Assembly (NCBI GenBank): GCA_950097015.1
Contig: CATNEN010000005.1
Span: 1,240,001-1,304,000, forward strand
Source: Macrostomum hystrix
Lineage: Eukaryota > Animalia > Platyhelminthes
DNA length: 64,000 bases
Reading direction: 5' to 3'
This document shows, piece after piece, positions 1 through 64,000 of this stretch; the first letter of the stretch is position 1; each line of letters starts with the position of its first letter. The notes under the pieces were generated by a model. It had not been told where the DNA came from, searched no databases, and worked only from the letters and a program-made list of their open reading frames with translations. The position numbers were made by a program, and so were the translations under genes.

Positions 1-104
1 TTATTGATTTCTATTTAACGGAATAAAGAGCCTCAAAATTTCTGGGGTATCGAAGACGCAAAAATTTGTTCACACGACTCATGGTTTAGCCTCCCTATTC
101 TTAG

Positions 105-3100
105 ACGATTTCGACTGCGGTAGCAGCTGCTCCAGTCTGGACGATCGTCTCCAGAAGATGCGTCCGATCAGCTGTTCACCGCAGTTGCGCTCGTTCGATC
201 GACACCGATTCGAGGCACACAACTGGCGCCTGCTGACCATGCGGGCCTATCGCCGGCTCCAGACCACTGTGGACGGGGTCCAGCGCCTTCTAGGCGAATA
301 CGCTAGCAATGCAGCTAGAGATTCAACCAGCATTGCTGCTAGCGGATGGATTACCAGGCCTGAGAACGCAGGGATCACGGCTAGCTTTGGATGCCACGCC
401 AAGCCAGTAAGGAAGAGTTGCAGGCCAAAGACCCAATCCGAGAGACGTCAGAGAGCTTTGACATGGGCGGGATGATAGATAATATCTGATTATGAAACAC
501 GGGAGGGATTATATACAAGCGAGATGAGACAGGGGAGAGATGAGACTAGGGACAGATGAGACACGGGAGAGGTGACACCTCTTCATCTCTCAAGAAAGAG
601 ATTAAATATGGGGGGAGATGAGATATGAGAGCTATTACATACAGGTGAGATAAAACCCAGGAGAGATGATTTGCAGGTCAGATGAGACATGGGAGGGATA
701 AGACAGGGGAGAGATGATATACGGGAGAGAGGAGACTCAAGAGACATGAGGCATGGTAGAAATGAGACATGGGAGGGATGAGAAAATTGTTAATATATAA
801 CACAGGAGACACCCAACAAGCATGAAGAAAGATAGCTCGTATGGGAGTGGCAGTAAAGAAGACTTCTAAGATAGGTGAGAAAAGTTTAAAGGGGCCAGAT
901 GGCTGGTTTCAGCAGCCTTATTCACGCAAAAGACAGAGCATCAAAGTCACAGTATGAAGTTATGAAATCACAATAAAATTTGTCTTGATCTTAGTTATAA
1001 TACCAGAACTAAAACAAAAAAAGCGTTCATCGCTCCGAATTATTGAAAGTAAATAAATGATTTGATATCGATTACATAAAAAAATTGCACACAACGTGAC
1101 GTCATTTTTTTCCAAATAAGTTTTTAATAATGAGTTTCATGTGATTTTGTAACTGTTAATGAAGGAATCGTCCTCTGACTTTCAACCACAGGTGCTAACA
1201 ATTTGTGGAGCACCCAACAGCGGTAAATCCACTCTAATCAACTGCCTACTGGGCTGTAGAGTTCTGCCCACCCGCTTTGGCCAGGACGACAAAGGCCTCA
1301 TTCGCCTAGTGTACTCCTCCAGATTCTTTGTCAGATATCGAGACCTTGAGCAGTCCGGCAGCTCTGGGGCGTCGTCTGATTTGGCCAAAATCATCCGCAA
1401 CTTCACTCATCGTAGAATGACAGAAGAGGAGCGTCAGGAGTGGATTTCGCTGAAGGACAACTGCTGTTTGGAGATCGGCGTCGACTGTCCGCTACTTCAG
1501 AGCGGCTTCTCCATCGTGGAGGTGCCCGAGTGCGTGCGCGAGGACTTCCTGCTATCCGTACTGAACCAGCAGGAGCATTCACTCTACCAGACTCTGGTGT
1601 TTGTGCTGGACGGCATGAACGGAATATCACAGATGGTGAGCAATCAGCAATCAGTGCTTTTGCTGTGCACAGGGAATGTCGAACCACACCCACCCTCAAA
1701 TACCCAAACTAATGCTGGAACCATGCATTTAACAGCTTGGGTGAATCGAAGCAATGTACAGTTGAGTGTCTTGCTAAAAGACACAATCGTTCAAATGGAG
1801 TCCGGAACTGAACCTTGCCTTTCAAATCGCCAGTCCAATGCCCTTTACCACGAGGCTACCAGCAATATATAATCTTTTTGTATTGACTTATGTTACACCC
1901 CTTTCTTATAAAAAGAAAAGTAACAATGTGACGTTTTAAAAATAACAGAAACAAGAACTTTCAAATATGACCGGTAAACTACAAAAAGCTGGACTTTGCT
2001 TAAGCTTCATATTCACGGCAGTTTGATTTTTTGCTCGTTTAGCTCATGAAACTAATAATACCAGGTTTTATCTGGTAAAATCGAAAAATTTATTGTATAT
2101 TTTCCCCTCTTCTAACGATTGGGCAGGTAGGGACTGTACGCTTCTTCCCAAGTGCATGAACTTCGACTTTTGATATTGTTGATCAGGCTTCTCAGCAGAT
2201 CTGAAGCAAGAGAGCCACTTCAGCGCTGCTCAGAGCCCTCTGAGACACTCCGAAGCATTTCATGCAGCCCTGGAACACTCGGTTGTGCGTGGCAGAGCGA
2301 GTGGTCGCTCCGATCTGCACCATGTTGCCAAAGTTCGCACACGATGTCACGGCCACTGAAGAGCCACTGCTGGCAAGAGTTCCGTTCACGTAGATCCAGA
2401 AGGCCGGTGTGTTTCTGTTGTACACTGCAGCGATGTGAGTCCAACCACTGGCAGTGTCAGTGGGTCCAGGCACTGTGAGCCGAGACACAGGGGATTCGAC
2501 TGTGAGCTTAATATCAGTGCTAGCAGGATGCAGCCAGAGTCGAGTAAAATGTCCATCTGGCATCGTCAGGCCTTCGAAAAGAGGCATGGCGCCTCGGGAT
2601 TGGTTGGACACCTGCACCCACACAGAAAACGTGAAGCTCGTGAGACACTCTGAAGCCAGCTGGTCGATGTTGAATCGCTCATTCACACCGAACTGACCAG
2701 TGAAGTTGACCGCACTGTCCGTGTACTGCATGGCCATGTTCTCCTGCAGGTCGAGATGGCCGCTGTTCGAGGCCACATTGCGGCTGCGAGTGGCGTTGCT
2801 CATGGGCCAGAAGGCGACGAGGCTGAGCTGACGCAGGACGCTCCACACCTCGCAGTCGGTGTCGTTCGAGAGTCGCACAGTTTGCACGCTGTCCGACACG
2901 TTGCAGACGCCTGTGCGGTAGCTCCAGCCGATGCAGAGACGGAGCTGAGAGCACAGGAAGGCGCACGAGCGAGCGCTTGAGGCCGTCAGCAGGTGTTGGG
3001 GAGTCTGAGCGACCACGCAGCCACCGACTGACACGTCTCGATGTACTTCGACCCTGCCTCCTTGTGTCAAAAGGGGCAGTAAAAGCGTTATGTACCAATG

Positions 3101-6100
3101 GAACATTTAGTAGAAGCCAAAGTTTTCTTGCAGAGCACTATGATTATTTTTGTGAATCAGAAGCCCGTATAACTGATACATTTTAGAAAGAAACTCATTA
3201 TTTTGCTTTTTTATAAACTTTCCCTTCCAGTCGAGGAGGGGATTGCGTTGAGTTTTTTTAATAAACAAGACCAGCTTCAATCTGCTTGGCAAGAACTTAT
3301 TTTTAGCTTTCTAGCTTTCTAGCATGTCAGGCTTGATTCGTGTCAGTTTGATAACAGCTCCAAAACTATTAACGACGTCCAGGACGTTTTAGCTAGAGTT
3401 TAAAAAAATGCAGCTCTAGTCACTCTTTATCCTGCTTTGTTTGAGTAATGCACGAATAGTGTTGGAGCTGGAATTTTTTCTAAAATGCTGTTTGGCTATT
3501 TGCTGTTTACATTGATGTTTGGTTGACTTACACGGCAAACCATGGATCAAATTCAGTGAGTTTGTCGCAATGTATCTATTCTCGTACCATGTCACGGTTA
3601 AAAGATAGCTTAATAAGCAATTTGCATAGTCGTTTTATGCGGCTGTAAATTACATTGTTTTTATAAAGAATATTTCTCGACAGGTAAGCTGTTAAATATG
3701 CTCGTGCAGCTCGAGCAATGAAAAAGTTTATTAGGTATGCGATCGTGCTTTTTATTTCAGTTAAAAAAACTCCGGAAAAAACAAAAGTGCAAAAGATGCG
3801 TTTTGCCACAAACTGAAACCATCTGTCGCTCAACAAAAAAGCGAAAAAATTCTAGGTTTTCGTTACAATCGCTTATCTATCTGAGAATATAGAATGGAAA
3901 TATAAATTACAACTAACCGGCCACACCCATCCCAATTAAATTTTCTACCCCTTTGACAGCTAGGAATGCCGAACCCCTGAATTACGTGGCCTGATTCGAA
4001 CTCCCGACTCATAAATGATACAAAAAACACTTTTTCTCAGGTGCGTGAGTTTCTGCTCCGACTGAAAAACCAGTGCATGAACCTCAGCATCCTGTACGTC
4101 ATCAATAAGATCGATTTCAACCCGGAGGCTTTGAAAAAGGACGGAGCAGAGCCGGGTTCCGATTCTGACGATGAGCTCGACAGTTGCGAGGAAGACGACG
4201 GGGACGAAGCTCTGCGCCGCCTTTTTCCGAAGGGTCGAGCACTTGAGGAGAACAACGCCAAGCGCGCTTTGAACATCCTGACAAAGACATTAGGAGTTCA
4301 AGGACTACATGATCTTCAGGACAGGGCTGTTCTCGTGTCGTTGCTTCGATGGAATACGCCGTTAAAGGAGGTCAGCACAGAGATTGTCGAGAGAAACCTG
4401 CTGTACAAGCAGCGCTACAAGGACCTAGAAGCGGAGCTGGATGGCATGCTGCGCGCCAGAGAGATCGGCGTGTTTCATCTGTCAGCCGAAATGCTGCGGA
4501 CTGCGTCAATGCGTTTGTATCGAACCTTCACCGCAGGCCACCGGCTGCTGCATCCGGAGGGTCAGCTGAACAACCAAGAGGCACTGAACCTGTTGACTCG
4601 GGAGACTAAGAAAATCTTTAGCGAAGTCTGGCAGTACATGAAAGACAAGCGCCGGTGCTTTCAGTTTACAGTCTTTGAGGTTCACCGCCGAGAAAGACAG
4701 GATATTATCGATTGGTGCGTTGATCAGTCGATGACAGACGATGGCTCCATCGATGGTGCCGACACAAGGGAGCGAACCTCGCAGTTGGTTCAAGACCTTG
4801 TTGTGCGGCGTCTCCAGAGTCGCTTTGAGGAGTTACTGCGGGCTCCTCTTCAGGTGAGCATGTCCATTGGCAGTTTTAAAAGTGAAAAAAACAATGCATT
4901 CGTTTTCGATCGCTCCATTTAACCAGGACATCCGTCAAAGCCTCCTAGAAAAATTAAGTGAACTTCAAGCACGAATCTGCAGCCTGAGCTACTGTCAGCA
5001 CACGGTGCAGATGCTCGGACAATCCGTTGCCGATAAGGCTTCGCACGGCATCAGCCAGCTGGCCCAACTGACCCTCACCGTCCAAATCCGACGAAGGCCG
5101 ACGCGCCTGTTAAGCGTTGTTCGGTTCTTCCGACTGGCTCGTCCAGCTACTGGCAAAGATTCCACTTCGACTGGACGCAATCTGGTGCGCTCCCTGGCCG
5201 AGTCTAGCTATGATTCCATCGAGGTTAGCTGGATGACGCAGAGACTGTTTCACGAAGCCGAGGACCGTCTGCGCCAGACGGAGGCAACGATAATGGGCAT
5301 TGTAACAAGCCGGCTGCAGCACAATAGCGGACTGCAGAAGCTACTCGCTAGGTTAGTTCTATGAAGATTATATTTGTGGGGAGCTACAATTTGTGCCCTC
5401 TGGCAAGAAACTTTATTCCGTAGTGCTTCAGTTACAGCTGCGAAATGGGTACTAGCATTAGCATGAGTTAGAAATTTTGGATGGTGTAGCGGTCTCCTCA
5501 GTCCATAGACTGAACAAGCTGTACACAGCCTTCGGAAGCGCCAGGCAATAGCTGCGGCTATGACACTTCTGGCCCAACTGGCTAAGGAGTAGCTGTAGGA
5601 AAATCCATCTACAAGACCCGAAATACCTATACACCCTGCGCATCTATTTTTCCACCGTACATGCCTAATCAATCGCCAGATCTGTACCAGAGGCTCTCCG
5701 TCTGTGGCAGGACGCGCAGATCTGTGTCGCTGCCGCCGACGGTCTGGCCAACGTCGCCAGACACGGACCACTGCACCTAGAGACAAATTATGAGCCAATG
5801 AGCTCTAGCGACGCAGGAGGTAAATTACGAGTAGAATCTGGCTGCATTGCAAGCTCACCCAATATTTCGAGCTAATTCAGCAATTCAGCACGGAAATCCA
5901 CCTGTTGTTAACAATTTTTCCATTCGATCCATTCATTCAGACGCTTCTCAGTTCAAACTGGGTCCACGCTATCGTTTAGCCGGGCCCTACGCAGGGTTCG
6001 CTGCTCACGACCTGGTGGCAACAATTACCAGTCTTTGGGACCATGGCAACCAGCCCGACGAAGGCTGCCTTAACTACGACGACGAGGCTAGTCTGGCCCG

Positions 6101-9100
6101 ATGGCGATCAGGTCTTGGCGGGCTGTTGAATCACCTGCTAATTGCTGACACGTCGACAAACCGAATCGGCGCAACTTCGAATCAGCATCGCTGGCGGTAC
6201 CTGGCCATGAGTCGATTATTAACCTTCAACGAAACTGGCCAGCTGTGCTCTCTCCACCAGCCCATCGGGCTGCCAATCGATCGCCTGCTGCCTGAATCAG
6301 TTAAACTCACTGATTTGCAGGTATTGCAGCTTCATTTTTCCTTTTAAAGCAGTTTTTGTCGCAGAGTTCATTAGCAGCACAAATGTTCTCAGTTTAACGA
6401 TGACTTTGTCAAAAGCTCTGAACGCTCTAACATTTCAGACGTGCGAACTCGTGGACGGAATGTGCGGTGCCTTTGCCCAACTGGCGGACTCCCTTCCCAC
6501 CTTCGCCTGGCAGTTGGACTTTGCCAAATTTAAGGTAATGTTTCACTAACATTTGTCGCATGGGTTTTCGATTCAAAGTGCTGTCTGTGCTATTTGCTCG
6601 TAACCGATCTGTCAACCGATGTACAATGTGTTTGATCCATTCAGTTCAGATAGAAAAATTAATAATGAAAATTATAATTTATTTCATCTGCCCTAATCAG
6701 GCCAGATGTGCAGCCGAAAGCAAAGCCGCAGCTATAGCAGAATATTTATTTCGCAACTTGAAAACCGAAATAAAGTCTCATCTATCCCTTGTCTTCTTCT
6801 TTGTCTCATCTCTCCCCATCTCATCTATCACAACTGTCTCATCTCTGCACTTTATAAATCCCCCAGCCTATTTTAAATTTTAAGGACTGAAATTTGACAG
6901 ATTTACTCCATCACAAACACAGGTAACGGTATCGCCCAGCAACAGTCGGGTATCTGTTGTCTACAGCCTACTGGATGATCCAATCGACATCACCTGCTCT
7001 GGCAGCCCTCAGTTTTCAACTCTGACATCATCTGCAGCTGCCCTCATTCGAGGCGGCCGGCATCACCAGCTACTGGACTGGGCCTTGGCCTTCCTCTTGA
7101 AGCCTTCAGTTGGCGCAAGCAGTCCGACTGCACCGGAAGGGAAGCAGGAGGACCTTAGGAACCTCCTCGTTGAATTGGGAAATGCTACGTCGGCAAAGGC
7201 GTTGGCGGAAAAACGAGAACGCCTAAAGGAGATGGCGTTGTGCAGAGGTCGCCGACTTGCGATGGCAGCTAGTGCGCTGTACCAACGCACCCAACAGGAC
7301 GATCTTATTCAGGTGAGATATTTATCAAAAACACAACAGAAGGGGGTGAGTGGCAGAGCGGTCTAACGCGTTCGCCTCTTGCACCGTGGTCCCTGAGCTC
7401 GATTACGCGGCGAGGCCACATTTATTTGGGGCGCAGCCGCGGAGAGAAGGCTTGGGGCTTGTAGTGAAATTTACGCCCTTGACGGCTAACCTCCAAGACG
7501 CGGTGAAGGGTACACTGTCTGGCGATTAGAAAGTCAGGGCATATGTGCGCACCTGTGGGAGCGTATACCTGCGTATGGTATCTGTATGCGTGTGTTTAGG
7601 AGTTTGCAAAACCTCGCTGACGCGGCTGGTATAAAAATAATGTGCGATTGCCCGTAAGCCCCTTCTGCAATTATTATTATTGTTATTTCTTTATAACCCA
7701 ATAGCAACTATTAATTATATTGTACTCCATTCAATGCAAAAGAATATTCTCCTCTAGTCATAAGAGAATCAGACAAGCGGTCACTCCGAAAAAAGCACAA
7801 TCTTTGTTCATGCCAACAGGAGCTACGACTGCTAGTCCGTCGTGAACTCTCGACCCTTCGTAGCGGCGTCTCCAAGGATCAAACTAGGTCGAGCACCTCC
7901 ACAACGTCAGGCTTGACTGTACCTGATGCTAGGCGAAGTCAACTAGGGCGATGGGTCCGATTCAATCGGCGAATGCGCGCCGTCAGAGAGCGAGCCCTGA
8001 CCTGGGCTGATTGGCTAGATGAGTCAGTTCCTAGCGTGGCTCGAGGCGATCAGTATCCGCCGCCGCCGGAGACGCTGTTACCACCTTCTCGCGTACTTTG
8101 TACTTCATTGCTTAGCGGAGTGGATGGTGCTAACTCTGGGTCTGCTGCGGTATCAACTTCTCTGGTACGACGTTTGTGCTATTGTCTAAAAATTACTAGC
8201 CTCCAATAGGTACTGCACAAGATAAGATCAAGGACCACTATTGTAAGAGATCTCAAACTTACGTCGCATACTCGTACAGAAGGTCTAACACCTTCAACTG
8301 AGAGAAATTGAGACAGTAAAGGTAAACCTAACTCAGTTGGGTTAAATGCACCTTTAGAAAAAAGGCCAGAGCCATTGTGCAGCACTTTCAAGGCTGTGTA
8401 CGGTGGTTGACTTCACGTATTGGGGCGCCGCAACAAGCTACATTTTCAGCTCAGCTACTCTGATATCCATTTTAAAGCTGGTTGGAACTAAAGCAACAGG
8501 AACTTAAGTATATTTATCAAGGACACAATTTTTTGTGCTAAAACAAAAAAGATGGCCAGTTTGAGCAAGTTAGCAAAAAGTGCTTCAAGCGAGAAATATG
8601 TATTTGAAGGGATTGAATCGATATAGTGTTGATGCGGGCAAACTAGGTACACAAGGTATGGCACTAACAATTCAGAATATAAAGGTGGCACAGCATTCAG
8701 CACAAGAGACCGACACCAATCTTTTATTTTACACAGCCAAAGGAAAGCAAATCACTGGTGTTGGTAGTCACTGCCTGCTCGCGTCGATTGCAATTCGCTG
8801 CAGTCAATCGACTGCTAAGACAGCGAGTGCTGCCACCAACTGACGAATTTGCCAATAACAGACAATGCCTGGGCGTAATCAAGCTGGACTACTCGGAAAG
8901 CCAGCGCATCGATTTGAATCGACGCGATCGACCTTACTATTTGCCATTGAGGGCGGCGGCTGGACCCGATGGTCGAGACGATGTCGACGTGGCCGAACAG
9001 GTCGCTCGTTTCATAGAATCGCTTCCCGATGACACAGCGACTGCCTGGACAGGTCTAGCCTCGAACTGGCTGAGCGTGCAGGTCGACAATCCCGTGCTGC

Positions 9101-12100
9101 GGACGGGATTCACACTGCTGGCACCGCCTGAGCAGCTAATTCGGCTGGGGCGGTACGAGCAGTTGCAGCTTGTCAATCCGACAGCGGTACTCTGTGTAAC
9201 CGAGGAGCCCCCCACTGTCAGCGTGAGTACAATTCCGAGCATTCAGTTGAAATAGGCAAATATGTCGAGAATGAGCCAGGGAGCATAGAACTACTGGTTT
9301 AAAATCTGTCCCAGTGGCCAAATTTTATTACCAGAAGATATACTCAGTGTATTTTTCTTCTGGGGTATTTCAAATTCCCACTGCCTACTTCACGACAGCT
9401 CCCAAACCGTTGACCGATTTTCATGAAATTCCCCTCTCTCAATCCAAATGTTCTGCCTTTTACGAAAAAATGTTTAAGGCATCTGAGTCAGCATCGTCGA
9501 GACATTCAGCAATTCTTGTCGAAGACCCTCTTGACAAGGACAACTTACATCGCTCTGTACCAACCCTCTATGGTGAATCCGTATTCGTTCGAATACGGAG
9601 TCTTAGAAAATGGGACAATTTACTATTTAATCAATCTAAAATAGACAACAATGGTAGCGACAATTATTATGAGGAAATTTCGTGATCGGAAAAAGTAAGC
9701 CTATATTTGTGGTTTTTGCCACCTGAAACGACGAGAATCGTTGAATATCTCGACGATCCCGATGTTTTGCGATCATGGAAAGTTTTAGCCCGTGTCCTGG
9801 ATTTCATGGCCATTAGTTGAATATTTTATTAGATACAAAAAATGCGGGTGTTTTAAATACCCATGTCGTCTTTCAGCTATTAAAAGTAGATACATTCGGA
9901 GTGGCACTGGCAGAAATATTTTGAACGTTAGGGGAGAAAACTTCTGCCAAAACTGTATTTTTAATACTTCAAATAAATAATCGAAACTTACACAGGAACT
10001 ACATCACCTGCTGTCCTTGCAAATGAATCTACCAAGTCTGCCTATACTAGCAATTCACTGCAAATCGAACGCAAGTCCAGTTTTCACGGATTCGGGCTCA
10101 CCGCTGCCGCTATCCAGTACACTGCCATCGACACCGCTTTCAGCAACACCCAGGCTTCGTAAACCCCGATATCGCCTGTCGCACTTCTCAATCTCGATTG
10201 ACTCAGAAGAAGATACAATCAGCCCTGGCTCTATCGTCAGCGAGACGCAGCTTCTACTGGACAAGCGACTGGACACCAGAAGGATTCGCCGACTTGTCTT
10301 GCCGGTATCATCAGTCGTTGGTGGCTTTGGAAACGACGAGGGCAGCGTCAGCGATGCAAGTGACACACTCAATGCAGACTGTTTTGACTATTCAGAGGAA
10401 GCAGATGATTCCAGCCCAGATATTCGTCTTGAAGACGCAGTGGCAGAACTATTGGAAATTGCCGATAAATCAGACTCGGAGAGGAGTCTACTCAGACTGG
10501 AGTCAATCACGTCGCGGCTACTGGAGTGCTTGGTTCGAAACTTACTATAAATTTTCCCTGAACTTAGAGATTCTAAAATCCTAGCTGAGACTCATAAACC
10601 GACACTAATCTTAACTATTACAGATTCAGCCAGCATGCAGTGAGTCGTCCGACTCACTGGCAGTTAGTGTAGACCGATTGAAGGCCCGGGTCGCAGCTGA
10701 GTTTGCTGAGGCGAGCGGTCGATTAGAGAACGAAATTAAAGCCAGTTTGAAGGAGCATCTGTCTGCGGAATTGGCCACAATATCTCCGCTAGTTGTGGAT
10801 GAATGCGGTAGAATACAACTGGACGATCAAAAGCATCAGCATCAGGCACCGACACAGCATCAGCAGCAGAGACGCTTGGGCCAGGTACCTTAAGACGTTT
10901 TGATTTTCGCTATGTTTACTCTTAAAAGGCTCAACACTATTCTTTCTAAAAGTTAGCTTCTTGTGTTTAAAAGCTTGATTGTCAGAGTAGTAACAGGTGA
11001 AGGTCAGGCCTTGGCATCAAGTGGTTTTTCATAGGATTCTTAGCGATATGCTTGCACTGCCATCCGTCTTCCAATTTAATAACAATTTCAACCCGAACCA
11101 GTCTCATTTCAGTCCTGGTAATACAGAAACAAAGTCCCGTCGGGATGCTGTGTGTCGGTCTCAAATCGAGGCATGTGTGCTCAGCTCCTGCTCTGTCGTG
11201 TTCCAACGCGCCTGCAGTGTGCTTGCTGATACCTGCTCTCGTCGTTTAGCCGAACGGCTTCTGCCCAGCAGCGGAGGCGCGCCTGCGGTACTTCTTGGTG
11301 CCCTGTCACACGAGCGGCTGCATCGTGTGCTGAGTTTGTACATCAGCGGGGAGGATTTTGATGTCGCTCCACTGCGTTGGCAGGAAGTGAAACCCGGAGC
11401 TGACACATGTCTTCAACTGAGCATTGGAAATGCAAGTCTTAAGGAAACAAACTCTATAGTGCCAAGATTTTTCGTAATCATTTCGTAGTCTAAAATTGAG
11501 AGCTCAACACCCTCTTCGTATTTTTATTAGGACTGGAAGACACTGACTGCCACGGAGACCCTAACCTCTGTGGATGTTCCTTCAAGTGCTAAACACATTC
11601 TGGAGCAACTTAGCAACCGACTCCAAGCTGCCAAGATGGCTGTTCTAGATCTGATTAACGACAAGCTACAATTTTGTCGCCAACTGCAGAAATTGCTGGC
11701 CAAATCGGCTCCCGATGCGACTCGCCTTTGGCAGGATGCGCAGCTGTGCGCTGCGGCGGCTGACGCGCTGTCGTCTGTAGCGGAACATGGGGCGCTGAAG
11801 CTATCAGACGATGGAGAGCAGCTTGGCGAAGACCAGCTTGGCCCGCGGTACCGTCTTGACGCATCGTACGCAGGATTCAATGGCCGAAACGATTTTGCTT
11901 GCGTCACAGTTACCTGTCTTTGGGATTGCGGCAACGGGGCAGACGCGTGTGGAGGGTCGGACGTGGACGAGGCGGCGATCAACCGTTGGCGCTCTGGCCT
12001 GGGCGGCTTGTTGAACCACCGGCTGCTCAAAAGTTGCTTTTGCGTCGGAAATCTGGCCGTGACGAGACTGTTGACATTCAACGATCGGGCCAGGCTATGC

Positions 12101-13265
12101 GCCATTCACACTCCATTGGGTAAATCACTGGCCAATGTATTGACCGATTCCAAGAATCCGCTCACTGATGTCCGGGCCTGCGAGATTGTCGATGGACTAT
12201 GTGGCGCGTTCGCTCAGCTCACAGAGCTTCTGCCCGTATACACATGGAGCTTCGATCATTCAAATCTCAGTGTAAGAGCAGATCGCAAGCTGTGACCGTG
12301 TACGCTTAGAATTATAATAATTGTTCCAGGAGGGTTGCGGGCAATGGCACATCATCTATTGACACTTGATCTGCAGCCAGCGAGGAGGCAATGCTGCCCA
12401 TTTCGCTGACTCATGAGCACACAAGTATACAGATACTTTACACAGGAACTCGCTCACACAGGTGTACATCTGCCCTGAATTTCTCATCGTCCTGCAGTGT
12501 GTACTTTCACTGTGACTTAGAGGTTAGCCCTCAAGGGCGTCGATAGCACGACAAGCCCCACAAACCTTTTCTCCGCGGCTGCGCCCCAAATGAATTTGGC
12601 CTCGCCTCGACCCTTAATATTATATTATTATGAGGACGGTATGCGCTCTCATATTATATGCAGGCATTAGACTCAATGCCAGCAAGATGCAATTCTACAC
12701 ATTCCATTGACTCCTGAGCACACATGCACACTGATACCGTATGCAGACACAGGGACAGAGGTTGGTGCATCTGCCTTTCATCATCAAGCATAGTGTACAC
12801 TACACTACACATTCCGCTTAACTCCAACAGGTCAGGGTCGATTGCACTAAGTCGCCCACAATGCATCTTCTGTTCGATCTCCTGCATCAGCCAGCGATTA
12901 ACTTTAAGGCGCTCGCCAGTAAGCAAAAACGCACGATGCTGAAACACCAGGAGGCCAGCTCATTGCACTGCAACCAGCAACACCTGGCCCTTCTGGATCT
13001 CAGCCTACTGGTGCTCATGACGCCTAGCTACATGACTGATTGCCAACAGCTTCTGGGCATGGACGACGTAAAGACTAGGCGAGCTCGACTGAAGAATCTC
13101 GCTAAAGCTGATATTAACAAGAAGGCCGTTGAATCTAGCTTCCTATTGAAGCGGCTGTTGAGCTTCTACCAGGAAAAACCCAACGAAGTGTGCGCTTCCA
13201 TTGCGGCAGCGGTGCGGAGGGAACTGTCCTACCGGCGGAGTTGCGGCGACGGGTCATCAAAGTGA
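105..13265 (+). CDS. Large multi-exon protein, 5' partial: two tandem copies of a dynamin-like GTPase / helical region / kinase-like domain module (DSTYK-like architecture)
   Basis: Phase-compatible GT-AG exons at about 105-406, 1192-1635, 4041-4853, 4927-5351, 5680-5819, 5941-6320, 6439-6534, 6923-7312, 7820-8164, 8737-9222, 9996-10532, 10624-10884, 10997-11386, 11531-12271 and 12831-13265 (stop). Module 1 has the P-loop GAPNSGKS, LINCLLGCRVLP and a G4-like NKID. Internal homology is seen directly: RLWQDAQ, LGPRYRL, RWRSGLGGLLNH, RLLTFN, CE(L/I)VDG(M/L)CGAF and VRRELS each occur twice. The donors at 8164, 10532 and 11386 are less certain. Confidence 0.75.
490..800 (-). repeat. Degenerate TCTCATCTCTCCC(C/G)TG-family minisatellite (also at about 6770-6850, 31370-31540, 32090-32530 and 63536-64000)
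   Basis: Recurring GAGATGAGAC/GTCTCATCTC units. Confidence 0.85.
2192..3106 (-). CDS. Intronless secreted protein with signal peptide, PAN/apple-like domain and LamG/concanavalin-A-like domain, nested antisense in intron 1636-4040
   Basis: 304-aa ATG-initiated ORF with a hydrophobic N-terminus (MFHWYITLLLPLL). The spacing CAFLCSQLRLCIGWSYRTGVC is PAN-like. The motifs FWPM, SFTFSVWV, WTHIAAVY, IYVNG and RALSSAEV are typical of Laminin_G_3. Confidence 0.8.
   Translation of the reverse strand: MFHWYITLLLPLLTQGGRVEVHRDVSVGGCVVAQTPQHLLTASSARSCAFLCSQLRLCIGWSYRTGVCNVSDSVQTVRLSNDTDCEVWSVLRQLSLVAFWPMSNATRSRNVASNSGHLDLQENMAMQYTDSAVNFTGQFGVNERFNIDQLASECLTSFTFSVWVQVSNQSRGAMPLFEGLTMPDGHFTRLWLHPASTDIKLTVESPVSRLTVPGPTDTASGWTHIAAVYNRNTPAFWIYVNGTLASSGSSVAVTSCANFGNMVQIGATTRSATHNRVFQGCMKCFGVSQRALSSAEVALLLQIC
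7345..7685 (+). mobile_element. SINE family A, diverged
   Basis: GTGGCAGAGCGG head, GGGGCGCAGCCGCGGAGAGAAGG body and ATTATT tail. Confidence 0.8.
12312..12800 (-). mobile_element. SINE family A copy plus an adjacent degenerate partial copy
   Basis: Reverse complement of the family core (GCAGCCAGCGAGGAGGC, CTCCGCGGCTGCGCCCC) at 12312-12615, with a second remnant at about 12650-12800. Confidence 0.75.
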
Positions 13266-13599
13266 GCTCATTGCTGCATTTTAGGACCGGTATTGCTCCA
13301 GCACCGTGATTGAGAACTGCAAACGACAGACTGCATTCGCAGCAACGTGCTAAATTATTTCATTTTTGTCTTGAATGTCTCACTAAGCAGTATACTTTTT
13401 AATCAATCGACTGGTTTTTAAAATGCAAAGTATTATTTTTAAATAGTTTTAATTTATTGTTTTTTTACAAATCCGTGTTGTCTCATTTTCCCTTGCTTTG
13501 AGTAATATTAAAGTGTAATTTAGCTGCAAAAAACTTGCCTTTCGGTTTAATTCTCGATGTTTTTACGAGTTATAGTGATACAATAATTGCACGATTGTG

Positions 13600-13870
13600 G
13601 CCTCCTGAGCTGAACTTTGCTGACTCCTGAGTACACAAGCATATGGATGCTCTACACATGCCACAACTCACACAGGTGTGTACATCTGCCCTGACTTTCT
13701 CAACGTCAGGCAGTGTACACTCTCACTGCGCGTTGGGGCTTGACTCTCAAGGGCATAAATTGCAGGACATGCCTTCTCTCCCCTTCTGCGCTTCAAACGA
13801 ATGTGGCCTCGCCGCGGTTTTGAGCTCAGGTAACTTGGTGCGAGAGACAAACGCTCTGCCAAGCACGCCT
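13600..13870 (-). mobile_element. SINE family A, diverged
   Basis: GTGTACATCTGCCCTGACTTTCTC and GTGGCCTCGCCGCGG match the family on the reverse strand. Confidence 0.75.
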
Positions 13871-14646
13871 CACATATTTTAGTACAGCCTTTTACTGTCC
13901 TCAATTGTTAAATACTATACCATATTGTTGGGGTGGGTGCACACAACCATGGGCTAGTGTACTCATATAACAATTTAAATAAACAAACTTTCTCTCGAGC
14001 GGAAACATATTTTACGACTGTAAAATTAGTTCATTTTACGAATGAAGTGCCAGACCTGAAACAGAAAAAATCAATAAAAGTAAAAGCATGCTATGAATAA
14101 TACTATTCCAGATGTATAGTGATTGCCTCAGAAATCACTATCAATTTTCTGTATTTTCCCGAAAATGTTGCTCTTTTTCAATGGCGCCATCTGCTGTGCA
14201 ATAATTACTATTGAAATATACGATGCAATATGAAATCAAAGAGTCCCAATCAAGTTGTTGAAGAATCCTTCGCAAGGGCTAACCTAAGAACATAAGAGCT
14301 TATTTCACGTTTCCTAGTGACGCTTCTCAGGATTTCAGGCTGATCAAATTTCTCCGAGCGCATTGTGCAAAGTAGGTCAACACAATGATAGCATATTGGT
14401 GCAAAGGGACTATCACGTCAAACCTGTAGAGCTTAATTACAAGGACAGACAGGTCATCCAATTATTCTGTCATTCCGACTGAAATGGATATATCAGCTCT
14501 GAAATAGGCTATAAATAAGTGAATCGCAGATGTTTTTCAGATGGCTTAACAAACTACTCGTATGCTTTCCCTCCCATAGACATTTTACTGTAGGCATTTC
14601 TAGCTACATTACAGAATCTCATTAGCACAAATCTTACCTGCTTGAG

Positions 14647-16737
14647 ATGAAGGAGGCATCATTGGCGGCCAACTGCCTCACTAGCAACCCGCAAATTCAG
14701 CTGAGTACCAATGGCATAGATCATCCCAACAATGGAACATCGCGACTAGCTGCTCTGGTAGTGAACCTGCCAGTGGCCAGATGGGGCGAAGTCCTTGATG
14801 CTGTTCGAGTGAGTCGACTGCAAGATTTCACAACAGTAAGAACTCTTGAACAAGGCCGTGCTGAAAATACAAGCTGCTTGATTTTCAGAAGTCAAACGCC
14901 TCCATTGAGAAAATAGACTTTCGTGCCTCGTCGAAGCAGTGCACCAATGGCTTCAATGGTGATGACTGCGCAGGCATGCTGGTTCAAATCCGCCTGCCGG
15001 AGGATGCTGAAAAGTGCCTGAAGTCGGCTTCGCAGCTTTTGAATGAGAGTGGCAATGAAGTACGTCTGCTGATTGAAGGTGAAGGTGCTGATTGCAATCG
15101 GGTGGCAGGTACGTACCCCACTTTTCCCACGAGTTGGTTATACATTAGCTTCAAATGATATGCAAATAATATGCCCTTTGCGCATTTTTTATGCCCAATT
15201 CAAGTTACAGATGACCAATGGTTTCCAAAGACGTTACCAGACTTGGATATAGTTTCCAATCGTGTTCTTCTTCTGGACCAAATGAATGACGTGGATCATC
15301 CCGTAAGTTTCGTACTAGAAAAAACCTTCATATGGCGTATAACGATGTGACATTGCTAATAACTTCATCCGCCAGAGCATGCAAGATGAGCACTACAAAG
15401 AGCGAAGGAAGATGTTTGCTCAGCTGGCCTTTGAGTACAAGCACGACCAGCCCATTCCGCTGGTTGAGTACACAGACCAGGAGAATGCAACTTGGTCCAC
15501 CGTGTTCAATCGCTTGAGTGATCTCTATGACCAGCACGCGTGCAAGGAGTTTTTGGAGAACTTCAAACTGCTAAGGGAGATCGGGCTGTACAGGTAATGT
15601 GCTCAAAACACGAGCTTGCATTATCAAAAAGTATATTAAACTATTAAAAAGGAAGTTTAACATAAGCAACTATATTGTGCCGGACAGTAAAAATGTAAAC
15701 AAAAACCAGAAGCACTCCCGTACAGGAGTGACCGCATCCCGCAGCTGCGCGACGTGTCCGACTTTGTCAAGCGCCGCACGGGCTTCACACTGCGTCCGGT
15801 GGCGGGCTACCTGTCTGCTAGGGACTTTCTGTCCGCACTGGCTCTGAGAGTCTTCTGCTGCACTCAGTACATCAGGCACTGGGAGAGACCGTTCTACACT
15901 CCGGAGCCGTGAGTACCAACCGATTGACCCCGACAGCATTCACTCGATTAAACAAATCGATGACCACCTCACTGTTTTCTGTTTCAGGGACTGTTGTCAC
16001 GAGCTTCTTGGTCATGTACCAATGCTGGCGGATCCGACATTTGCTCACTTCTCTCAGGAGATCGGCTTGGCTTCTCTCGGCGCATCGGAGGAAGACGTCA
16101 AGAAGCTCGCTACGGTATGACTTTAGTGTCTTGGACTATTATTTATCGGTTTCGTCTTTCTTTAGTTTAGAGATACTGTTAATTTTAGTGCTATTTCTTT
16201 ACTGTCGAGTTCGGTCTTTGCAAGGAAGCTGAGAAGTTAAAAGTCTATGGTGCAGGCTTGTTGTCCTGCGTCGACGAGCTAGTGGTGAGTGGTCGTTCGT
16301 TGTGGGCAAGTTGCCTTTATTTTAATCAGTATCTGAGTATAGAAATAATATTTCTACGTTGCAGCATTCGGTCAGTGGAAAGTCTAACGTAGCTGAATTC
16401 GAACCTGAAGAGGTCGTCAAGCAGGAGTGTCGGATAACGACTTTTCAGGATGGCTACTTCTTCACCAGCAGTTTCGCCGATGCGGTGTCTAAGATCAGGT
16501 AGTCACAATGGCCAATATTTTGCAGTCTCCCCTAAATGATTTAGCGATTTCATTTGTTTCAGAAAGTTCTCTCAATCAGTGAGGCGCAGCCAGCATCTGA
16601 TCTACAATCCGTACACCCAGTCTGTGGAGCCGATCACGGACATTGCGGCTGTGTGCCGTTTCTTTGAACGAATCAGCTCGGATCTGGATGTCGGACAGCA
16701 GATGCTGAGTGGTCTCGGGCGTTACGTGTCGACCTGA
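14647..16737 (+). CDS. TPH: Tryptophan-hydroxylase-type aromatic amino acid hydroxylase, copy 1 (9 exons)
   Basis: Exons 14647-14808, 14889-15108, 15211-15302, 15376-15593, 15726-15908, 15988-16114, 16189-16284, 16365-16498 and 16563-16737. Motifs: [34 protein letters not shown], the iron ligands HELLGH and TVEFG, CYFF (TPH-type F rather than PAH/TH W), QECRITTFQ and YNPYT. Confidence 0.9.
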
Positions 16738-17691
16738 AGCACTGGTGCAAAGCAAACTGCTGCTCTCATTCACATATTCAATTAGCGGTGTCGGTAAATC
16801 ATCAGAATTTTCACAAACTCTGCGTTAGTTAATCTTAAATTCGATTTGGATGGATTCATATTTTATATCAAGATAGCTCGTTACTTTGCATAATTACTTT
16901 CATTTGTCCTACTCATTTAGCTATAGTTTCAATCCACTAGGATTTTTAATTTAATCAACACTCCTTTTTTAATTAAAATAATAAATAATCAAGGTACGAC
17001 TTTGTTAAGTCCAATTGAAGACTAGCTATAATAAACAAAAATCCGACAAGTTTTGTTACACCTATATTTGTCTTTGCTGTGGTTTCTGCTTTGCCTCTTT
17101 CATTATTGCACTGGGCATTTCACACTATCGGGTCTCATGAATGTGTAACTCTTTTATGTGCTTACTTTATTTTTAATTTGATTCTGTCACGTAGTTTTTT
17201 TTGCAGAATACTCGTATCTAAAAATGCATGCTAAAATACCATCTGATCCTGGCTAGACATTGCTATTTATCGATTTTTGCTGAGCTTCAAAATTCAACGA
17301 ACAGTTGAAGCCAGACAAAAAGGCCAGTGAGTTTGTTTACAATCGTATCACCTAGCATGCCTTCACGCTTGACCTGTAAAAACAGTAAATACCAACCAGT
17401 TACAGTTAAAAATGCAACAAATTAAGGGCGGCGACAAGGTGTTGCAAAGTTGGGTACGCTGCAAGGGCCCAAATGAGTGAAAACAAATAATTCCGTTTTC
17501 CAGCTTGACCCAGCGCTGTCACGAACCAGACACCTGATCACATTTAAGTGCATAACTAGACAGCGCATAAATACAAAACGGCTTCAACGTGGCGCAGTCT
17601 TAAAGCCTAGCCTAGTGTGTATGTCCAGGTGTTAACGCTTAATCAGTCTAAATTGACTGACCAGCACTTTTAACTTGTTGAGCTACCAGAC

Positions 17692-19495
17692 ATGTGCGAC
17701 AAACAGCCGACTGACTCTCCGGCAGAACTGTGCGAGTCACTGCGCAGTGGCGGCTACCTGGCTGTTGCTGGTAAGGCTGCATTGCGGGTGGCTGGTTCCC
17801 TCCGCGGCCGCCTGATGATGGAGTCGACAGCAACAAAAAGGTGCACATCGAAAGCGCAATCAGCTGAACTCGATGGAGAACCGAACGCGGGCCAACTTTC
17901 GCAGCATATCTTGAACAGTCTTAGGATTGTTGCGCATCTCCCAGCGGATCGTTGGTGCGATGCGTTGCGCGATGTACAGGTAAAAAATGTTGATTAAAAT
18001 GAGACGCAAGTAATAGTGCTTTACAACGAATGCTGAAAAAACTAATTTTTCAGAACTTAGGCTTTACTCTACTTCACGTCGAATCACAACCGTCTAGTCG
18101 ACAAAACGGTTGCTCAAGCGATCTTGTTATCGACGTGCAACCACCCAGCGATGCACAAGCGGCAGACGACGCTCGCAGACGTCTTGCAGCTCTTGGAAAC
18201 AGTATCGCCATAATCGACCCGGAGAAACGGAGAGACTTTGAAATTCGCGAGATTGACAATGTATTCGGTGAGTTGTGTGGCAGGCTCAGATTTTTGGAAA
18301 GTCTCTAAGTTTTTAGTTCACATTGAATGCCCAACATTTGGGGTCGGTGGCAGAGCGGTTATCACGTTTGCCTCTCGCACCACGGTCCCTAAGTTCGATT
18401 CCACGGCGAGGCCACATTCATTTGGGGCGCAGCCGCGGAGAGAAGGCTTGGGGGCTTGTCGTGCAATTCACGCCCTTGAGGGCCAACCTCCGAGGCACAG
18501 TGAAAATGTACACTGCCTGATGATGAGAAAGTCAGGGCAGATGTACACACCTGTGTGAGCGTGTGCCTGTGTGCAGTATCCGTGTGTGTATGTGCTCAGG
18601 AGTCAGCGAAATTGGCAGAATTGCCTCCTCGCTGGCTGCAGGTCTAGTGTCACCAAATGATGTACCATTGCCCGCAGCCCTTCTGCAATCATTATTATTT
18701 ATTATTATGTCCAACATTTCAGACGACTCGGTTTGGTTTCCTAGACAACAGGCCGATCTTGATAAGGTTGTCAACTCGGTCTTGGAAATTGACGAGGATA
18801 GCATCAATCATCCGGTTCGCAAATTTACCATTTTGCCACGTCTCAGTCATTTTTCCAAGAATGAAATAAGACAAAAATCTATTCGTGTTGCAGAGTATGC
18901 AAGATGAGCACTACAAAGAGCGAAGGAAGATGTTTGCTCAGCTGGCCTTTGAGTACAAGCACGACCAGCCCATTCCGCTGGTTGAGTACACAGACCAGGA
19001 GAATGCAACTTGGTCCACCGTGTTCAATCGCTTGAGTGATCTCTATGACCAGCACGCGTGCAAGGAGTTTTTGGAGAACTTCAAACAGCTAAGGGAGATC
19101 GGGCTTTACAGGTATCTAAAAGCAGTTATATCCGGCCAACTTAAAAATTTACACGCAGTAACACTTGATTGTGTATACTTAATAGTGGGTTATACAAAGG
19201 CCGAAATCATTTCATGTAACGCTCGTACAGCAAGAACTTTTTTCTTTTGGCTCTGGAAACGTAAGCAATAAAGTTTATTGGCTTCTTCCTGCTGCTTAGA
19301 AGTGTTTATTTATGGAGCTACTTATACAATGTCAAAGTATCAATTAATGTCAATTTAGTGGCTTTGCAAAAATGCTAGAAAAAGTTTTTTTTCTGTGCAC
19401 TGTTCTTGATTAAAAATTCGCCTCACATTTCATTAATGAACTCTTTTATCAGCCAAGCTGTTGCAAATTTACTGCACCTATCTGAATACCCTCTT

Positions 19496-19544
<49 letters not shown>

Positions 19545-22032
19545 AACACAAAAAGAAACGACGACAACAGCAACAAAGTACATCTCCTACTAACCACGCA
19601 GTGGCCAGAAAGGGGTACAGAATTCAGAGAGCGCGCATCTCTGGCGGCGCCTCGGTATTTGATCTCGGCAAGCTGGTCGGAGGGCATCGCGAGGTCGTCA
19701 GCGTAGCCAATAACGAAGAGCCGCGCGCACGAACACACGAATGCACGAAGCCCGAAGTAGGAGAGGCCTTTAGGAAGTTAATGTAGATCACCACGAGACT
19801 TGACTGATGGATGCGCGCCTCCTTGATGATGCGGCGTAGCGCTAAGATATGCGTCACAGTGACGCGATCCGTTCTGCTAAAGGCGAAGAAACTGGTCCTG
19901 CACAGGCGTACATGAGCGAGATCCCTTTGTGCTCCTCCTTTCAAGTCGTTCCCGGCTTTTTCGGAATCGTGACGATGTGCCCGGGTGTCCAATCGCGGGC
20001 GCGCGCACCTTCAGTGGACGCCGCTTATAACGCAGGCCACCTCAGTGGCGACCCATATGACTCGTAGCACCTCGACATGCACCTAGACCGGTCTGGGGGC
20101 GCGACCTCCCGACGCCTTGCGAGCGAACTGCGCGTCGTTGCTAGTCACTGGGTGTGGGTTGAAGTCCTCCTGCGATGAGAGTGTCCTCTGGGGCGGCAGT
20201 GGCATTGCTTTTCAGAAAGGCGTTAACGTAGCATTTACAATGCAAAGAAGTTACGCAGCTCATTTCGGCGCGCCTCTGGGTGTGTCGCCGGCTAGGTTAA
20301 GCACCATCTTCTTCTTGCGGCCAGTCAGGGTGTTGATTGTCGGCCAGAAAAGCCAAATCCGTTGTTCGAGCCCCGCCAGAGGTGACGCTCCGGATGGCAT
20401 CATTGACAGGATTTGCGCAGACCTCCGACAGGGTTTTCTTGGCCTCAGCCGTCGCTCGGCTGGTCCGTCGCAGCCTATCGACTGTCCGCCTCACCTCCTG
20501 AACCTCCCTGTCATCCCTATCATGACAGCATTTTGCTAGTTGCTAGCTGCCGTCGCCGTTGCAGCGCTGATCTCGGAATAGTTGCCGGTGCTCACGCAGA
20601 CTCCCCTAGTGCGCGGTGGCGAACGCTTAAGCTTTCCCGCATGCGAAGGTTGCAGAAAAGCAGGCGATGGTCGGATAACTAAACTCTCTTAATCTCTTAA
20701 TAATATACTTCTCTTGAGTTAGACATATAAAATATACAGTTTTGCTGTCTTTTTACGAAGCGAGTTTCGTATGCGTTGCGATGATAGATGCACGTACTCT
20801 AATGAGATTCCCCTAGATTTTAATAGTTGATTTCAATAGATCCCGGTAGATTTTCTGAGGTAATATTTGAGTAAAAATAAAAATTCAATAAACGAAAACA
20901 CATTTACATGTTTATACATTGACATGATTAATTGATAAGCAAATCAAAATTCCTATTCCCAGGAGTGACCGCATCCCGCAGCTGCGCGACGTGTCCGACT
21001 TTGTCAAGCGTCGCTCGGGCTTCACACTGCGTCCGGTGGCGGGCTACCTGTCTGCTAGGGACTTTCTGTCCGCACTGGCTCTGAGAGTCTTCTGCTGCAC
21101 TCAGTACATCAGGCACTGGGAGAGACCGTTCTACACTCCGGAGCCGTGAGTACCAACCGATTGACCCCGACAGCATTCACTCGATTAAACAAATCGATGA
21201 CCACCTCACTGTTTTCTGTTTCAGGGACTGTTGTCACGAGCTTCTTGGTCATGTACCAATGCTGGCGGATCCGACATTTGCTCACTTCTCTCAGGAGATC
21301 GGCTTGGCTTCTCTCGGCGCATCGGAGGAAGACGTCGAGAAGCTCGCTACGGTAGAGTACCATTTGTTTTTTTATCAGCTTATTTTCCTTCAGTGAGCTC
21401 ATTAATAAAGTACTCACAGGAATCGCTGAACAAATTTTAGTGCTACTTCTTTACTATTGAATTTGGTTTCTGCAAAGAGGCTGGCAAGTTAAAGGTGTAC
21501 GGAGCAGGTCTGCTTGCCTGTGTTGACGAGTTTATGGTGAGAGATCATAGCCAATTCTGAAGCAAAGATTCAAACTCAGCGCAAAGAACTGATGTCTGTA
21601 AGCTTTGGCTGTATATTTTCATTGCAGTACGCAGTTAGTGGACTAGCTGTAATTTGCGAATTCAATCCAGAGCTGGTTCTTCAGCAGGAGTGCAAAGTGA
21701 CAACCTTCCAGGATATGTACTTTTACACAAACAGCTTTTCCGAGGCTAAAAATAAACTGAGGTCAGTAGAAATTATTCTAAATGCTGAGTAACGCGAATC
21801 AAGTTAGAGTTTACTCAACCAGCCATGTTTTCCAAACTGGTGCTTGAATTGAAAATGTTTCAGGCAATTTGCCAGGACACTTCGTCGAGGTTCGACCGTT
21901 TTGTACAATCCCTTCACTCAGACTGTTGAGAAGGTCCACGACGCTTCCTCTCTGGCTGTGAGACACCTGCTGGACAGAATCTGCTGGGATCTGGAATCAG
22001 CGGTGCACTTGGCCCAGGATTTTAATCTTTGA
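17692..22032 (+). CDS. TPH: Tryptophan-hydroxylase-type gene, copy 2 (start at 17692 or at MMEST, 17815)
   Basis: Exons at about 17692/17815-17979, 18057-18267, 18723-18814, 18894-19111, 20962-21146, 21226-21351, 21440-21537, 21629-21761 and 21864-22032. It has an ACT-type [45 protein letters not shown] and YNPFT. Confidence 0.85.
18342..18712 (+). mobile_element. tRNA-derived SINE family A (about 370 bp, (ATT)n tail)
   Basis: A-box GGTGGCAGAGCGG, B-box GTTCGATTCC, body GGGGCGCAGCCGCGGAGAGAAGG, core GCCTCCTCGCTGGCTGC and an ATTATT tail. There are many related copies in the window. Confidence 0.85.
19495..20700 (-). mobile_element. Internally deleted RTE-type derivative with (GTT)n tail, in a TPH copy 2 intron
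   Basis: It contains the RT fragment [30 protein letters not shown] and a linker segment homologous to the element at 36548-39676. It is about 1.2 kb long, with (CAA)n at about 19495-19545. Confidence 0.8.
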
Positions 22033-22874
22033 CCGCGTCAAACATTATTGTCACTATTTTTGTGAATTATCTTGAGCTTGAGGTGAAGTACCTCATTCGG
22101 CCATTTAATATGAAGTACTCGTAATTACCACAAATCATAAAACTAACGAAAAACCAGCATCTGGTATCGTGATAAAATAATTTTTTTAACTTTCATATAA
22201 TCATGGGAGCTCTAGGCACTGCCACATCATCTAGTGACACTCGAACATCTAAACAAAAATTGGGATTGAAAAAAAGTACCTCGCAATCTGTTCTCATAAG
22301 GAATTTTTGGTCTGGCAGCTCGCAATGTTTCACAAGTTTATGGTTTCCTAATCTAAATGAGGATACTCGTAGAGTACGTCTCAACTCCGGGTTACATTTT
22401 TCTTGTAAATTTTTCGACTAAATAATATTACTTAAAATAATATAATAGAAGTGACTCAGCTTGCTTGAGTTCTGTGCCCTTGTCTCCAATGGGTATTCTA
22501 TATACCAGCATGCCACTCATTTGCAGATAAGACACTGAGTACACTTATCAGAGAGCTACTTATCTCACAAATGTCTCAACATCATGTGTATCATGCTAAA
22601 CTGAATAGACTCTCAGGTGAGAATCGAAAGCTAAATAGGAAAAAACGGTGTTACTTTTAAAGAGTGACACCTGTTTGTCAGCTGTTGATTGAAGGATCTA
22701 AAAACGAAAGTTTATTTTGTTGTAAATTGCAATGCAAGGCCGAAAGATCTGAAAAAACACAATTTTTAAATGATTTTTAAAAAGATATTTTAAATCGGAA
22801 AAGGCATAGATTTTGAATGTGATAAAAGTGAGCTTTAACTCTTGTCTGCTGTACTGCCTGGTTCATTTTTAACA

Positions 22875-23123
22875 ATGAACCTGGAGCTAAAATTGTTTAC
22901 TCTGTGCTCAGTAGCCGTCTCAATGTTTTGCATAGAACTGTACGAGGTTCATTCCAGCTGCTGGTCGGGCAGTCGATTTCGTGAATTTCCGACATCTCAA
23001 ATGAGCCAAGCCAGCGATGTGCTGGAGTGCGCTGCACGATCGCTGCCAGACACCTGCTCACTGATGACCAGCTGCTGGTCTTCATCGAAGCAGACACGAC
23101 TGAGCAGCCGCAGTGCATCTTGG
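22875..23123 (+). pseudogene. FReD paralog exon 1 only, frameshifted and truncated by the duplication junction
   Basis: MNLELKLFTLCSVAVSMFCIELYEVHSSCWSGSRFREF...VLECAA, then after a frameshift IAARHLLTDDQLLVFI...QCILG. This aligns with exon 1 of the intact gene at 30376. Confidence 0.7.
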
Positions 23124-23241
23124 GTGAGCTCAGCGAGTTTTCCTTCTTCATTTGCTTCATTTTAAGAAATTGTATATCAAATGCTGAATTTAATTTAAGG
23201 AACAAAGACAAATGGTCTTGTCTTCCCTCCGCGGCCGCCTG

Positions 23242-24933
23242 ATGATGGAGTCGACAGCAACAAAAGGGTGCACATCGAAAGCGCAATCAGCTGAACTCGA
23301 TGGAGAACCGAACGCGGGCCAACTTTCGCAGCATATCTTGAACAGTCTTAGGATTGTTGCACATCTCCCAGCGGATCGTTGGTGCGATGCGTTGCGCGAT
23401 GTACAGGTAAAAATGTTGATTAAAATGAGACGCAAGTAATAGTACTTTACAACGAATGCTGAAAAAACTAATTTTTCAGAACTTAGGCTTTACTCTACTT
23501 CACGTCGAATCACAACCGTCTAGTCGACAAAACGGTTGCTCAAGCGATCTTGTTATCGACGTGCAACCACCCAGCGATGCACAAGCGGCAGACGATGCTC
23601 GCAGACGTCTTGCAGCTCTTGGAAACAGTATCGCCATAATCGATCCGGAGAAACGGAGAGACTTTGAAATTCGCGAGATTGACAATGTATTCGGTGAGTT
23701 GTGTGGCAGGCTCAGATTTTTGGAAAGTCTCTAAGTTTTTAGTTCACATTGAATGCCCAACATTTGGGGTCGGTGGCAGAGCGGTTATCACGTTTGCCTC
23801 TCGCACCACGGTCCCTAAGTTCGATTCCACGGCGAGGCCACATTCATTTGGGGCGCAGCCGCGGAGAGAAGGCTTGGGGGCTTGTCGTGAAATTCACGCC
23901 CTTGAGGGCCAACCTCCGAGGCACAGTGAAAATGTACACTGCCTGATGATGAGAAAGTCAGGGCAGATGTACACACCTGTGTGAGCGTATGCCTGTGTGC
24001 AGTATCCGTGTGTGTATGTGCTCAGGAGTCAGCGAAATTGACAGAATTGCCTCCTCGCTGGCTGCAGGTCTAGTGTCACCAAATGATGTACCATTGCCCG
24101 CAGCCCTTCTGCAATCATTATTATTTATTATTATGTCCAACATTTCAGACGACTCGGTTTGGTTTCCTAGACAACAGGCCGATCTTGATAAGGTTGTCAA
24201 CTCGGTCTTGGAAATTGACGAGGATAGCATCAATCATCCGGTTCGCAAATTTACCATTTTGCCACGTCTCAGTCATTTTTCCAAGAATGAAATAAGACAA
24301 AAATCTATTCGTGTTGCAGAGTATGCAAGATGAGCAATACAAAGAGCGAAGGAAGATGTTTGCTCAGCTGGCCTTTGAGTACAAGCACGACCAGTTCATT
24401 CCGCTGGTTGAGTACACAGACCAGGAGAATGCAACTTGGTCCACCGTGTTCAATCGCTTGAGTGATCTCTATGACCAGCACGCGTGCAAGGAGTTTTTGG
24501 AGAACTTCAAACAGCTAAGGGAGATCGGGCTTTACAGGTATCTGAATGCAGTTATATCCGGCCAACTTAAAAATTTACACGCAGTAACACTTGATTGTGT
24601 ATACTTAATAGTGGGTTATACAAAGGCCGAAATCATTTCATGTAACGCTCGTACAGCAAGAACTTTTTTCTCTTGGCTCTGGAAACGTAAGCAATAGAGT
24701 TTATTGGCTTCTTCCTGCTGCTTAGAAGTGTTTATTTATGGAGCTACTTATACAATGTCAAAGTATCAATGAATGTCAATTTAGTGGCTTTGCAAAAATG
24801 CTAGAAAAAGTTTTTTTTCTGTGCACTGTTCTTGATAAAAAATTCACCTCACATTTCATTAATGAACTCTTTTATCAGCCAAACTGTTGCAAATTTACTG
24901 CACCTATCTGAATACTCTCTTACAACAACAACT

Positions 24934-24975
<42 letters not shown>

Positions 24976-27454
24976 CAAAAAGAAACGACGACAACAGGAA
25001 CAAAGTACATCTCCTACCAACCACGCAGTGGCCAGAAAGGGGTACAGAATTCAGAGAGCGCGCATCTCTGGCGGCGCCTCGGTATTTGATCTCGGCCAGC
25101 TGGTCGGAGGGCATCGCGAGGTCGTCAGCGTAGCCAATAACGAAGAGCCGCGCGCACGAACACACGAATGCACGAAGCCCGAAGTAGGAGAGGCCTTTAG
25201 GAAGTTAATGTAGATCACCACGAGAATTGACTGATGGATGCGCGCCTCCTTGATGATGCGGCGTAGCGCTAAGATATGCGTCACAGTGACGCGATCCGTT
25301 CTGCTAAAGGCGAAGAAACTGGTCCTGCACAGGCGTACATGAGCGAGATCCCTTTGTGCTCCTCCTTTCAAGTCGTTCCCGGCTTTTTCGGAATCGTGAC
25401 GATGTGCCCGGGTGTCCAATCGCGGGCGCGCGCACCTTCAGTGGACGCCGTTTATAACACAGGCCACCTCAGTGGCGACCCATTTGACTCGTAGCACCTC
25501 GACATGCACCTAGACCGGTCTGGGGGCGCGACCTCCCACGCCTTGCGAGCGAACTGCGCGTCGTTGCTAGTCACTGGGTGTGCGTTGAAGTCCTCCTGCG
25601 ATGAGAGTGTCGTCTGGGGCGGCAGTGGCATTGCTTTTCAGAAAGGCGTTAACGTAGCATTTACAATGCAAAGAAGTTACGCAGCTCATTTCGGCGCGCC
25701 TCTGGTGTGTCGCCGGCTAGGTTAAGCACCATCTTCTTCTTGCGGCCAGTCAGGGTGTTGATTTTCGGCCAGAAAAGCCAAATCCGTTGTTCGAGCCCCG
25801 CCAGAGGTGACGCTCCGGATGGCATCATTGACAGGATTTGCGCAGACCTCCGACAGGGTTTTCTTGGCCTCAGCCGTCGCTCGGCTGGTCCGTCGCAGCC
25901 TATCGACTGTCCGCCTCGCCTCCTGAACCTCCCTGTCCCTGTCATGACAGCATTTTGCTAGTTGCTAGCTGCCGTCGCCGTTGCAGCGCTGATCTCGGAA
26001 TAGTTGCCGGTGCTCTCGCAGGCTCTCCTAGTGCGCGGCGGCGAACGCATAAGCTTTCCCGCATGCGAAGGTTGCAGAAAAGCAGGCGATGGTCGGATAA
26101 CTAAACTCTCTTAATCTCTTAATAATATACTTCTCTTGAGTTAGACATATAAAATATACAGTTTCGCTGTCTTTTTACGAAACGAGTTTCGAATGCGTTG
26201 CGATGATAGATGCACGTACTCTAATGAGATTCCCGTAGATTTTAATAGTTGATTTCAATAGATCCCGGTAGATTTTCTGAGGTAATATTTGAGTCAATAT
26301 AAAAATTCAATAAACGAAAACATATTAACTTGTTTATACATTGACATGATTAATTGATAAGCAAATCTAAATTCATATTCCCAGGAGTGACCGCATCCCG
26401 CAGCTGCGCGACGTGTCCGACTTTGTCAAGCGCCGCACGGGCTTCACACTGCGTCCGGTGGCGGGCTACCTGTCTGCTAGGGACTTTCTGTCCGCACTGG
26501 CTCTGAGAGTCTTCTGCTGCACTCAGTACATCAGGCACTGGGAGAGACCGTTCTACACTCCGGAGCCGTGAGTACCAACCGATTGACCCCGACAGCATTC
26601 ACTCGATTAAACAAATCGATGACCACCTCACTGTTTTCTGTTTCAGGGACTGTTGTCACGAGCTTCTTGGTCATGTACCAATGCTGGCGGATCCGACATT
26701 TGCTCACTTCTCTCAGGAGATCGGCTTGGCTTCTCTCGGCGCATCGGAGGAAGACGTCGAGAAGCTCGCTACGGTAGAGTACCATTTGTTTTTTTATCAG
26801 CTTATTTTCCTTCAGTGAGCTCATTAATAAAGTACTCACAGGAATCGCTGAACAAATTTTAGTGCTACTTCTTTACTATTGAATTTGGTTTCTGCAAAGA
26901 GGCTGGCAAGTTAAAGGTGTACGGAGCAGGTCTGCTTGCCTGTGTTGACGAGTTTATGGTGAGAGATCATAGCCAATTCTGAAGCAAAGATTCAAACTCA
27001 GCGCAAAGAACTGATGTCTGTAAGCTTTGGCTGTATATTTTCATTGCAGTACGCAGTTAGTGGACTAGCTGTAATTTGCGAATTCAATCCAGAGCTGGTT
27101 CTTCAGCAGGAGTGCAAAGTGACAACCTTCCAGGATATGTACTTTTACACAAACAGCTTTTCCGAGGCTAAAAATAAACTGAGGTCAGTAGAAATTATTC
27201 TAAATGCTGAGTAACGCGAATCAAGTTAGAGTTTACTCAACCAGCCATGTTTTCCAAACTGGTGCTTGAATTGAAAATGTTTCAGGCAATTTGCCAGGAC
27301 ACTTCGTCGAGGTTCGACCGTTTTGTACAATCCCTTCACTCAGACTGTTGAGAAGGTCCACGACGCTTCCTCTCTGGCTGTGAGACACCTGCTGGACAGA
27401 ATCTGCTGGGATCTGGAATCAGCGGTGCACTTGGCCCAGGATTTTAATCTTTGA
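23242..27454 (+). CDS. TPH: Tryptophan-hydroxylase-type gene, copy 3 (from a recent tandem duplication of copy 2; start at MMEST)
   Basis: Same exon structure as copy 2, offset by about 5.42 kb. No stop or frameshift was seen in the exons. Substitutions include DEQY and QFIP (replacing the conserved QPIP). Confidence 0.75.
23768..24135 (+). mobile_element. SINE family A (duplicate copy)
   Basis: Near-identical to 18342-18712. Confidence 0.85.
24920..26120 (-). mobile_element. Duplicate of the deleted RTE derivative, in TPH copy 3
   Basis: Near-identical to 19495-20700. It encodes [31 protein letters not shown], matching INALTGRKRCIQLNLAGDTADERRNELREFF of the full-length element. Confidence 0.8.
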
Positions 27455-28298
27455 CCGCGTCAAACATTATTGTCACTATTTTTGTGAATTATCTTGAGCT
27501 TGAGGTGAAGTACCTCATTCGGCCATTTAATATGAAGTACTCGTAATTACCACAAATCATAAAACTAACGAAAAACCAGCATCTGGTATCGTGATAAAAT
27601 AATTTTTTTAACTTTCATATAATCATGGGAGCTCTAGGCACTGCCACATCATCTAGTGACACTCGAACATCTAAACAAAAATTGGGATTGAAAAAAAGTA
27701 CCTCGCAATCTGTTCTCATAAGGAATTTTTGGTCTGGCAGCTCGCAATGTTTCACAAGTTTATGGTTTCCTAATCTAAACGAGGATACTCGTAGAGTACG
27801 TCTCAACTCCGGGTTACATTTTTCTTGTAAATTTTTCGACTAAATAATATTACTTAAAATAATATAATAGAAGTGACTCAGCTTGCTTGAGTTCTGTGCC
27901 CTTGTCTCCAATGGGTATTCTATATACCAGCATGCCACTCATTTGCAGGTAAGACACTCTGAGTACACTTATCAGAGAGCTACTTATCTCACAAATGTCT
28001 CAACATCATGTGTATCATGCTAAACTGAATAGACTGTCAGGTGAGAATCGAAAGCTAAATAGGAAAAAACGGTGTTACTTTTAAAGAGTGACACCTGTTT
28101 GTCAGCTGTTGATTGAAGGATCTAAAAACGAAAGTTTATTTTGTTGTAAATTGCAATGCAAGGCCGAAAGATCTGAAAAAACACATTTTTAAAATGATTT
28201 TTTAAAACATATTTTAAATTGGAAAAGGCATAGATTTTGAATGTGATAAAAGTGAGCTTTAACTTTTGTCTGCTGTACTGCCTGGTTCGTTTTTAACA

Positions 28299-28896
28299 AT
28301 GAACCTGGAGCTAAAATTGTTTACTCTGTGCTCAGTAGCCGTCTCAATGTTTTGCATAGAACTGTACGAGGTTCATTCCAGCTGCTGGTCGGGCAGTCGA
28401 TTTCGTGAATTTCCGACATCTCAAATGAGCCAAGCCAGCGATGTGCTGGAGTGCGCTGCACGATCGCTGCCAGACACCTGCTCACTGATGACCAGCTGCT
28501 GGTCTTCATCGAAGCAGACACGACTGAGCAGCCGCAGTGCATCTTGGGTGAGCTCAGCGAGTTTTCCTTCTTCATTTGCTTTATTATAAGAAATTGTATA
28601 TCAAATGCTGAAATTAATTTAAGGAACAAAGACAAACGGTCTTAAACAGCAGTTCAAAGACATTTCGAGTGATGTCAGAGTGAGTTGCGCATGCTATTTG
28701 GCCATAGTGCGCAGTTTGCTTCGAATAAAAAAACTTTTGACCACGATTTCCACCACTAGGCATTCGGTATCTCAATAAAGAAACTGTTGGATAACGATTC
28801 AGCACAGAGCCAACGATGCCACTAGCTTCGACAGAAACTGGAGCGACTATGCCAAAGGATTCGGCGAGGCAGCCAGTGCAAACTGTTGGATTGGTG
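28299..28896 (+). pseudogene. FReD paralog pseudogene (exon 1 and exon 2 remnant; exon 3 absent, SINEs follow)
   Basis: It has the same frameshifted exon 1, followed by CWITIQHRANDATSFDRNWSDYAKGFGEAASANCWIG, homologous to the fibrinogen exon at 31147-31311, with a second frameshift just upstream. Confidence 0.75.
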
Positions 28897-28934
28897 AAGT
28901 TAGAATGCATCTACATGGACTGTGTTAGAACGCT

Positions 28935-29455
28935 TTTAATATTTACAGGAGGGCTTTGAACGAAGGCACATCATTTGGGCGACGGTCGATTCGCAGTCGG
29001 CGAGAGGTAATTCTACACATTCCGCTGACTCTTGAGCACTCACGCAGATGGATACTGTGTACATGAGTAAACTCACACAGGGGGTAATAATAATAATAAT
29101 AATTGCAGGAGGGCTGCGGGCAATGACACATAGTTTGGTGACACTAGACCCGCAGCCAGCGAGGAGGCAGTTCTGCCCATTTCGCTGACTCCTGAGCACA
29201 CACGCACACAGATACTGTACGCAGGCATACGCTCACACAGGTGTGTACATCTGCCCTGACTTTCTCATCGTCAGGCAGTGTACACTCTCACTGTGCTTTG
29301 GAGGCTGGTCCACAAGGGCGTGAATTGCACGACAAGCCCCAAAGCCTTCTCTCCGCAGTTGCGCCCAAAAGGAATGTGGCCTCATCGCGGAATCAAGCTC
29401 AGGGACCTTAGTGCAAAAGGCAAACGCGTTAGAACGCTCCGCTACTCACCCCCGC
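28935..29455 (-). mobile_element. Young SINE A (about 29085-29455) inserted into an older degenerate SINE A (about 28935-29085)
   Basis: Two co-oriented copies separated by a (TAA)n tail at about 29085-29103. Confidence 0.75.
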
Positions 29456-30375
29456 CACTCCACCCATTCTATCTATAGACTTCAAAAGCTATTAAAAGCC
29501 AAAACAACGCAAATTAACCGATCGTTAATCGACAGGTCTCCGCAAGCTGCACTCGCTCACCTGGCCAGAAGCTCGGGCACTGCGAATTCGCATGAGACTG
29601 TGGAACGGCTCAATATTTTCGGTTGGTTATTCCCGATGTTCTGTAGCCAGCGAAGTTGAGACGTTTCTGTAGCCAACGACTAGGAATAAAATAAGCTATG
29701 AGCAAGAATGTACCGAGTCATAAAATGTAAGCCTTTTTGTATTTAAACACTGTTTTGAACAAAAGCGTTGTATTTTCTGCTGACGCACTGAAGCGCAGTG
29801 CAAGCTTGTGTATAGGGCTGTATCAAATACACTAGCGCTAATGGGAAAAATCGGACCTTCGGCCAGAACCGATGAATATCTCGACTGTCTGAAGGACTGG
29901 CGACTTGATTCTTGTTTCAGAAGATGCGCAACAAAAAGTTGGCCCGTTTACTTAAGTTTCATGTGCTTGCGTTGCTCCGTTCGAGTGCAGCACAAAAATC
30001 CCCCCCTATTGGCATAAAAACGGGCAGTAAAATGGCTTGGTAGCTCTTCTGTTAAAGTCTATTTTAAACCACTCATTTTTTTCCGCATAAAATGAGTTTA
30101 TAAACCAATAGAAAAAGCTACCACACTAGCCGTATCACATGGTTTAGTAAGAAATATTATGGACTTAGTACTAAAACTGATGGGTAGACTTAAATTTATT
30201 CCAGACATCCGTTTCAAAGCTTTCAGAGCCTAGCTGCCCAATCAAATGAGCTTTTAACTTAAAAGCAATTTTAGGCTACCGCCTTCCCCACTCCCCTATC
30301 AGTTGTGAATTTGCCAAAAATTAAATAAATTGAAAATTCAGTTCCAACAGCATAGGCATAGCAGACCAGTTCTCA

Positions 30376-31990
30376 ATGAATGCAAGGCAAATGCAGCTGC
30401 TAATAGTTTGTCTGGCCATCGGCTCAGTCGTCACCGCTGCCGCCGCAGACATTCCACTCTGGGAGGTGAACACCGTCAGCTGGACAGGCGATCGTGTTCG
30501 ACAGTTTCAGCTAACATCCAGCAGCCAAACTGTGCTGCAGTGTGCCGCCGTTGCAGCCAAGTACATGCGGGCTGACAATCTGCTAGTCTTCATTAGAGGA
30601 ACTGGGACGCAAGAGTCCCAGTGCTTTCTCGGTGAGCTTGCCGTCATCCATAGCTCAACTCCTTGACTGAATTTTCTTTCCATTGTTTGAGACGCCTGTA
30701 TAGAACTCGCTATGGTTAGAACTCATTTGGAATAGCGGAGCTGTGCCACTCACTGTACATCTAGGCCAACAATTCTATGTTAAAGATTGAATGTATCTAA
30801 ATCTAAATCTATCTGTTTTGTATGCGGCTTGCATGCCGCCTTCAGTGAAAGCGCGCGTGGTGCGTTCTGATTGGCGGGGGGTTTTACTGTCTGCCACAAA
30901 CCGGTCTAGGCCGGCGTGGGAGGTTATTAGTGTTCGTGACTGACGATATATATCTTTATTTATTTATTAGCGTGCATATCTAGACCAGATTCAGTCTAAA
31001 AAGACATCATCAAAACTAATTCGCAGCTAAGAAAACCAGATGTCTGAGGACCGACCGAGGCAGTCCATTGACTCCGTTGGACACGAAGTCTTTGTTAGTA
31101 AGTAATGAATTGTTGATTGTCTATTTTTTCTGTGTGATAATTTCAGCTATAGAGATGCCTATTTCCGACTCAATCAAGGTGTTTGCCACGCCACTAGAGA
31201 CTTGTTGGACCACAATTCAGCACCGAGTAGACAATACAACCGACTTCTACCGCAACTGGAGCCACTATACCGCTGGATTCGGCCAGGAGCCCAGTCGCAA
31301 CTTTTGGATCGGTTTGTAACCAGTTTGAGTCCATGGACATGGGCCCATCCATTCTCAAATACCCCAGGGTTGTCACATCTCATCTCTCATCTCTCCCCTA
31401 TCTCATTTCTCCCATGTCTCATCTCTCCCATGTCTCATCTCTCCCATGTCTCATCTCTTCCCTGTCTCATCTCTTACCCGTCTCATCTATCCCAGTATCA
31501 ACTCTTCACCTGTCTCACCTGTCGCACCTGTCGCACCTCACTTGGTTTGATTGAATTCGCAGGACTAACTACTCTGCACAAGTTAGCCTGGCCAGTCGCA
31601 AGGACACTACTCATCCGCATGAAAACGTGGGATAACACTGAGTATTGGGCCGAGTATTCTAATTTTCTTGTTGACTCGGAGACTCAGAAATTTCGTCTGA
31701 CGGTATTCGGTTTCCGAAGTTCGTCTTCAACAGTTGGCGACTCGATGATAGGGCACAATGGAAAATGCTTCAGCACGCTTGATGAGGACAATGATAGCTA
31801 TCTGCAGGGTAGCTGCGCTCAGATATACAAAGGAGCCTGGTGGTACAATGCTTGTCACACCACCAATCCCAACGGTCTGTACTACACCCCGCCAACTGCT
31901 ACCAGTGTTCCTGGCGCCAAGGGCATTACTTGGTACTATCACTTTACTTATAGCTACTCAATGAAAGAGTTTGAAATGCTGATTTGCTAG
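30376..31990 (+). CDS. Secreted fibrinogen-related domain protein (FReD), 3 exons
   Basis: Exons 30376-30631, 31147-31311 and 31563-31990, all joined in phase 1. It has a signal peptide plus TIQHRVD, FYRNWSHY..GFG, FWIG, HNGKCFST.D.DND, CAQIYKGAWWYNACH..NPNG and ITWY. Confidence 0.9.
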
Positions 31991-31999
31991 GACTCAGAC

Positions 32000-32611
32000 C
32001 AGGGGGTCGGCAAACTCCGGCCCGCGGGCCAGATGCGGCCCTCGAAGCTCCCAAATCCGGCCCGTTGCCCCTTCTGACATCTACAGTGTCCGGTTTCATC
32101 TCTCCCGTGTCTAATCCCTCCCGTGTCTCTTCTCTCCCGTGTCTCATCTCTCCCGTGTCTAATCTCTCCCGTGTCTCATCTCTCCCGTGTCTAATCTCTC
32201 CCGTGTCTAATCTCTCCCGTGTCTCATCTCTCCCGTGTCTAATCTCTCCCGTGTCTAATCCCTCTCGTGTCTCATCTCTCCCGTGTCTCATCTCTCCCGT
32301 GTCTAATCTCTCCCGTGTCTCATCTCTCCCGTGTCTAATCTCTCCCGTGTCTAATCTCTCCCGTGTCTCATCTCTCCCGTGTCTAATCTCTCCTGTGTCT
32401 CATCTCTCCCGTGTCTTATCTCTCCCGTGTCTCATCTCTCCCGTGTCTAATCTCTCCCCTGTCTCATCTCTCCCATGTCTCATCTCTCCCGTGTCTAATT
32501 TCTCCCGTGTCTCATCTCTCCCCTATCTCATATTTTTACAGTCAATGCGGCCCGCTGTCGTCTTTTAGGTTCTCTCTTTGGCCCGCCAGCAAATAAGTTT
32601 GCCTACCCCTG
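32000..32611. mobile_element. hAT-like MITE carrying an internal minisatellite
   Basis: Terminal inverted repeats CAGGGGGTCGGCAAAC and GTTTGCCTACCCCTG, with subterminal CGGCCCGC motifs resembling Charlie/MER58-type ends. No clean 8-bp TSD was seen. Confidence 0.75.
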
Positions 32612-33194
32612 AGTCTTAGACGAACTAGATGATAGAAATGATTCAGGTAAAGTTGCTCGCTTGGCAAGTAGGATAAAGAGAAAAGCGAGAATCAACATTA
32701 ATTAAACGCCGCGTTTCGCACAACAGTGTGCATCTTCAGGTTTATTTTAAGTGAAGAAAACGAGTAGAGATCGGAAGTGAATAAAGTGAATAAACGAGAT
32801 TATCCATTTTTACAGCCGGGTAAAGTGAAGCAGTTAAGTCTTCTCTTCCCTTATGTCAGAATTACGAGCGTATGTAGGCATTAGGATGAAAAAACTGCAA
32901 CTGTTTAAAAAAATTTAAACATCTGCCTAACTCTACCAGCTCATCATTAGTGATGGGCAATGCTATACCTGCTACTGTTTTTGTTGTCAACGTTTCAGAC
33001 TTCAGGTACATAGTTAAGCGTTTTTTGATTCCAGTGGGCTAAAATAATAAATGACTGCCAGAAATTGAAGCTATAACTTTGAAAATTTTACGGCTTTCTG
33101 GTTTCCAATTGACCAGAAATTTCCTTACATTTTTTGCTTTGGCAACAAGCATGTGATGTGCAATGATAATAATACTCGTAGTAATGTAGGAGGG

Positions 33195-33415
33195 GGACTG
33201 TGGGCACCGGAAAATCATTTGGTGACACTAGACCCGCAGCCAGCGAGGAGGCAATTCTGCCTATTCCGCTAACTCCTGAGCATACACGCTCACATACGCA
33301 GGCACACACGCTCAATTAAGAGGGTGCATGCAGCGAGACTTCCAAGACTTCTCTCCGCAGCTACGCCCCAAATTAATGTGGTATCACCACGGATTCGAGC
33401 TCCAGGGACTTTGCT
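33195..33415 (-). mobile_element. SINE family A, internally deleted
   Basis: GGTGACACTAGACCCGCAGCCAGCGAGGAGGC core and CTTCTCTCCGCAGCTACGCCCC. Confidence 0.7.
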
Positions 33416-36400
33416 GTTTGAGAGCATCTTTTCAGAAGGAATCACCAAGGCCGCGAGAGGCCTACTTCGAGCCTCTAATTTAGGCTAGACGAGAGGTGAG
33501 TGCGCCATTGACGAATGATATAGTAATAAACGGCTATGAGTGCTGCAATGTTTTTAACTTTGCAGTACGAATAGCCGTTTATCACTGGCATTGTATACTT
33601 TTGGACCACAGACAGTTGGGGCGTGCAACAATCAGTCTCACGGAGCGGATATAGCCAGCGGTCTCGCGGGGCGTGCAGCAATCGATTATTTTGTCGATTG
33701 GTGCACGCCCGAAATGTCTATGGTCCAAAAGTAGACCGCCTGACTTAGGGCAGCAAGAGAACTCAGTTTGGGGAAGGCTGTAAGACAGCGAGACGAGCTG
33801 GCGGGGTTCGGGACATAGACAGTAAAGGCGTGCAACAATCAGGCTTCATTGGTGGCTGGGAAAAAACCCCTCCAAAAGTGTACAATGATTTTGCTGTTAA
33901 ATAATGTTTGGTTTGACCATAGAAGCGTTGCGGCAGCGTACCGTTTCGCCTCATTGACTAACGATTTTGCAGTGCCGCACTGATACTTATTACCATAGAG
34001 GCGTGCCACAGTTTACCACAGTTTGTGGTGATGCAGATGCGAAGGACGCATTAAAAATGTCGCGTGATACAGCTTCGACATCAGGTTATTTAACATTATA
34101 TGTCGAGGACAATTGGGATGCAGCGCCTCAGCGGAAGAAATTGTGACTCAGGGATCGATTCACGCAGTCAATCAAAATCAAGTCGAATACAGCTGGTTTC
34201 GTCGACAATCCAGATTCCAGCTACAAGTTTTGGCCATGCGAAAAGCCCCACAAAACGGGTAGGTACTCGAGCTAGTTGGCTTTGTCAGCGCTCTACACGT
34301 AGAAAATACTAATAACTGGGTCAGATGTGCAGCCGACAGCACAGCCGCAGCTATTGCGCGGCGCATCTGAAGGCTGCGTACGGCTGTTCAGTCCATGGAT
34401 TGGGGAGGGACGCCACACCCACCCTCAATTACCCAAAAGCTAATTCAGGTACCTACTTAACAGCTGGGTGAACTCAAGCAATCCAGAGATAAGTGTCTGC
34501 TAAATTGTTCTAGTGGAATTGAGAATCAATTCTAGTTCACTATAGGCTCTAATTCCACCCTTTACTTTAAAAGGGTGGTTACTTTGGTACTTTAAAATCC
34601 ATACTGTATGTGTAATTCTAATCATTGTACGTCGATCTGTACATTTTTTCTGTCCATGTATGTCGGATCGATATTTTTAGTGAACATAATTTACTAAATT
34701 GTATCAGTTGTAAAATATTTTCCCTACAAGTTTCTAACGTAAGCTCATCCAAATTGTCATAGAAACTTATTTTTAATTTGTTTGTTGTACAACCAAGGAC
34801 CGCTGTAGTACAAATGTTACGTTATACTATCGGTGGGCCTTGAATCTGCGCACTTTAGGATTAATGGAGTGCGTTGCTTGTGTAACACCGAATCTTATAA
34901 AATCTTTATTAAAGAGAAAATAAAATTTTCGAATGTAGTAATTTCTAAAATTTTTGTACTGTTTTAATGATGCTTATGAAAATAACTTCTTTTACAGCGA
35001 TTGTGAGAAGAGCGAAGCTGTATATTATGAACATTTTACATATTCTTAGAGTAAAATATAGTTTTAGCCAGGTGCTATATGCGCCAAACTCCTCATCAAC
35101 ACAAGTTGGATATAAGCTGCTTTTTTACTTGTACACCTTAAACTGTTACTAACAAAACTCGTCTTGTCGTATTAAACATGAGGCCGGTCTCAACTAGTGC
35201 AAATTTAAAAAGTTTTTTGAAAAATTGTACTTTTTCCTAGAATCGAAACTGTCATCTGGTTCAAATTAGTCAAAATTTAAAGTCTTTGTATATAAGCCTC
35301 GGATGTTATTGTAAAGTCTATTAATGTTAGAATAATCATATAAATAGGACATGTTAAATTAAGCTTAAATATTCTATCTAAGTTATTATCTCACCGATTG
35401 CAAACCTTTCATTCTGAATCGTAATTTGTCAAAACTGGTTGAAACCAAAGGCAAAGCCAACACAACCAAGAAATGTGAAATGTCGAATTTGGGTGCCAGA
35501 AAGAAATCTAAATTTGTTATAAGTAGTTCATAACTGAATGTGCAAAGGTGTAGCTATGCATATGCAGCAAGAAAATACACTAGTACGAAATAAGTTATTA
35601 TAAAATTGTGAATCATTTGCTACATAGAACATTGCCATTGGAATTAGATAGAGATGCAGGACATGACAAATAAAGACTTTTATGTTAGTAAATGGCTAGC
35701 TTAGCTTACATTTATGGAACATTTAGCTTAAGACATAGGGGAAATCATATTGCATAATTTGGGACATAATAAAAGTTGTCAAGTGCTAGGCCTACTTGTT
35801 TGCTTTAGTCTTTAGATCTTGCTAATGGACTAGTTATCAGGTCTATGCTTAATAAAAAATGTATTTATTCACTGTCACAAAGAATTCCATACCAGCAGAT
35901 GGTTTTGAAAAGAAGATCATTTTAGTAGTTCCATATAGCTTGGACACAGCAATAACGAAAATTTATCTTAAGTTTTCAAAAGTCCAAACTTTTATGATAT
36001 ATTATTGTGACTGACTTATAGTCATTATTTTAAAAATTAAATGTTCTTGATTTTATAGATTTCTAATAAGAAAGCAGGGCTTAGCCTACTGCGTAGGCCT
36101 ACCTTTAAAAATAGACAGCAATATGATACAAATGTCAAATGTTAAATGTTTAAAAGTGTTAAATATTTTCTTTAATTCATTTGGTTCAGTCTTTTACTTT
36201 CCCTTTACTTTTTTGTCTAATATTCATAGTTCAAATCATACACAACACGGATAAAAGACACCTACTTATTATTGTATTTGTTATCTGTAGCAAGTCAGTC
36301 CACTTCTTTTTGTAAGTAGTTCAAGGCTTATATGAAATTGTCCTTTTAACAATGTTCCTTATCCTAGCAAAAATTAAGAAAAAGTAAAACATTAAGAATA

Positions 36401-36547
36401 ATATTTAAAAAATTCAATGTTATAGATTCTGAGCTTTGGATTGTATATATAGCTTCATATGATATCCAAAGTATCCAGAGTCTGCTAACTAGAAAACTAT
36501 TTTATAAAATTTTGTTTATTTGTCTAAATATACAATAAGTTTTTTGC

Positions 36548-39500
36548 CAACAACAACAACAACAAATAACAAAATATGCTGTCAGGTGAAAAAAGCAGTG
36601 TCACAGTGCACCCTTCAGAGCCTGGGCTCAAACAAAGGCCACACTGATGGCAGTGTCCGGGGCCCCAGCATCGGCCAGCAGGCAGTTGACAAAATGCGAA
36701 GTTCGGGCCTGGCCACGCCAGTAGGGTGCCTGCAGCGTTAGCAGCAGCACCTGCACCGGCTGCGGGCAGTAGGACTCGGCACGGATGATGTGGCCAGCAA
36801 GCTGGAGTTGCCTTGGATGGGCCAGGCCGGTGCGGCGATAGAGTGCAGCAGGCCAGTATGTGCCGCGTTGACTTGCTGTTCGAGCAAATCCATCAGCATC
36901 CACGTCTCAGTGTTGTACAACAGGATGGTCTCGACCACCGCCTGGAACAGCGCCGCCCTCTGGCGATCAGGTAGGGCCTCGGACTGCAGGACTGCCCTCA
37001 CAGAACGAAAGGCAGCCTAAGCGAGCCCGTGGCGACGCCGCTGATCTTCGCGGACGTCAGGTACCAGACCGCCGAAGTAGACGAACTGCTGACAGCTCAG
37101 AAGCTCTGTTACCTGCCCGTCAGCGCTTCGGCAGAAAATTGCGGCCTCGATGTCGCCCGGCACGCAGAACACAACGGTCTTCTTCGAGTTGACCAACAGG
37201 CCGACGCTCGCTGCGGCGCTAACCAGCTTATCCAGCTGGCGCTGGTCGCCCTCTATGGTCGAGCACAGCAGGGCGAGGTCAACGGCGTAGCCAAGCACGC
37301 TGAGCCGTTTCTCCGGTTGACGTTGACCCACGCGTCGCCGCAGTAGGAAGCCGTCTTCGTCGATAGGAAGAGCAGTTCGTAGCACCCAGTCAAGCACCAG
37401 GACGAACAGAAACGGCGCTAGAGTGTCCCCCTGGAGCACCCCTGAGGATGTCTCGAAGAGGTCCGACAGGCCGTCCGGCGTCACAGCTGCTCTCGTAGCA
37501 CAGTACAACGCCATGATGGCGGAGATGAGCTGTTCTGGCACATGGTACGCGCGGAGCACATGTGGAAGCGCAGCCCTCGCAACCGAGTCGAAAGCCTTCA
37601 TGAAGTCAATGAAGACAACGATCAGGTCCAACTGGCGCGTGCGCGCCTCCTCGATGATTCGGCGAAGAGCTAGGATCTGCGTCACTGTGCCACGGTGGGG
37701 CCGCAACCCGTTCTGCTCAGGTCGCAGGTAGGGATCCAGCACGGGTTGTAACCGCGATAGCAGCATCCGGTTGAACAACTTCGCAGCACAGGATTGCTGG
37801 CAGATACCTCGGTGCTCTTCTAGCCGCGTAGTGCCCGGCTTCTTTGGAATGGATATGATGTGCGCCATGGTCCACTCAGTGGGTGCCACCTCACCGGAGA
37901 GCACGCGGTTCATCACACGGGCGACCTCACTGGCCACAGTGGATGCGCAGCGCCTTGATGGGCACCTCGTCCGGACCCAGCGCCTTGCTGCCCGGTGTCT
38001 TCTGGGCGAGCATTACGACTCCAGCCATGGTGACTGGTGCAACGTTAAAACTGTCCTCTGACGGCAACGGCGTCTCTGGCGGCAGCGTCAGGATGTTGGC
38101 AGCGGGGGTGTCGGTGCGTTGACTATGGCGGCGAAGAACTCGCGCAGCTCGTTCCTGCGCTCATCCGCAGTGTCGCCTGCCAGATTCAGTTGGATGCACC
38201 GCTTCCGCCCTGTCAAAGCATTAATGGCGGACCAGGCCACGCGCCCTCTGGCGTCGGGCCCAGCGGCAGAGACAGCCCTGACAACTTCATCAACTGCGGC
38301 CTGCTGCCGCTGCAGATAGACAGTCGCCAGAGCCTCCTCCGCCTCGCGAGTAGGCCGCCTGCTCAGACGGAGCTTTTCCAGATATTCCCTCGCTTGTTGA
38401 ATCGCGGGGTCGTCCTGCCAGACCGCATGCCCACGCTGGGCCGGTCGCATCAACGGGACCGCTTGTTACGCGGCGGCTCGTACTGCGGCGCTCACATCCG
38501 CGTACTCGGCACCTCCACGCTTGCCGCCGAGCGTAGTGATGAAGGCGCTAGCGAAGTGGCAGTGCGTTCCGGCGTCTTTGAGAGCGCGGTAGTAGCGCCG
38601 CGGTGGCCGCTTTGGCGGACGGTAGAGCGGATCGCGTAGCTCGAGGTCGCAGATAAGTAGCCGATGATCGGATCGCAGAGCCAGCGGCGTAATGGTGCGG
38701 CAGTTGACAGCGCGGCGGCGCTCACGGGAGCGCAGATGCACGTGGTCAATCAGTGCTAGTCTCCGTGTAGCGAACCGGCTACGCGCGTTCCGCCGCCTCC
38801 GTTTGCAGCCCACGAAAGTCGCGAGCCTGCTTGGTGGCTTGCGGAAGCGGGTGTTGGCCGACACCATATCCTGCGTCTCCAGGAAGTCCTCCAGCGCCTG
38901 GGTGTTGCCGTTCTCGCGGTGAGTCACAAACAGCGACCGCTCGGACCTACGCGGAACCGCGTTTAGGTCTCCGAGTACGACCACCGTGTCGCGCTGCGCA
39001 GTCTCCTCCACGCGCAGAGAGCTGCTCGAAGAAGTCCTGAGCCTCATCTGGGCGGGTAGCAGGTGGCGCGTACATGCAGAACAAGCGAGCATTCCGGCCG
39101 CGAAGCCGGACGTCTTACCTGAAGCATCCGGGGGGACAGGGAAGAGCAGCGATAGCTCTGCTGCAGTCTCGGGCCGATCAGTGCTCCAACTCCTCCACGG
39201 CCTCGTTGATCCGCTGAGGTGTACCAGAGTGTCCAACCGGAGCCCAGGTCCTTACAGTCAGGTCCAGGCTCGGCTCTGATAGACACCTGAAGTGCGATGA
39301 CATTACAGCTGAGGTCGAGCGCTAGCTTCGCCAGCAACCCTCTCCGCCAGGCGGCCTTAGAGTTCGGCAGTTCAGCGTCCCGACTCGGAGTGTGCCCTGT
39401 GGTACAGCTGGGGCTCGGTAGTGGTGAGCCTCATGGTCGCCCGGAAGACCCAGATGGACTCGCATGGCAGCAGCTCGGCGCGCGGCGACACGTTGCCGGC

Positions 39501-39676
39501 CTCGCCGGTTTCGCTCGCGTCGGCGCTCAACTTGCCGGTGCGCGCTCCGCTGGCCCTGCTTTGTCCTGCCGCTGTTGGCCGCCGCAGCAGTTAAGCGCGG
39601 CTCACCGTCTTGACCACGAGGAGGTCGCGGCATTTATCTGCACCGAAGTGCAAATAAGTTAAGACAAATAAGTGCA
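36548..39676 (-). mobile_element. Full-length but frameshifted RTE-type non-LTR retrotransposon (APE endonuclease and RT), with (GTT)n tail and TSD
   Basis: APE motifs GTLNCRTL, GDLNA and SDHR. RT motifs IPKK, EQNG, FIDFMKAFDSV, QGDTLAPFLF and YAVD (decayed YADD). (CAA)n lies at 36548. The TSD is AATAAGTTTTTT(T)GC at 36534-36547 and 39677-39691. Confidence 0.92.
39580..39665 (-). ncRNA. Candidate HDV-like self-cleaving ribozyme at the RTE 5' end
   Basis: The minus strand reads GUCUUA-ACUUAUUUGCAC-UUCG-GUGCAGAUAAA-UGCCGCG-ACC-UCCUCGU-GGU-CAAGAC-GG-UGAGCCGCGCUUA-ACUGC-UGCGGCG. P1, a J1/2 hairpin, P2, P3/L3, P1.1 and P4 can all be drawn. J4/2 is non-canonical. Confidence 0.55.
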
Positions 39677-40003
39677 AATAAGTTTTTTTGCTAAATTTAG
39701 CTTAGCGATTGTTTTAATTATTCTTTTTGTGGTTGCCTAAATAAAGCTAACTTACTCGTAGTTGATAGAAGTTCTATAGTGTTAGTGTGTAGTGCTTCGG
39801 AATACAAAACCAAGTATATTGATTTATTAAAGTAATAATCAAATCAAGTCAGATAGTCAAGTATTTCGTGATCTGTAGAAATCATTATGCAGTTTCTATA
39901 TCTTATTTAATTTATTTCTACAGCAATAATAAACTGATACAATATCAAATAACATTATCAAACAAAAAAGAAGTGACAGTTTCCAATCCTAACCAGCATT
40001 GTC

Positions 40004-43000
40004 ATGGATACTCTGCTAGCTGCTAATCCAAAAAGTCGTCGCTACGAAAAGATCGACTACTTTGACGAGGGACAATATGCCCTGGTTTACAAGGCTCGCG
40101 ACACTCAGACTGGCCAATTAGTGGCCATCAAGAAAGTGAAATCTGGCACTAGAGAGGACATTGCCGACGGTGTTAATCGCACAGCATTGAGAGAGATTAA
40201 ACTGTTACGCGAATTATTGCACGACAATGTAATTCGCCTGCTAGATGCATTTGGCGACGATGGCAATGTTAATCTGGTGTTTGAAATCATGCACACGGAT
40301 CTAGAGAAGCTAGTACACGATCAGTCTGTTGTGCTGGCTCCTAGTCACATAAAAAACCTGCTGCTTCAGTGCCTTAGAGGATTGGACTATCTGCATCAGA
40401 ATTTTGTGCTGCATCGAGATATTAAGAGTAATAACATCTTCGTTAGTGCCACTGGTGAGGTGTGTACCTGGAATTTATTTTAGAATTTATTTTATACCAG
40501 ACGTGAGTTCGATTCTTAGCCCAAAATAGAAACTTTGTGTTTAATATTCGCGAGACGCCAAATACTTTAGTGATTCAGTTTTTGGGTGTTGGAATTTTTA
40601 GGTGGATTTGGTGTATCTGAAGCTTCAAGGATTGTGGGAGATTTTAGGTTTTTGAGGCTTCTGGGATTGTGGGAGATTTCGGGATTTCTGAAGCTTGAAG
40701 GATTGTGGATGATTTCGGGATTTCTGAAGCTCCATGGATTGTGGGAGATTTCGAGATTTCTGAAGCTTCTAGGATTGTGGATGATTTCGGGATTTCTGAA
40801 GCTCCATGGATTGTGGGAGATTTCGAGATTTCTGAAGCTTCTAGGATTGTGGGAGATTTAGGGATTTCTGAGGCTTCTGGGATTGTGGGAGATTTCGGGA
40901 TTTCTGAGGCTTCTGGGATTGTGGGAGATTTCGGGATTTCTGAAGCTTCTGGGATTGAGGAGATTTCAGGATTTTTGAAGCTTCAAGGATTGTGGATGAT
41001 TTCAGGATTTCTGAAGCTTCTGGGATTGAGGGAGATTTAGGAATCTCTGAGGCTTCAATGATGATAGGAGATTTCAGGATTTCTAAAGCTTTTGGGATTT
41101 AGGGAGATTTCGGGATTTTTGAAGCTTCAAGGATGGTGGGAGATTTCAGGATTTCTAAAGCTTCTGGGATTGAGGGAGATTTCGTAATTTCTGAAGCTTC
41201 TGGGATTGAAGGAGATTTCGGGATTTCTGAAGCTTCTGGGATTGTGGGAGATTTCGGTATTTCTGAAGCTTCTGGGATTTTGGGAGATTTCGGGATTTTC
41301 GAAGATTCAGGGACTTATTAAAATGTTTTTTCGAACTAACGTCCCCTCCCAATCCTTGCAAAAAGGTGAAACTTGGCGATTTCGGTCTGGCTCGCATGTA
41401 CGGCAGCCCGAATCGGCCATTAACCAATCAGGTTGTAACGCGCTGGTATCGCTGCCCAGAGCTGCTATTGGGCGCTAAGATCTACGGCCCCGGTGTAGAC
41501 ATGTGGGCTGCCGGCTGCGTTTTCGCCGAGCTGTTGCGCAGAACCGCTCTTTTCCCTGGCGAATCCGATCTGATGCAACTGTCCAAGATCTACCAGCTGT
41601 TGGGCACGCCTAAATTGGACGATTGGCCAGAGGTGGCGCAGTTAGAAAACTTTATTCAATTCAACGACTGCCAACCGGTGCCACTGCATAATATATTCAC
41701 GGCCGCCACCGATGATCTGTTGGATCTTATGCAGGGCTTGCTTAGACTCAATCCGGCTAAGAGGTCTGTCTGGGTCTGCCTGTTTACTGCAGCAAATTCT
41801 TTGTGGCTTCTTGACGGGATAAATGTAGCTAGCTAGGTTAAAAGTTCAATGACTAGATATTGGCCTAAGATATTGAAGAGTAAGCAAAGAACTTTTTCGA
41901 ATTACTTCAAAATTAAGAAAATGGTTAAGAGGCCGACCTACATTTTTTTAGAATGACCTAAAGGTTTAGAGGAGGACCTAAGAGTTTAGAAGAGGACCTT
42001 CAAGTTAAGATAAGGACCTAAAAGTTTAGGGCGGATAGCTCAGTCAGTAAGGTGTCGGACTCTGGATCAGATGGTTCTGGGTTCGACTCCCGACCTAGTC
42101 TAGAACTATTCGTGCAGCCTTTGGCAAGCTGCTTTGCCTTGATGTGCACACAGTCTAGTCAGCTGCAAATGAGTACCGACATTTCGTCGGGCAATAATAA
42201 TTCCGGCTGGCGTGGAATAAAGCAGTTCTGTGCGGCAATTCTGTGGGGTTTGGATGCTGCCGATATGTTTGGAAAAATAAATTCCATTGCTGACACGCGG
42301 CTGTCAACCGGTGTCCGAGAGAGCCGGGGAGTATAATAGGTGTGCAGTCCCCACCTGCTAGTGTACATGACATTAAGTTACATTCATTAACTTAAGTTAA
42401 GTTCATTAAGTGACACAACACCTGCACTGGCCCTTGGGTCTAGTGTCAATTATTATTATTATAAAATTTTAGATGAGGACCTAAAAGTTTATAGGATGAC
42501 CTAAAAGTTTATAGGATGACCTAAAAGTTTATAGGATGACCTAAAAGTTTATAGGATGACCTAAAATTTTAGAGGATGACCTAAAAGTTTAGAGGATGAC
42601 CTAAAAGTTTATAGGATGACCTAAAAGTTTAGAGGATGACCTAAAAGTTTAGAGGATGACCTAAAAGTTTAGAGAATGACCTAAAAGTTTATAGGATGAC
42701 CTAAAAGTTTAGAGGATGACCTTAAAGTTTAGAGCATGACCTAAAAGTTTAGAGCGTGACCTAAAACATCGAAGAAAGGTCTAGAAATGAAAAAAATTAC
42801 CTAAAATATGTAGGGTATAATATAATTTCTAGTTTTTCAAAACCACGTCCTAAAATTCGCTTGGCGATCAAAAGTTTGTAGCAAAAAATAGACTTTGAAT
42901 TTGAAACCCAGTTCATATAATGCAATAAGAAAATGCCGTTGTTGAAGCCTCACTCTAAAAGCCTTGCACCCATCCCTGACCTACCCTCGCAGGCTCACAG

Positions 43001-43281
43001 CCTCCCAGGCTCTGGCCATGTCGTATTTTCTGCAGCCTCCTGCGCCCTGCTCAAACCAGCAGATTCCTCTAGGCGGCAGCGGAGGAGCTCGCGGGTTCGA
43101 TTCCGGAGCCTCAATTGGCACCGGCGGCGGCTTCGGTAGTTACCTTAGCAACCAGTCGACCAATTCTGGCGTCGGCTTGCGTAGTCGCATTGTGCACAGC
43201 GTGGCTGGCCAGAGCGGCGGCCCTTTGTCTGTGCCACCGGCCGCGAAGGTTGCCCGCAGACTGCAGTTCGAATCCCAATAA
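40004..43281 (+). CDS. CDK7: Cyclin-dependent kinase 7 (CAK/TFIIH kinase), 3 exons
   Basis: Exons 40004-40459, 41366-41763 and 42993-43281. [14 protein letters not shown] is the CDK7 signature. Also VAIKK, HRDIK, DFGLAR, the T-loop [17 protein letters not shown], and RLTASQAL. Confidence 0.93.
40590..41310. repeat. 36-bp minisatellite in CDK7 intron 1
   Basis: Unit GATTTCGGGATTTCTGAAGCTTCTGGGATTGTGGGA; the translation repeats every 12 aa. Confidence 0.9.
41930..42790. repeat. 20-bp minisatellite in CDK7 intron 2, interrupted by SINE C
   Basis: Unit GACCTAAAAGTTTAGAGGAT. Confidence 0.9.
42028..42462 (+). mobile_element. tRNA-derived SINE family C inserted in a minisatellite
   Basis: Head GGGCGGATAGCTCAGTCAGTAAGG...GGTTCGACTCCC, 3' end GGGTCTAGTGTCA and an (ATT)n tail. 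Confidence 0.75.
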
Positions 43282-44210
43282 ATTTCCTGCCGCTAAAACT
43301 GACTAATGAAGTCTTTCGTAGCGAAATTTGTGACTTTGACTGTTAGCATTTTTTCATGGGATCGCACCCCGAAAATTAATAGAAGAGGCTATTTTTTCTG
43401 CCGCCTTCAACTACATGGCATTTCCCCTTCCTAACTAAGTACTTTGCTATTGTCGGGCATATAATATAATGTATACTACTGCGTCAAACTGTATAGTCAG
43501 TAGCATGTATGCGCATTAAATGTGTATTAATAATAGAAAATAAAAATATTATTTTTATGCGATGTTAACAGCAACAAATACAACAGAATTCTGTGGGGGC
43601 TAGTTATCGATTTTCTAATGAAAAAAGTCTTTATTTGTTTAAATTTTATATTAATAATGATGAAGCTTTTAGCATAGTAATAGTAGAAATTGGAGCTTGT
43701 AGCCCATTAATTAGAGCTTCGGACTTTTCACTTAGAGATCGGAAGTTCGTATCTCAGCTCAAGGGAGACAAAGTAGATGTGAAAGGGAGAAGTGTTCTTA
43801 ACAGTAGAAAGACAATGGGGTATCTCAAATAACAACATTTTTATTTTTTTCTGTACGACCTAAAGAGCATACAGGGTGAAGAATAGCCTGGTCTTTCTAT
43901 TGTTAAGCGACAATTTAAAATGGGTACCAGCATCAGCTGGAACATAAATTTTTGTGGGTATTGCGGCCCTAGCCAGTCCACGGACTGTACACAGCCTTTA
44001 CACAGACTGTACACAGGGTTGTACATCTGATCTAACTTTCTACCTTTCTACATCTCTAGAAAAGGTATTTATTTCTCTAGAAAAAATAAATTTACAATAA
44101 TAACTTTGCTTTCCAAATTAAAGCCATTTTTATTTACTTACAGGTCAGCTAACAGTTTTGTATCCTGCAAACAATTAGGAGCTGTAAAAAATTATCCCAA
44201 TCAGTACAGA

Positions 44211-55868
<11,658 letters not shown>

Positions 55869-56410
55869 ATTTATAACTGCCACCTGTTGAGAGTGCGAGA
55901 TCGTTACTAAATCAAATGGGATATTTTCGGTTTATTAAACAAATGTATGCTAGTTTGAAATTGCATTTCCCTCCTTCTATTTACAAATTTAATTCCCTTA
56001 ATGTTTAAGTCTTTAACGTTAGGAAGCATTTCATTTATTTTTTTGTCTCCGGTGCTGAAATATACGTAGCTTACTTCGCGCATGCTTTTAAGTGTTCTAC
56101 GTTTTAAAAAGTGCCCTGGTTTTTTGTTAGCTTTTTATCATGTTACTTAAAATTTCCATTGTGAAATATAATCGACTTGTTTGTATTCGTTTCTTACAGT
56201 GAGAACTGTCCCATATTACCTCTAAACACCCACCTCACTCTCAGAATTTACATTCCACTAACCACTCACCTCACTCTCAGAATGTACATTCTGCTAAGCA
56301 CCCACCTCACGTCAGAGTTATGCACTCTGACCGACATCTAAGCATCCAAATTACTCTAGTGATGTACGCTGTTTGCTTAGTTAGTAATTTAAGTCCCTAT
56401 ATTTTTTCAG

Positions 56411-56899
56411 GACTTCTCGCCATTGGCCAACGAAAACAGCCTGTTATCAACGGGCATTCTAGCAGCGTCGAGCATCTTCGCCATTGCCGCTGGCGGCACT
56501 CGCTGGGGCCTAGGAATCTATGGACTGATGTTGGCGCCTCTTCTCGCCGTCTTAGAATATCCTCGTGCCTGCAGGCCCGAGAGAAGATGGCAAGATCGTC
56601 TCTATCCTCTGTTCCGTTGGCCTCTGTTTGGAAAATTCTACACTCGTTGCGTCATTCATTTGATTGTCGCGCTGCCTTGTCTGTTCTGCCTGCCCCTGAC
56701 TGCGCCATCTTTGTCTCTGCTCGCATCGGCTTGTCTCTATCTGGCTGCCCTAATTCGGGGAGAAAAATTCTGCTTGCCAGATTCTGAAGCCAGCCATGCG
56801 CCATATTTGGCTGATGGCGGTCGTGGAATGAGCTTGCCTGTTCAGCCGCCACCGATGCCGCCGCCTCCTGAAACCGCTGCAGGATTCTCTGACTACTAA
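56411..56899 (+). CDS. CYBA: Cytochrome b-245 light chain (p22phox); single coding exon with no in-frame ATG
   Basis: LANEN, GIYGLM, LEYPR, VIHLI, LYLAALIRGE and the Pro-rich QPPPMPPPP align with p22phox. The acceptor is TTTTCAG at 56410, and there is an in-frame TAA at 56390. Confidence 0.85.
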   Translation, partial: DFSPLANENSLLSTGILAASSIFAIAAGGTRWGLGIYGLMLAPLLAVLEYPRACRPERRWQDRLYPLFRWPLFGKFYTRCVIHLIVALPCLFCLPLTAPSLSLLASACLYLAALIRGEKFCLPDSEASHAPYLADGGRGMSLPVQPPPMPPPPETAAGFSDY

Positions 56900-56979
56900 C
56901 CTTCTGGTGGTCCGCAAGCCTTTAAGATCTGTCTGCACCCATCTCAGTCCAAATTTTTACACATCCATATTAAAGACTA

Positions 56980-58265
56980 TGAGCCATCCACCTCTTGTGT
57001 ACATTCTGTCCCGCCAAGCTTTGAGCCGCCCACCTCACTCCCCGGGTGTACATTCTGTCCCGCCAAGCTTTGAGCCGCCCACCTCGCTCCACGGGTGTAC
57101 ATTCCATCTCGCCAAGCTGTGATCCGCCGACCTCACTCCCCGGGTGTACATTCTATCCCGCCAAGCTGTAAGCCTCCCACCTCACTCCTCAAGTGTACAT
57201 TATTTCTTGCTCGGCCATGAACAGATCATTTTTTCAGCGCGTAATATTGCGCTTTGAATTGGGCTGTGAATATAATTATATTTTAATTTTTAACTCATGA
57301 TTATCTGATATATGCAAATATTTTTATACTTTCATACATTCCAGGTAAATACATGAAAAATATTTTTTAAACACTGATTTTGAAAACTGTACGAATATTT
57401 TTATCAATGTGTTAAGTTCATTCAAAACATTTTAACGACTGTCTGTTAGGAAAGATATTGGTTTCTAAGCAGAGCAACCTTTTTGCATTTCGAATTCATT
57501 TTACACTACTTTCAGCTTCCTGAAAATACTCTTGTCGTTTGAAATCGAAAATCAACCTCCAAGATTAGAATTTAAAAGAGTTATTCGGCAAGAAACTAGC
57601 TGGTAATGGATTGTACACCAATCTTTGAGTCAGACTTCGACATGAAAGCTTGGCTTAATGCTGCTTTCGCTAGCGGCATACGGGAAGACAATCTTCCCGA
57701 AGACGGTGTCAGCAGCGAAGCGTCCCCCGGCGCTGTACTGGACGATGCCGACACAGCCAATCGGTTGCTAGTGAAGCTGCAGTCTTATCAGCAGGAGGTT
57801 GGCGCTCTCCTAGAAGAGAGCTGGACTTCTGCTATCGCCGCTGTGCCAAGGGCTGCCAGAGAGATGGCCTCTGTTAAGCAGGAGGCCCTGCTGCTGCAGG
57901 ATCAACTGCGATCGGTTAAGACCCAGTTGGAACGGGTTGAACAGGTGATTTTACTTCACTTATCTGGTTATTCATCGCGTTTAGCTTGACGGGACAAGTT
58001 GTACACAGGCATAGTGAGGTGGGTGACTCACAGCTTGGCGGGACAGAATGTACACTCGGGGAGTGAGGTTGGTGGATCACGAATTGTGTACGTAGTGAGG
58101 TGGGTAGCTCACAGCTAGGCGGTAAAGCGCGTGCATCTGGGGAGTGAGGTGGGTGGCTCACAGCTAGGCGGGAAAGAGTGTACACCCTGGGAGTGAGGTG
58201 GGTGGCTCACAGCTAGGCGGGAAAGAGTGTACACCCTGGGAGTGAGGTGGGTGGGTTCGCAGCTT
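56980..58265. repeat. 49-bp minisatellite in two inverted arrays (56980-57195 plus, 58000-58265 minus), with a remnant at 56230-56330
   Basis: Unit GTACATTCTGTCCCGCCAAGCTTTGAGCCGCCCACCTCACTCCCCGGGT and its reverse complement. Confidence 0.8.
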
Positions 58266-61200
58266 CACCAGAAAAATATTCAATACGACTTTGTTTCACT
58301 AGGTGAATACTACTTATAGTAGAAAAAAGAATAAGAGTGTTTTTCACGTTAATTTTCTAACTCCAGGAAACATCAGCCAGCATGGCCAAACTGGTTGAAG
58401 CCGATCGGTTAAAAAGTCGCCTACAAAAGGCCAGCTCTGCACTGCGTGAGGCCGACAATTGGACCAGCTTGTCTGCTAATCTGGACGATCTTCTTGACAG
58501 CGAAGACCTGGCAGGCATTGCTGACCGGCTAGCTCAGCTGGCTCAATCTCTGAGCATGCTCGACTCCTCGCCTGATTATGCCTCGCGTCAGCAGCAATTG
58601 GAATCTTGGCGCAATCAATTCGAAGCCCAACTGGCTGTTCACGTCTACAGGGCGTTCGCTGTGCGAGACACCAACGAATGCGCCAGGTTAGTTGCATTGC
58701 TAGGCAGAGTCGGGCGACCGAGCGCAGCCAATGCTCATTATCAGCGATGGCTTTCTGGCCACCTGGTCAATGTCTGGTCTGAGGCTGCTACCGGCGCTAC
58801 AGCTGCCAAGGAGAACAATGAAGATGAAACTGGTGTGCCCGCTGCTGATGAAGAGCCTGCGGATGCTAAAGGTAGCTTAAATTCTTATTAGGAATTTTTC
58901 TATACATATCGGCAACTTTTGGTTTCCAAGGTTCTATTAGTTTTATTGTGGATTTTCTGGATTTCTGTCGATACTTGTGCAGAGTAATGCTATTTTCGTT
59001 ACATATAGGTGCCACATTAATAGATTCACATTTCGTAACTTTTCATTCTTTTGTTTTGAGTTTTAGTTTTTAGATGCATTTTTCAATACATATGTGAGGT
59101 AATTTATTCATCGACTTTCTCGAATTTATAAATCTCGAATTGTCGAATTGATCCTTTTTTTAAAAAGCTGATATTGCGGTATTTCGGGTTTCCAAATCCG
59201 ATTTTCGATACATATCGGTTGTAATTTTTCGGTATATTTTCAAATTTGGTCCAGTCTTTAGTGCCACTCAAAGACGCATGTCTAGTTTCCATACATATCG
59301 CCACCCGATCCTTGAACTATTCCAGCCGCAAACTCAGCCGAGACGGCAGAATCTGCGCTTGACTCCCTCATCACCGTCTGTCGGCGAGAACTGCAGGCCA
59401 ATCTGCTTCCGGATTGTCCGCGCTTGGTGCTCGACTGTCTGGCCAGAGCTCTGCCTGGCCTTCGCCCGCCTATGTCCGATGTTATCCGACCGAATCAGCC
59501 GGATCTTCACAATTGTCTGCATCGTCTAGCGATCCTGTGCCATTGTGCCGACGATCTCACCGGCCTGTTTCCTGATGCCGAACTTCGAAACCTCGCCCTG
59601 ACCAACCTGCTGAGGCCTGTTGGACCCATCCTGCTAGCCGACATTGAACTGGCCGGAGCCAATCAGCTAGCTAAGGATTTAGCCGCAGTGCCAATGGACC
59701 AATCAGATGTTGACGACACTCTCGGCTTATTGGAGAACGCAACCCCATTGGCTCTGGCCTCTGCTAGTCGTTTAATCTCAGCTTATCGATCGGTCACTCC
59801 GCCATTGTGCCTAACCAGCCTAGCTCGCCTATTGCCAAACCATCTCCAGTCCTACCTGCGCGAATTGTCTCGCGTTCTAGGCAACGTGCGAGCCAAGCTG
59901 CCAGATCCCGCGGATGATTGGTCGGCCGTCGGCTGCGTCCTCAGGTCGGGCTGTCTGCTTGGCAGATTAGTTGACGCCGTGGCTCAATTTGCAGCCGATT
60001 TTGTTGACCAATCGGTTGCTAATGACTCGTTAGTATCTGGAAGACGGCCTGCTCCTAGAGACGACTGGCTTCCAATGATCTATGCCGCTGATAGCGTCGG
60101 CGATGATGACAGGCGATTACTGCGCGAATTGACTTCGGCTGTGTCTGACGGTCGTCAGCCTAGCTGGCTTCGGGATATGCGCATAGCCTCCCAGACATTC
60201 TGCCGCGAGCAGCATCGACTGCTGTTTGGCCTGCTTGTCAAACCGGTCGACCGGTTGCTAGCTGGCCTCCCTAATCTGCCTTGCTGGTCACCGAGGTCAG
60301 TGTTTTATTTTGCATATTATCCTGCGCATCTAAAGGCTGCGTACGGCTGTTCAGTCCATGGACTGGAGGACGCCACAACCACTGAACTACCCCAGCTAAT
60401 ACTGGTACCCATTTAAGAGCTGGGTGAACTGAACCAATGCAGTGTTGAGCGTCTTGCTAATGGACAAAAATTGTTCCATCTGAATCGAGAATCGAACCCC
60501 CGACCTTTAAATCGTCAGTCCGACGCTCTAACCACTAGGCTACAGCCTTCTTTGATTAGACCCTGGTTTAACCAAGAACCACCTTGGAGTAGGAGGACGG
60601 GAATAATCGTTTCTTAGAATTAGTTTTGAAGGCTTGTTTGTTTTAGAGGGGGGAGCATGTATTAACAAGGGGAAGCATGAATTATCGTGGGAAATGTATG
60701 AATTATCAACTGGGTAGCCTGAATAATCGTGTGAAAAGCATAAATTAAGTGGGTAGCATGAATTATTGAGCGGGTAGCAAGATTTTTCCAGGAATAGCAT
60801 GATATAACAAAGTGGTAGCATGAATAATTGAGTGGAAAGCATAGATTGTCGAAGACAAAGCATGAAATATCGACGCTGTACCATGAATTATTGAAGGAAA
60901 AACAATTATTATCAATTGGATAGCATGAATTATTGAGGGGGAGAAAAATACAAGGGATTAGATGGGAGATTATGGGTGCTAGCTGGGATAGTGATCGTTT
61001 GTGCACTACTTTCTACAACACCATCTAAATTGCCTAAAGCAGCAGTTAGCTTAAAGAAAAACTATCTTTAACTGGTCTAGATGAGTGTTGACTTTTTTCT
61101 CTAGCACTTTTATTAGCTGAGTTATGGCCCCTCGAGTGTTGATAACCACGGACATAAACTGCGATTTTCACCAGCTGCTGAAAGATAAAAGCCACTAGGA

Positions 61201-63457
61201 TTGGAAGGTCAGGGTTCAAACGGGGACACAACCGTTGCTCAAAAATCTCAAGCAAAAGAATCAAATGTCATCACAATCATCGCAATCCTCCTCCTTCATT
61301 CCCTCAATGTACTCGCCCTTGACGGCGATCACCTTTGCCAACTTCTTCGGGAGCTCGTTGATGGCCTGCCAATAGACGGAGCGGAATTCCTGCGAGCGAA
61401 GCACGCGCATCGCCTCGGCCTCCACTTGCGTGCGGTCGCTGCCAAGCACTCGACCCCGCATGAGCTGCTTGAATGCGCCAAATACTCTGTAGTCGCAGGG
61501 CGACATGTCTGGCGAGTAGGGTGCGTGGTCCAGCACGTCGAGCCCGATCTCCTTGAGCTTTGCGACGGTTGCCATGGCGGTATGTGGGCGAGCATTGTCA
61601 TGGTGAAGCGCACGACCACTTCGCCACGTGCCACGTCGATTCGCAATAACAGCCACCTTGAGGCGCTCAAGCTGTTCCTGGGAGTGCACTGAGTTGACGG
61701 TCTTGCCGTCCGGCAGAAAGTCGACCAGCAGGGGACCTTGGCCATCGAAGAAGAGAGAGATCATGATCTTCTTTGTCTACGTCTGCCGAGGCTTCGTTGG
61801 CGAGTTTGAGCCTCGCACACACCACTCAGCGTCTTTCTGCTTGCCAGCCGACTCAAAAAGGGCTGCCACGTCTCGTCGCACGTTATGATCTTGTCAAGGA
61901 AAGGCTGACCCTCGAGAGTGTAGGCAGCTTGCAGCGCGTGCGCAACCTCGACACGTCGACACGGCGCCAATTGCACGACAAGCCCCCAAGCCTTCTCTCC
62001 GCGGCTGCGCCCCAAATAAAATTGGCCTCGCCGTGGGCAATTTAGGCTAAGTTCAAATGTGGCGAGGCCACATTTATTAGTTTTTTGTGTTTCAGAGGCG
62101 CAATGCATTTCTAGGCACATAAAACGGCATGGTCTAAAAGCTAATAAGAATTCCCAACCCCAACAACCGAATTCCCAAATCCCCGCCCAGACCGGATGCG
62201 CCAGCAGCTGCTCAACAGTTGCCAGCCTACGGCTACCTGGCCAGCGAATGCGTCGCCCAAGTTGGCCAGTACCTGCTGCACCTGCCCCAGCAGTTGGGGC
62301 CGTTCTTGTCCGCGGACACGCCCGGACTACGGTCCGCGATCGCTCATTCTGGATTGGCTCAGCTGCTGGCTCAGCATCAGCACAGGCCGGGTCAGCAGCA
62401 GGCTGCTGCACCGACTGAGCCAGATCATTCTGTGGCTGATCAGGTGCGATAAGGATCTTATCCTCTTTCTGATCCTCTTAGTTATCCTCAAGTCGGGATG
62501 ATATTCCCAATTATCCTCAAGTCGGGATGATATTCCCAATTATCCTCAAGTCGGGATGATATTCCCAAATATCCTCAAGTCGGGATGATATTCCCAATTA
62601 TCCTCAAGTCGGGATGATATTCCCAATTATCCTCAATTCGGGATGATATTCCCAATTATCCTCAATTCGGGATGATATTCCCAATTATCCTCAATTCGGG
62701 ATGATATTCCCAATTATCCTCAATTCGGGATGATATTCCCAATTATCCTCAATTCGGGATGATATTCCCAATTATCCTCAAGTCGGGATGATATTCCCAA
62801 TTATCCTCAAGTCGGGATGATATTCCCAATTATCCTCAAGTCGGGATGATATTCCCAATTATCCTCAAGTCGGGATGATATTCCCAATTATCCTCAAGTC
62901 GGGATGATATTCCCAATTATCCTCAAGTCGGGATGATATTCCCAATTATCCTCAAGTCGGGATGATATTCCCAATTATCCTCAATTCGGGATGATATTCC
63001 CAATTATCCTCAAGTCGGGATGATATTCCCAATTATCCTCAAGTCGGGATGATATTCCCAATTATCCTCAAGTCAAGATGATATTCCCAATTATCCTCAA
63101 GTCGGGATGTTTTTCCCAATTCCTCATCTGCAGCAGCCGCAATCCCCAGCTGGCATCGAGCTGTGGATCGAATGCGTAGCCGCCCACGCAATGGATCGCT
63201 TCGTTGAGCGAGCCCTGGAGATTCCTAGGCTAGTCCCCCAATCGGCAGTTCAGCAGCTCATCACTGATGCCAACTATCTGGCCAGCTGTCTGGACGATCT
63301 CGGCGTTGCTCCCAGTGACCGGTTGCAGGCGATGCGCGATTTAATAGCTGCGCCTGACGCTACGGCATTTCACCTGCGGGCCGCGGAGGGCGCGCCTAGG
63401 CGAATCACCGCTGCCGTAGCCAAAATGCGGGACTTCTCTGGCGACACGGGCCGCTGA
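57606..63457 (+). CDS. COG7: Conserved oligomeric Golgi complex subunit 7, 5 exons
   Basis: Exons 57606-57944, 58367-58871, 59326-60295, 62191-62443 and about 63134-63457. Matches: FDMKAWLNAAF, KLQ..QEV, LREADNWTSLSA, VGQYLLHLPQQL.PF, QLITDANYL and PRRITAAVAKMR. Confidence 0.9.
60325..60545 (-). mobile_element. tRNA-derived SINE family B (related copies at about 8390-8490, 34370-34530 and 43860-44030)
   Basis: Minus-strand head GTAGCCTAGTGGTTAGAGCGTCGGAC...GGTTCGATTCTCG. The body GTTCACCCAGCTCTTAAATGGGTACC and the end CATGGACTGAACAGCCGTACGCAGCCTT recur in the other three copies. Confidence 0.75.
61261..61955 (-). mobile_element. Tc1/mariner (DD34D) transposase remnant in a COG7 intron, 5'-truncated and frameshifted
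   Basis: IITCDETW, HHDNARPH and YSPDMSPCDY, with 34 residues between the last two Asp. A SINE A fragment abuts it at about 61955-62075. Confidence 0.88.
62475..63115. repeat. Homogeneous 29-bp minisatellite in the last COG7 intron
   Basis: Unit ATATTCCCAATTATCCTCAAGTCGGGATG, head-to-tail with no spacers. Confidence 0.96.
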
Positions 63458-64000
63458 TATTTGCACATCTGGTTTATTGCCTACAAGCGATGGGCATGAG
63501 GGTTGGTTAACTTCGGCCTGCTAAGCTCCTGACCCTTGTCTCATCTCCCCTGTCTCATCTCTTTTGCCTTCAAAGTCTCATCTCCCCTGTCTCATCTCTC
63601 CTGTCTCATCTCTCCCCTGTGTCATATATCCCCTGTGTCATCTCTCCAATGTCTGATCTCTCCCCTGTGTCATCTCTCCAATGTCTCATCTCTCCCCTGT
63701 CTCATCTCTCCCCTGTGTCATATCTCCCCTGTCTCATCTCTCCCCTGTCTCATCTCTCCCCAGTGTCATCTCTCCCCTGTCTCATCTCTCCAATGTCTCA
63801 TCTCTCCCCTGTCTCATCTCTCCCCTGTCTCATCTCTCTAATGTCTCATCTCTGCCCCGTGTCATCTCTCCTGTCTTATCTCCCTGTGTCATCTCTCCAG
63901 TGTCTTATCTCTCCCCTGTGTCATCTCTCCAATGTCTCATCTCTCTCAAGTCTCATCTCTTCCCATGTGCCATCTCTCCCCTCTCTCAAACTCTTCAGTC

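What the first reader, a model, noticed from the sequence alone, without database searches (positions are those of the whole stretch)
105..13265. Fused double DSTYK-like gene: [GTPase-helical-pseudokinase] x2 with one intact and one dead GTPase
Seen in sequence: the assembled exons give one reading frame with two diverged copies of the same module. Module 1 has GAPNSGKS...NCLLGCRVLP...LEIGVDCPLLQSGF...NKID. Module 2 has VTACSRRLQ...NRLLRQRVLP...LSVQVDNPVLRTGF...HCK, so G1 and G4 are lost. Both C-terminal domains share RLWQDAQ/LGPRYRL/RWRSGLGGLLNH/RLLTFN/CELVDG and end in VRRELS. No stop separates the modules if the 8164-8737 splice is used. Established: DSTYK pairs a dynamin-like N-terminus with a kinase, and dynamin-like GTPases act as dimers. 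Inference: this is an internally duplicated, asymmetric pseudo-dimer. I do not recognise this architecture from any described protein.
Basis: partly seen in the sequence, partly recalled or inferred. Interest (0 to 1): 0.85.

Follow-up and report, generated by a model that had tools for sequence, protein, structure and literature searches.

The report
Fused double dynamin-like pseudokinase gene
A flatworm gene joins two old, diverged copies of a membrane-shaping GTPase-plus-dead-kinase protein into one expressed chain, an arrangement so far described for this GTPase type only in bacteria in the papers I could search.

Summary
The fusion is real. RNA-type contigs from three runs in two studies show the 8164-8737 splice. 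One 2,279-nt contig spans exons 8-12 with no differences, and nothing reads through to the TAG at 8209. Fifteen phase-compatible exons give about 2,040 aa; the start exon lies left of the window. Both halves are homologous to single-module Macrostomum lignano proteins whose N-part folds like mitofusin/BDLP (Z about 21). Fourfold sites between the halves are saturated, and M. lignano has a module-2 orthologue, so the duplication is old and under selection. (1) Module 1's GTPase is not fully intact: G1 and G4 are kept, but there is no G2 Thr and G3 reads EVPE. (2) The kinase fold has only moderate support (profile E 0.003; ESM features), and the catalytic Lys and Asp are missing. (3) DSTYK membership could not be tested. 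Module 2 also lacks a paddle-like helix, as Bacillus DynA D2 lacks its paddle. Best reading: a covalently linked, asymmetric dynamin-like heterodimer acting as a membrane scaffold. The scan had noted single-module relatives elsewhere in this genome, but not the fused form.

The parts
105..406 (+). Exon 1 in window (internal coding exon, phase-1 acceptor; N-terminal neck helix of module 1). The true first coding exon lies left of the window.
   Evidence: z 6.4 to the N-helix of P0002; both paralogue genes have a short first coding exon plus a phase-1 intron
1192..1635 (+). Exon 2: module-1 G domain, first part; G1 GAPNSGKST 1207-1233, no G2 Thr, G3 position EVPE 1519-1530
   Evidence: Pfam Dynamin_N E 2.5e-6; alignment A2
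2192..3106 (-). Nested antisense single-exon ORF in intron 2 (304 aa, hydrophobic N-terminus, weak PAN, LamG domain); not part of the fused protein
   Evidence: Laminin_G_3 E 1.8e-17
4041..4853 (+). Exon 3: G4 NKID 4104-4115, acidic loop, start of helical stalk of module 1
   Evidence: 30% to P0002 residues 354-561, E 4e-13; intron shared with paralogues
4927..5351 (+). Exon 4: stalk of module 1 with a basic amphipathic paddle-like helix at 5101-5142
5680..5819 (+). Exon 5: helix linking stalk to kinase-like domain 1
   Evidence: 52% to exon 14
5941..6320 (+). Exon 6: N-lobe and hinge of kinase-like domain 1 (beta3 position ATITS, no Lys)
   Evidence: 46% to exon 14, E 2e-27
6439..6534 (+). 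Exon 7: alphaE and catalytic-loop position of domain 1 (AWQLDFAKFK 6505-6534; no HRD Asp, no Asn)
6923..7312 (+). Exon 8: C-lobe-like part of domain 1
   Evidence: RNA contigs 16 and 20; z 4.8 to exon 15
7820..8164 (+). Exon 9: end of module 1 (VRRELS 7835-7852) and a Ser/Thr/Pro-rich linker of about 100 aa
   Evidence: RNA contigs 16 and 20
8165..8736 (+). The fusing GT-AG intron; removes the in-frame TAG at 8207-8209; holds no AATAAA/ATTAAA
   Evidence: Joint in X4, X5, X1
8737..9222 (+). Exon 10: module-2 pseudo-G domain; G1 position TACSRRLQ 8770-8793, G3 position APPE
   Evidence: 28% to exon 2, z 11.8; E 5e-8 to P0002 residues 188-315; RNA
9996..10532 (+). Exon 11: G4 position CKSN 10059-10070, then a strongly diverged region
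   Evidence: Same ungapped register against three homologues, individually weak (z 1.8-3.0); RNA
10624..10884 (+). Exon 12: diverged stalk of module 2; the following intron 10885-11101 is partly retained
   Evidence: contig 17 retained, depth 4.1; spliced joint depth 9.2
11102..11431 (+). Exon 13: stalk of module 2 without the paddle-like helix; ends at a GC donor
   Evidence: 53% to M. lignano P0003 with the same junction
11531..12271 (+). Exon 14: last stalk helix and kinase-like domain 2 from 11834 (beta3 position VTVT; catalytic-loop position TWSFDHSNLS 12242-12271)
   Evidence: 69% to P0003, 30% to P0002; RNA
12831..13265 (+). Exon 15: C-lobe-like part of domain 2 (DFG position DLL), VRRELS 13212-13229, TGA stop
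   Evidence: Joint 12271-12831 in X4, X5, X1; 59% to P0003

Best explanation
One expressed Macrostomum gene that arose by an old tandem duplication and fusion of a single-module gene (mitofusin/BDLP-type GTPase, helical stalk, pseudokinase; probably of the DSTYK-like lineage). The protein is most likely a covalently tethered, asymmetric heterodimer. Module 1 binds guanine nucleotide (G1, G4) and membrane (amphipathic paddle-like helix) but hydrolyses poorly, if at all. Module 2 binds neither and acts as a built-in partner or spacer. The two dead kinase-like domains act as docking surfaces, for example for the kinase-active paralogues. It would work as a membrane-tethering or signalling scaffold on endomembranes rather than as an enzyme. 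Shown: single transcript, duplication, its age, selection, motif losses, fold of the family's N-part. Inferred: kinase fold (moderate), nucleotide and membrane binding, intramolecular pairing, partners and location.
For: RNA joint and 2,279-nt contig. Exon-wise homology of both halves along P0002 and two shared intron positions. Model of P0002 matches mitofusin/BDLP: Foldseek E 5e-11, VIA Z 20.7, rmsd 3.8 over 247 residues to MFN1; profile hit to BDLP E 1.8e-4. Kinase-like domains of the two halves are 52-62% identical over aligned codons while fourfold sites are saturated (17 of 55 identical). Module 2 has an M. lignano orthologue at 53-69%. Kinase fold: profile-profile E 0.003 with hinge, alphaD, alphaE and catalytic loop in register; ESM features point to the kinase clan; a mollusc Dynamin_N+Pkinase cluster has the top TM-score by query among Atlas rows, though only 0.29. 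The paddle-like helix is present in module 1, P0002 and P0011 and absent in module 2 and P0003; Bacillus DynA D2 also lacks the paddle (10.1101/363689).
Against: No biochemical data. The kinase fold was not detected by Pfam or PDB profile searches or by hmmsearch with a 12-kinase profile. The AlphaFold models of that domain failed (pLDDT about 35), and one of 60 shuffles reached the hhalign score with one reference row. In DynA and the Campylobacter pair both GTPase sites are needed (PMC6104087), so a pair with a dead site cannot use that mechanism unchanged. Whether M. lignano has the fused form is unknown. Two module-2 introns appear to be partly retained, which would truncate some products.
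Confidence: 0.5

Rival explanations
1. Same fused gene, but module 1 is a working GTPase despite the odd G2/G3, and module 2's pseudo-G domain is an intramolecular regulator that caps or stimulates it (active/dead pair, the first reader's model).
For: G1 with its Lys and Ser and G4 NKxD are intact. Dynamin-like GTPases are activated by G-domain dimerisation (PMC6104087). Module 2's G domain keeps its length and core (z 11.8).
Against: No G2 Thr and no G3 Asp or Gly in module 1; by established GTPase chemistry these bind Mg and the gamma-phosphate. In known heterotypic pairs one dead P-loop abolishes turnover.
Confidence: 0.25
2. The fusion is a tolerated tandem: the halves fold and act independently like beads on a string (as avidity doubling or a decoy, comparable to tandem IRGs), and only the two kinase-like domains matter, while module 2's N-half is a decaying spacer.
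For: The kinase-like domains are the best conserved part between the halves; exons 11-12 show no detectable similarity to exon 3. The linker is long and low in complexity. Irgb2-b1 is a spliced tandem that blocks parasite kinases (PMC3810784).
Against: Module 2's stalk exon 13 is still 53% identical to the M. lignano orthologue. The spacing of the G4 position and overall stalk length are kept (exons 11+12 266 aa vs exon 3 271 aa).
Confidence: 0.2
3. Two tandem genes with occasional read-through splicing, or an assembly artefact.
For: An in-frame TAG lies 45 nt past the donor. Contig depth in X5 is higher over module 2 (10.6 vs 6.6). Contigs drop rare forms and cannot show starts or ends. M. 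lignano models of module 2 are stand-alone fragments.
Against: Only the spliced form is seen, in three runs and two studies; no depth towards the TAG; X4 depth is flat across the junction. No poly(A) signal in the intron. The M. lignano fragments start without Met at the exon-13 position, so they are partial models. Saturated synonymous sites exclude a mis-assembled recent copy.
Confidence: 0.05

Closest known systems
Bacillus subtilis DynA (10.1101/363689; PMC6104087)
   Same: [quoted passage not shown]
   Different: Bacterial; no kinase-like domains; both GTPase sites are functional and needed. Here module 2 has lost G1 and G4, module 1 has non-canonical G2/G3, and the fusion arose independently by duplication in a flatworm lineage.
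Single-module Macrostomum lignano proteins Mlig003289 (P0002/P0005) and Mlig014929 (P0011)
   Same: Homologous along the whole module (about 26-37%), two shared intron positions, same degenerate G3 (EIPG, EVPS), same dead kinase-like end.
   Different: One module of about 1,080 aa; both keep G1, G4 and the paddle-like helix. They are uncharacterised database entries.
DSTYK and invertebrate Dynamin_N+Pkinase proteins (Atlas row 9, Mollusca)
   Same: Order GTPase-like domain, helical region, kinase-like domain; similar module size. From memory, short stretches of human DSTYK resemble the stalk and pre-kinase helix (a lead only).
   Different: DSTYK is a single module with an active kinase (PMC11933320). 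Sequence homology could not be tested here because no DSTYK sequence was retrieved.
Campylobacter jejuni DLP1/DLP2 and mitofusin 1/2 heterotypic pairs (PMC6104087)
   Same: Same GTPase fold class; unequal partners coupled by a flexible linker.
   Different: Separate genes; both P-loops required; mitofusins have transmembrane segments, and no exon here has one (best 19-residue hydropathy 1.52).
Mouse tandem IRG proteins such as Irgb2-b1 (PMC3810784)
   Same: Animal gene in which two adjacent GTPase coding units are spliced into one frame.
   Different: IRG family rather than mitofusin/BDLP type; recent duplicates; no pseudokinase domains.

Membership tests
Dynamin superfamily, mitofusin/BDLP type | Dynamin-type G domain followed by a long helical neck/trunk | tested here: met
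   Pfam Dynamin_N above cut-off for exon 2; model of paralogue P0002 matches MFN/BDLP at Z 17-22. The fold was tested on the paralogue, not on the window's own joined protein.
Dynamin superfamily, mitofusin/BDLP type | G1 GxxxxGKS/T and G4 NKxD | tested here: met
   Met for module 1 (1207-1233, 4104-4115); see the next rows for G2/G3 and module 2
Dynamin superfamily, mitofusin/BDLP type | G2 Thr and G3 DxxG (catalytic competence), module 1 | tested here: not met
   No Thr at the expected position; G3 is EVPE
Dynamin superfamily, mitofusin/BDLP type | Any canonical G motif, module 2 | tested here: not met
   TACSRRLQ, APPE and CKSN at the G1, G3 and G4 positions
Dynamin superfamily, mitofusin/BDLP type | Membrane anchor (transmembrane hairpin or paddle) | tested here: inconclusive
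   No transmembrane segment; amphipathic helix (moment 0.69) in module 1 and paralogues, absent in module 2; membrane binding not testable
Dynamin superfamily, mitofusin/BDLP type | GTP hydrolysis and membrane remodelling | not testable with these tools
   Needs biochemistry
Protein kinase fold (pseudokinase) | Bilobal kinase fold | tested here: inconclusive
   For: hhalign E 0.003-0.03 in register, ESM features. Against or blank: Pfam, PDB profile, hmmsearch; AlphaFold models unusable
Active protein kinase | Gly-rich loop, beta3 Lys, HRD Asp, DFG | tested here: not met
   In the extended alignment the VAIK position is VTVT/ATITS and the HRD position is WSF/WQL; a DFG-like Asp remains only in module 2 (DLL), placed by eye and by the P0002-referenced alignment
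DSTYK family | Sequence homology or orthology to DSTYK | tested here: inconclusive
   Three homologue searches and one exhaustive search returned only M. lignano proteins; no DSTYK sequence was available for a profile or tree
DSTYK family | Active C-terminal dual-specificity kinase | tested here: not met
   Catalytic residues absent in both modules
DSTYK family | Single module, long N-terminal region plus kinase | tested here: not met
   Two modules in one frame; each module alone fits the layout
Fused DLP pairs (DynA type) | Two dynamin-like units head-to-tail in one chain | tested here: met
Fused DLP pairs (DynA type) | Both GTPase sites functional | tested here: not met
   Module 2 lacks G1 and G4; DynA needs both

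The most novel reading that the evidence does not exclude
A genus-wide, conserved animal counterpart of bacterial fused dynamin pairs: a four-domain pseudoenzyme in which a nucleotide-binding and a nucleotide-free mitofusin-like unit pair within one chain, and two pseudokinases couple membrane tethering to the active DSTYK-like kinases. It would also show that the uncharacterised N-terminal region of DSTYK is a mitofusin-like domain that works as a dimer.
Probability: 0.3. Interest if true: 0.8.

Novelty: new variant of a known kind. Interest (0 to 1): 0.62.

Why it matters
Most bacterial dynamin-like proteins work as unequal pairs, and some are fused; I found no paper describing a fused pair of this type in an animal, nor the GTPase-pseudokinase module itself. 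A natural fusion fixes stoichiometry and shows which functions each partner can lose (here nucleotide binding, paddle and kinase catalysis). If the DSTYK link holds, it suggests a mechanism for DSTYK's reported ability to promote late endosome/lysosome fusion (PMC6981171), for which the papers searched name only 'non-catalytic regions'. The limit on importance is range: so far only Macrostomum, with no function.

Tried and rejected
The joined protein was never built, searched or folded; M. lignano database proteins P0002 and P0003 served as proxies for folding, with window exons as separate alignment rows. Led nowhere: word-index search with exon 14 (the orthologue cluster's representative is longer than the length limit); searches with P0002 and alignment A4 for wider relatives (only M. 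lignano paralogues, P0012 being a variant of P0011); contig look-ups for P0001 and P0012 (not on record, so the M. lignano locus could not be read); AlphaFold of the C-domain and fold searches with it (meaningless at pLDDT 35); Pfam, PDB and hmmsearch for a kinase; global hhalign (uninformative); one script timed out. Rejected: exon 13 boundaries 10997 and 11473 (RNA and orthologue give 11102 and 11431); recent gene conversion between the kinase-like domains (fourfold sites saturated); the idea that exon 9 encodes module 2's N-terminal helix (not significant, z 1-2); using runs X1/X2 as evidence from another species (they are 99-100% identical to the window); the UniRef name 'PI3K/PI4K domain' for P0001 (no Pfam support). 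Paper searches found no report of DSTYK with a dynamin-like domain, or of this family in Macrostomum; the library lacks most subscription journals.
Full report
Setting. The window is eukaryotic DNA from a Macrostomum flatworm other than M. lignano: the only relatives of exon 14 among 1.84 billion representatives are M. lignano proteins at 68% and 30% identity.

Observation. Fifteen exons between 105 and 13265 have canonical acceptors, compatible phases and no internal stop. They total 6,125 nt, about 2,040 aa. Exon 1 starts at a phase-1 acceptor, and both M. lignano paralogue genes have a short first coding exon followed by a phase-1 intron, so the start codon probably lies left of the window. 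Contigs of four public runs were laid on 6900-12890. They are spliced, so they behave as RNA. The joint 8164-8737 (GT-AG) occurs in X4 and X5 (study P2) and X1 (study P1). One X4 contig of 2,279 nt covers exons 8 to 12 without a difference. Depth is zero in 8300-8699, and depth in 8100-8299 is exactly what the spliced form gives, so no form ending at the TAG at 8209 was seen; the intron has no AATAAA or ATTAAA. Contigs drop rare forms, so a minor short isoform is not excluded. The data also fix exon 13 at 11102-11431. Its GC donor is inferred from where contigs break and from the junction in the M. lignano orthologue. Intron 10885-11101 is partly retained. Exons 1-7 were not covered by the RNA test.

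Duplication and age. Exon 2 matches exon 10 (z 11.8), exons 4-7 match exon 14 (z 7.5 to 42) and exon 8 matches exon 15 (z 4.8). Both halves align along the single-module M. lignano protein P0002. Two intron positions are shared by module 1, module 2 and the paralogue genes: just before the G4 strand, and just after the catalytic-loop position. The C-terminal domains of the two halves are 52-62% identical over aligned codons, but only 17 of 55 fourfold sites agree. That means an old duplication with purifying selection on both copies, not an assembly duplicate or a recent conversion. In this domain the halves are closer to each other (46-52%) than to P0002 or P0011 (19-37%), which fits internal duplication. 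M. lignano P0001/P0003 are 53-69% identical to exons 13-15 and closer to module 2 than to module 1, so the duplication predates the split of the two species. These are partial gene models without contigs, so fusion in M. lignano is untested. No full-length double protein is in the databases searched.

GTPase halves. Exon 2 passes Pfam Dynamin_N. An AlphaFold model of P0002 is confident over the G domain and moderately so over the stalk, and it matches mitofusins, BDLP, Fzo1 and IniA best. Module 1 keeps G1 and G4 but has no G2 Thr and reads EVPE at G3; P0002 and P0011 read EIPG and EVPS. By established GTPase chemistry such a domain may bind nucleotide but is doubtful as a hydrolase, so 'intact' is too strong. 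Module 2 has TACSRRLQ, APPE and CKSN at the G1, G3 and G4 positions. There is no transmembrane segment. A basic, aromatic amphipathic helix in the stalk of module 1, P0002 and P0011 is missing from module 2 and its orthologue; calling it a paddle is inference.

C-terminal domains. Pfam, PDB profile search and hmmsearch gave no kinase hit, and AlphaFold failed on this domain. I built kinase profiles from fetched loci, seeded with the CDK-like kinase in this window. Profile-profile alignment then placed hinge, alphaD, alphaE and the catalytic loop in register: score 26.4, E 0.003, probability 10%, reached by 1 of 60 column shuffles; with P0002 as reference E 0.024 and 0 of 60 (similar). The extended alignment is collinear from the Gly-loop to alphaE. 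ESM features of exon 14 point to the kinase clan, and a mollusc cluster with Dynamin_N plus Pkinase appears among the nearest structures of the P0002 model, at a low TM of 0.29. I put the kinase fold at about 85%. If it holds, both domains are pseudokinases: the beta3 Lys and the HRD Asp are absent in both, and module 1 has also lost the catalytic-loop Asn and the DFG Asp.

DSTYK. The layout and my recollection of the DSTYK sequence suggest this lineage, and other notes of this scan say the same for paralogues in this genome (unchecked AI notes). No DSTYK sequence was returned by any search, so membership is untested. The claim that DSTYK has a dynamin-like N-terminus was not found in the papers searched; PMC6981171 describes two non-catalytic regions and a kinase, location on late endosomes and lysosomes, and fusion of these on overexpression.

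Mechanism. The closest working model is the heterotypic dynamin-like pair. Campylobacter DLP1/DLP2 pair through a flexible linker, and Bacillus DynA does so by head-to-tail fusion (PMC6104087); DynA D2 lacks the paddle and D1 binds membrane (10.1101/363689). The flatworm gene shows the same asymmetry and goes further, since module 2 cannot bind nucleotide by canonical motifs. Because known pairs need both sites for turnover and module 1 lacks G2/G3, I favour a nucleotide-binding, membrane-docking scaffold with two pseudokinase docking surfaces (0.5) over an active/dead catalytic pair (0.25), independent beads on a string (0.2), or two genes with read-through (0.05). All steps beyond sequence and transcript are inference.

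Verdict. A real, expressed, old and selected internal duplication; a new variant of a known kind. Precedents exist for fused dynamin-like pairs in bacteria and for spliced tandem GTPases in mice (PMC3810784), but I found none for this module or this combination in animals. Interest 0.62, held down by the narrow known range, the unproven kinase and DSTYK labels, and the lack of function.

Noticed in passing
window:2192-3106 (-): Intronless antisense ORF nested in intron 2: hydrophobic N-terminus, weak PAN, strong LamG/concanavalin domain (E 1.8e-17); looks like a secreted lectin-like protein.
   Followed up: partly
window:11432-11530: GC-AG intron of 99 nt holding an in-frame TAG (11486-11488); contigs break at both ends and bin depths fit partial retention, which would cut off the second kinase-like domain.
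   Followed up: partly
window:10885-11101: Intron retained in an X4 contig (depth 4.1 vs 9.2 spliced); retention gives an immediate TAA at 10891-10893.
   Followed up: partly
window:7340-7560, 9360-9800, 12350-12790: High-copy intronic repeats (contig depths in the hundreds to thousands), probably SINE- or transposon-like; 7340-7560 and 12540-12620 look like related copies in opposite orientation.
   Followed up: no
window:40004-41836 (+): Protein kinase exons resembling CDK7; used only as a seed for kinase profiles.
   Followed up: no
window:14647-16200 (+): Aromatic amino acid hydroxylase (TPH-like) exons begin 1.4 kb after the stop; already noted by the scan.
   Followed up: no
window:37017-39236 (-) and 61261-62411 (-): Reverse transcriptase/endonuclease retroelement in pieces, and a mariner-like transposase in pieces.
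   Followed up: no
window:31202-31990 (+): Fibrinogen-related C-terminal domain exon.
   Followed up: no
P0002, P0011 (loci L001, L002): M. lignano has at least two single-module GTPase-pseudokinase genes with the same degenerate G3 motif; both are uncharacterised, and P0001 carries an unsupported 'PI3K/PI4K domain' name.
   Followed up: partly
window:10121, 11201, 11257: Run X2 differs at three exonic sites: two synonymous, one Phe to Leu; probably another strain or a very close relative.
   Followed up: partly
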